DNA of 64,000 nucleotides from Octopus vulgaris (Eukaryota), in the NCBI GenBank assembly GCA_951406725.2, contig OX597823.1, positions 74,648,001 to 74,712,000 on the forward strand. Reading direction: 5' to 3'. The translations under genes were made by a program, and so were the position numbers. Of this stretch, positions 1 to 64,000 are shown piece by piece. Under the pieces are notes generated by a model, which ran no database searches, was not told the DNA's origin, and saw only the letters and a list, made by a program, of their open reading frames with translations. Each line of letters begins with the position of its first letter. Position 1 is the stretch's first letter.

Positions 1-77
1 GTATTTAATGTATATATAATATATTTGAGGTAGACCGTTATTCCTATCATCTCAACACATTTAGCATAGACGCATAG

Positions 78-210
78 ACGTATGCAAGACTGTGTAGTAA
101 AATGTTTGCTTTGGAACCACGTGATTCCGAGATGGGACTCACTGCCCGTCATCTTGGGAGTGTCATCTACCATATACACGAAGTGAGCAAAGCCTTGTTA
201 GTGGATTTAG
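78..210 (+). mobile_element. Degenerate 5' part of tRNA-derived SINE family A
   Basis: Diverged match (ctgtgtagtaa...gaaccacgtgattccg...cttggg...caaagccttgttagtggattt) to better copies at 43086 and 59578. Confidence 0.55.
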
Positions 211-220
211 TAATGCTATC

Positions 221-298
<78 letters not shown>

Positions 299-1223
299 CT
301 ATCTCTCTCTCTATATATACATATATAGTGGATTTAGTAATGCTATCGTGTATATATATATGTATGTGGGTGTATGTGTGTATGTATGTATGCGTGTATA
401 CATGTATGCATATATGCATATATATACAGACATATTCGCACATAAAATATATGTGTTAGAGGTTATGCATCCGTCTAAGGGATAAATGTATTCGTAGGGA
501 CTACTGATGCATTACTTTACTATGAATAGGCATTGCTGTAAGGTTAACAGTAGTTTAATATGTTAAATTAGTTTAATATGTTCAGATAAGATAAAAGGAA
601 GAATGGAGCAATATGTAACATTTATATGTTGGTCATTAGCATTGAATGATAATAGTTTAATTATGGTTAAGATAGCATTTACAGCTGTTTCAGTTTGCTA
701 TTTTTTAGGTTATCATGTGTTTATCTCCTTCTATGTAACAAACGCCATAAGAATGATTTGAACTTTAACAGAAAACTATTAACAGGAGATCAAAGCTTGA
801 CAGGAGAAAAACGACAAAAAGAAAAGGGAAAGAAAAGGGAAAAGAGGAAAAAGGAAAAATATTCCTTAGGTATTTAGATATTTTTCTGTCCTTAAAAGAC
901 GGTATGTGTGTTTACCGCTGCTTTTAGCCGAAAATGTTTAAACCTGGTTGTAGTATCCAGTATCATTAATCGTAAGAAATACCGCTATATGTGTCCGCTA
1001 GATAAGTCCCTATGATTACAAATAATGCCCAAGTTAAAAATCAAGGACGCCCTCAAAATTTTAAGTGCGATATACGGCATATAGAAATTGATTCTTCGAA
1101 TGATTATTATTTTTATATATTCATAGGGAAATGAAAGGAATCACTTAAATTAAATATGATTAAAAAACCTTGGATACCTAGGGAATAATGCCTGAAACGG
1201 AAGTATTTTCATCCCCAAAAATG

Positions 1224-1261
<38 letters not shown>

Positions 1262-1616
1262 GCGTGTCTCTATTTATTAATATTAAGCATGGTGTTACTT
1301 AGTTACACCTGTTCGTGATTTCAGTTTCACTTTAGAATATAATTGTTGATTATTTCGATGATCGCTTGATAGTCACCGCTCAAACACACACAAACATGTA
1401 TACACATATACACATAATATATATACATGCATATGTACGGACACATTTTTATATTTAAGACACTCACTCGAAATCACGTACATGTTCGGACACCAACATT
1501 ACCATATAAAGATACATTGAAAATATTTGGTGTTCAAACACACTGCGTCAGAGATATTTTTAATTTTGATAAACAAAATTTGTAAAATACCTTATAGTGA
1601 TTTAAATTGGACGTAC

Positions 1617-1649
<33 letters not shown>

Positions 1650-1782
1650 CTTTTGCAAACACCTTGCACATGCAAGCGCTCCCAGTCAAAAACTCCGCAT
1701 ACCGGAAGCCAGCAAGTGTATACGGTCATCAGGAGAGAATGCGCGCCATTTCGGGGCCTACCTCTCGATGGCATCAGTGTGC

Positions 1783-2286
1783 CTTATTTCCATTATTATT
1801 TTTGTATTGGTAGAAAACATAATGGAGTTTATGACGTATGTCTGCTTAGAAAGAGACCATATATTTTCCTTTTATATGCATTTTATTCATTTCTCCGAGT
1901 TCCTGCATGCGTTTATCTCTTTCGTTTATTCGTGTTCGTTTTTTAAAGCTATTTTCCAACAATACAGTCGTCAATGAACTGTTTAGAGGATTTCATTCCA
2001 ATAACATTATATAATTCTTTCTCTCACTGCATGCTCTTTGTGTTCTATTCATCACTACTTCCACACCTCCAGCAATGAGGAGCATCCATAACTGCCTTAC
2101 ATGTAATATATCATTTTAAGAGTTTTAACAATGGTTCACGCCACAGCATGGCCACAGCTCATGAGCTGAAACTGAAAAAATCAAAATCAAAATCAAAAAA
2201 TCATATGACTCGCTTCTCATTCGTGTACCTATGTTTGTGTGACTGTGACTATGCACACAACACACACACTTACAAACACACATGTA

Positions 2287-2331
<45 letters not shown>

Positions 2332-3039
2332 CTTTATTACTCACAAGGCGTTAAACATAGAGGGGACAAACAAGGACAGACAAAGGTGTTAAGTCGATTA
2401 CATTGACCCCAGTGCGTAATTGGTACTTAATTTATCAACCCCGAAAGGATGAAAAGCAAATCGACCTTGGCCGAATTTGAACTCAGAACGTAACGTCAGA
2501 CGAAATACCGCTAAGCATTTCGCCCGGCGTGCTAACGTTTCTGCCAGCTCGCCGCCTTTATATGTCTATATATATATACACATACATACTCGCACGTACA
2601 CACATACACACACATATATGCATGCATATATTTTTGTTGCAGTGTTTCTTTTGCTGAAAGCAGTTCGCCTCTTGGTGAGAATCTATGTTTGCACTTCATC
2701 TTTCTACCATTTCTGGTTTTTACGTTGTTTCCACAGATTAAATCATTCAATACTGATATTTCACCCCTCGTTTTTCAATCTCTTCTTCAATTTTACTTTT
2801 CCAATTGAGAATCCTTCTCAGGTTTGTATTTCATTGTTTTTTGTTTTTCAGAGGAATACTGTTGGTTTCAATTGTCTTAACAATTGCGTACATAATTTCA
2901 TTTAATTCAGTGAGATCTGGTTTAATTCTTGTATAAATTCCTTTGTTCCATAGTTTCCCATTTTAATTTGTTTTCTATTTTGGATTGTATTTTAGTGCTT
3001 ATGAAGTGGTTCTCTATCATGCATATCAAGACAAACAGC
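1783..3039. repeat. Left arm of a ~1 kb inverted duplication (partner 4410-5375)
   Basis: Reverse complement of 4410-5375 along its length, from cttatttccattattatttttgtattggtagaaaac to tctctatcatgcatatcaagacaaacagc. It carries two extra insertions (about 2139-2200 and 2330-2558). Confidence 0.92.
2330..2558 (-). mobile_element. tRNA-derived SINE family B
   Basis: Minus strand reads aaggcggcgagctggcagaaacgttagcacgccgggcgaaatgcttagcgg...gagttcaaattc (A- and B-box-like), then catcctttcggggttgataaattaagtacc. At least 7 other copies occur in the window. Confidence 0.85.
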
Positions 3040-4159
3040 CTATATAAGGCAGGCACTGCTTGCTAGATGAAATGATTATCAAATACAGCTGAATATACTT
3101 CTAGCCATGGAGTTACAACCTGAACATTATAAATCACCAGCCGTTTATCTCTTATTTAGGGAACTCATCATCATCTCCTTATTCGTATATATTTGAAACC
3201 TCTTTCTTCTTGTAGGGTTCTATCTATGAAACATATTGATCTTTTCCACAGATATTTTCTAAAGGTAACATTTTATTTGTTGCAGAAGAAGCTAATGATA
3301 TTTCATTAACCAATTCACTATACGGAGGATATTATATATTGTGTTATTACCAGCACTATTATTTTGTCATTTAACGTTGAATTAAAACCATTTGATGGTG
3401 CTATGTATTTTTAATCAGAAAGAAATACTATCTTGGTACATTCGATTCACTTCTATCTCTATAAAATGCATATATCATAATAAAGCTATAATGATATCAT
3501 TTATTATATTCCTACCATTAGTTAAGTGTTATTTATTAGGCTTTACAGAAAACCATTCATATTGTGACTGAATTAAAACAAACGTTTCCTATTACAAGCA
3601 AACCAAAGTTTGATACTGTTTATAACTAAGAGAAATTATCCATTTGTTAAATATGAATAGGAACCAAATATTACATATCTCCTAATCAAGGATGATTTAT
3701 GAATCCATTTATTAGACATTACTAACTGCATTGTATTTAAGATTGTTTCCAAACGGTAAGTTCAACTTGTATATGTTATAAGGATGATAACTTACAAGGG
3801 TGGTCAATTAATGATATATAAGAAAGTGATAAATGAAATATAGTGAAACAAATAAGGTATTATCATCACATGCCACATTACAATAGCATGGTAAAAGCAA
3901 TATTTTGATTGGTAGCTAAGTTGTTGAATGTCTGAAATATCAATGGAAAATTAATACTTGAAGAAAGATTTCACTTTAAAATATTACAAAGAAATGAGTT
4001 AAAGTCATAGAACTTGCGAAAAACGATCAGATGCTGTTAATATATAACCGGATACTAAGAAATAGCTATGCGGGTCGAGCATATTAGCTTGTTCTTACAA
4101 GTTAATATGCGGGTCGTGCATATTAACTTGCTCAATACTACAGATTTCTATATCAGTTG

Positions 4160-4800
4160 TTTGACCTTAATCATTTCAGTATGTCCGTTGGTGGCTGACA
4201 ATATACGCATCTCTTGTCATGAGCAGGAGGAGTGCAGGAGCATCATAGCTATGTATTGAGAGGAATGTTTGGAGTCTGAATAATTCAACTCTGAAAACAT
4301 GGCCGCTTCGTTCAACATTCTGAAACAACCTTTATTCAAGGACCAATTGAGTGGGATGGGTTACTCTTCCGGAAGAAAATTCTATCCGGGCACACCTACA
4401 CGGTTATGCGCTGTTTATCTTGATATGCATGATAGAGAACCACTTCATAAGCTCTAAAATACAATCCAAAATAGAAAACAAATTAAAATTGGAAACTATG
4501 GAACAAAGGAATTTATACAAGAACTAAAACCAGATCTCACTGAATTAAATTAAATTATGTACGCATCTTCTAAGACAATTGAAACCAACAGTATTCCTCT
4601 GAAAAAAACAAAAACAAAGAAATACAAACCTGAGAAGAATTCCAAATTGGAAAAGTAAAATTGAAGAAGAGATTGAAATAATGAGAGGGGAAATATCAAT
4701 ATTGAATGATTTAATCTGTGGAAACAAGGTAAAAACCTGAAAAGGAAGAAAAATGAAGTGCAAACATAGATTCTCACCAAGAGGCGAACGGCTTTCAACA
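4160..4800 (+). mobile_element. Probable 5' region and N-terminal fragment of an R4/Dong-type non-LTR retrotransposon
   Basis: Translation near 4630-4715 gives RRIPNWKSKIEEEIEIMRGEISILNDL, resembling the P-W-x-x-R/K-x-E N-terminal block of R4/Dong ORFs. The upstream 4160-4345 recurs inverted at about 60580-60762. Confidence 0.5.
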
Positions 4801-5375
4801 AAAGAAACACTGCAACAAAAATATATGTATGGATATATGTGTGTGTATGTGTGTATGTGCGTGTATGTATGTAAATATATATATGGAGAGAGAGAGAGAG
4901 AGAGATACATATACATATACATATATATACATGTGTGTTTGTGTGTGTGTAAGTGTGTGTGTTGTGTGCATAGTCACAGCAACACAAACATAGGTACACG
5001 AATGAGAAGCGAGTCATAAGTGAACCATTGTTAAAACTCTTAAAATGATATATCACATGTAAGGCAGTTATGGATGCTCCTCATTGCTGAAGGTTTGGAA
5101 GTAGTGATGGATAGAACCCAAAGAGCATGCAGTGAGAGAAAGAATTATATAATGTTATTGGAATGAAATCCTCTAAACAGTTCATTGACGACTGTGTTGA
5201 TGGAAAATAGCTAAAAAAACGAAAACGAATAAACGAAAGAGATAAACGCATCCAGGAACCCGGAGAAATGAATAAAATGCATATAAACGGAAAACATATG
5301 GTCTCTTTCTAAGCAGAAATACATCATAAACTCCATTATGTTTTCTACCAGTACGAAAATAATGATGGAAATAAG
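4410..5375. repeat. Right arm of the inverted duplication (partner 1783-3039)
   Basis: Reverse-complement similarity to 1783-3039. The ORF track shows near-identical spurious peptides on opposite strands. Confidence 0.92.
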
Positions 5376-6039
5376 CATCACCTTCATAGTGCTTCTGTTA
5401 TTGCATCGATTAATGCAATCATAGACATCATTATTATTGCAATCAATTCTACAATTACAAACAATTCTGCCGCTATTATTAAAATTCGAACCCATAAAAA
5501 CGCAGCACCTGTTTTTCGCTACTTGTTAGCATCAACTCGCAAACCTGTTTCAGTTTAAATCTATCACGTAAAAACATAGAGAAAGGAAATGTATTAGACT
5601 ATTAAATAATGACTCTCAGATACAAAATTATAGGAATATGTGTGTTTGCGTGTGCTTCTGTGTGTAATTATGTGAGTCCAATAAAATTAGGAAATGCATA
5701 AATTTCACAGATATATTATAATTTGATTACGTTCAGTGGCTGCTTCATTAGGAATAAACGTCACTGTTTGTATAATTAAATTTTTAAGATATATAATTTA
5801 TTAATTTGAATTTAAATTTGTTTAATATAATGTTATTCCAAAGTAATCAGGAATATCATGTGCAAAGGTAGTCACCAATATTTGCAATTATATCGTTTAC
5901 ATCTCCAGTGTCTATTAGTGTAAAATTATCTGGTACTTTATAATAAAATACTCATCAGGTTTTGGTAAATAGTAATTCCATGTGACAGACAGAAAATTGG
6001 CAGCAATATTATAAGAAAGAAAATTGTTTTCGGAGACGA

Positions 6040-6220
6040 CCAACTTGCAGAATCGTTAGCACATCGGGAAAAATGCTCAACTATATTTCGTCCTTCCTTA
6101 CGTACTGAATACAATTTCTCTCAGAGACGATAAATTAAGTACCAACTGAGAACAAAGGTCGATGTAATCGACAAAGCCCTTTCCCCCAAATTTCAGGCTT
6201 TGTGTCTCTAGTAGAAAAGA
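6040..6220 (+). mobile_element. Degenerate SINE family B
   Basis: gcagaatcgttagcacatcgggaaaaatgctc...gataaattaagtacc...gtcgatgtaatcgac. Confidence 0.7.
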
Positions 6221-6693
6221 ACATATTTGAAAACTTTTTTTATTACTTTGATAATTCTTTCATTTATATTACTCCATAATTATTAAAGCAATAATCTATG
6301 TTTTGTTGATAATTTTCATAGCATGTACTTATACTACAACGTTATTATTTTTATTATTCGTATTATACACATACACACACACACACACACAAGTGTGTAT
6401 TTCTTAAATTACGTAGGAGTGTAAGTTGCAATACTAATGTATAGTTGCACTGTACAATTTATCGCATACGTACTAGTGCATGCATGTAGAATATGTTATG
6501 CTCTAAGATATATTAATTTTACATATGGGCTGCGAAACGTCCGTCTTTCTATGGATAACAACTGGATCACTAAAGGTATTGGTCTCATACCTCCTGGCCT
6601 TATTTATATATTGCATATGAGTACGCGCGAGCGTTTGTGTACGTGTGCGTATGTGAGTCCGATTGTGCATACAAATACGTACTTATATATATA

Positions 6694-6734
<41 letters not shown>

Positions 6735-7411
6735 GTACATATAAGTACATATATATGTGTATATACATATACACATAAATGTTTGGCTGTCAATCTTCAT
6801 ATGTGAGAGCTGCACGTAAGTGTTAATTAATCACTCACCATTTAGCCTTTAATTGCCGAATAGTATTATATCATTAGGAACGCAATGTTCGTGATCCTGG
6901 CGTTAATAATGAAGATGCCCAAATTATCCCAGCAACAGGATTGCTTTAATTTCCGACAAAAGAACTCCTCCATCTTTAAATATCTGTTATTGTTTGGGTC
7001 ATTGCTGAGGTTTAGACGCAGGCATTGGTATTTGATTAAGACGCTTACTTTGCATTCTCTTGCTTAGAGTTCAATCGAAATATGTGAAACAGTGTGTGTT
7101 TAACTATAGCTACAGCTTGTGTTACGGCTTGTGAGATGACTGGGGGTCCTGGGTTTAAGAAGCATATTCGGCCATAGACATGACAAACAGAGGAGTGGCT
7201 GATTGTAATCCCATTACAATTCGGGCAGCAGTTTTGGTTTTGGTGTGTATGTTTGTGCGTTTATGTTTTTTTCTATATATATGTACGTGTGTGTGCGAGG
7301 GGCAGCATGTGTGTGCGTGGGATGGTTGTACGAATATATAAGTATTTGTTGGGAAAATAGCCAAACTATAGATATATTACTGATACCTATATATACATAC
7401 ACGCTTCCACA

Positions 7412-7412
7412 G

Positions 7413-7506
<94 letters not shown>

Positions 7507-7615
7507 CAGTCTATCTACCTATCTATCTATCAGTATGTCTGTTTGCCTATCTATTTGCCTATCTACCCGTCTATCTGTATATATGTCTGTTTGTTTTTCT
7601 GTCTGTCTGTCTGTA

Positions 7616-7681
<66 letters not shown>

Positions 7682-7736
7682 CATAAATATATATATATAT
7701 ATATATATGTACATAAATATATATATATATATATAC

Positions 7737-7790
<54 letters not shown>
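7412..7790. repeat. Compound microsatellite (ATCT)n-(CT)n-(TA)n
   Basis: Seen directly. It is representative of dozens of (TA)n/(CA)n arrays in the window that are not listed individually. Confidence 0.95.
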
Positions 7791-8162
7791 GTTTTCAGTC
7801 GTCATGTCGCGTAGTGCAGGGAGTGGTGGTGTTATTTTTCTATTCGAGTATTCAGTTTAGGTTCACTACGAACACCTTACCACTTTCCCATTAATTTTCT
7901 CTCTCGTTTATAGTATGTGTAAGTTTGATCTATTTATATATTGATATCTCTATGTTTATCCTTAAATATTAGTCGTCTGAAAATCTCCAGTCTTTGATTT
8001 ATATGAATTGACTATATAACGATATATATTGTATAACAAACACAAGCTTTTGCATATAATTTGTTTATCCACGTAATTGCCTCTCCCAACCACTATTTGC
8101 CGGCCCGTCCGTTTCTTTCTTTCTTTCTCTCTTTCACTCTGTATACATACATACATACATAC

Positions 8163-8230
<68 letters not shown>

Positions 8231-9681
8231 TATAGACATAGATATATATATAAGGGAGGAAAGTACTCACATTTAGTTGAAGTGAAATGCATTTAACTGC
8301 TGTTTACCTATGTCCAACTTCAATCAATATATGCGTAGCTGACTGTTTGTCGTGGGAGTGTAATTCAATGAAATTCCTAACTTGAATGAATAAAACAAAA
8401 CAGAAAAAGATACAACTGTACTTGTTCATTTCTAATGATGACTAGGAAATTGAGCTTTGTTTGTGTCTATTTTGGGACGTTTCTTTTTGCCTCTGTTTAT
8501 CATATGTGAGTTTTATCATATGTGAGTTTTAGTTAATATATATTTGGGTCCCTTGATTAACAATCTTTTAGTTTGTTTATGACGTGTTTATATCTATTTA
8601 GTAGATTAGATTTGCGTTTGTTGATGTGTGTCCTTTTATGTTTATTGTCTTTGGGTGTACGTGTGCAATTTGCAAATTTATCTTTATGTTGTATATCCCT
8701 GCCCGTGCTTTACTAAACTGAACGTTTGGAATAGGAGAATCTTCATCTGGAAATAGTTACGAATGAATGGTCTAAAATATGAAGATAATTCATGAGGATA
8801 CTCATAACTGAGTGTTCATTAATATTATGACGTTTGAATGCTTTGGCGTTAAGATTGAAATATTCAAATGTTTTGTTTGTGAGTTGGATGAATGAGATGA
8901 CAGCGATTTTATAATTAAACTAATCAAACTGATAAGATATGTTTTAAGCTATTATTCAACATTATTATCAGTTTGATTAGCTTAATTATAAAGTGCACAG
9001 CTATGGAAGAATATGCAAGTATCACGCATTAAATATGATGTACAGGGTCAGTGACAGTGTGATAAAATTTTCTAATTATTTTCTAAGACTTACTTGCGTA
9101 TATAAATTGCATTACATTTAGACTGTCTAATAGATTATAAATGTTTTGGGGCGTTGTGTGAAGAGAAGTTTTGTTTGTGGTGTATCGACATAAGCAGCTT
9201 GTTCTTTGCGTACGTCATTTTGTTTTGGTCAAGACTTATTGTTTTTTTGCGTTTATGCACGTCTATGTGTATTATAAATTTACTTTCCATTGGGAGGTTT
9301 TTGATCATGTAATGTGGATATCAGTATTTTGTATGTCCAAGGCAGTAAAATTGTTTTTATCTGTTTGGATGTTTGGTCTGTTTTGAAGATGAATTTATCT
9401 TGGTGTCAGAATCGTGACTCAAAACCTCTTATTCACTTGCTTTGTTGTTTGGCACGATTATGTTGTAACTTTTTTATATGGTGATATACTGAATATTATT
9501 TCTCCAATTTTTTCTTTGCCGTTATATTTTCTTCAAATCCGAGATACGTTTAGACCGAGATGTTCCCTTGTTTGGTTAAAAACAGAATGTTCACGGACGG
9601 TGTGTTTCGTGTATCGGTATTTAATGATAACATTTGTAGTACATTTGTTGTTTGGACATTGATTTATATATTTTTTACATG

Positions 9682-9877
9682 TTTTAGTCATTTGACTGTG
9701 GCCATGCTGGGGCACCGAATTTAGTCGAACAAATCGACACGAAGACTTATTCCTTGTAAACCTAGTACTTATTCTATCCATCTCTTTTGCCGAACCGCTA
9801 GGTTACGGGGACGTGAACACACCACCATCGGTTGTCAAGCGGTGTTGGGGGGGACAAACACAGACACACAAGCATAT

Positions 9878-9908
<31 letters not shown>

Positions 9909-10074
9909 CGACGGGCTTCTTTTCAGTTTCCGTCTACCAAATTCGCCCACATGCCTTTGGTTGGCCCGAGGCTATAGTAGAAGACACTTGCCCAAGGTGC
10001 CACGCAGATGGACTGAACCCGGCACCATGTGGTTCGTAAGCAAGCTACTTACCACACAGCCACTCCTACGCCTA
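9682..10074 (-). mobile_element. tRNA-derived SINE family A with a CORE-like segment and an internal microsatellite
   Basis: Minus strand: head ggcgtaggagtggctgtgtggtaagtagc...gggttcagtcc (A/B boxes), then accttgggcaagt (MIR/CORE-like), internal (TA)/(TG), and tail ggtgccccagcatggccacagtcaaatgact. Confidence 0.88.
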
Positions 10075-10749
10075 TTTCCTATGATTTATTTTTTATATGA
10101 ACATTGGTTTAGCCTTCTCATACTGTTTTGGTTTGTTGACGTTAAGTTTGAACTCTTTCGAAAGGTAATAACACATGCTTTCTCTCCTGCAATGACATAC
10201 ATTTTCATACGTGTTTGCCCGATCATTGATCCATCGTTTTTATAGCAATAAGTTCAACCGAATAATTTTTCTGCAGCTGTAGAAAACTACTGCATTGTTT
10301 CTGTAGCGCAGCTTGTCTAATTTGCTCTCTACTGGAAAATCTATTGTGTACTCTAACTTTGTTATATTTACGTTAAGAGTAGACATTTCTGTTGGAGCAG
10401 CTTTTCACGTGCAGTAATTTATTGGATATTCAGCAGGGGTTGAGGTTTATCTGTGAATGAAATGTCTTTCATTGTCGGCTGTATTGCATCGTCGATTAAT
10501 TACTAATATTCTGAGGCTTCTGCGAAAGAATTCTTATCGAGGGTGAGTGTATAACTTCTACGCTTTTAAGTGAAATTAACCAGTTAGGTGCTTTGTAAGT
10601 GTAGTAATTTTAGCTGTTCAGGTTAATCTTTGTTTGAAAACGGTTTGATGTTATTTCGTTCCCTTGTCTGAATATGTGCAGTTGAAACAGCACCTAACCT
10701 TTGCAGTACCACATAATATTTTTATGGTTTTATCTAATATTTCTTTTAG

Positions 10750-10895
10750 TTGTTTGAGTTATTTGACAGCGGCCATTCTGGAACAACACCTTTAGTCGAA
10801 CGGTCTCTTTTGCCGAACAGCTAAGTTACGGGTACATAAACACACCAGCATTAGTCAAGTGTTGGTCGAGGGAACAAATATGGACAGACAAATAC

Positions 10896-10928
<33 letters not shown>

Positions 10929-11090
10929 CATGGCGAGCTTCTTTCAGTGTCCGACTACAAAATCCACTCACAAGGCATTGGTCGGTTCGAGGCTATATTA
11001 GAAGACACTTGTCCAAGATGCTAAGCAGTGGGACTGAACCCAGAACAGTGTAGTTGGGAAGTAAGTTTCTTACTACACAGCCACTCCTGA
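10750..11090 (-). mobile_element. SINE family A (diverged, internal deletion)
   Basis: Same head, body and tail order as 9682-10074. Confidence 0.8.
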
Positions 11091-11097
11091 AAACATA

Positions 11098-11189
<92 letters not shown>

Positions 11190-12094
11190 TATACATATAT
11201 ATATATACATATATATAAATTTTAAAAATTCACCTTTTATCAATTCAACAATGAAAAAATTAAATTATTACATATAGAAAAAATTACATTCTATAGGGAA
11301 AATTAAATATATGATAAAAACATATACCACTGATTAAGTAACGTGCAAAATAATAATAATGATAATAAATAAATAAAACGTATATATTTGGTAAAGTGCG
11401 ATGTCTCGACCACCTTCTCTGCTATGTTACTAATTCGTAAAACACTATGAGAGAAGAAATTTAGCAATGTAGACATTAATATTTGCAAAAAATAAATTCA
11501 CTATTCTTCTTTTAGTACATAGTGTCAAAAGTAAATTTTGCCAGCTGAAAATATTTATTTTCTCACATAAATTACACATGAAAACTAATATTTATTTCGT
11601 CATGATGGTTACTATTGTACTCGGAAATCAGTATGATACATTCATTAATAAAACATGCCGAAGTTCAATAACTTATTTTTGTTAAGGTTATTATCAACCC
11701 ATATTCTTTTATCACAAGAGTGTATTGCGAAATTTTAAAAATCGTTGTACGAATAAAGGTGGGTAAATGCGTATTGGGTGCCCATAATTTTATGCTTCTC
11801 CGATAAGAGCAGTGTTATATGAAATTATATATTTCTGATCAATAGCAAAAAGAAGGAATAACAGTAATTTTCATAAGCGTTTAGATTGTAAGGAGTTCTG
11901 CAATCTCTTGAGGGGAGAGTTGTTATAATCGTATCGGTTGATCATGATTATAATTAAGACTGTTAGATATCACATTAAAACAAATGAAGTAATTCAATGA
12001 ATGGAGTACGTAACAATGCAATGCCATAAACCGAATTTGTGTCTAAACGTTTGTCTTAAAAGTTAAGTTTTACATGAAAATGTCTATAAGAAAC

Positions 12095-13981
12095 GGATCC
12101 AGGTCAATTCGCCGTAAGGCATTTCGCTATAGGACAATTGACCGTAGGTCTATTCACCGTAAAACAATATTTTCACCGTAAGACAATATTTTTGGGATAT
12201 TTTGCCGCAAGGACATGTGTAGTAAAGCATGAACAGAGAAAGATAAAAAAATAAAACTAAAATTAATAGAGATCATACGCTTTGTTTCAAAAGATAAGCT
12301 AACAAACTAAAAAGCTAAAAATCATTGAAATTGCATGCAAATAATGTTGTTTTTGATTTTGATTGTAAACTGACAATGCTTAGTATGTGCATATAAACAT
12401 CTTTGTAATTTTTCTTGGTTGCGGTTTCTCGCATAGTTTACCTTCTTTTTAGAAAGAGATTCTTCATTTCTCAAGACATTTTTAAGTTACCATAAATTTG
12501 ATGAGTATTTCTAACAGATGCTTGCAGCGCATCATGGAAACCATCTGCTCTATTTTTGGTGTTAGCCAGCTGATTTAGGGTTCTTTCATACACATTCCAA
12601 AGTAGAAGGTACTCTACGTCTACGAACACCCCTACCTCTCTCCCCACCAATGTAATGCTCTACAAAATATGCCACAAATTGTGACAAGTTATCGACAAGT
12701 TCTATAAATACATCGATAGTGTTTGGAGGCGGGATGAATGTAAGTGTCATAAGGCACTTTACTTTTGTGTTAAAATCAGAATCAGTTTGATATCGCACCT
12801 TTAAGCCCAAATTCTGTCAACTTTCTGTAAGCATTTAGACAGGCATAACCCCCCCCCCCCACAAAAAAAACAGCATATTATATTTGCAAGTGGAAAACTG
12901 TCAGAAAAAGTTAGAAAACTAGCTTGTTCAAAATGAATCATTATATCTTCATGTCTTTGGGACTCTAGCAAATCCTTAACCTTTTGAAAAAAACCTATTG
13001 TATGTGTCAAGAGCCTTATTCGGAAAGAGACCGTAAAATCGTGAGATATATACATGTCCTATGTTGGTATGTAAAGTATATAACTGATAATAAATTACAG
13101 GACAGACCTTAAATGCTCCATAACATGCCCAATTCTTATGTATTTCTTGATCGTGCAACCCTGCGGTCGTATCAAAAATCAACATTCTGTTTTTGTTTTC
13201 CATCTCAATATCGTTGAGTAAAATTCGTTCTCTATTCTGTAGAAACGTAAATTCTTCGGGAATTACGTAGACGATTCTTCATCTAGGTATAGAAGGGAAC
13301 TTTTCTTCTATTTGTCTCCATCTTCTAATGGTTTCTTTCGATAAAATCGAAGTTGATGGAACAAGAGAGCGTCCTTCATCCTCTAATTCTCCACATGCGG
13401 CACCAATCAAAGAGCTTCAAGCTAACTGAGATTGAAGTGCATTTTCTTTCATATGTGCTATTATTTCTTGCATTTTTGGTTGATTAGGATTCGATGCATG
13501 TATATGCTCAATTATAATTTTACAAATAGAGATCACTCCACTACTCAGCTTTACACTTTGAATCAAAACACTTTAAATAGACTTTCCCTCCGTATTTTAT
13601 TTCTTGCCTATAAAGTTAGTGTTGTCTGCGGGCTCATCACAACCTCTGCTGCTTTTAATAGAGTACTTAATATTGTAAGAGTTTAAGTTTCACCTTTTGT
13701 AGACAAATAATGTAAATGGTCGATGTAACGTCTCAAAACAAGCTTTTTGCTTTTGAATTTTCAAGATAGGCTTGCTATTTTAAAATAAATATTAAACGAC
13801 CTTTCTGTTTATAAATTATCAATTCAACAATAAATGAAATTCCTTAATCTACCTTATTTAATTAACGATGCAGTTTCAAGCTTCTAATCGTCACCGCAAA
13901 ATTTCGAATCTTCTTACGGCGGATGGTCCTACGGTCAATTGTCCTACGGCGAGTTTGTTTACGGCAAATTGTGCGGCAACC
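12095..13981 (-). mobile_element. Decayed full-length MULE (Mutator-like) DNA transposon
   Basis: About 70-bp TIRs built from ~15-bp subrepeats (ggacaattgaccgta / tacggtcaattgtcc). Candidate 9-bp TSD ataagaaac (12086-12094) / acatgaaac (13982-13990), 7/9 match. Frameshifted transposase inside. Confidence 0.85.
12480..13480 (-). pseudogene. MULE transposase pseudogene
   Basis: Peptides across frames: RMLIF..NWACYGAFKVCPVIYYQLYTLH (decayed DGTFK motif), FPNKALDTY, HFEQA..FP..IICCFF, GLKVRYQTD..LMTLTFIP. Confidence 0.8.
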
Positions 13982-14418
13982 ACATGAAACAGGTACCATG
14001 CCTTTCATGATTATTGGAATATAAAACGATGTGATCTGCAAAACCAAGTAATATATATGATTTATATGTATAGTATTGAAGTTGTTACCATAATTTTTAA
14101 TAATTCATATTATTTCCGTTGCCCTATTTGCTTGAGGAAAATAAAAATATCATATTTAAGATATCTGTTTCAATAATTGCACATTTTTTTTGTCACAATG
14201 AATTAATAAATTATTTGAGTGGTTTCAGCTGCAAAATTACTTGCGTAGAGCTTGGTTTTCATATTTTGTAACTATTCTTGTTCCATCCTATTACTGGTCT
14301 ATGAGTTCAGTCATTTTATTATTCCTGACATTCGGTTTATACATTAACAATTAAGAGAATGGAAAGCATAAACTCTTAAAGGGAATCTAATAGTAATTTC
14401 TCAAAAAAGGGAAACTCT

Positions 14419-14466
<48 letters not shown>

Positions 14467-14469
<3 letters not shown>

Positions 14470-14675
14470 TAGAAGTGACTGTGTGGTAAGTAGCGTACTT
14501 ACCAGCCACGTGGTTCCGGGTTCATTCCCACTACATGGCACCTTGGACGAGTGCCATATTACCTCGGACCGACCAAACCCTTGTGAGTGGATTTGGTAGA
14601 CGGAAACTGAAAGAAGCATTTCGTATGGATCGATTGTTCGACAAGGCGGTGTCACCGCAGTCAAATATGAAACGA
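14467..14675 (+). mobile_element. SINE family A (head plus 3' tip, centre deleted)
   Basis: gcgtagaagtgactgtgtggtaagtagc...ggatttggtagacggaaactgaaagaagc joined to ttgttcgacaaggcggtgtcaccgcagtcaaat. Confidence 0.8.
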
Positions 14676-14686
14676 GTAAAAATAAA

Positions 14687-14766
<80 letters not shown>

Positions 14767-14887
14767 AATATACAAAGGGCAGGGGGCTCTTTTCATTTCT
14801 ACGCACCACTTTCCTTGGATAATGGAACTGCAAATATAACATATTCAAAAATTACTCCTCATATTGAACTCTAATATTTCCTTCTAT

Positions 14888-14942
14888 TTAGCCATCTGAT
14901 GAAGGGGTATCCCTAATATCCCAGAAACAGCTGTAAGACTAA
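14888..14942 (+). ncRNA. Minimal type I hammerhead ribozyme motif in a short PLE-like remnant
   Basis: ttagccat-CTGATGA-a-ggggtat..atatccc-a-GAA-ACAGCTGT-A-agactaa. Core boxes are intact, stem III is palindromic (ACAGCTGT), the cleavage triplet is GUA and stem I is imperfect. Confidence 0.65.
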
Positions 14943-15534
14943 CTTTCTCTTTATTATAAATATCCTGAAAATTCCACACAGCCTTGGATTTGTTGTCTTA
15001 TTTTATTTAACATATATAATACACATATATTTGATATATTATGAATTTAATCTTATTTGAAACAAAATAATAACATACATGTTTCTTCAAGGATTTATGT
15101 ATTCGCTCCTTGTATCGTTCAACTGATGCATCTATAATCTATTTATCTCCATTGCTTTCTCTCTCGAGTTCTGTTACCCCGTTTCCACCCTCGCTCACTC
15201 CCTTATGCACACTTATTTATTAATTTTAAATTGAACATTTCAAATTGTTGGTTTTGAATGCTTGAGAATTTACTTTCTAGTATCGAATAGAAAGCTTCGT
15301 TGAATTTCATAAATAATTATCATATCAATAATTACGTTATTTATTCTTCAGATTAAATTAATGTATGTTCATTAAATTTACTGGTGATATATCTTTGTTA
15401 TATATTTATAGATTTTTCAGCTATATCATGCCCGTTATATAATTAATTACGCATAAACAATCATGCACACGTACATATATACAGAAATACATATATACAT
15501 AAATAATACTTACATACATACACAGAAAACATAA

Positions 15535-15584
<50 letters not shown>

Positions 15585-15603
15585 GTTTATAAATATATAT
15601 GCG

Positions 15604-15670
<67 letters not shown>

Positions 15671-15950
15671 TGTGTATATATATATACATATATATATATA
15701 TATGCGTGGATGTACACACACACACATATATATATATTCACTCGGTTATACATAGAAGCGTAAAACAAATGAGGGTAAATGATTAAAACTGAAGATTTAA
15801 TAATCAGCTGGCAAGAGGAAACATAATTAAATAGAAACTTGTTGGAATATTGTACATAAATACACTTGCGCACACATTCATTTGCACACATACATATTTG
15901 GATTGGAATATATAATGATACATCTATCCATATATAGACTCACGGCTATA

Positions 15951-15985
<35 letters not shown>

Positions 15986-15987
<2 letters not shown>

Positions 15988-17459
15988 CCCTACCCACCGT
16001 CTAAGCAATTATATTGACATTGTTTTGAAACCACTATGTACTTACATACCCAGTTTCATCAGGGATGACATCGACTTCCTGTCCCGTCTTCCCCAAAACA
16101 ACAGAAACAAATTCAGTTTTACTAAGTTTTGATGTGGTAAGCCTCTACACCAATATTCCGCACGATTTAGGAATAAAGGCGATTAAATACTGGTTAGAAA
16201 AACATTGAGAAGTGATTCCCAGCAGATTCACAGTGCCATTTATATTAGACACAGTCAAACTTATTCTAGAAAACAGCACATTCTTCTTCAATGGAAAGAA
16301 TTACATCCAAATTAGAGGCACGGCGATGGGAACGAGGTTTGCTCCCGTTTACGACAACTCTGTAATTGGATACTTAGAACAACAACTCTACCAAGAGGTG
16401 GAGGTAAACTATGGCACTGGATTTAGAAAGTATATTGAAAAGGCATGGAAGAGATACCTTGACGACTGCTTCATAATCTGGACAGAATCTCTAAATACTC
16501 TGGAAGAGTTCAATATCCTCCTGAACAACCTACACCCAGCTCTCCAATTTACAAAGGAGATGAGTAGTACCAAATTACCATTCCTAGATATAATGGTAAT
16601 TAAAAAGACACCACCATCACCACAGATATATACTATAAACACACAGACACACATCAATACCTAAATTTTAAGTCGTGCCATCCACCACATGCAAAACGCA
16701 ACATCCCATACTGACTAGCCAGAAGAATTTGTACCATTATAGAAGATGCAAGTATCAGGAACAAACGCCTAATAGAACTAAGAGAATTTTTGCTCAAACA
16801 AAAATACCCATCTCTACTTATAGAAAATGGCATACAGCGGGCTATAAAAATACCCATACAACAACTTAGGACAACCCAAGGAAGAGGAAAACAAGAACAA
16901 GTCATACCATTCATAGTGACACACAACCCATGTCACCAGAATATCTTCAACATTGCAAAAGCAAACCTACCAATCATTGCCCAAAGTAATGAATTAAAAG
17001 GCATAATCACGGTTCGAGCTATGGTGCTTAGTAAAATTTGACCTTAGCAACAAAGACCAAACATTCACTGTATCTAAATGCAATGATAGTCGATGTGACA
17101 CATGCCAATTCATACATACCGACCAATATATAAACACAAAAACCGGGAAAATATTCACAAACGCGAATATGAACTGCAAAAGCAGAAATTTAATTTACCG
17201 CATCAAATGCCCAAATTGTGAAGAAATATATGTAGGTCAGACAGGAAACGCACTATCAGAACGCTCACGTGTACACCGGCAACAGATTAGAGACCCAGAG
17301 GTCCGTCAGATACCTTTGAGTAACCACTTAGCAACATGTGGCCGGAAAATGTATATAATATTTCCGTTCTACAAATTACACAGCCCAAGTGAAATCGAGA
17401 GGAGAATCAGAGAAAAGAATTTTATTGATAAATTCGAACCCAAGCTAAATAAGCAATAA
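15986..17459 (+). pseudogene. PLE reverse transcriptase-GIY-YIG ORF, frameshifted
   Basis: SFDVVSLYTNIPH, QIRGTAMGTRFAP, RYLDDCF, LPFLDI, HQYLNFKSCHP, CNDSRCDTC, NLIYRIKCPNCEEIYVGQT..R..H..E..FI..PKLN. Several frameshifts and stops. Confidence 0.92.
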
Positions 17460-17877
17460 TAATAATACTTAGATAGCAGGAAAATTATCTTATTTAGGGT
17501 TAAAAGTTATATTGCCACCACCATCACCACTAGCAACAATAATTAAGGTGCTGACAATGATGATGATGGCAATTGAAATATAAAAATATAAAAAATCTCT
17601 GACAAAGGCAATTTACAACATTTCTAAAAATAGCCCAACAATTGCTGCTTCGGCCAGGGTCAAGGTACAGGACTCTTGACATGTCCAACAAAGCGTGACG
17701 GCTAAACCAATCAGCTCAACCAACCAATCAGCTTAAGTAATTGAGTGATGCTACACACTGATTGGTCAGAATACAGTTTACAAAACCTAGCATTTGGAGC
17801 CAACTGTATTTCAAGCACAGATTCAATCATCTCGCTACAGTCAAAAATTTTGAAGCATGACTGTCACCACTACTACA

Positions 17878-17922
17878 TGAACCTGAAGATTGCAGAATTT
17901 AATGCATGAAAGTACTAGTTCA
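17878..17922 (+). ncRNA. Minimal type I hammerhead ribozyme motif in the PLE 3' region
   Basis: tgaac-CTGAAGA-t-tgca-gaatttaa-tgca-t-GAA-AGTACT-A-gttca. Stem I is tgaac/gttca, stem II is tgca/tgca, stem III is palindromic (AGTACT), triplet CUA. Confidence 0.75.
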
Positions 17923-18206
17923 ATCAGAATGAACATTTAACATTTTATTATTTTATTTTATTTTATTATATTATCTTATATCATTATCAGATTGTAAATA
18001 AAACGTGAAAATCAGACAAGGTCGGAATTCCTTTTATTAATATATTCTTCTATACACAATGGCAGTCATATAAATATAAGACTAAAGCTGTCGCTGATTA
18101 GCTCCAAGAGGCCATCGCCTCTAGCTAGCTATATGACACACGAACCTGAGTCCATTACAGCCTTCGAACAGGGGAGGTTAGCCGCTTCACCTTGCTAGTG
18201 AGACAT

Positions 18207-18247
18207 CTGCAGACATGTTTCAGGGTTGTTGCCCTTTATCAATGCAG
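18207..18247 (-). ncRNA. Type I hammerhead ribozyme motif, U3-A8 variant (minus copy)
   Basis: Minus strand: ctgca-TTGATAA-aggg-caacaa-ccct-GAA-ACATGT-C-tgcag. Stems I and II are perfect, stem III is palindromic, triplet GUC. Confidence 0.75.
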
Positions 18248-18570
18248 CGTAGTCAGACTCAACCGGAGTCGCTACTGACCGTCTGTTCGAAGGTTGTAAT
18301 GGACGCAGGTTCGTGTGTCAAATAGCTAGCTAGAGGCGATGGCCGCTTGGAGCTAATCAGCGACAGCTTTAGTCTTATATTTATAAGACTGCCATATTAG
18401 TATGGCGATAACTATTAATATCCAGTAACGCTGCCGTAATCTCCTTTAGAGAGACTTAGTAATTTTAATACTTCTATTATTGAAAACAAGTGGATGTATT
18501 CCACTGTAACTAGGTAAATAAAATCTTTGAACAGACGGTCAGTAGCGACACCTGCTGAGTCTGACTACGC

Positions 18571-18609
18571 TGCATTGATAAAGGGCAACAACCCTGAAAC
18601 ATGTCTGCA
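18571..18609 (+). ncRNA. Type I hammerhead ribozyme motif, U3-A8 variant (plus copy)
   Basis: tgca-TTGATAA-aggg-caacaa-ccct-GAA-ACATGT-C-tgca, with a core identical to the minus copy. Confidence 0.75.
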
Positions 18610-18845
18610 AATACCTGACCAGCAAGGTGAAGCGGCTGACCTCCCCTGTTCGAAGGTTGTAATGGACGCAGGTTCGTGTGTCATATAGCTAGCTAGAGGC
18701 GATGGCCTCTTAGAGCTAATCAGCGACAGCTTTAGTCTGATATTTATAAGACTGCCATATTAGTATGGCGATAACTATTAATATATATATATATATATAT
18801 ATACACATACATAAAAATAATGTTTTTGTGTGTGTGTATATATAT

Positions 18846-19076
18846 TTCTTTACTACCCACAAGGGGCTAGACACAGAGAGGTCAAACAAGGACAGACAAA
18901 CGGATTAAGTCGAATACATCAACCCCAGTGCGTAACTGGTACTTAATTTATCGACCCCCAAAGGATGAAAGGCAAAGTCGACCTCGGCGGAATTTGAACT
19001 CAGTACGTAGCGACGGGCGAAATACCTCTAAGCATTTTGTCCAGTGTGCTAACGTTTCTGCCAGCTCGCCGCCTTT
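18846..19076 (-). mobile_element. SINE family B
   Basis: Close match to 2330-2558. Confidence 0.85.
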
Positions 19077-19212
19077 ATGTGTGTGTGTATATATATGGAA
19101 ACTTTCCTTTGTATGTGTGTGTGTTAATGTACAAATTAACATACCCTAAGTTTCAATTAATTGGTGATTGCATTTTAAAAAACATGTATTCAAATATACA
19201 CAGCAAGTATAC

Positions 19213-19259
<47 letters not shown>

Positions 19260-19262
<3 letters not shown>

Positions 19263-19570
19263 CAGGACCAGATACTGCAACAGCTTCAGAGGACCACAGC
19301 TCTTTAACATCCTCCCTAAATGCCTGAGAGATTTGCATGCTGTGGATGTGGGTTTCTTTAAACCTAAACTGGATCGCTTCTTGTCGGGGGTCCCAGATGA
19401 ACCTACCTACCAACGGGAGACACAGATACGGGCAGCGGCATCGAACTCCCTTGTTGACCAAGTACCACGTATCAGAGCTGGATTTACATATTAGTGTAGC
19501 TCATTCAGCGGTGGTGCCCCAGCATGGCCGCGTCCTTCGGGCTGCAACATTTTTAAGGATTTAAGGATTT
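19260..19570 (+). mobile_element. 3' end of a CR1-group LINE
   Basis: GPQLFNILPKCLRDL..FFKPKLDRFLSGVPDEP..RAAASNSLVDQ, a short 3' UTR with gcggtggtgccccagcatggccgc, and a (tttaagga)n tail. Confidence 0.7.
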
Positions 19571-20284
19571 ATATATCTACATACATATATATACATTTGA
19601 CTAGTGGATAATTATTTTCTGTCCCCATATTTAGTATGCACAATGAAATTCAGAAATTTTATGTTCATTATTATTAATCTATATAAGTATTTAGTAAAGT
19701 GTTCCGTATAAATGAATGACACATTAGTTCAGTGAGGGATCAGATAGATATGTGGTAGATAGATCTATAGATAAATAGGTTGACAGATAGTTAAATAGAT
19801 GGATAGATATATAGAGAGTTTGATAGATAGACAGGTAGACAGGCAAATAGAAAAGTACAGACAATGTTGTAATTTGACCTGGAACACAACAATAAGTCGA
19901 AAGAAACTAAAAATAATGTTGCTGAACATAGAATATAAAAAAACTAAAATAGTAATTTCTGTATTTCTTGTATTTTTAGTTTAAGTATATAACCCAATAT
20001 ATTCAAGAAGCTATTCCTTTTCAAATTTAGTTAAACTAATAACAACCAGAAAGTTTCCACATTAAAATATTGGTATTATAAACTTACGTAAAAAGAAACA
20101 TAATAACTATCTATATAAAATTGAAAAAATATTTTCCTTTTTTTAAAAAAGCTAGCGTTTTTTTTCCTAAATTTCCAGGTTAAAATCTTCCTTTTTTCTG
20201 TACTTTTCCCTGTCCAACTCTCAAAAGTATTCTAATATTCGGTGCCCGCATTCTAATCCACATTTTCCTGACTATTCTATTATT

Positions 20285-20286
20285 AC

Positions 20287-20335
<49 letters not shown>

Positions 20336-20364
20336 GTCATCATCATCATCATCATCATCATCAT

Positions 20365-20420
<56 letters not shown>
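20285..20420. repeat. (CAT)n-(AAT)n microsatellite
   Basis: Seen directly. Confidence 0.95.
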
Positions 20421-20421
<1 letters not shown>

Positions 20422-20623
20422 TAATTGTACCCCTTTATGACAGAAAAAGTGATAATAACGTATTTTCTTCGATGCAGATTTAGCACCTAAAAATAACAAA
20501 GGATTAATTGCAGCATATATGTTAGAAATAAATATATTTTTTCCCAAGTTTTATAATAACAAAATGTCCTCTTATCTAAACAATTAATAATAGATTTTTA
20601 ATGATTGGCTTCTTCATTAATAT

Positions 20624-21309
20624 AGGTCACAAAAGTTTCAGAGAGAACTGATTAGCACCGGTTTTTCGAAACTTAGGAGTTCAACTCACTGTCTTAACAG
20701 ACTGAGGTAAGTCCCCAGCGTACATAGTCGGATTGCAATTTCGGATTTTGACGTAGACCTCAGCAGTGGCTCTTAACGCCTAGGATTAAACTCAACTCAG
20801 TCTTATAAGTAAGAATTAAAAAAACATTGAAAAAGTGTGCTGATTTCGAAAACGCTGAAAGTGTAAAAAAATAAATTACGCTTGGGACTTATCTGCCTTT
20901 GTCAGGAACTGAAGACTGAGTGTTTGTGGTTTTGAGTTAGTTTAACTCTTACGTTTATCAAAAGCGGTGCCAGTCGGTACCCTCTATCACGTTTCTGACC
21001 TCTATTAATTTTGCCTTTAGGTTTTTAATTTGATGTCTACACTTTTACGATTTTGGAAATCTGCACAGATTTTCAATGGCTTTTCTTATACGACTGAGAG
21101 ACGTAGTTGAATTTAACCCTAGGCGTTAAGAGCCGTTGATGAGCATTAAAATGGTCTACATAAAATCCGAAATCCGAAACGCTATCCGCTTCGGACGTAC
21201 CTTACTTTGTGAGTCACATCAGACAATGCGTTTTTGGCTTTGAGTTAGTTTAGCACATATTTTTAGCAAAATCGGTGCCAGTCAGTACCATCTGTTACTT
21301 TTGTGACCT
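20624..21309. mobile_element. Compound fold-back / MITE-like element
   Basis: The left end aggtcacaaaag..actgattagcaccg has inverted partners ending at 21001 and at 21309 (cggtgccagtc..gtgacct). Internal ggctcttaacgcctagg (20768-20784) is inverted at 21118-21134. Confidence 0.6.
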
Positions 21310-21376
21310 CTCCTACTCCCTCTCTCTGTCTGTCTCTCTCTCTATATATTTATATATCTGTTTGTGTGTGTATATA

Positions 21377-21456
<80 letters not shown>

Positions 21457-21469
21457 ATATATATACATG

Positions 21470-21518
<49 letters not shown>

Positions 21519-22288
21519 CAACATATATGTATGCGCGCGCGTGTGTATCAAGCTACCAAGTCATAAACATGATGCGTTTCTCTATTTACAATCCTGCATA
21601 TTATTTATAGTGTTTTCTAGCATGTTGTCATGATCATTTTTGTTAATAAATTTTTTTTGAGAGGTTATGACCTTCAAAGAAATTGAGTTTCTAAAGAACA
21701 AAGAAATGGATAATATATATTGTACTCGGAATCTGATAAAAAAAGATGAAATGCGAAAACAACAGGAAATACGAAAACAAATGAGTTCAATACGCAAGCA
21801 ACGAAAGAAGCAAATGGAAAACGGCACAAGTAATATAAAGAACGACCATTCATCACTTATCGGCTGTCTATTTACTCCACATTTCGAGCATTGAACGACA
21901 ATATGAGTCTTCGAAGACAGTTGCTTCTATCAGTACCAAAATATAATTGCGCATGAGTATGAATAAAATTGCATAAGTATAGGCTTCGTCTAAGTATAGG
22001 GCCTTAGACATGTTCAAAGGCTGTTTGCCTCGGTTTGGATTATGTATCTTCCTTTACATTGCAGAAGTATAGCGACTACTTGATACTTTAATCCTAAGAA
22101 TAATTTCAATCGCAATAACATGAGGCAGAACATAATTTATTAAATTTTATGCATATCAGCAATAAGAGGAATAAGTGTTGTTTCTATAGCTATGCTTTTG
22201 TTCTTCTCGACAAAGTCTTACAGAGTATAAACAAAAGTACCACACATATATATACATTCTCCTTATAATTTAAATGTGGTGAAATGTA

Positions 22289-22341
<53 letters not shown>

Positions 22342-22384
22342 TATACACACATACATGTATATATATATACACATATGCACACAC

Positions 22385-22416
<32 letters not shown>

Positions 22417-22651
22417 ATGCGTGTGTGCGTTTGTGTGTGTGAAAAGCACGTTCAGTCCATCGTCTATTACTAATATTTTAATACTATATACGTATTCATG
22501 TAAGAGGGGGATAGAAAGCATATAACAGACACAAACAACCAAACGTAATTTTTTGCCCAAATTCTCATTTTCTGAATCGAATAGATATAGTGTTTGTCGT
22601 TTACCGTATTTAATTTCACTACAATTATACGATATATATATATATATATCG

Positions 22652-23655
22652 GCAGCGAGAATACTGATGAGCAAGAGGTGAAGAAATCACGAAAGGCCGT
22701 TTTTGTATCTTCTTGCGATTTGAATGTTTTTTTCCTTGCAAAGAGTTGTCTAATGCCTGGAAAGCGTGATAGTCTCAGGCAGTGCAAGCTCAGGTGGATA
22801 CGGTGGATGATAAAGTACTTCCAAGTTCAGGTCGAGTAACTTGAATAGCTTTCTTTGTGCAACATATGGTCAAGCATATGCCTTGCAAGTGAACTGACCT
22901 CTCTCTATTGACCAATCTCGTTTGTATAATTGCAAGTTCACACCTCATTTCATCCAACTAGTTGATGTATACATCCGCTGTGATTGACTTGCTAAGCCTG
23001 ATGAAGCTGTAGTGAAAAGTATGCATTCATCATACGAAACAATAGATATAAAAGTTCTTTGCATTAATCCTGCGACAGCAAAAAACAGTAAGTTTAAAGA
23101 CAACGTGTCATTTGATGCTCGTTCAGTTCCTGTGGAACCAAGCTGTCCAGGTTCTTTACCTTGTCGATTTGTTTCAGATTGTCCAATAAAGATGGAATCG
23201 AAATATCAATCTATGCTACTAGTTTGAGGTGTATCGTCGTCCACTAGAATTTCCAGCCCATCATTATGCACATTGGTCTCAGGTGTACCAAAGGGCTGAT
23301 TTTCAAGTGTGTAGTCACCAGACCGGGACTTCTGAAACCATTGATGCACAGTGCGTTCATTCACCAAGTCTTCGCTTCACACCTCTTTGATATTTCGAGC
23401 TGACTGGGATGCATGATTCCACGATGGGACTCATATTCATAAATGGCACGAATATTCGATCTCTCCATGGGTTCACAAAAATTGAAATGCAACAGATAAC
23501 TCACAAAATTATTAGACACCATTACTTGCATCTCTAAAAGTGATGATGTAATTCTTTAATGTTGTAAAACTAAGAACTGTCAGGATAAAAATTTTGAATT
23601 AACGATTGTCGGATTTGTGCGTAAACACTCAGCATTTTATCTTTAAGGGCCTGGT
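22652..23655 (-). mobile_element. Decayed mariner-type transposon
   Basis: Minus-strand remnants: N-terminal HTH (IRAIYEYE..GNHASQSARNI..ERTVHQWFQKSRSGDYTLE) and C-terminal FKSQEDTKTAFRDFF. A TIR-like end lies near 23630-23655. Confidence 0.7.
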
Positions 23656-23668
23656 ATGTATTTACTGC

Positions 23669-23716
<48 letters not shown>

Positions 23717-23831
23717 TATATATATGTATATACATATATACATACATACATAAATATATGTATATACATATGTATATGTATATATATATATATATATAGG
23801 TATTTATATATATATATATATATATATAAAG

Positions 23832-23960
23832 TTTATTTTATAGAAGGAGCTTCTACAGGACTAGAACTCTTTCATTCAAAAGAAATCATCAAGAGCTTCC
23901 TGATGATTTCTTTTGAATGAAACAGTTCTAGTCCTGTAGAAGCTCCTTCTATAAAATAAA
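23832..23960. repeat. 60-bp-arm inverted repeat (9-nt spacer) containing hammerhead core boxes
   Basis: 23832-23891 versus 23901-23960 with one mismatch. The right side reads CTGATGA-tttc-tttt-gaat-GAAAC-agttcta-GTC. Confidence 0.85.
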
Positions 23961-24026
23961 TTAATTTACTCTGCTACGTATTGAGTACCTTATTTACTGT
24001 GGTTAACCCCGTCTCAACCCGGGACC

Positions 24027-24077
<51 letters not shown>

Positions 24078-24509
24078 ATATATATATATGTGTGTATATA
24101 TATTTATATACATACTTTTATACTTTAAGAAATCAATGCGAAAATTATATACTGAACACCAAAGCACTGCTTGCGTGTTACACTTAGTTCACATACGTCA
24201 TACTCTCAGGACCCCTACGTAGATTTCAATACAGTTATACACCATAATATCATGTAATGAAAGAGAACAAAACAAGACTTAGATAATTACATATATTAGC
24301 CTGGACATATATCCATAAAACAGAACAGTCATGAATTCATCATGATATATAATAGCAGTAACCATACTGTGAGAATTGACACTGGAAATGATCACTTCTG
24401 TGTGTATTGTTCCTTAGCGTGGGCACAGCCCTAGGCTAATCAGACTATATGTGCTAATTGTGCAACTTCTGTAGTATTGTCATTTATTAATATATATACA
24501 TATAGAGAT

Positions 24510-24544
<35 letters not shown>

Positions 24545-25591
24545 CATACATACATATACATATACACATACATATACATATACATGTGTGTGTGCATAGA
24601 TATCTTTATTTTGTTATGTAGATATTTTTATTTATATATATTGTATATAATATATTGTCATTAGTTAAAAGCTACATTTGCGCAACGTGTTGACGCAATC
24701 AGGATTCAATCAGAGGGTGGTGTTGTTGGGCTGAATGGTATGATAATTATTGTGCTGGTGGTCCCTATTATGACATGAGCTACATTTGGGCGTTGTGGAG
24801 GTGTATGTAGATGTATGTATTAGTGAGTTTATGGGTGGAGGGTGTAGCAGGGGAGAGATTAGAAATATAAGGATAGGAGAATATTTTAGGTAGTAAGTAA
24901 AAATTCGGACAGAAAACTGTAATTAAAAATGATTAAGAAGGAGTTAAAAAGGAAGAAAATTATTCTTGGTTTAATACAGAATAGTACTGAGGGTGGATGA
25001 GTGGGAAATACACACACACACACATACACACACACACATATATATATATATAATATATACTTCAAATAGAGTTAGAATTTATGAATTCTACCAACTAAGT
25101 GATACTATTTATCCAATATACTGCTGGTAGATTACCCAATTATTAATGCACAAGTCTTGGTTATTGCGTGGTAATGACACTACTGAGCGTAATAAATGGG
25201 TGAGGGTTAAGAGTGTTTTTACCCTTAATGTATACGGCTTGAAGAAAATGGATGGGATCCAGCGGTGGTATGCATTAAATGTTAGACATTATAATGTCTA
25301 TATATTTTAAACAATTATGAGAATATATATACAAGTGTTGGTACTTTATATATGTAAAACACAATCTTTACACCCGTATATATATTCTCCATAATTGCTT
25401 CAAATAAATAAATAGAACGAACGTTAAGTCGCTTCGATTAGTTTAAATTTTGAAAGGTGTATCATGAATTCCTATATTTGAAGACCGCCAAAATCGAGGG
25501 AATAAAATTGATTTCAACATACGAGATCTCACAATGTTTACCAAAATTGATTCAAATAGAAACTATACTTTATTCTGTTATTCTTTTATTT

Positions 25592-25812
25592 TTTTCAGTC
25601 ATTTGATTGTGGCAATGGTGGAGCACTGCCTTTAGTCGAGCAAATCGACCCCAGGGCTTATTCTTTGTAAGCGTAGTACTTATTATATCGTCCCTCTTTC
25701 CGAACCGCTAAGTGACAGGGATGTAAACACACCAGCATCGGTTGTCAAGCGATGTTTGGGGGGACAAACACAGATACAGACACAGACACACACAGACACA
25801 GACACACACACG

Positions 25813-25860
<48 letters not shown>

Positions 25861-26013
25861 CGACGGGCTTCTTTCAGTTTCCGTCTACCAAATCCACTCA
25901 CAAGGCTTTGATTGGCCTGATGCTATAGAAGACACTAGCTCTAGATGCCACGCAATGGGAGTGAACCCGAAACCATGTGGGCGGTAAGCAAGCTACTTAC
26001 CACAGAACCACTC
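25592..26013 (-). mobile_element. SINE family A, full length
   Basis: Same organisation as 9682-10074. Confidence 0.88.
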
Positions 26014-26021
26014 TTTATAAT

Positions 26022-26228
26022 ACTTTCTATATTTTGCTCAAGGCCAGGAGTATCTGTGGAAGGTGGTTAGTCGCTTACATCTAACTTAGTACATTACTGA
26101 TAATCGGCCTGGAAATTATGAAGGGCAATATTTTCCTCTGCGGTATCTGAAGTCAGAGCGTTAAAATTTGAAAGAAATACTACTAAGCATTTTGGCAGGA
26201 ACGCTAAGAATTCTACCAGCTCACCATC
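26022..26228 (-). mobile_element. Degenerate SINE family B
   Basis: gaaatactactaagcattttggcaggaacgctaagaattctaccagctcaccatctt matches the family B head in reverse. Confidence 0.65.
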
Positions 26229-29200
26229 TTGAACGAAACTAATATTAAACTTTCAAAATGTTGTTTTCCAACTGTAAATCAACATAAAAAAAATTCACTA
26301 AAATGAAGACAAAAACTATCCAACAAAACATAATACGACCACATGATATTTGTTGTAACTACTTCAAACTATAAACATATTTCTTCCGACGCGTTATCTT
26401 TCATCAGACACCCATTTCTTTCCTCTTTCTCTTCTCTGTTTTCCAACACAGACACATGCTAGTAAATGCTTGAAGTGCTATATAGCAAAAAGTACAAATT
26501 TCCCGAGAAGAATGCCTCATGCATACGAAATATCAAGTAAAAGCTGTGGACATCACGCACTTCTTTGGGAATAATTTATTTTATAATTAATTTTATTGGA
26601 TGAACAGTTTACTTCACATGATCTTGTTTACGTTTTATGCCATAGTGATTTAATATTCTAGCATTTCTAACAACAGAAATACTGTTATATAAAAAGTGCA
26701 CACCTTGTGTTCGGTATGTATACTATGCTTTCTTACTGTTGCCTTGCCTATCATATTTCGCATGTGAAATCGGAGGGTTTGGATGATGTTCAGTTGTACA
26801 TGAGTTATTTTTACGATATGTTCCAGGTATTTCCAAAAATAATATGTTCACATGAAATCCTCATTCATACCGCATCATACACACAAGACGCCCCTAAAAT
26901 AAATACAAAAGGCTGCAATCCGATGCGGGTGTTATGTATAAGTACATTTACAGTTTTATACACAAAATTCAGTTGTGAATTTATGTTGTTTACACCAATA
27001 AATCAGCGTTCATTATGTCTATAATAAATATGTAACTCCTCAGAATTTAATTATTTCCCAATCTTATTTAGAATTCCTGTTTGATTTATGTAATTTTCAA
27101 ATCATTTACTTAAATTAATTTTCAAGTTTGTTTACATACGTTAATACATTTTTGCCGTAATCTTTTCATTAAATTGGATAGTCTTGTTTCGATGAATTTC
27201 AATATAAATTTGCACATGTGATGATAGAAAAATATGTTTATTGCATGCGAATTCACTGTGATATTCGCAATATCATGCAGAACATACATTTACACTATTT
27301 ATACGTAAACATATCTGTCAAATCAATACACATAACTTTCTTAATGATTTTAAAATTTCATAGCTTAAACTAGAATTAAGATATGCGTATATACCTTTAT
27401 TAATTATCTTTATCTTTTCTAGTTCAAAAGCGTAAAATAGAAATAATAAACTTATTTAATTTCCAGAGCTAAATCAATAATCTTTAGATATAACTTATAT
27501 TTACATCAATAAATTATTTTAGTCATCCATAATTTATTTCATTATAGGAATTTTCAGAATTAATATCCTGTTTGACAACTGAACGTATGGCTTCTTATAT
27601 CGGCACTCAAATTAAGACTGTCCATTTCTCTATGTGTACAGAATTTATAAACAATATTTATTTTCATTACTTAGTTTACATTTAAATCCACAACAAATCA
27701 AACACAACAATCTATTACGAGAAAAAATATATCGTAAATTTGTGTTTTTAAAACAAATCTTCGAAAGGAATTGTAGTGGATAGTTTCTAGCATTCAGAGT
27801 GAATGGGTAACGGTAGAATTAATTACGAACAACATTTAAACTATGTCCCTAAACTATAAACTGCCCCGCACACACGCTTTCTCAAATGGAAATGATATGA
27901 CGCTGATATCCTTTCAACATTTTGGAGATATTTGTAGACTAATCCCAGACTGGCACCGAACATTAAAAAGTGCAGCTCATAAAAACTAAATTAATGAAGA
28001 AAATTGAAATTCTGGTACCTTCTTTCCAACTAGGAATATTATTGAAAGTTTTATCACAATACTGAGCATGGTTAAATATATGTATTGAAATAAAACTGCA
28101 TAGAAACACCAACATAGATTTAGTAATAATATGTAACACATTCAATGCATATACAACTTAGTAATTCTTGAGCTTCCTAAGATTCTGTCGGGTTGGATTC
28201 AGAATTAGATACTTCCTAAAGATACTACAATTAAATACAAAAAAGAAAAATAATATATATATCGCAAACTAGTAATTTACACATCGTTTACAGAAAGAAA
28301 CGGAATAAAAAAAGGAAGATACAAACAAAATTACACTGATTTAAGAACTTTGCTATCTTCACATTCATCAGTACTACTTGCAAAAGAATCTCTTATCGAT
28401 CACAGAAATCTACAATAATCTAAATACAAACAAACATTGCCTAAGCATATTAGATGGCAGAGTCTCACTTGATGTACATGGAACGATCAAACATCTACTA
28501 ACATTGCAGATGCAAGCACTTGATTAAGCACTTGTATTTTACAGATTCACACACCGGCAAATTGGGAGGCACAGTTCTTGCTCTACTCCGAAGCAAATTC
28601 CACATTGTGCCTCTTCCAGTGTCGTAACTCTAACTCTTATAAACTACAGATGTAATCTATCACTACTTAGAATTGTTTATCAGATGATGGATTAAGAATT
28701 GTATGAACATCCTTCCACCTTCTTTATGTGAATGTACATGCATAAGCTATTTTCATTGCAAGGTTACCTGGTATAAAAAAAATCTATAAACTGTGCTAAA
28801 TGTACGCATACACATTTAATTTTAGATCGAAAAATGTATCACGAACGCTGTTAAATTTGGGGGAAATAATCAAATTATATTGCAACTAGACAGGAGAGGA
28901 CTACGGTGTGATTTCAAAATGTTATACAATGTTTCTGTTCAGCGGAAGGATTTAAAGTTAAGAAAAGTATACATTGACCCAATGACATCTGATACATTTT
29001 GAGCTTCATAGTAGAAAATCTCAACAAAAAAATCATGATATATTGATGATGTGCTCAGGTTCTAATACACACACTGATCGGGATCATTCTTTGTGTATTT
29101 GAAATAACTGAGCAACTGTTAGTTCTGCGTATCATAATATTCGCTCAATACATTTTGACGGTGAAAATATCGTGAGTAGGTAATGTATACGTGAAATAAG

Positions 29201-30459
29201 TAAATCTAAGCGCGTTTATATATGAAGGGGGAAACTTGTGAATATATAAATGTTGCATGCCAGAAAGATCGTGAGAAGAAACTCTAGTAGTGAACCAGAA
29301 GCAGCATATATAATGTGCAATTCTGAGATATATGAAATATGTTTATGCAGATAACACATCGTATTGAAAATGCTAGGAATGATTTATAGAAATACAAATG
29401 AATCTGAGAAAGAAATGATATACGACCAAAGCAGAAATATGATAGAACTCTACACAATATATGAGAAAATAAAAATAAAAAAAAGCACATATGTTTAATA
29501 TCTCAGTTGGATATAGAATAGGTGTAAATCTTCCTAAAGGGGTATGTAATAAATTAACAGATATAGAATTTATTGCAGACTTGTTTAGGCTTTACGAGTT
29601 TGTGGCCGAATATCCCTTTGACAGAGCAAAAGTATTTCAGCACAGAGTGTCTTATCAAAATATTTGGGAAGAAAGTGAGGCTCCTTTCACCTATTTAAAC
29701 ACAACAAACGCATTGAATGTATAGGAATCTTTACTTGTATAAAGCTGTATTGAAATGTACGACAATTATGAGTTCGGAAAGTAAGTAATGTGTTTTACAA
29801 TCTTAGAATACGCCTGATTTCTCCACATGCAGATCATATACAACATTTAAAAAAAGCAGTTAAGAAGGCAGAATATAAGAAGCTTACTGATATGAACTAC
29901 ACACCAGTACAAACTAAGTTACAAATAGATGTTAAATGAATTACCAAAATATGCATGTAAATAAAGCACTTTATGATGCTTTAGGAGTAAAATGTAATAA
30001 GTTAGTGGCTGAAGTTACTCTGATGAAGAATTTCCTATGAATATAAAGCTACTAATGATTTGGTAAATTAGTATATTGGAAATGAAAATTCTTGTGTTAT
30101 TTAATAGAAATAAAAAGCCCTCATGTTTACGATGAATCATCTAAAATAAACGACCTTAATAATTTCGTAAATATCAGTTAAATGTGAAAGCGAAATACGG
30201 GGGAGAAGCACGGTTATCGCTCGGAACCTTCGTAGCTCTGGTGTATATACCATTCTCGAGATGCTTTCCAGACGATTTGAGACGTTTTCAGATGAGCAGG
30301 TATACCTATCGTAGGGTATTCCAATTTTAGTATATCATTACTATACATCGAATAAGCTGAACTGCCATCTTTTTATTCTAAACTGAATAAGACGGCTGCA
30401 ACAGCACGTCTAACACACCCTACTAAATACTACTTGTCACAGCTAACTATTTTACGGAA

Positions 30460-30880
30460 TGCAGTCGACACATATAGTCTATTAGAATCTCACTATGCGA
30501 TAAAGTTTTATGTTAAATTTGGCGTAAACGTTGCAAAAACGGATGACATGTTACAGACTCCTTATGGATTACCCAGTATGAGCCGACTGACTTCGTCGTC
30601 AAGAACTTGACAGTCTTATTTTTCGCGACATCATCTTCATCCTCTGGGTTCCCTCTATGGAGACGGTAAACAAAGCGTACTTTCGGGAATTTCGGCGGGA
30701 ATTGAGGAACAGATATCATCGCAAGAGATATCATCAGACCAATGCACAAGTTCCGATTCCATATCGATAACCGCCTACTTGATAGAGATCTATAATAATA
30801 CTGTTCCTCACTCAACATACAGTTCAGACCTTCCTGTAACTTTTCGTTGCAATCCATGCTGAAGCAGGTGAAGACGGTTC
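30460..30880 (+). pseudogene. Old mariner transposase relic
   Basis: YAIKFYVKFGVNVAKTDDMLQTPYGLPSMSR (mariner N-terminus), ETVNKAYFREFRRELRNRYHRKR, and VPHSTYSSDL (decayed YSPDL). Confidence 0.7.
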
Positions 30881-33504
30881 TGACAAGTATTCTCGGCACC
30901 TCAAATTTTAGGAATTCCATAGAATGTAGTATATTAACAGGAACGTTACACATTCACAGAAGTAAAAGGATCCAGATCCGATATCAATTCACTCATAAAA
31001 CCGCATTATTTCTAGTTATCAATCACTGCTCAGTTTTTTTCTGATACTTCTCTTTACATTTGTAACAAGTTTTCCTTAAATAAAGATTATTTAGAACACT
31101 TTTATGACGTGGCTCTTAAAATGATAGCTTTATGTTTTCTATTATATTACAACAATAGATTTTGCCACACTAATTATGTTTCTAATACTAATCATTTTAA
31201 CCAACTAAACATTCGTAAAATATAATAGATGGAGTTTACGTATTGAGACATTATTTCACAATTGCCCTTGTGGCACGACTGATACGTTTTGAAACATCAA
31301 TTATAAAGTTACAGGGTGCTGTGCATTGTCACAATATAGAAATTTTCAAAACCTTCCTACAGATTTAATAACTTAAAGGTAATTGTTGTATTCACTCACA
31401 AAATATATAAACCAAAATTAATATGTACGTTTTTGAGGCTCTTCAAATTCACCATTAGGATAATACAGCTTCTGTGTTAAGCTCACTTTGTCATCGTGCT
31501 GTTTGTCAATGAATACCAGTGTACAGGGTACCAGCATATTTGATATACCAATTTTAGTCATACTGTTTGCCATAATGATTCTCCAAAATCACAATTTGAT
31601 AGTAATTGCTCTCATCCATTAGAGCGTGAACATAATTTCTACATGTATATTATCTTAGAACACATATCGTGCATACGTTACAGGCAAATGTAGTCACTGC
31701 TTGAAATTTTCCTGTCATATGCTTTGTTTCCGTGGCACTCTGCGTTCATTCACAAAATGTTTTATATTTAGAAATATGTTACAGTGGAAATCATTTATAT
31801 AACAATACGAATGAATTTCAACTTCGATATTATTTTAATAATTTAGCCTTAAATGAAAAGTTATTAATATGATTTAAATATGTAATAATTAACCTGAATC
31901 ACAATGTGCAATTGCTTTATATCTGAAAAGATTTAACTGTCCTATACCATAGTTAGTTGGGTAAATGACAAACAAATTCTTTAAAAATAATTTAGGCATC
32001 TTAGCACAGAATAAAATATTCTGTAATCTAAAGATTACAGAAAAGTCATTAGTAAAGATGAATTGTTTCGAGATACCTTGCGTGTTTGAAAGTTTCTTCG
32101 TATTCGTGAATATGAGATAAACATACCAGGTCTCTACAAATAATTTTACATGGTTTCATTTTTCTTCTGAAGCACATCGCACAACCGCCTGAGGTCAGGT
32201 AGAATTTAATTACACGATATTATTTGGAAGCAAAATATTCTGCTAATAGTTTCTTTCTTTTTTTTTTCATACTTGAAAAGCAGTGAAACTTATTATCAAA
32301 AACAGTGTTTTTAGATATTCAAATATCATCCCCATTATATGTTTTCATCAGATATCGAACATTAACCACTAATTCAATTTCCAAATACATATACATATTA
32401 AACTAACATTTTTGAGATGAGAAATTGGAAAGAGAGCACAAGACTTTTCTTATGTACTTTCAGTTAATGTCTGTTTTTTAGATCATTTTCATGTTATGCA
32501 ATTAAAAAGCAGATTACATTTAGAAGGTGGAAGGTAAACATGTATTTATAGAAGGAAGTAAAAACATTTTCAATTATTTCTCAAAAATGGTTCTAATTCG
32601 CTTTAATTCACCGTTACTGCAAATATTTTTCAATGCTTTCTTCAGAGCCAGCAAAAGCATTTTTAATGTAAACATTAACATATTCAATTTTCCTCTTCTG
32701 TAAGTTATTACCGTCTCAAAGTATTCAACAACTGTACTTTGGAATACATTTTGTAAAAGCATGTATGTATACATGAGTGTCTGTATGTACAGCTATGCAC
32801 TCAGACAAACATTGATGATATGTTAACTTATATTTTTGAATATATCTGTGTATCTATTAATCTATCTATCTATTTATCTATCTAAGATTTTGGTACGTGA
32901 ACGTATATATATATTTGTGTTTTATATATATATATATATATATGCACACACACGCACGAACACAAACATGCACACACACACACACAAATATATGAGTAGG
33001 GGGATAAAGTGAGTGAGTGAGTGAGTGTGTGTGTGTGTGTATGTATCTGGCTGTCTGTCTGTTTCTGTGAGAGAGAGTGAGCAACTTATACATATAATAA
33101 TCATTGATGCTTCTGCATTTACAGTCCGGGTGAAAATATATTTCAAAGATATAGATTTCATACCTATACAACGTGTTTATTTTACATATAGGATAACATT
33201 GAATAATATGAAATGAACCTATCCTTGAATTTACTCGCATCTGGTAACCCTTTACGGTGTTAGCAGTCTTGTTTGCAGAAACCGATCACAAAAGCATGAA
33301 ATTCATGAAACCCTATGAATTAGAAACGGCGTTTGAATTCTTGAAACAAGATTAAGTTGGCAGCAACAACTCCTTACTTTCTTGGCACGAAAAACACGAA
33401 AGAGAAATTTAAAACCGGAAGGATTTTCACTCGGATCGTAAAGTCTTTACGTATATGCTGCAAGAAAATCAATCCAACCATTTAAGTTTTCTGGCAAATT
33501 ATTC

Positions 33505-33720
33505 TTTCTACTATAGACACAAGATCCGAAATTTTGGGAATAGTGGTTTAGTTAATTACGTCAACACCCCCTCCTAACCTGGCACTCACTACATCATCGA
33601 CCCCGAAAGGATGAACAGTAAAGCTGACCTCATAAGTGTTTGAACTGAGAATGTAAAGAACCGGAAGAAATGCGTAAGTATTTTATCAGCCGCGCGAATA
33701 ATTGTGCCAGCTCGTCACCT
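33505..33720 (-). mobile_element. Degenerate SINE family B
   Basis: atcgaccccgaaaggatgaa...tttgaactgagaatgtaaag...tgccagctcgtcacct. Confidence 0.72.
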
Positions 33721-35309
33721 CCATCCAGAAAAATAATGGTAGCAATATTTCATTTAGGCGATACATTGTTTTTAACGTGCAACAAAAAGCTTAAATATGA
33801 GTGGAAGACAAAACAAATTTAAATAGATCAATTGGTATGAATGCCTTACAATGAACATAATAAGAATTTGCTAAAATCACAAGTTATTTACTTATAAACA
33901 TACAAATATATATATAACCAAAATACACATAGATGAAAACCTATTAACCACTAAAGGCAGAGTATTGTATTCTATATATCCTACCCTTTCCTTCTCAGTT
34001 TGAACTGCCCAAAATATGTGTGTAAACACTTCTGTTAGGAAGCAACGAAACTGCCTTGGATGTCCTTTAGACACCTGCTAAAGATTATCAAATAGAATTT
34101 CGACATGGTTTTTCAGCAACCATGTTGTGTTAATGCTTTCATATCTGTTAGTGCTTTCAGTACTCTGTTCTCTCAAACGAGTTCCTACACTATTTTCGTT
34201 TACCTCCCTATTTATTTCATTGTTTCAATAAAATATCGTTTAAGCATTTTCGATACTGTGAAATTCTTTATTACCGAGAGAATTACGAGTATCAAAGATA
34301 TTATTTCTTCCTGTGTAAGTTCCGTCACACAGGTCCCCGCATTCATATTGTCACACAAAGATGCAGTGTTACTACAGACTTTAACCCGATATGTATGGAA
34401 TTAATTTTTTTGTCGAGGCAATGTTATCGACATCTGTGTTTTTGAAACTACTAGTTTCGTTGGAGGATAGTGCTGATACAGTAGGGTGCAGAACTTCATA
34501 ATATGCTGTTATTCCACCTAACAGTATTTTCCTGTGCAATCCGGGATTAAAATGCATTTAAGTAGACAAGTACAATCTGATTTCAGTTATCATAATCAAA
34601 GTTTTCCTGCAGCGGATGTGGTATAAATTTACAATATTTAGGTCTTGTTAAATCTTGTTTATCCGTATATAATCTACATAATGTGCGTTTATGGTTTGTG
34701 CCAATGCTTCCAGCCTGTCCATTGTGGCAGCAAAAGCAAATAAATGAATTGTCAACGTTGTCACAAATGACTTTTAACATAACCATTCATATGCTCTTAT
34801 TGTCATACGAATTTCTGAAATAGTGAGCAACATACAAGCTAGGCTTTTTCATTCTCATTCCTTTTCGTTAAAGGGTATTTTTATAGCGTGCCGTTCTATG
34901 TGCGTGCATACGTTTGTAGGTTCTCACGTATGTGTGTGCGTGAGTTTTTGCGTGAGTGTGTGCACATGTTGTTCTTCCGACATTAAACTATAACAATCAC
35001 TATATGAATGCAGATATTTTTGTGTTATTTCGTTTTCTTCTTGATTTTTTTTTCGGATATTCAAAATCTATTTTGGGTTATTTTACGTGAGTTTGAGCAG
35101 AAAATAGCAGCTCTGTTTTGAACGGATGTTATGAGCGTTGCTACATTTCTTTTTAATGAAAATTGTTGTTCTCCTAAAGGAAGACATATTGGATATTACA
35201 GGAAAGAATAAATTCAGAAAGAAAAAAAAGAAGAAATTGAAACAAAGATTCAGTCCACCAAGCTCATTTTGGAAGACGTGCCAAAATTTTAATATAAACT
35301 TCCATGTTC

Positions 35310-35480
35310 CATAACAATAACAATGACAAAAACAGCAACAATAGCAACATCACCATCATCAACAACAGCAACAACAACAACAGCAACAGCAGCAACAACA
35401 ATAATGGTGATGTTAATAATAATAATAATAATAATAAAGGTATGATGATATTGATACTACTACTACTAGTACTACTAATG

Positions 35481-35545
<65 letters not shown>

Positions 35546-35575
35546 ACTACTACCATCACCACCACCAATAATAAT
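35310..35575. repeat. Compound trinucleotide array (AAC/AGC/AAT/TAC/TGC)
   Basis: Seen directly. It produces the spurious poly-N/poly-L ORF. Confidence 0.9.
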
Positions 35576-36457
35576 CTACATCCAATAAATTTGTTTTATA
35601 ATCCAAAATTACTTCGAATTTATTATGACGACTGCGGGCTTGACAAATCTGAAACTACCAAAAGCTGAATTAATAATTTCCCGAGGGTATGCTTCTTCTA
35701 CAACTTCAAATATATTGAAAGTTAAGAGTGGAAAAATTCAAAGCGAGCTTCGCCAAAATCTCAAGTGCCTATCCTCACTTCTTTAAGATTCGCCTACCAC
35801 ACGGCTTTTTTCGCCATTACACACGGAGACACAAAAATAATGTTGACATCTTGTTAAATGGACGTAATACGGATCGGATTTAGTCAACATTTGGTGTCAT
35901 TCACAGTTTTAACATGTCGAAAAACTGAATTGCTCTTACTGGTTCTAAAGAGATGCTAGGGAAATTGTGAGCCATTTTGATGTAATGACTACGTTGGTTC
36001 ATTTGGTCTTGTAATTCCCGTTCCAAAATTCACTAAAAATGATCGATTACAAAAATACGCAATGGTTTTGCATGTATTTTTGTGTGTATGTGTGTTTGTA
36101 TGTGCGTGTGTGTGTTTGCATGTGTGTGAGTATGTGTGTGTTTGTGTATGTGTGTGTGTTCTCCACAGATGGTCAACGATGACAAACTCCCCCTGTGGGA
36201 TGAAGTTAAATAAAAGACAGAGAACACCACTGGAAAATACGAAAACTAAAAGACGCAGCACGTATTCTAGGACATAATAACCTTCTAAGAAGACTGAGTG
36301 CAGATATGAACAGCATAAGGGCACCGGTATTAAGGAAGGATAGGAGAGTATTAGATTTATAGGCCCTAAAATCCACTCCATAATTGCACAAGGGCATATG
36401 GCCTTCTTTTTAACTAACCCCAAGATTCAGAATTCAATTCCAAGCAGTGACCTGTAT

Positions 36458-36546
<89 letters not shown>

Positions 36547-36551
36547 TAATC

Positions 36552-36586
<35 letters not shown>

Positions 36587-36600
36587 AATACTACTACTAC

Positions 36601-36631
<31 letters not shown>

Positions 36632-36671
36632 TATAATAATAATAATAATAATAATAACAATAATAATAATA
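36458..36671. repeat. (AAT)n array
   Basis: Seen directly. Confidence 0.95.
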
Positions 36672-37130
36672 AGGCGAAAGAATTTGACAGGCGAAAGAAT
36701 TTGACAGGCGAAGGAATTTGACATGGCGAAATAATTTGACAAGCTCAGAAAATATAAAGACTTGCTCATTGAAATTGAGAAAATGTGGCATCTCAAGGTT
36801 GTTACAATATCAGTGATCGTAGGAGCCCTAGGAATGATCAAGAAGGGAACCCAAAATTATATGAGAATGATCCCTGGCTTACCATCCCTGCAAGAAGTGC
36901 AAAGGATTGTCTTAACTGGTACATCACACGTATTGAGAAGAGCATTGTCGATGTGAGAACTATTACTACCCATGTATTTTAATTTAACTTTATTTCTATC
37001 ACAAAAAAAATTTACGAACTAGTGAGTTTAGTTTAATGGCCTACCAATGTATACAATGAGTTTCTTTGCCCTAGGAGTCGGGAAGACGCTCGGCAAGAAA
37101 TGGAAGCAAATTTGAAAGAAGAAAAACCCA
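36672..37130 (+). mobile_element. 5'-truncated R4/Dong-type non-LTR element, copy 1
   Basis: DKLRKYKDLLIEIEKMWHLKVVTISVIVGALGMI..LQEVQRIVLTGTSHVLRRALSM* is a typical RLE-clade C-terminus. The 3' UTR runs into (AAT)n. Confidence 0.8.
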
Positions 37131-37141
37131 TAAACAACAGC

Positions 37142-37209
<68 letters not shown>

Positions 37210-37216
37210 TAATAAT

Positions 37217-37288
<72 letters not shown>

Positions 37289-37289
<1 letters not shown>

Positions 37290-37610
37290 GTGCTCGTAGG
37301 AGCACTAGGAATGATCAAGAAGGGAACCGAAAATTATATGAGAATGATCCCTGGCTTACCATCCCTGCAAGAAGTGCAAAAGATTGTCTTAAGTGGTACA
37401 TCACACGTATTGAGAAGAGCATTGTCGATGTGAGAACTGTTGCTGCTCATGTATTTTAATTTAACTTAAAAAATAAATAAATAAATAAATAAACGAACTA
37501 CTGAGTTTGGTTTAATGGCTTACCAATGTAAACTATGAGTTTCTTTGCCCTAGGAGTCGGGAAGACACTCGGCAAGAAATGGAAGCAAATTTGAAAGAAG
37601 AAAAAAAAAG
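37289..37610 (+). mobile_element. 5'-truncated R4/Dong-type element, copy 2
   Basis: Near-identical to about 36812-37125 and flanked on both sides by (AAT)n. Confidence 0.8.
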
Positions 37611-37669
37611 TAATAATAATAATAATAATAATAATCATAATAATAATAATAATAACAAATACAACAACA

Positions 37670-37856
37670 ACATCGAAAATTAACTTTGGACTGAGAACCC
37701 AAGTTCGAAACATCTCCAAGACACCTGATGAAGGCAGGAGGGTATTTTAGCCGGACCGTTGTTTTAACAACAAACAAGATGAGGACAAATAATATCCGTA
37801 ATGTAAGTAATGTTAACAATGTACATAATTCTTCATCTCTTAAATATAGAACTGTA
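37670..37856 (+). mobile_element. Short PLE-like remnant with a degenerate hammerhead motif
   Basis: acac-CTGATGA-a-ggc..gcc-GGACC-gtt-gttt at 37721-37765. Stem II is retained but the GAAA box is mutated. Confidence 0.45.
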
Positions 37857-38285
37857 TTATTAGGTAGCAGGTTAAATTTCCGAATACGCTCTCCTTCATA
37901 GAGCTAATATGTCATGGATATATGCCTTCCTGCTCATATTTCAGCTGCAGCTGAGTAGGTGAATAGCGCCATACCTGACTCCAGACCTCCTAAATTAAAT
38001 ATGGTTAACTAGTTGTTTGCCCTCGGTGGAATGATGAACAATTGGCCCAGGATTACTCACTGGGCAGGTGTTGCTTTGAAGTATCGAATACGCCGCTTTG
38101 AATTTCATATGACCTCAGAAGCTGAACAGAGGAGAGCAGCACATTAGGCAAGTGTAGCCATCACGACAGTAACTTTTGTTTCTATGATTGGACCTGGTCT
38201 TTTCCAAACTTTTCATGAAGGCTTCTAAAGGTGGCACTGTCTTTTGCTATCCTACCGTTCACTTAATCAACAACGTGAACACTCT

Positions 38286-38469
38286 TTGACATTATACTTC
38301 TGAGGCGAATCTCTCAACAGCTTTGAGAGGTAAATTATTGATTGTCAGGAGTAGTTCGACGCAAGGTTTGCCTGGAGCTCCAAGCAAACCTTGTGTTGAA
38401 CTACTCCTGACAATCAATAATTTACCTCTCAAAGCTGTTGAGAGATTCGCCTATGAAGTATAATGTCAA
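38286..38469. repeat. 184-bp spacerless palindrome
   Basis: Centre ggag|ctcc at 38377/38378. The 92-bp arms are in exact register with about 5 mismatched positions. Confidence 0.95.
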
Positions 38470-40799
38470 GTAGTTTTTCTGTCCACCATGACTATCTCAA
38501 TCAGCATCAGCCTCAGGGGTTTTACATTTGACTAGACGTTTCATACCCTATTCAATTTCACTAAGTGTAAGCGTATCACTCAATTGATGTCATGATTCAA
38601 AAGCATATATAGTGTATATGGATAGAGAAACCTAAATGCCAGAACAATTTTGACCAACCTATATTGCCAATAGAGACAAAAAGATGTTATTCCATTATTT
38701 TGCCCAACAGATATATATGAAAAAATAGTAATAGTCTTTTAGTGACATCCATTATAATGTATCACTTATAACATTCATCATAAAAACATTTGCGAAAAAA
38801 AATCTAATTTTAATTTATTGATTCTGCAGGCAATGACTTTGAGAGTAAAAATGCATATTTGAGACTAGAGAAGAAAACAAAATCTAAAGGGAGATTAGAG
38901 TAGAAGGGATGAATTTAAGCATTGGCATTTATAATTTCAAACAGATATTCGAAAACTCGTCCTACTAATCAACGTTAATTATAAACATAAATATATATAT
39001 GAAACTTTAAATACTGTACCAAAATTGAGATATTATCTTCCGTATTGTTTTGAAAATAATAGAGATGCGACAAGCAATTGTGATGCAAAACGTTTGATTT
39101 GATTAGCAAATCCTGTGTAATATGGCTATCTGGGAAACTAATAATTGGAAAAAAACAAAATGCTTCTAAATAGAGTTATGAATTTCAAGGCAACATTTTT
39201 CAATAACTCATATATTTGATATCTAAATATAATTCATAACATTTGAAAATTTGAGTATTTGACATGTTTATATTGTAATTAACATGATATGAGGTGGATA
39301 CGGATAAACTGTTGGACTCATATTTTGAAGCCCATGCTTTTGTAAACATCGATAGCCTTTTTACACTGATCAAAATAGTGTACCAATCTGTACCATGGAA
39401 ATTACGCTGAAAATGATTCATTGCACAAAAGGAAACCACTTGATATAGTAATCCTTATAATTGATTAAATAACTCCAATTAAATTAGAATTTTATAAACT
39501 TTGAATGAATAATCACAGATTAGGCAAGTCTATTCTATATCTAGAGAAGTATAATTTCGTGTGCATTTTATGGAAGGAAAACAAAGCAATCACACACACA
39601 CACACATACACACACACACACACACTTCAGTCAGTTACTTTTATTGAATAAGACAGATTCTTTAGAGATGCAATCTATATATACACATTGAAACTGATAT
39701 ATATATATATATATATATATATCTAATATTTTGGACTAATGGGTATATGTTGATTAATGTTTTGGAGTGTTGAGTAGAGCACTGGTACACTTTGGGCTAC
39801 CTGGGGTGATCTGCAGTCGGGGTATATTTCCGTTGGATCTATTTCAAGAATTCAGCTATGTTAGTTATGATGATAATAATAATTTCTGAAGTAACGAGTT
39901 GGATTTAGTATTAATCTTTATTATGCACAACGGTCATCTCGACCCATCCTGCTATTGTCTCTTAGGAATGGGACTCCTTTCAACGTGTGTTGCATCGATT
40001 TTGAAGTCTGGGTCTCATCAGATACATCCATATATAACGTTATGTCTCGCTAAATACTCTGAGTTTTGGTCGTCAAGTTACTTTAAGCCGTCTTCTTAGA
40101 GAATGAAACGTCATTGCAATTTTCAATTACTACTATCTTTCTTCATTAAGAGTTGCAAACGCTTGTAATAATTCTTGTTCAAAAGAAAAATTGTAGGGTA
40201 AGTTAATAGATAGAGAGTGAGGGCTTGAGCTACGTTGGATCTGAGATAGAGGAATGATACAAGAAGAAAGGATGAGTTACATTGACTCATCCCATAAATA
40301 ATGCAGCATTTTCAATTACATGAACTAAAAATGGCAGCGGTAAGGGATACTTGTTGCAAGCATTCCCCATTCATCGATTAGATCGAAAAGTGACCTTACG
40401 TACTAAAACCAACATTAGGGCGAAATTCCATGTTTCACATTTTTCCCAAACAGCCCAGGGCATATATTCATCTGCATGTGCATATATTTGTGTTTGCGTG
40501 TGCGTGTGTATATATAAATATATGTGTATATACACATTATATATATATCCTCTCTCTCACACACACACATATATATACATATATTATTGCACGTACATAT
40601 GAATATGTATATAGATATGTGTTTATATATATATCCATGCTCTCATACATACACACATAATTACATACATACATGCATACATATATACACACATATATAT
40701 ATAAGTATATGCTATTCATGCACATTAACATAATGAGATCCCTTCCTACTCCATTTTAGTGCTGTGATCTCTTAGTCATCTTCGTTTCACTTGGTTACA

Positions 40800-41350
40800 T
40801 GTTTGAACGGGGGTTTCTAGTCTCACTTATGCTTGAGATCTCACCATTCAGTTCATTAGCAAAATGTTCGTTTATAATCCGCTTCAGATTCAACTCACAA
40901 CTATTAAAATTCGCTATACAAAAGTTACATCATCTGCGGTTTCAGTTTTATCCAGTGCCAAGCATTTTTCTTACTTGCAAAATGAATGTGGGATGAGTAG
41001 TTTGACAAACTACATGAACAGCAAATATACCCGTTATACACAAGTTACAAGGTCGCTGACATACATTCATATATCAAAAATCTTATCTTTAGGAACTGCG
41101 AAATGTCTACCTTCAAGCATGTATCAAACAGTTGATGTAATCTCGGACGGAACAAATACATTGAAGGCACAATCGAGCCAACGAAATTTTTCCCAAAACT
41201 ATTCTAGAATGCTCATGAAGAAAACACTTCCAAGATGACGGATAACATTCTATATGCATTCTGTGTTGGAAGATATTTTTAAACAAGTCTATTTCAGCAG
41301 ATTAAACTGATGTCGGGCACTTCTGTTTCTTTAATAATTTATATTCACGG
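40800..41350 (-). pseudogene. Possible very old hAT (SPIN/GTF2IRD2-like) transposase relic
   Basis: Weak minus-strand peptides (HQFNLL..NVIRHLGS; LQVRK) recall the HxQF..VRWLS..LQGK order of hAT proteins, with many stops. Confidence 0.3.
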
Positions 41351-42599
41351 ATTCACCAGCCGCTTACTAAACCAATTGTTTAAGTCTTTCACCCAAATTT
41401 TATCAAGAAAAGAAAGTGATGAAATGTATATCTACGTCTGGAATCTTTTACTTCATATTGTATCTACTGATGGACAGATCGTATCAATGACAGTGTAATT
41501 AAGGTCGAAGGTAGAGACATACTGACAACATGAAAACAAAGACAGAAAAAAGAAAACAAAACAGAGCAAAATTTTGATATTCGAATAGAAAGAAATAAAT
41601 ACCTCATAAAAAGTAATTATTCTACTTAACAATTTGCTATTCACGATAAATACTTTGTAATTTATTATTCACCATAAATCTCTTATTTAAATCGGACATA
41701 CAGACGACTGTTTAAATAGTACGAAGAAAAGGAAATAAAAGTCTAAATGTATTTCAAATATTTAAAGAAATTAATTTCGTATAATGAATTTCTGTAGTAT
41801 ATTTATTTACATTTCAAATTTTATTAGGAACTAATATTCGTTTAATATATTAAATGTTTATAATTAAATGGTGTTTGTAAAATTTTGGCGAAATATTACT
41901 TGAAAGGTTTTATTTCATAAATTTATCGCATTAATATTTCACTTTGGGATGAAATTTCATTTTTAAAATTGTAAAATTAATAAAGTTACGAAGACGAAAG
42001 AAACTAAATGTTTTCAATGCAACATTTCCAATGGAAAATTTCTGTATATCGCAATATTAAATATGATTCGAGATTTACAATGCATTAAATTCAAAACGAT
42101 TAATATTAAAATTTTTCACATAATTCGTATAATCTTATTCTTTTATGTATAAACTATATTCTTAGGAACATGCATACAACTTTTCGGAATGCAATATATG
42201 TATAGTAAATATATATACATGCATATATACAAGCACAAGTCCGAATATACACAGACAAACACACATAGAGTGTAATACACATATTTATACATGATGCCAA
42301 AATTGGATGAAAGCAAGCTTTTGTGTTGCAAGTGTGCTTTTGTGTGTGTGTTTCAGTATGCCTGTTTAGCACCAATATGTTTATATGCGTGTATATATTT
42401 GCGATTATGTATTTCTTTTGCAAGATTCTGGATATGAAATCATATGTTGAAACAGGTGTTGTTACAATTGATGGCGGTCATATTTTGCTAACTAAACACT
42501 TCCGCCTAATTATCATTATTTTAGTTTCTTTGTCATATGTGAATATATACAGGTAACAAATATGCATATATGCACATATATGTATACTTATATGTATAT

Positions 42600-42659
<60 letters not shown>

Positions 42660-42759
42660 CGATAAGCATAACAAATGCGCAACCGGTAAAAAGAACTTTC
42701 ACCTAATTAAATTACTTAAATTACTTAAATTATTTGTCAGAATTTTCTTCATTTCCTTT

Positions 42760-42793
<34 letters not shown>

Positions 42794-43085
42794 TCTATCT
42801 ACATATCTCACTATATATCTATCTATATACATATAACGATATATATGATATACATATATGCATAAGTATATACAAATACATATATTTTATTTTTATATAT
42901 ATGTACATTTAGATACGAGGGGGCACTGAAACTTCCTGGCGTTAATGTTATCATGAAATGCTTCGTTGCTGACCCAAACTTCCAAGTTCTTAAACAGAAT
43001 GATATATGTAGTGTGTAAATCTATCTATATATATATAAGTAAATATATATATATATGTGTGTGTCAGTGTTCATATAAATGTATA

Positions 43086-43251
43086 GGCGCGGGGGTGGCT
43101 GTGGAGTAAGTAGCTTGCTTACCAACCACATGGTTCCAGGTTCATTCCCACTGCCTGGAACCTTGGGCAAGTATCTTCTACTATAGCTTCGGGCCGACCA
43201 AAGTCTTATGAAAGGATTTGGTAGACGGAAACTGAAAGAAGCCCGTCGTAA

Positions 43252-43293
<42 letters not shown>

Positions 43294-43500
43294 ATGTAAG
43301 TGTATACGTTTGTGATTCTGTGTTTGTCTCCCCAACATCGCTTGACAACCGACTGTGGTGTGTTTGCGTACCTGTATATTATCGGTTCTGGAAAAGAGAA
43401 CCGACAAAATAAGTACAAGGCGTGCAAAGAATAAGTCCTAGGGTCAGTTCGCTCGACTAAAGGTGGTGCTCCTGCATGGTGGCACTCAAAATACTGAAAC
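43086..43500 (+). mobile_element. SINE family A, full length
   Basis: ggcgcgggggtggctgtggagtaagtagc...accttgggcaagt...aaggtggtgctcctgcatggtggcactcaaaatactgaaac. Confidence 0.88.
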
Positions 43501-43508
43501 AATTAAAA

Positions 43509-43548
<40 letters not shown>

Positions 43549-43550
43549 GC

Positions 43551-43581
<31 letters not shown>

Positions 43582-44727
43582 CAGACATACAGACATATAG
43601 AGAGAGTGAGAGAGAGAATGGCTCACATACATGTAAGTTTCTGTAAAAATGTGGTGTATGTATCCATTTGTTGGTAAAGTCAAGATAATCTCCATTTCTT
43701 TTCATTGTCTTTACTTATTTTACACTTTTTGCTGAGGAGGTATCCTTTAGTCTTAATATAAACTTGCCAAGCACCGCTATATGCACGTTTAAGCACATCT
43801 TTTAGAATATTTGTTGTCGCAGTGTAAGTCCTTAGTTCATAAATTTTCCGTCTCTTTTTCACGTCACCAGTTATTTCGCTGTGTTTTGGCATAAAATATA
43901 TCTTAAAAACAGTTTCTTGAATTAAATTCGATATACTTCATTCTAGAAGAATATGAACTTATATTACGAATGCATTAGTAAGAACTATGAAATGATTTCG
44001 TTGGTTAAATATATTTTGGGTACTTTAATAACTGGCAGTAGAGAAGTTTACAGCTTTCTCAAGAAATGGACATACGTTTCAGCAACTGTATATCTGTAAT
44101 ATGTGTTGAAGAGAGACACTATCATCACATATTTCACTCCTATAGCAAGTTGTAAGGCTGCAAAAACTTGCAACGTGAATATGACAATCATATTTAAAGA
44201 CGGCTGTTTACACAGGTTCAAAATTAGCAGAAACATGCATGCGTATCACATTCTCTTTTTATGTTATCTATATTCCTGACTCTCTTTACACTTATTTTCT
44301 TGTGGTGAATGCTGTAAAGAAGCACAAAATTTATTCTTTCCAAAGTAAATATAAGCAGGCGTAGAAATACAATAACAAATTCGGTTTTAAAAAATATAAC
44401 TCGCCCTAAGCTTTCGCTTATTATTTTAACAGATGTGAAATAAATGCAGCGTTGAAGTGTAAAATTTTATGCGTGTAAAGTATTTTTAAATTGCGCTAAC
44501 ACATCTAAAATTCAATTTAAGGAACGACATATTAAATTTCATTGAGTATTAAGTACGATGAAACGTATGATTATCTGATCCATAAAATATTTACATTTTA
44601 ACTATCCATGTATGTGCGAAATCCATAGGTGATATCTATTATATATATATATATGACTGTATGTGTGCGTGTATATATAAATCAGTATATATATATATAT
44701 ATATATACATATATATGTGTGTGTGTG

Positions 44728-44796
<69 letters not shown>

Positions 44797-45599
44797 GTAT
44801 GTATATATATGTGTGTATATATATATATATATACATGTATATATTTATATATATACACACACACACAGACATATATATATATATGTGTGTGTTCATATAA
44901 ATATATATATATTTATACATGGATAGATATGCATATACATACTGATGTGTGTGCATGTGTGTGTGTGTCTCTCTGTGTGTGTGTCTGTGTGTATGTGTTT
45001 GTGTGTGTAAATCTGAATGTACATATTTGTGTGCGAAGATGTATAAATCTTCATTAGGAATTAATAGCCCTTGCAGCAAATTAGGAATCCAATGAATCTT
45101 AACGACCATTTTGGTTGTTATATTTATTACTTATCCTTACAACACGCTGTCATTATCGCTCTTTTGATGCGCTCATATACGCAAATAACCAGCGTGTGCA
45201 TACGTCCCTGAAATATGTATTCAGTGGCTATATTATAAATTTCTCGCTTACGCTTGCGTTTGACGCGTTTCCACAAGAGATGGCGTGATAATGTTTATTA
45301 CAACATGTCGGTTATGTTATTTGGGATATGGATCATATTTTGGGGTCGTAATGGGATATATATACTTGATATCTCCAGAGCAATCAAGATTTATAATATT
45401 GAGTTGTTTTAATAATTTTACACACAAAACCATTATACGTTTCAGTTATCGATCTCCTGATGACATTTAAAATTCACTGATTTATGTATATTTCTGTATA
45501 CACACACAATCGTACTCCTATTTATGTATGCGTAAAATTATGTGTGTGTGTGTGTGTGTTTATAGATACATATCTGCATACTTATACATATATATATTT

Positions 45600-45667
<68 letters not shown>

Positions 45668-47687
45668 TACTGCTCTCTTCCTCATGTTAGTGTGTGTGTA
45701 CATGTGTATATCTCTCTCTATATATATAGATATGCATATATATATATATATGCACATGTATACATGTACACGCACATTAACATGAGAAAGAGAGCGGTTA
45801 GTTCTTTACTCACTGTTAGGTAATTTATTAAACATTAGTTACTGGTCGTATTCTTATAAGACTGCGTATAATTGTACATGTGCACACAGAAATGCAGATG
45901 CATATATACATCTGTGGATATACGTTAGTCTCTAGAAGTGTCTTCTCTCCATTAAGACATCTACATTTAATCTCCTTGCTTATTACTCTAATTTCATGGT
46001 AAGTTTTTTAAAAAATGATGTCCCTAATCAGTGGCACAGAATATTTTGTTTGGCTTTGTGATCCTATGCTAATCATCATGAGCATTTTCACGACGTACTT
46101 TGCATGACATCTTGAAAACGAGACTACTTCGTTCTTCAGCCAGGCAGTGATGGGAATGTGATAATTCGGGCATATATTTGAGGGAGAGGAATCAGAGGTC
46201 TCATCCTTGCAAATTCTCAGATTATATATGAGACAAAAGTGTTGGTTAATCTTCCAAGATGTTGATGGTTTTCAGAACAGCTTTGAGATACTAAGAACCT
46301 CATATTAAGTGAGGACTTTGAACATTTGGAGCGAGGTCGTTCAGTAAAATATAACCAAAGTTTGCTTGTCACATATATATTTCTTATTAGTTTGTCATAT
46401 CACTTTTTTTTTTATTTATTATATTGGGTTACTAGAGAAAAGAGCTTGATATTTGGATTCAGGAAAACGTAGTAGGGATTTTCCTATTTCTACTGGCAAG
46501 GCGGACGCTCAGAATTTAGCACTCCTATACTAGAAGTTAATTAAATCTTTAATACAATAATCATCCAGGGACACGCAGCCGATGGGTGTAGGGACATTTA
46601 GGTTACCGCTGATAATAATGGCCCTAAAAAACTCTGTTGTCATAGATAACCATATCGGTCTCAAATGTTCAGCATTGGTTCCGCTATTTCCTTATGGCAT
46701 CACTCATTTATTCACTGGATAACACAATATTGGTGTTTCCAAGATTAAGCATATTTCTGGTGTCTTAAACACTTTCGTATCTGTTTCTCTTGTACATCAC
46801 GAATATGCCTTTACCGATTTGACCGTTGCATTCTAATACAAATTTGTAGTTGAGGCATTAAGTAAACTGACTTTGGAGAGACGTCTAGTTAAAAATGGAA
46901 TATGCCATGAGGTTTACTAAGAAATCATTACTCTGAAATTGCATGAACTTAATAGTGCTGTCTCATAAGACGATGATATATGAGTGTAGAATGGCATGAT
47001 GTTTTCTCTATAAAAGGGAAATTATGTCAGAATAACGTGTGGTAATCAGAAAGATATTGCTCTACACGTTTTAGCCTACTTAGATTTATTGTTTTTGAAA
47101 AACATTCCGAATTGTAATGAGTTTCACGTAGTTGACAATTAGCTAATAATAATTTCAGAACTAATACAAGCCAGAAGTTGTATCAGCAGAGCATTCATAC
47201 TTTCTGGTTTCATTGATCATATAAAGTTTTTACCTGTGAATTTGGCATCTTTGTGTAATATAATTTGTACTGTGTATTGTATAACTAGAAAATCTCTCGG
47301 TGTTAATATCATCATACAATTATATAGAAGGATAGTTTGACACCAGTAGTTTCTAATGCGTGCAACACCTATAAATCTACACCACGTTTATTTTTATCGC
47401 AGATCAACTTTCTGTAGCCGTGTAATTTTTGGACATATATGGGAAATACGTAACTCCCGGTACTCTCTTAAATTTCTGTAGATTGGGATGCTAATTCGGA
47501 ATACTTTCAGTCATCTGCATCTTCTTTATGATTAATTGTCAGTTGCATATACAGCTGGAAGCTGGAATCTTCTCATGGAGTATATTTCTTCATCTTGTAA
47601 GTCATTTGGGCTCATAACTAAGGTGGACAATGACCTTGTGTCCATTGTCGCCATTGCATTTCACGTGTCTTATTTCTTCACGAGGAG

Positions 47688-47890
47688 ACAGGCAGAATTG
47701 TTAGCAAGCCGGACAAAAATGCTCAGCGGCATTTCGTCCATCTTTGCATTCAGAGTCCAAAATTCGACCAAGGGTGGCTTTACATTTTATATTTTCTAGG
47801 TTGATAAAATAAGTAGCAGTAGAAACTATGGAGTCGAAGACATTGACTACCCAACCCTCAAATTTTCTGGCCTTGTGTCAACATTTAAAA
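47688..47890 (+). mobile_element. SINE family B
   Basis: ggcagaattgttagcaagccggacaaaaatgctcagcggcatttcgtc...gagtccaaaattc. Confidence 0.75.
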
Positions 47891-48281
47891 CAAATATTTA
47901 TATGTTATTATACACACACAAATTAGAGGTACATACACAACACACATATAAAAGCATACACGCGCATCTTCCTTTAAATTTTGTTCTAAGTGCTCATATC
48001 GAGTATTTTGTAATCGATTTGTTGCAACCGTGATATTTTCAACTTAAGACTTATGCCCGTGTCCATAGCATAACTTTAACAGGACAATACCAGAAGTTGC
48101 TGTAAGATTCTAGATTTAACTGTCAATTCATTATCTTAAGCATTTTGTTCAATCAAGTTGCCGAAGTAAGAAGCATTTTCTGAAAACCTGCGGCATATTT
48201 ATCAATAAAATTGCTACAGTTGAATAAATATATTGATATACATATATACACACACATATATATGTATATGTATGTGTGTAT

Positions 48282-48358
<77 letters not shown>

Positions 48359-49598
48359 CACACATATAAATATATACTTAATATTATACATATACACATA
48401 TGATGTGTATATCTTTTTGTTTGCTTACATGGGGATAACCTAAATTTTGATACTAGCAACATATCGATTAATCAATCTATGTTCTGACGAGAAACTGACT
48501 TAAATGATATGACAGCAATAATTTACCATGAAATATTATAAGATAACTTATTATAGTTAGTTAGGTTGTGGCGTTAATAGCCAGCACACCGTAAATGCGT
48601 TTTCCTACTAGGACCTATATAGATGTGCACCAAACGTGCTATAAGTCCAACAAAGCAAGAACAGCAATAATATGTAGATAAATGAGATTTTAGTATTAAA
48701 TGATACGTTAGATAGATTTGCTCGTTTCACCTTGTAACCTGTCGTACTAGAAGTTCATTTTCAAATAGGTAGCATGGTTCTTGGTCAGACTTTATTTATG
48801 ATTAATATCAGTGATAATAAGTAATTGACAGTTACAGCGAAGAAATTGATTTGAAAGCAGGATCTTTATTGTCGTTATTTAATGTGTTCCAAACGTATTT
48901 AGCGTGCACTTTTGTTCTTTGACTCAGCATATTCATTTAGCATCCATGCTTTGTTGTAGAATGGACAGAAAGTAATGTGTATAACTTAAAATATAAATAA
49001 ATTCTAAGTTTTAGAAAGGCTAGATAGGTCGACTTAAAGATCGCTTGTATCTAGGAACACACAGTTTGATGGACATTTAGGACCTAATAAAGAACTCTTA
49101 AGGAACATTATCACTATTCTTTAATTCATATCTTAATGTGCTTTTGCATAAATTCAAATATAGATATATATGCTTATGTATACATAAATACACACATACA
49201 AACATGCAGTTAATTTCCTTGGTAATAATATGTAGACATCTCAGAATGGTTTCATATATTATATATTTTATACTGTTTTTCATATGTGTTTCATATATAT
49301 AATAAACATTTTTCATATATTATATATTATAAATTTCTTACATCAATAAAAATGGCTTATTAAAGAACACTGTTATTTATAATCTCCTTTCTCATAAGAT
49401 TGTTACATTATTCCACATTATTTTCCCTCGCGGATTAATTTTAATGTATCAATTGAAACATATATCGGCGATATAAATGATTTAAAACAGTCTGAAGCAG
49501 TCGTCTGGTCTGTTGTTAAGAAAGTTAAATTCTATCGTTCCTCATTGAGGATTAAACGTTAGAGATATTTACATAATATTACCTAGGAAATTAACAGC

Positions 49599-49930
49599 AT
49601 GGAAGGTCTACCTCTTCAATCGGATAAAACCGATGGCCTTGGTCACTTAATTAAGGATTTTTACTTAAAATTACTCAGGAAGGAAATGCAAAATATATAC
49701 AAGACTACTAGTAAAAGTGATTTTAGGAAAGCTAAACTGGAAGCAAAGAAAATTGTGGAGAGAAATATTAAGTACAAATGAAGACACAACCTTTAAATCC
49801 AATGCAACCCCTTTTTATTTTAAAAGACTTCAAACCTAACTTCTTCAATAACCCAACTCTCCGTCGTATCTGTTCTTCCAGTTCTGATATCGGTATACTT
49901 AGCAAAAATATTCTTAATAAGTGTATTCCT
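49599..49930 (+). pseudogene. Fragment of a second PLE lineage (N-terminal part of the RT region)
   Basis: SDKT..FYLKLLRKEMQNIYK..KLEAKKI then KDFKPNFFNNPTLRRICSSSSDIGILSKNILNK. This resembles the ADKT and KDHK.NF..NP..RLI motifs of Penelope-like RTs. Confidence 0.55.
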
Positions 49931-49964
49931 TCTTTCACAAAGAAAAAGAAAACTTAAACTTAAT

Positions 49965-50455
49965 TTATCAAAAGACCAGAGCATGTTCGGTTCGAAGGCA
50001 TGCTTGTGTTCATTGAAAAGACTCGTAGCGTGGTCCTTCCTCTTGTGTTTGACGTCTTGGGATAAAAATCGGCTCTTTCTAATTTTGTATGAGGAATACC
50101 GAATGAATTCATGCCTGATAAGAAACTGAGAAACTCCATGTCCTGGTGATGAATCTGATTGCCTTGAAGAGATCGTTGTCAATCATGGCCTGGATGGCAT
50201 CAACAAATTCTGGAATCCTTTTCTTATCCGAACGATCAGAGTGAGACTTCCGAGCAGCCGTACCTTTATAATCAACATTAAACTCATTCAACTCTTTCCG
50301 AATCCTCTGCACTGCCCTGAGCCTAACCCTCAAACAACTCTGATATTTTCGTATTGAAGCTTCCAGTGCGAATGCAATGGAGTATAGCAAACCGTTTCCA
50401 AATGCGCAAGTGCGAAATTTAAAATATAAAATGGTGATACTTCACCAACCGTATC

Positions 50456-50462
<7 letters not shown>
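49965..50462 (-). mobile_element. 5' part of a Tc1/mariner-superfamily transposon
   Basis: VQRIRKEL..ARKSHSDRSDKKRIPEFVDAIQAMIDND..IR..VSQFLIR..IRYSSYKIRK..FLS..KRKDHA..MLWSF is an HTH region ending just before the first catalytic Asp. Confidence 0.65.
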
Positions 50463-50509
<47 letters not shown>

Positions 50510-51733
50510 GTGTGTGTGTGTATGTGAGTGTGTGTCTGAGTGCATTTATATGCATATGTAATTATAGATCTGTGCATGCAATTACAAGAGTCATATGAAA
50601 TGGTTTCTAATATAGCTGACGGCGTGGGAAGGTGCTTTATGGTACTTCATGAATAGTTCCAAAATGAACAAATTTGTAATAGTCTCCAAACATTTAAGAC
50701 ACATTTAAAATCAATTCTTATGTAATAGAAACCTATCATTTCTTAGTCACTTTTCGTAGGCGTTTGGTGATATCAATGTTAGGAAAAACAGTGAAACCTC
50801 TGATAGGAGAAATATCATTAATCGATATGAAAATTTGTTCATGTTTCCATGTTTTTTATATGCTGTATTAAGTCAATTTTATTCTTTCCTCTGACAACTG
50901 CATAAATTAGTGAAAGAGCAGTCTATTTTAGTATAGAATGGAGTCTTTAAAATGTATCACTTTTAAAATATATCATATATGCTGTAACTGCTCATATTTT
51001 ATATTTCATAGGAACGAATATCTATTCTCATATTCATTTCTATGTTCTAATTTCGCTTGCCTTAAGCACTAAGAGTACTTTTCTGTATAAGCTGTGGATT
51101 CGTCTCTTTTACTGTACCGACCCACTGGTTCCCCTATGCCTATTATTGCATTGCTCAGTCTTCGAGTTATTTATCTGCAGGAGCGTTTTTTGTTCTGCAA
51201 GCCCCCAAAACAGGACTGCGCGAAAACGAATATTGCCGTTTTTACTGACTGTCCATCGGCCCCAAATTTTAGACTCCACAAAGGAATCATTCACTCAGGC
51301 GGCCACCAAATCAGGCAGAGCTGCTAACAATGTACTGATGTTAACAACTGTATTGTTAAGCTACTTTAAGTCAAAATCTGCATGTTAACAAAGGCTTTTC
51401 CGAACCTGCATAGAAAGTTCGATGAGTTAGGTGGTTGGTTCTCACACTAGATATAAGCAGTGCCCGTTGTTCTGTCTATGTTTCCAGGAACTGTGGGTTA
51501 TTTCGAACTCCCTAACAGATCTATCATGAGACACAACTACATGTATATCCTTTTGTCCTGAGAATTCTGACGCGGAAGATTAAACAGACAACTCAAGAAG
51601 AGCTTTGGGATGTTCAGATGATAGGTGAACACAAGGGACGAAATTTCAATAACAGGAAAGTCATTCAGAAACCATATTTATAGTATTCACATTACGTGGC
51701 TTTCATAAGGAAAATCAACTCAGTCCGGCATAT

Positions 51734-52149
51734 GTTAGTTAGTTAGTTAGTTAGTTAATTTGGCTCATAAGCAAATAGCAAGGCCATGTAGGGGGACATG
51801 GAGTTAAGTACAGGGTGGTGTTCATGTAAAGAGTTCAGGCCACTTGAGGTCCAGGGAGGCTTTGAACAAAGCGGTCGTCGGCATCTTCACCATCTCGTCT
51901 GGCAGCTTGTTCCACGGATCCGCAACCCGGACGGAGAAAGCTCCTCTCCTTCGATTGAGATGAAATCGTCGCAGGTAGAGCTTTTCGGAGTGACCCCGCA
52001 GCCGACGCTCCGGAGCAGGAGTGAAGAACAGCTCTTTCGAGAGGTTACACTTCCCGCTTATGATGTTGTGGGCGAGAATGAGATCACCACGGCGGCGGCG
52101 TTTTTCAAGAGAACAAAGGTCGAGCGTCCTCAGCCTTTCTTCGTAGGAC
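51734..52149 (-). mobile_element. 3' end of a CR1-clade LINE with a (TAAC)n tail
   Basis: Open frame SYEERLRTLDLCSLEKRRRRGDLILAHNII..RLRGHSEKL..AFSVRVADPWNKLP..FKASLD..LFT* (stop at 51822-51824). GC- and CpG-rich relative to its flanks. Confidence 0.88.
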
Positions 52150-52980
52150 GTGTTACAGAGGATAGAGTGATCGGACGCAAATACTTAATTTACTGGGCAG
52201 GCTCTACTCTGTTAAGCTGTTGGTTGTTTGAGTAAAACGCGAGCATACAGACAGTGATATAATCTCGATATTTAATATAACTTACTGCAATTACATTTCT
52301 TAACATTCTGAAATATATCCTTGTTTCGGAATACTAGGATTCAAGTAAACTTTTATTAGATATTTCCAATTATATGCTTTCAAGTGTTTCCCTGTAGTAT
52401 TATGTATTATTCATTACACCATTTCTATATTTCCTTCTATCTTACTATTTTCTTTTGCTCATATATATCACAGATTATTAAGTATGCTCCTTTGTGTTAG
52501 CACTTTAATCAGTTATTGAAGTTCTTCCCAATATTAATACTATTAACACCTACTCACATACGTACTTTTATCTTATTTCTAATTTAAATATTACTTATAC
52601 TTTGTTGGCTTGTTTCGGGTATATACAATTTAAGAGAGGAAATCCAACGGATTAAACATTATTTAGATATGAAATTTTGCAGACGATATTTCGAAATTTA
52701 ATGAATATGCATCCATATACACGTCACACCATTTCTTGAGCTTATTGATTATTCTGTCCCTTCTCCTTACCATATTTTCAAGAAATATTAGATATTAAAT
52801 AAATAATTATTGCTGTAATTTGTGAATCATTTTATGGTAAAAAAACAAATCATGTTTTGAATCAAACGCGTGGATATACATACATCGTACATACATACAT
52901 AATCATATACACAGAGCCACACGCATATTTACATATATCAATCATTCATGTACGTATATACACGCATATACATATATAGT

Positions 52981-53030
<50 letters not shown>

Positions 53031-54332
53031 GTATTTATGTATATTCATATAGGCGTGATTTCATGCGTGTGCGTTTATATACGGATATAAATTGTTCGAT
53101 GGCTGAACAAAATATATGTGAATATCTATATAAATGTATAACTTAAAAATATGAACTAAAATGTGAAACCTAGGTTTATATTTGCATAAAATAAAATAGT
53201 TAACGGCTAATTTCCGGAATCATAGAGCAAAACGTAGGTCTCGGCAGACAATCTTCCTGCAGCAATTGCATCCGATGTTGCACTTGATTTGTTTACACGT
53301 GTGATCCCCACTCCACATACATCTAATTAATTTTAAATTGGTCAGGAAAATCACATGCCTTTATTAGATAACATGATATATTTGAATTAGTCGGAAGGCA
53401 TCGTCTAAAATTGTTGATATATATGGTAACTATCGCATTATGTGTATAAAATTAATTTCCTTCGATTATGCATCTACTGAAATTATATGGCAAATAAGTT
53501 GGTAGTAACATCTACGGGCATCCATAAGACACGATCTCCAAAGGGACGGTTTCAGTAAAATTTTGATTCACAACAGCGTGGGTGCTGTATCGAAATTATA
53601 TATTATACTGAAGTAATAGGAAATCACATACTCTGAAAATTTGGAGAAGACGGACGATGCAAATCAGATATTTGAGGCTTTAATTAGGATATAACAGATG
53701 CATGCACAAATATATACATAAATACATAACCATGAGATGGTATTGTTTCCAAGGCGTTTCAAAATACTCTACGCAAGAATGATTATACTGACGGTCATAG
53801 CAACAGCATAATAAGAACAGAGATTAAATATACGTTGATAATATAAGTACTGGTGGAACATTCTAATAAAACGGTAAAATAGAGTCAGCACAGGAGGCCA
53901 CATACAATTGCATAGGACAAGGATCAGCCAGTCTTTAACGTAGAGAACTGTGGCTTAGATAAGAAGAAAGTAACTTATAAACCTAGAGAGAAGGATAACA
54001 TCTATGGAGAAATTATGAGCAAAAAACAGCTCTTATTTCCAAGTTACATATTTTCATTTGCTCCTTTTATCTCCATTTGATATAATGGGTAGACTTACGG
54101 ATAAAAGCAGAAATAAATATTCCATACATATACAGAAGCACCCACTAGCACAATTCCATCCACCTACGATCACATGTATGCAAACATTAACTAACTGAGG
54201 TTACAAAAGTGGTGTTGCTTTAAACAAAAGTGTCGACACATGGTTAGTGACATTATAATTCCTGCAAAGCAGGATTTCACAAGAATTCATTTACAGTACA
54301 AAAATACATACATACGTGCATCCGTAGTACTA

Positions 54333-54367
<35 letters not shown>

Positions 54368-54529
54368 ATATATATATATATACACACACACATATATATA
54401 TATATATATACATGAATATAGCGACCAACGTTCGATAAGTGCCAACAAGCGAAAATCTCGGACCATGAGTCCCTGTGTTGCTTCTTTTGAATGTCAATAC
54501 GTATACACATACATACATACATACATACA

Positions 54530-54565
<36 letters not shown>

Positions 54566-55170
54566 TATATATGTATATATATGTATATATATATGTATAT
54601 GTGTGTGTGTACATATATGTACATACACACACACACACACATATATATGTATATACATACACAAATCTACATACATGCGTATATATTGATATAACACGGT
54701 GTTGAGTTCCATAGGGTTCATACATAGTGCGACAAATTTTATGCGTTTCGCTTCTGTAAACAAGCTTGATATAATCAGAAAATTTCATGTTACAAAGTCA
54801 ATTTACGGCTTTCAAAATGTAACTAGTGTGTGCATCCATTAGTTAGATAACACAGCAACACTCTCGGCTTGTTTTAATAATCAATTGAACAGCGTTTTGA
54901 CAATTATCCAGCAACATCTATATCATTCACTCCTTCAGAATGTAAGAAAAGTTTCTCAGAAGCATCGAGATACAACCAAAACTATATGCGTCTTTTTCTT
55001 GTCAGTAAACTTACATATACTCATATACAGGCGCAATCGCATTAATTACATAGCAGCATGCTTACATACGCGTATTTATATCTCCCTCCACAGCTCTTTC
55101 TTTATATGTATATAGATAGATGGAAAAAAAAAATATATATATAAATACACGCACACACATATATTGATGC

Positions 55171-55205
<35 letters not shown>

Positions 55206-55211
55206 TGTATG

Positions 55212-55259
<48 letters not shown>

Positions 55260-56132
55260 TCAATATATGTGTGTGAGTGTATTTATATACACATGCACAC
55301 TTGCACCTACACACATATATATATATATATATATATGGAGGATTGTGTGTATACACACACATACATGCATATATACAATTTTACACACATACAAACATAA
55401 ATACATATCGCACATACATACATGCATACAGGCACACGTTTGTGTATGTGCAAGTATGCAACACGATTGTTTCCCCTATTTTCTAATTTTCTACTTGCCT
55501 GAAAAATTGATCAATCTAGTGAAAGTAGAAAAAATAATCAAAGAGCACGAAGAAACAGCGGGAGAAGATAAGCAGCGAAGTGTTCCTTATTTTCTTTATT
55601 GATTATCTATTTGTTCTTCCCCAATTGTTGTTCGTTATTTTATAAATATTTGCCTCAATTGATTTTATTTGTTTTACTCCTATAATATCGTCTACGTTTT
55701 AACATACATACGCGCATGCAGATACTATAATACAAGTAATATATCAGTTTTATTTTAGGCCAAAATATTTGAAAATAATCCATATTGACAACAAAAAGAA
55801 AGAAAGCGGTATTGAATTTGCTAAATATGCAAATCACCAATGTAACGATAAATATGGAAGATTCAACGTCATGTGCAATGAAATAACAATAAACAAACTA
55901 TAGTCATAAGCTTATAGATAAATACACATGTATATGCATATTTCTGCAGAAATCAATGATTAAATACATGAGTAACTACAGCCATAAATTGATATTTTTG
56001 TGAGATATTGCTACCGTTTGTCTCTCCATATTCCGCAACATACACACAAAGCCATACACACCTACACACATATATACATGTTCACAGAGAAATATATATA
56101 TATATATATATAATATATATATATATGTATAT

Positions 56133-56182
<50 letters not shown>

Positions 56183-56193
56183 CTATATGCGTA

Positions 56194-56232
<39 letters not shown>

Positions 56233-56240
56233 CTATATGC

Positions 56241-56291
<51 letters not shown>

Positions 56292-56398
56292 TATCTATAT
56301 GTATATTTACATATCTATATATATATGTGTTTAATAATTAGAAGACAAGTGTACGTGCACAAGAAATGTATTAGCTTGCCGCTCGGTAATAGGAGTGA

Positions 56399-56434
56399 GT
56401 TTGATATTTCGATCATGACTCTTCGTCGGAAAAG
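56399..56434 (-). ncRNA. Degenerate hammerhead-like motif in a (TA)n-flanked remnant
   Basis: Minus strand: ttt-CCGACGA-agagtcatgatc-GAA-ATAT-C-aaa. The core has U4C and stem II is weak. Confidence 0.3.
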
Positions 56435-56513
56435 AGAAAGGGTAAGGCCACTGAAGGAAAAGAAATCTCCATCAGCACGTGTGTACCGACATTGCAGAAG
56501 TCATGATATATGC

Positions 56514-56565
<52 letters not shown>

Positions 56566-57231
56566 AGTTGCTTGAAACGGTCGTTCTGCATTACCTCTGG
56601 ATATCCTTGTTGCTTATTTTTATTATTATTATATATATATATATATATATATGATGTAACTTACTAAACATAGTTCAACAAATTCAATCATAATTTACAT
56701 AAGTAAATGAGATTAGATGATAATATGGTATGATAATTTTTATTCTATAGCTATATAATAATTTCATAGAGAAAGACAGTAAGTCCATTTTAAGAATCTG
56801 AGTGGTCAAAAAGTACTCATTACTAGCCGAAAAGATGGAAAAAGCTGAAACGACATTAGGATTACACAAGTGTGATGATTTTAGTCATTTTTGTAATGTG
56901 CCTTTGTCCTTGGAGTTATGTCTCTTTAACACAAGACTAAGGAATGATGCTTGGATGCTGGTATATATAATACTAATAGGGGTAACATTCTCCCTAAAGA
57001 TTAGGAAGAGGAGCTAATTTAAAGCTCCCATATATGTAGTAAAAACCTGGTGTTGTTGCATCTTACGGAAAAGGACTACCAAAATAAGGAAGTCCGGTGA
57101 TTTGAAATACTGGGGACTAAAATTTATAATTGAACCGTCAATAATCAATAGGGCTAAGTAAATAGGAAAAAATATTTTATTGTAATCATAGATGTATTGT
57201 GAAACTTAGATAAACTATCTAAGTTTATCTA

Positions 57232-57284
<53 letters not shown>

Positions 57285-59039
57285 TAGTAAAAACGTTAAG
57301 ATAACAAAAGAAAGAAAGAGACCTCAATATTATGTAAATAGAGGAAATTTAACTGATATGTGACAATTATTCGAATTGTCACATATTATTTTACAGATAT
57401 ATATATATATATATATTTGTGGTATATAACATTTATCACATATATATATATACATAAATATTCCAATTAAAGGATGCATTCTTAGTCAACACACCCACAC
57501 CCGTATATATATATATATATATAAATGTATAAAACATCTTATACAACAATGGTAACGAGTGCTGAGCAATGCCTTGGTGGATAAATATTCTTTATATATA
57601 GGCTAAGTCTAACATTGTTCTCATGTTAAGGGAGATAACTCAACAATTTTCAGGTCTATTACATGAACATCAATGTTCATTTCCATTTTGGATTAAAGTG
57701 TATATGCTGGAGTGGTAGTGGTGGTGTGCGCATGTGTGCTTATGTTTGTCTGTGCCTGTGTGCATTTATCTGTAATTGGTCATGCTTGTATTTGCTTGAG
57801 TGTGTCTATGTTATTTGGTTATTTCTCTCAATATGTATCATGTATTTATTTGTGTAAGTACTTGGTAGACTTTATACTGCTTTATATCATGTCATTCATA
57901 ACAATCTTTAAACTTGTAATATCATATCTATATCATTATTTCGTTTCTTTAGATAATATTGATTAAGATTTTACTCAGAAATTGGTTTCTAAAATTATTT
58001 CACAAACCAGCATGGAATCAACTCTGCATTACTTTACTAAATCTTATTGCAACGTATTACGTTTATCATCCTCTAATATTCTCAGACATATATTCATATT
58101 ACTTTTTGCTTTGATAAACTTACAAACATAGAACTTGTAAGATTTACATTTTGCATTATACTGTCATCTCATCATTAGTCTAATTGAATATTCATATTCA
58201 TTTTTCTTTTAAATGTTGTATTTATCTGAATATCTATCTGCACTCTCTGTCGCTCTCTCTCTCTCAATCCCCCTCTTTCTCTCCCTCCCTCCCTCCCTCT
58301 CCCTCTCCACCTCTCTCTCTTCCTTTCTTTATATGTATATGCACACACATATATATAAGGACAAAAGCAAGCACATCTATTTATATATCTACGTATCTAT
58401 CTATCTATCTATGTTCATCTCTTCTCCTCTCTATCTCTCTTCCACACACACACATACACACACACACACACACACACATATGTACTCATATAGATGATAA
58501 GAGCAGAAATTACCATTGGTGTAAAGGGTCTACAAATGACACAGAACATGTCTCGTACGTAGGTTAGCGAATTGTGAATATGTATAAATGCAATTCAGAA
58601 TATGTGATGCAAATCTATGTAAATCTTCCCCCATACCAAATATCTCCTTTCACAAATATATGCTAATATAATACATATCGGTTTCAAGTCACCTCATAAT
58701 CTCAGACAATTTAATTTTTCAGTTACAACTTGTGATCTCCAGACTGAGGAATTGAAGTACGATGTTATATAACATGCACTCTGTCGTCTAGCGCCTCAGC
58801 ACATAATTAACCAATAAAAATTGACAGTATAGGCTTCACAAACAAATAACTATTTCCGTTGGTCGTTTTAAAATGTTCTTGTGACCTTCATTAACGACCT
58901 TCATTTATACATAATGTGACTTCACGTGGATAATGGGGCTCCATGCATCGTTAGGAGCTTTTGTGATTTCTTGTCCATCTCCTTTAGCTCTTCCTCTGTC
59001 CACCCCAGTATTCCAGCACCATACCGATCCACAACGATT

Positions 59040-59495
59040 GGCTGCAAGTGTATTGCCGAAATTATGTTTGTAGCATTCAGCTTTCACTTCATGTAGTGGA
59101 GTTCGATTTCATCTGCCCCGAGTATTCCCTGGTATTTATAGCTGGACTGATGTTGAATTAGCTTCATTATTTCACCACTTGTCAACCATATGCTTTCTGT
59201 CCCGGCAAACTTTCCTCGTCTCATCACCATCGTAGCACATTTTAAGAGTTCATACTCTATCTCAATATCATTGGAAAAAATCTGCACAGATTGAACTAGG
59301 CTGTCCAGTTCTGCCTCACTTTTTGTGAATAGGCTCAATTCGTCCATGAATAGCAAGTGGTTCAATTTTCCCTTACCCCATTTCAAATAAAAAAAACAAC
59401 TTTGTTTTCAAAAGTATTTCTGTCGAGTGAATCATTCCCAGTACGAATATCAGCGGGGACACACTGTCCACGTGGAGGATACCCCACTTGATTTT
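59040..59495 (-). pseudogene. R4/Dong-type reverse transcriptase fragment
   Basis: DSVSPLIFVLGM then LNHLLFMDELSLF..LVQSVQIFSNDI..KCA..RGK..YKYQGI, matching the HLLFMDD and YKYLG motifs. Confidence 0.8.
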
Positions 59496-59577
59496 CACCT
59501 CTCCTAATAATTGCTTCGATGCAGTCAATTCCCTTATTATTGCCGTTATTATTACTCTTTCTCTTTTACCCTTTTAC

Positions 59578-59962
59578 TTGTTTCAGTCATTTGACTGCGG
59601 CCATGCTGGAGCACCGCCTTTAATCGAGCATCTCGACCCCGAGACTTATTCTTTTGTAAGCCCAGCACCCACTCCATCGGTCTCCTTTTGCCAAACCGCT
59701 AACATAAACACACCAGCATCGGTTGTCAAACAATGCTAGGGACACACACACAAACACACTCACGCATATATATATATATATATATATATATACGACGGGC
59801 TTCTTTCAGTTTCCGACTACCAAATCCACTCACAAGGCTTTGGTCGGCCCGAGGCTATAGTAGAAGACACTTGCCCAAGGTGCCACGTAGTGGGACTGAA
59901 CCCGGAACCATGTGGTTGGTAAACAAGCTGCAAGCTACTTACCACACAGCCACTCCTGCGCC
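59578..59962 (-). mobile_element. SINE family A, well preserved
   Basis: Head ggcgcaggagtggctgtgtggtaagtagc and tail aaggcggtgctccagcatggccgcagtcaaatgactgaaac. Confidence 0.9.
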
Positions 59963-59972
59963 TATTTCACCA

Positions 59973-59973
59973 C

Positions 59974-60011
<38 letters not shown>

Positions 60012-60155
60012 GTAGTAGTAGTAGTAGTAGTAGCAGTAGTAGTAGTAGTAGCAGAAGCAGTAGTGGTAGTAAGCAGTAGTAATAGTAGTAGCAGCAGCAG
60101 CAGCAGTAGTAGTAGCAGCAGCAGCATTAGTAGTAGTAGTAGTAGTAGTAGTATC
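59973..60155. repeat. (TTA)n-(TAG/CAG)n array
   Basis: Seen directly. It abuts the 3' end of the R4/Dong fragment. Confidence 0.92.
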
Positions 60156-60570
60156 ATTGCCTTTGCACAGCTTCTAACAGAGGAGATGTACTACGTTGAC
60201 AGCTGTTCACTAGCAGTGAACTTATTTTTCGAGCACCATCCGGAGTATTCGAGCGGTTCCAAGCAATGTTGTTTTCTGCAAGTGCTCCCTTCTTATTGCA
60301 GCCCCTATTTGTTCCATGTACTTCTCAAGACTTTCACTCACTATTCGCAGGACTCCGACAATTATTGGTATTACCACCACGTTTCATCGACCACAACTGC
60401 TTAACCTCCCGAGCTAACCTGTCATATCTGTCGATTTTCCTTCTTCTTTATCGCATATTTTGTTGTTAGCTGGGCATGCTATATCTATGATCCAATATGA
60501 TTTTCTTTCTTTCTCAATTAAGACTATGTCTGGCTTCTTTCTTTTTCAATTAAGATTATGTCTGGCTGCT
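60156..60570 (-). mobile_element. 3' end of an R4/Dong-type element with restriction-like endonuclease
   Basis: KPDIVLIEKERKSYWIIDIACP..KIDRYDRLAREVKQLW..VIPIIVGVL..LQKTTLLGTARILRMVLEK* shows the PD..D motif, with two frameshifts. Confidence 0.85.
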
Positions 60571-62875
60571 TTCTGAAACAGTCCCTGAATAAGAGTTGTT
60601 GAAGGATGTTGAAAGAAACACCTATGTTTCTAAAGGTGAATTATTCAAACCACAAAGAATTCCTTTCATCCCATGGTTATGATGCTCTCCCACTACTTAT
60701 GCTCGTGATCAGACATGCACATATCGTGATCCACTAAGGGGCAGGCTTAACTGGTTAAGGTACAAAGAATATAAAATAAACGGACAAGCAAATCTATGGT
60801 ATTGTGCAGAATATTTGCTGTAGCCCTACTTTTAATATTATTATTATTATTAGAGCATTTAAATCGAGACAATATATTACGACATTCAACATCTAGATTA
60901 CGTGGGTTAAATTCAGTGGTTACATTGCAGCAAATATAACAGAAATGCAAGCTTAGCACTGCATAATAACTGATGGCCAAAAAGAAAAAAAAAAGAAGAA
61001 AAAAGACTCCCCTGCTACGCGGATAAAATGCGTTACTGAAATTATATAGGGAAGTTATGTTTTAACTTATATGTATGCGGATGTTGAGATTTATAAAGCT
61101 AAGCTAACAAGATGAGAAACATAAAAAAGATATGAATTGAGAGAACAGATAACTGACCCTGAAGGAAATGAATAACAAACCATTGAATATAAAAGATGTA
61201 AGAGAGAATGTTACTACTGAAATATAACAAAACAAGAAGTACTCGACATCAAAGAACGCCCAAGAGAACAGACCTTGCTAAGACGCGTACATAATGTGTC
61301 TGTCTAAAAAGTGACAAATATTTTCTTTTTTGTCTCCTGCAAAAAATATACATAGAAAATATGACTCCCACACAAAAGGATTTAATTAACAAATAGATCA
61401 AATACAAAATCAAACAATGAAGCATCAGCAGTAAGAAAAGTGTAAATTCTCCAGGCGAGTAGACAGTGAATGAATCACCAGAGACAAGATGAATCAAAGC
61501 AATGAATACAGAAATTTGAATACCACAAGTAGCGTATACACTTCAGATTTGGAAATGATACCATCTCAATCAACTGATTAAAATATTTAACTAGGAATAA
61601 CATCTAATATTTTAGCGCAAATGTCAGAGAAAATGTATAACTGGTTCTCTGGATAGAAATCCATTTTGATATCTACGTCCAAAGAAACAGCGAAATGTAA
61701 GCAACACCACAACTTTAGATTTCCGTGTACAGCTCGCAAATTTCACAATATTATCGCCGAGTCAAGGATTAGCAACCAGATTATTTTCGACAGTTTCCCT
61801 GGGAATATTAAGCATGAATAAAATAGCACCTTTATAGATGCGTTATAGATGCGTTATAGATGAAAGGGGCTAGAGGATCAAAATATCTCACTGAACCCCA
61901 AGCCGATATACAATGATGTACGCTGTATCAAATATTGTCATAATATATAGATGTTGAGAAAAAAACAATATATCATATTTTCGGGGTATTTTAGTATTTT
62001 TAGTCGATAATTTAGTGGCAAGAATTTGTAATCTGGTACACCTGATTTTATGTGAGTCTTATGGAATTCGAGAAGAATATAACTGGATTTAATCAGCCCC
62101 ATTAAACAAGCAGTTAATGAGAAAAGATAAGTTGACCTGGAATTACTGTCACATACTAATCAAAAGGCACTAATTTTGTTTTCAGAAAGAAGTACAGGAA
62201 TTTCGCAAATGTAATATAACAATGTTATATTCACTCGTTATAACTGGAAATAAAGATATCACAAAATAAAACGTCATTTGTAAGTGTTGAAGTAAAAAAA
62301 CTTCATGCTTTTATTAACTGCTTTCGATGTCATGCAGGATTTCGTGCACTTTTATCTAGAAATATCTGGCTTTTACATCTCTATGTTCCTTCTATGTTAT
62401 TTATGTTAGGTTTGTAGCAGCTAACAGCATCTTCGAAATGGGCATATATTCTCCTTTATCAAATTGAAATCAGAATATTTCAAAATATTATTACAGCTGA
62501 TTCTAATTATATTTCGCTCAATGTTTTGTTTATATTCGGGTCACGTTTTCTCTGCCGTCACAAGTAGCATTTGAATGTATTCGAGTAGTTCATCATCATG
62601 CATATCATTGCCGTTAATCTGTCGTATTGCTTAAGAGAATTTGCTACTCTATTACAACATAAGAACCTACCAAATAGAAGTTTCCTATTGTCACAACATA
62701 ACTCAGCAGAATTTCATGTACCTGTATTGCATAGAGGTAGCACAAGACCTTGTGGAACACAAGGCCTCGTAGAAACAAATCCCATAAACATATATATTTT
62801 TAAACATATATACAAGATGTAACTACCGATATAAATCTTAGCAGATTCTGAAAATTTAATGATTATATTAAAATA

Positions 62876-63442
62876 TTGGGTTGTCCTGAATGCTCGTACC
62901 GAGTTTTAAAGGAAAGAAAAAGGTCAATAAATACTTACCATTAAATTTTTAATCAACAAAATATCAACCATGTTGTTGCACAATGCGTCTCCATCTTTCC
63001 TTTAACTTGAACATACCTCCTTCGCAGAATTGAGATGGTTTCATGGCAAAGACTTCATCAAGGTATCTTTTTACGCCAAACAAGGAATTGAAATTTTCAT
63101 CATTAAGACTATTCTGCAGAGACCTGACTAAGTGGAAATCCGAAGGAGCAATATCTGGTGAATATGGAGGGTAGTGTAACACATCCCAGCCGAGATGCAG
63201 CAATTTTTGTCTGGTTCCCAAAGCATCAAGTGTCGAAAATGAACTTTTTTTTCTTCCATTTTAAAGCGTTACAGAATTAACACCGGTTATAGGAACATAA
63301 ACCTTCTTCCATGAAAAGATAGCTTAAAATGTGCTCGAAATGGAGGTGTAGTCAAATCCTATTTTATGAACTCAAACATGTTCTAAAATAAGTCGAAACG
63401 TAAGCTTACTATAAATCGGCACGAACTTTCTGGACAACCCAA
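62876..63442 (-). mobile_element. Internally deleted mariner element
   Basis: TIRs ttgggttgtcctgaatgctcgtaccga / tcggcacgaactttctggacaacccaa, TA on both sides, and C-terminal peptide LGWDVLHYPPYSPDIAPSDFHL..LKERW. Confidence 0.92.
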
Positions 63443-63486
63443 TAATATTCTATTTTATTGTCTTAAAACATTAAATATTACTTTAT

Positions 63487-63622
63487 TTTCTACTCTAGGC
63501 ACAAGGGTCAACATTTTTGGGGAGTGGGCCAGCCGATTAGATCGTCCCCAGTGCGCAACTGGTATTTAATTTATCGACTCCGAAAGGATGAAAGGCAAAG
63601 TCGACCTCAGTGAAATTTGAAT
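63487..63622 (-). mobile_element. 5'-truncated SINE family B
   Basis: cccagtgcgcaactggtatttaatttatcgactccgaaaggatgaaaggcaaagtcgacctc. Confidence 0.8.
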
Positions 63623-63960
63623 TCACTTAAAATATTAGTGTCCATTCAAAGTTGGTGGCTTTTGAATTACGAAAGCTTATAAAGAAGAAGGAGATAGAAT
63701 GAACAGATAGAATAATGAAGGGGAGATAACCAACACTACAATATACATGGTAAAAATAAGGAAATCAGATGGGAATGATATATGGCATGTCCTGATGTTT
63801 ATTTTTATATTCCGCCAACAAGTATTGTATTTTCAATGCGGACGTATGGAAAAATCTCGTTCTCGCAGTCATAAGAGACTAATGAGTTCGTTTAAAGATG
63901 TTGTCTTTCGAGAGTTAATATTGAACGTATATTTGACATGTTAATATATATAGTTTGGTT

Positions 63961-64000
63961 AAGGCAGCGAGCTGTCAGAAACTTCAGGACACCGGGCGAA
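63961..64000 (+). mobile_element. Start of a SINE family B copy, cut by the window edge
   Basis: aaggcagcgagctgtcagaaac...caccgggcgaa. Confidence 0.7.

Follow-up and report, generated by a model that had tools for sequence, protein, structure and literature searches.

A dispersed hammerhead repeat family of Octopus vulgaris that resembles animal non-LTR retrozymes and carries a Penelope-like insertion scar

Related retrozymes and Penelope-like elements

The animal non-LTR retrozymes described from mussels (350-390 bp) and the axolotl (330/350 bp) by Cervera & de la Pena (2020; PMC7229834) consist of non-coding units, each a few hundred bp long, that are arranged in tandem; their G+C content is below 45%, every unit has one type I hammerhead, and self-pairing is strong. 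They are present in thousands of copies, and Penelope-like elements (PLEs) co-occur with them. The repeat family reported here, represented in a window of 64,000 nucleotides of Octopus vulgaris DNA (the whole stretch that was analysed), resembles them in all of these respects. It differs in the U3:A8 core of its predicted hammerhead and in that insertion ends, inversions and microsatellite targets have been mapped for it; the words 'inverted', 'microsatellite', 'target site' and 'cephalopod' are absent from the main text of PMC7229834. Li, Clavereau & Pollet (2026; 10.64898/2026.07.22.740005) have proposed that retrozymes use PLE enzymes non-autonomously. The vertebrate retrozymes they describe likewise consist mostly of no more than seven units. 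Their evidence is co-occurrence and homology to PLE pseudo-LTRs (pLTRs), whereas the octopus unit showed no homology to a pLTR in comparisons with nine PLE 3' regions and is linked to PLEs by an insertion scar.

PLE insertion itself has been studied in vitro. Purified PLE protein cuts AT-rich DNA and extends both strands, starting at two internal RNA sites that bound the so-called tail (Frangieh et al. 2024, PMC11167929). In genomes PLEs are biased towards (TA)n targets and leave an inverted, 5'-truncated copy, with the tail often at one end alone (Craig et al. 2021, PMC8557442). The octopus insertions likewise point to two internal start sites that bound a tail and to the use of both strands, and they have AT-rich or (TA)n targets, inverted truncated copies and one-sided tails. 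They are unlike PLE insertions in that their tail is 59 nt long instead of 30-40 and their template lacks an ORF; moreover, the start sites did not differ between strands in vitro (PMC11167929), whereas in the octopus genome the pairing of a short with a long end is near absolute. With the Cercyon PLEs of Schistosoma (Cervera & de la Pena 2014, PMC4209133) the family shares the U3-A8 covariation, a palindromic helix III that requires dimers, and opposite-strand pairs 100-700 bp apart, but it has the 'canonical' hammerhead and not the minimal Cercyon form with a long helix II. No published cephalopod retrozyme, and no such scar in retrozymes, was found in a literature search that covered the main texts of mostly open papers.

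The repeat unit, its hammerhead and its copies

We consider it very probable that the stretch described below is one insertion of a dispersed non-LTR retrozyme family that is pasted into (AT)n tracts by PLE enzymes. Its parts are as follows (positions of the window; unit position 1 is 18283, and the predicted cut follows unit position 323).

15985 to 18058 (start approximate), plus strand: PLE-A, a broken, 5'-truncated copy that adjoins the repeat and lies outside it
17878 to 17922, plus strand: end-repeat hammerhead of PLE-A, recognised by eye and not reported by the motif script
18059 to 18298, minus strand: inverted arm, unit positions 237 to 113
18212 to 18242, minus strand: hammerhead core of the inverted arm, from pattern and motif scan
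18283 to 18298, no strand: head-to-head arm junction, a 16-nt overlap
18283 to 18645, plus strand: full unit, 363 bp here and about 362 in most copies, non-coding
18283 to 18784, plus strand: direct arm of 1.38 units, with its 5' truncation at unit position 1
18422 to 18480, plus strand: 'tail' of 59 nt between unit positions 139 and 198
18525 to 18655, plus strand: long interrupted stem with the hammerhead at its tip, from folding and aligned copies
18569 to 18611, plus strand: predicted type I hammerhead, U3:A8 core at 18575-18581, predicted cut after 18605
18785 to 18802, no strand: (AT)n tract at the 3' end of the direct arm, the usual target of the family

A sequence-only reading of this DNA had described a direct repeat at an offset of 363, an inverted copy, the absence of an ORF and an insertion of slightly more than one monomer, and all four descriptions were borne out. 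The direct repeat comprises 18283-18421 and 18646-18784 (139 nt, 97% identity, spacing 363), while alignment places the inverted arms at 18059-18298 and 18519-18758 (240 nt, 93% identity). No stop-free frame of at least 120 aa overlaps the feature, the longest ATG frame of the unit read as a circle has 30 codons, and the direct arm amounts to 1.38 units and ends at unit position 139. The inverted arm is clipped at its 3' end, stopping at 113 where the family ends at about 139 or 198, and meets the PLE-A tail over a 2-nt overlap. At the arm junction the overlap consists of both complementary strands of the long stem in the unit; the coordinates that the sequence-only reading gave for this stem agree with the sequence. 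The unit is highly self-paired at about 42% G+C: the hairpin folds at -58.7 kcal/mol (z -4.95; 0/200 shuffles equally stable), the monomer reaches z -5.85, far better than its shuffles, and circular folds of units of 42% G+C give z -5.6 to -7.0. The two window arms diverge from the majority letters of their subfamily at 12/486 and 10/224 columns, and the insertion is probably an older, inert copy. Elsewhere in the window, a hairpin at 23837-23955 with an Rfam MIR5649 match below its cut-off and a direct repeat at 20879/21187 (20879-21311; 125 nt, spacing 308, 76%) are probably other repeats.

The core reads UUGAUAA - 4-bp stem II - GAAA - CAUG - UC at 18575-18605 on the plus strand, with GTC at 18603-18605, and the same core lies on the minus strand at 18212-18242. 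Helix I has 5-6 bp with a bulge, helix II has 4 bp and the 4-nt helix III is palindromic. This architecture fits the canonical metazoan type I hammerhead, in which helix I has 6 bp, helix II 4 bp and helix III 1-2 bp with a palindromic loop, and which functions as a dimer (PMC4209133); the motif is thus predicted to be of type I, with the U3:A8 core that the same paper reported as a covariation. The core variant had gone unstated when the hammerhead was first noted. A search of 16 kb against Rfam at E<=1 returned no hammerhead, nor did a search of the feature at E<=10. The motif's UAC bulge and CAAAUA loop presumably resemble those of a Schistosoma hammerhead, a likeness that was unconfirmed on check. 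As for two opposed hammerheads, there is indeed a motif on each strand, but the minus motif sits in the inverted arm and is merely an inverted copy of the plus one; by motif scan the unit has no distinct second ribozyme, the criterion for an ambisense viroid-like element.

The motif is not a chance occurrence, since its 31-nt core pattern has 191 exact matches in the genome against 0 for the reversed control. Freeing stem II raised the matches to 553 (reversed control 0), and a relaxed pattern that left positions 3, 7 and 8 free and covers all subfamilies gave 2,166 (reversed control 0). Among the first 100 listed of the latter, read by eye, 98 have U3 and all 100 have A8, while position 7 takes all four letters; one odd match of this pattern (L111) was dismissed as chance. 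Of 159 motifs from fetched loci, many of them selected on the core, 124 have CAUG and 31 have CGCG as helix III; both words are palindromes. Between subfamilies an A-U pair is swapped for G-C in stem II, and again in the pair beyond the stem I bulge. Across 30 aligned copies 93.6% of the stem cells are paired, and two stem I pairs are altered on both sides, in 7 and 9 copies. Double-change cells exceed all 500 shuffles of these related copies; the number of pairs altered on both sides, 4, was reached in 397/500. The hammerhead also recurs at unit spacing within arrays. The retention of core, stems and palindrome through compensatory change points to selection on ribozyme function.

The window copy itself has decayed. 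Three changes in its plus copy (unit positions 328, 331 and 332) weaken stem I, whose pair probability is 0.03-0.04 against 0.78-0.92 in a typical copy (L003). In the inverted arm stem I is intact (0.7-0.8) and the long outer stem partly decayed. Because there is only one motif per strand and stem I of the plus strand is decayed, the window locus should not release a circle, and any circle would need other loci as its source.

Other loci are plentiful. In the 2.8 Gb genome a DNA search returned 2,974 candidates, of which 40 were scored and had 93-96% identity over the whole query, and the tail motif has 2,780 exact matches (reversed control 0). In four runs under four organism labels, 4,402, 3,105, 1,985 and 54 contigs matched the unit at 80% likeness. 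Copies are spread over many contigs, the largest head-to-tail array has 5.5 units, and the unit has no conserved ORF. The suggestion of a multi-copy, non-coding family of head-to-tail units is therefore upheld by thousands of matches, and a single-copy origin is contradicted by the 2,166 hammerhead and 2,780 tail matches. The loci read were chosen by similarity or by exact motifs, mostly from the first contigs, and are not a random sample. They fall into several subfamilies, three groups being readable from the alignment. The window subfamily lies at a median of 2.3% from its majority letters; a second one, at a distance of about 15%, is young: its arrays reach 5.5 units, and over the part compared some of its loci are identical to one another. 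Arrays such as L251, L287 and L288 have a retrozyme trait that the window copy, with one hammerhead per strand, lacks. By every feature testable in sequence the family likely belongs to the animal non-LTR retrozymes. What survives of the original retrozyme reading is a dispersed, non-coding hammerhead family without an RT ORF, while opposed hammerheads and adjacency to a PLE drop out as traits.

Some loci depart from the common pattern. At L013:1464-2211 a complex insertion includes two short inverted pieces; all four of its pieces begin at unit position 4, and the junction is a local palindrome. Several arms of L211, L215 and L258 align solely from about unit position 315, with identical letters upstream, which hints at an internally rearranged or shortened subfamily.

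Relation to Penelope-like elements

It might be thought significant that the repeat stands directly behind a PLE. In the window PLE-A retains two frames (16209-16664 and 17007-17459) and a GIY-YIG domain (PF01541, E 7e-07) and is 92% identical to an intact 775-codon RT+GIY-YIG frame; its usual long 3' end is about 13 nt shorter here. It has a Cx4CxxC linker of the Neptune/Nematis type, from which we infer its clade. Its hammerhead has a C3:G8 core, a longer stem II and a palindromic helix III, as opposed to the U3:A8 core and 4-bp stem II of the unit. Alignment revealed no significant similarity of the unit to PLE-A, and none of the 29 other PLE-A copies has the unit within 1.5 kb. The view that the repeat is a family separate from the adjoining PLE is supported by these results, while its position behind a PLE is not characteristic of it. 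Both elements use AT tracts, which is the likely reason for their tail-to-tail position, and the arrangement would reflect two insertions into one AT tract followed by a small deletion. A single chimeric insertion with PLE-A as the carrier is quite unlikely. AT tracts flank the pair on either side, the two elements meet over 2 nt, and the PLE-A short end has a 9-nt motif in common with the unit's 139 end. However, similarity does not extend past this motif, tail-to-tail elements with clipped 3' ends fit a later AT-tract deletion between two insertions, the other 29 PLE-A copies are without the unit, and a comparable tail-to-tail neighbour from another PLE family lies across an AT tract elsewhere (L027/L324).

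Intact PLE-A units (L284:4783-8378, L271 and L285) have two overlapping frames in 3/3 loci: an upstream frame of 454 codons without a Pfam match and, in the -1 frame, the 775-codon RT+GIY-YIG frame, with a run of at least seven T in the overlap (about L284:6068-6075). Canonical PLEs are described as having a single ORF. The overlap may be bridged, judging from the frames, by -1 ribosomal frameshifting or removed as an intron.

The unit could also be pseudo-LTR debris, the end of an autonomous coding PLE that lies outside the sample, and we surveyed 187 distinct loci, 178 of them with a shorter flank of at least 600 bp, against 16 PLE-derived frames. In none of the 187 (a sample of thousands of copies) is the unit the end repeat of a PLE ORF, so that the alternative that all other copies are attached to an RT can be set aside. 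A PLE-like flank match is present in 15/187 loci. Apart from the one at L270, each of these matches either lies 0.8-2 kb past the 3' end of the unit or opposes it, head to head or tail to tail. L270, the sole locus with a PLE match upstream in sense, was rejected as an end-repeat arrangement, its PLE fragment being separated by its own end and AT tracts. Beyond the hammerhead upstream and beyond the tail downstream the sequence invariably belongs to the unit, as many as 5.5 of which follow one another. Two real units aligned to nine PLE 3' regions (18 tests) gave no significant similarity; the best alignment was matched by 3/60 shuffles, uncorrected for the 18 tests, and a likeness to the PLE-B 3' region was likewise discarded as weak and not significant. 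A tail shared with PLEs, considered on account of a depth peak in other runs at about unit positions 160-195, was also abandoned, the 30 fetched tail-motif matches and 20 further regions all belonging to the repeat family. A pseudo-LTR origin is thus very improbable, for all that the scar is exactly PLE-like (PMC8557442), that the first U3:A8 cores to be described came from PLE end repeats (PMC4209133), that 10.64898/2026.07.22.740005 derives retrozymes from pLTRs and that 187 of thousands of copies were read.

By the same comparison no parent PLE is found among the nine 3' regions, which counts against a PLE partner of the retrozyme family. Three PLEs are candidate leads for a carrier, going by their sequences: PLE-A, with the 9-nt motif, PLE-B and PLE-C. 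PLE-C is the largest of ten clusters in a Pfam search that sampled 30 GIY-YIG loci; it accounts for 19/30, with many 781-codon open frames in the search table. Its members (L310-L335, e.g. L316 and L312) have a U3:A8 hammerhead downstream of the GIY-YIG domain, in which the first seven core letters and the CAUG helix III are identical to those of the window subfamily, and their short and tailed ends lie at AT tracts. A PLE-B copy was met at L003:1501-3400 (= L091), where it is truncated on the 5' side, continues as far as its 3' end and faces a unit arm head to head across 14 extra letters. Two origins would suit the sequence: a single insertion from two mixed templates, or a later insertion that duplicated 8 bp.

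The insertion scar and its template

The ends of the insertions were read from 133 distinct loci with 215 arms, after six refetched duplicates and one chance match had been dropped. While the 5' ends of the arms are scattered, 84 of the 3' ends fall at 134-140, 73 at 194-199, 7 at 186-189 and 51 elsewhere. Canonical 3' ends (about 139 or 198) thus terminate 157/215 arms, and alternating AT follows 109/157 of them against 10/51 non-canonical ends. Positions 139 and 198 probably represent start sites of reverse transcription. Homology to (AT)n does not account for the choice of these two ends, as other sites, e.g. about 103, match AT repeats better. At L139, L149, L021 and L153, arms ending at about 188, about 199 or elsewhere abut (AAT)n/(ATT)n and not (AT)n, and the sequences suggest that the start site shifts with the target repeat.

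The two kinds of end are not combined freely. Among 76 head-to-head junctions, overlapping mostly by 1-6 nt, both ends are canonical in 39, and in 38 of these 139 is paired with 198 (50% expected, p 7e-11). A second sample (35 loci, a duplicated locus counted once) gave short+long pairing in 19/19, although its selection on the tail motif disfavours short+short but not long+long pairs, and a third (19 new loci, from the table) gave 13/13, two more having a non-canonical end. In total, 70/71 two-armed insertions combine one short and one long end. PLE-A, examined as a control, has 1,776 tail matches and intact, tandem units of 4,271 bp, and the pairing holds in 18/18 of its two-armed insertions (four loci classed by eye). 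The family and PLE-A alike show 5' truncation, an inverted 5' copy, a tail at one end and a microsatellite target. Because the scar matches the PLE signature of a tail at one end, mobilisation by PLEs is likely, and the earlier supposition that the repeat uses PLE enzymes gains support both from the scar and from the PLE-A control. As far as genomic copies tell, it is the known PLE signature, here on a protein-free template.

The same evidence bears on a quite different class of explanation, in which the repeat is a satellite or fold-back made at the DNA level by unequal crossover, rolling-circle DNA or MITE-like movement, or a SINE moved by a LINE. The tandem and inverted layout and the LINE-like ORFs in some flanks would suit it. 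Yet the 3' ends are fixed and the 5' ends random, the strict short+long pairing is common to the unit and a PLE, the ends carry (AT)n rather than poly(A), and the copies are dispersed over many contigs. Fixed ends and pairing, found in PLE-A as well, largely refute such an origin, which we regard as scarcely tenable.

According to the favoured explanation, transposition by PLE enzymes, repeat arrays would be transcribed, and neighbouring hammerheads would pair via their palindromic helix III and cut out monomers, perhaps with ligation into circles. Both strands of an AT tract would be cut by a PLE protein, which may act as a dimer, and the RNA would serve as template for extending the cut 3' ends, with position 198 as the start for one and 139 for the other. 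Each cDNA would end either at the long stem or at a random point, and short overlaps would join the two. Published experiments speak in part against this: in vitro the start site did not differ between strands and insertion did not require hammerhead cleavage (PMC11167929), and 8/9 tested Xenopus retrozyme dimers did not cleave (10.64898/2026.07.22.740005).

The arms give some indication of the template. The cut site is passed by 158/215 arms (a count biased by selection) and twice by 20, only 1/215 starts within 320-328, around the cut site, against 5.3 expected, and for 34, against 13 expected, the start lies at the base of the long stem. The read-through and the scarcity of starts make a cut linear monomer an unlikely template, so that a circle or an uncut multimer would have been copied. 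Both arms usually copy the same segment. Twin priming of L1 differs in this respect, its arms not copying the same segment. Rare variants are shared at 16-20% within a locus but at 2% between loci; in the window subfamily arms share 9% and tandems 20%, while copies from different loci share 1.6%, and there the divergence of opposite arms is 3.9%, that between loci 4.5%. In the young set the distance is 0.6-0.9% within and 5% between loci. Among 31 loci with overlapping copies, five locus-private variants are fixed in the overlapping copies, two of them spanning both arms; examples are L288, where 4 units share the variant, and L258 and L289, where the two arms do. This similarity and the private variants favour the use of a single template for each insertion, which is the expectation for a circle (PMC7229834), and the similarity also fits a multimer transcript from an unsampled homogeneous parent array. 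The junction of a circle would read the same as a genomic tandem junction. A-to-I editing fixed in the copies was unsupported in the window subfamily (A>G 125 vs T>C 106, p 0.17).

A PLE-mobilised repeat copied from uncut linear multimers, with the hammerhead idle in copying and no circle as template, departs from the favoured explanation in the template and in the role of the ribozyme alone, and we take it seriously while thinking it somewhat less than probable. Unprocessed RNA is the main substrate in vitro (PMC11167929), the 4,271-bp PLE-A likewise forms tandems, and both the read-through at the cut site and the similarity within loci fit. On the other hand, core, stems and helix III palindrome have been kept by compensatory change across subfamilies about 15% apart, the private variants of L288, L258 and L289 occur in all overlapping copies, and related retrozymes are mostly circular in vivo (PMC7229834).

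A more specific form of circular templating, in which a single 362-nt RNA circle and an asymmetric Penelope dimer write each insertion with PLE-C possibly as the carrier, seems to us rather doubtful. One subunit would always start at 198 and the other at 139, on separate cut strands, both would roll round the circle, and PLE-C would perhaps be held by a mixed hammerhead dimer. If this were true, the PLE 'tail' would be a fixed difference between the priming of the first and the second strand.

The class of element, the U3:A8 core and the one-sided tail have each been published already, so the gain is incremental. The return of retrozymes to DNA, with PLE enzymes and a circular template, had been proposed from co-occurrence and likeness to pLTRs. 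The octopus family supplies a scar that can be counted, in 70/71 two-armed insertions and in 18/18 of an intact PLE, and this makes the model of PLE mobilisation, along with the origin of PLE tails and inversions, simply testable.
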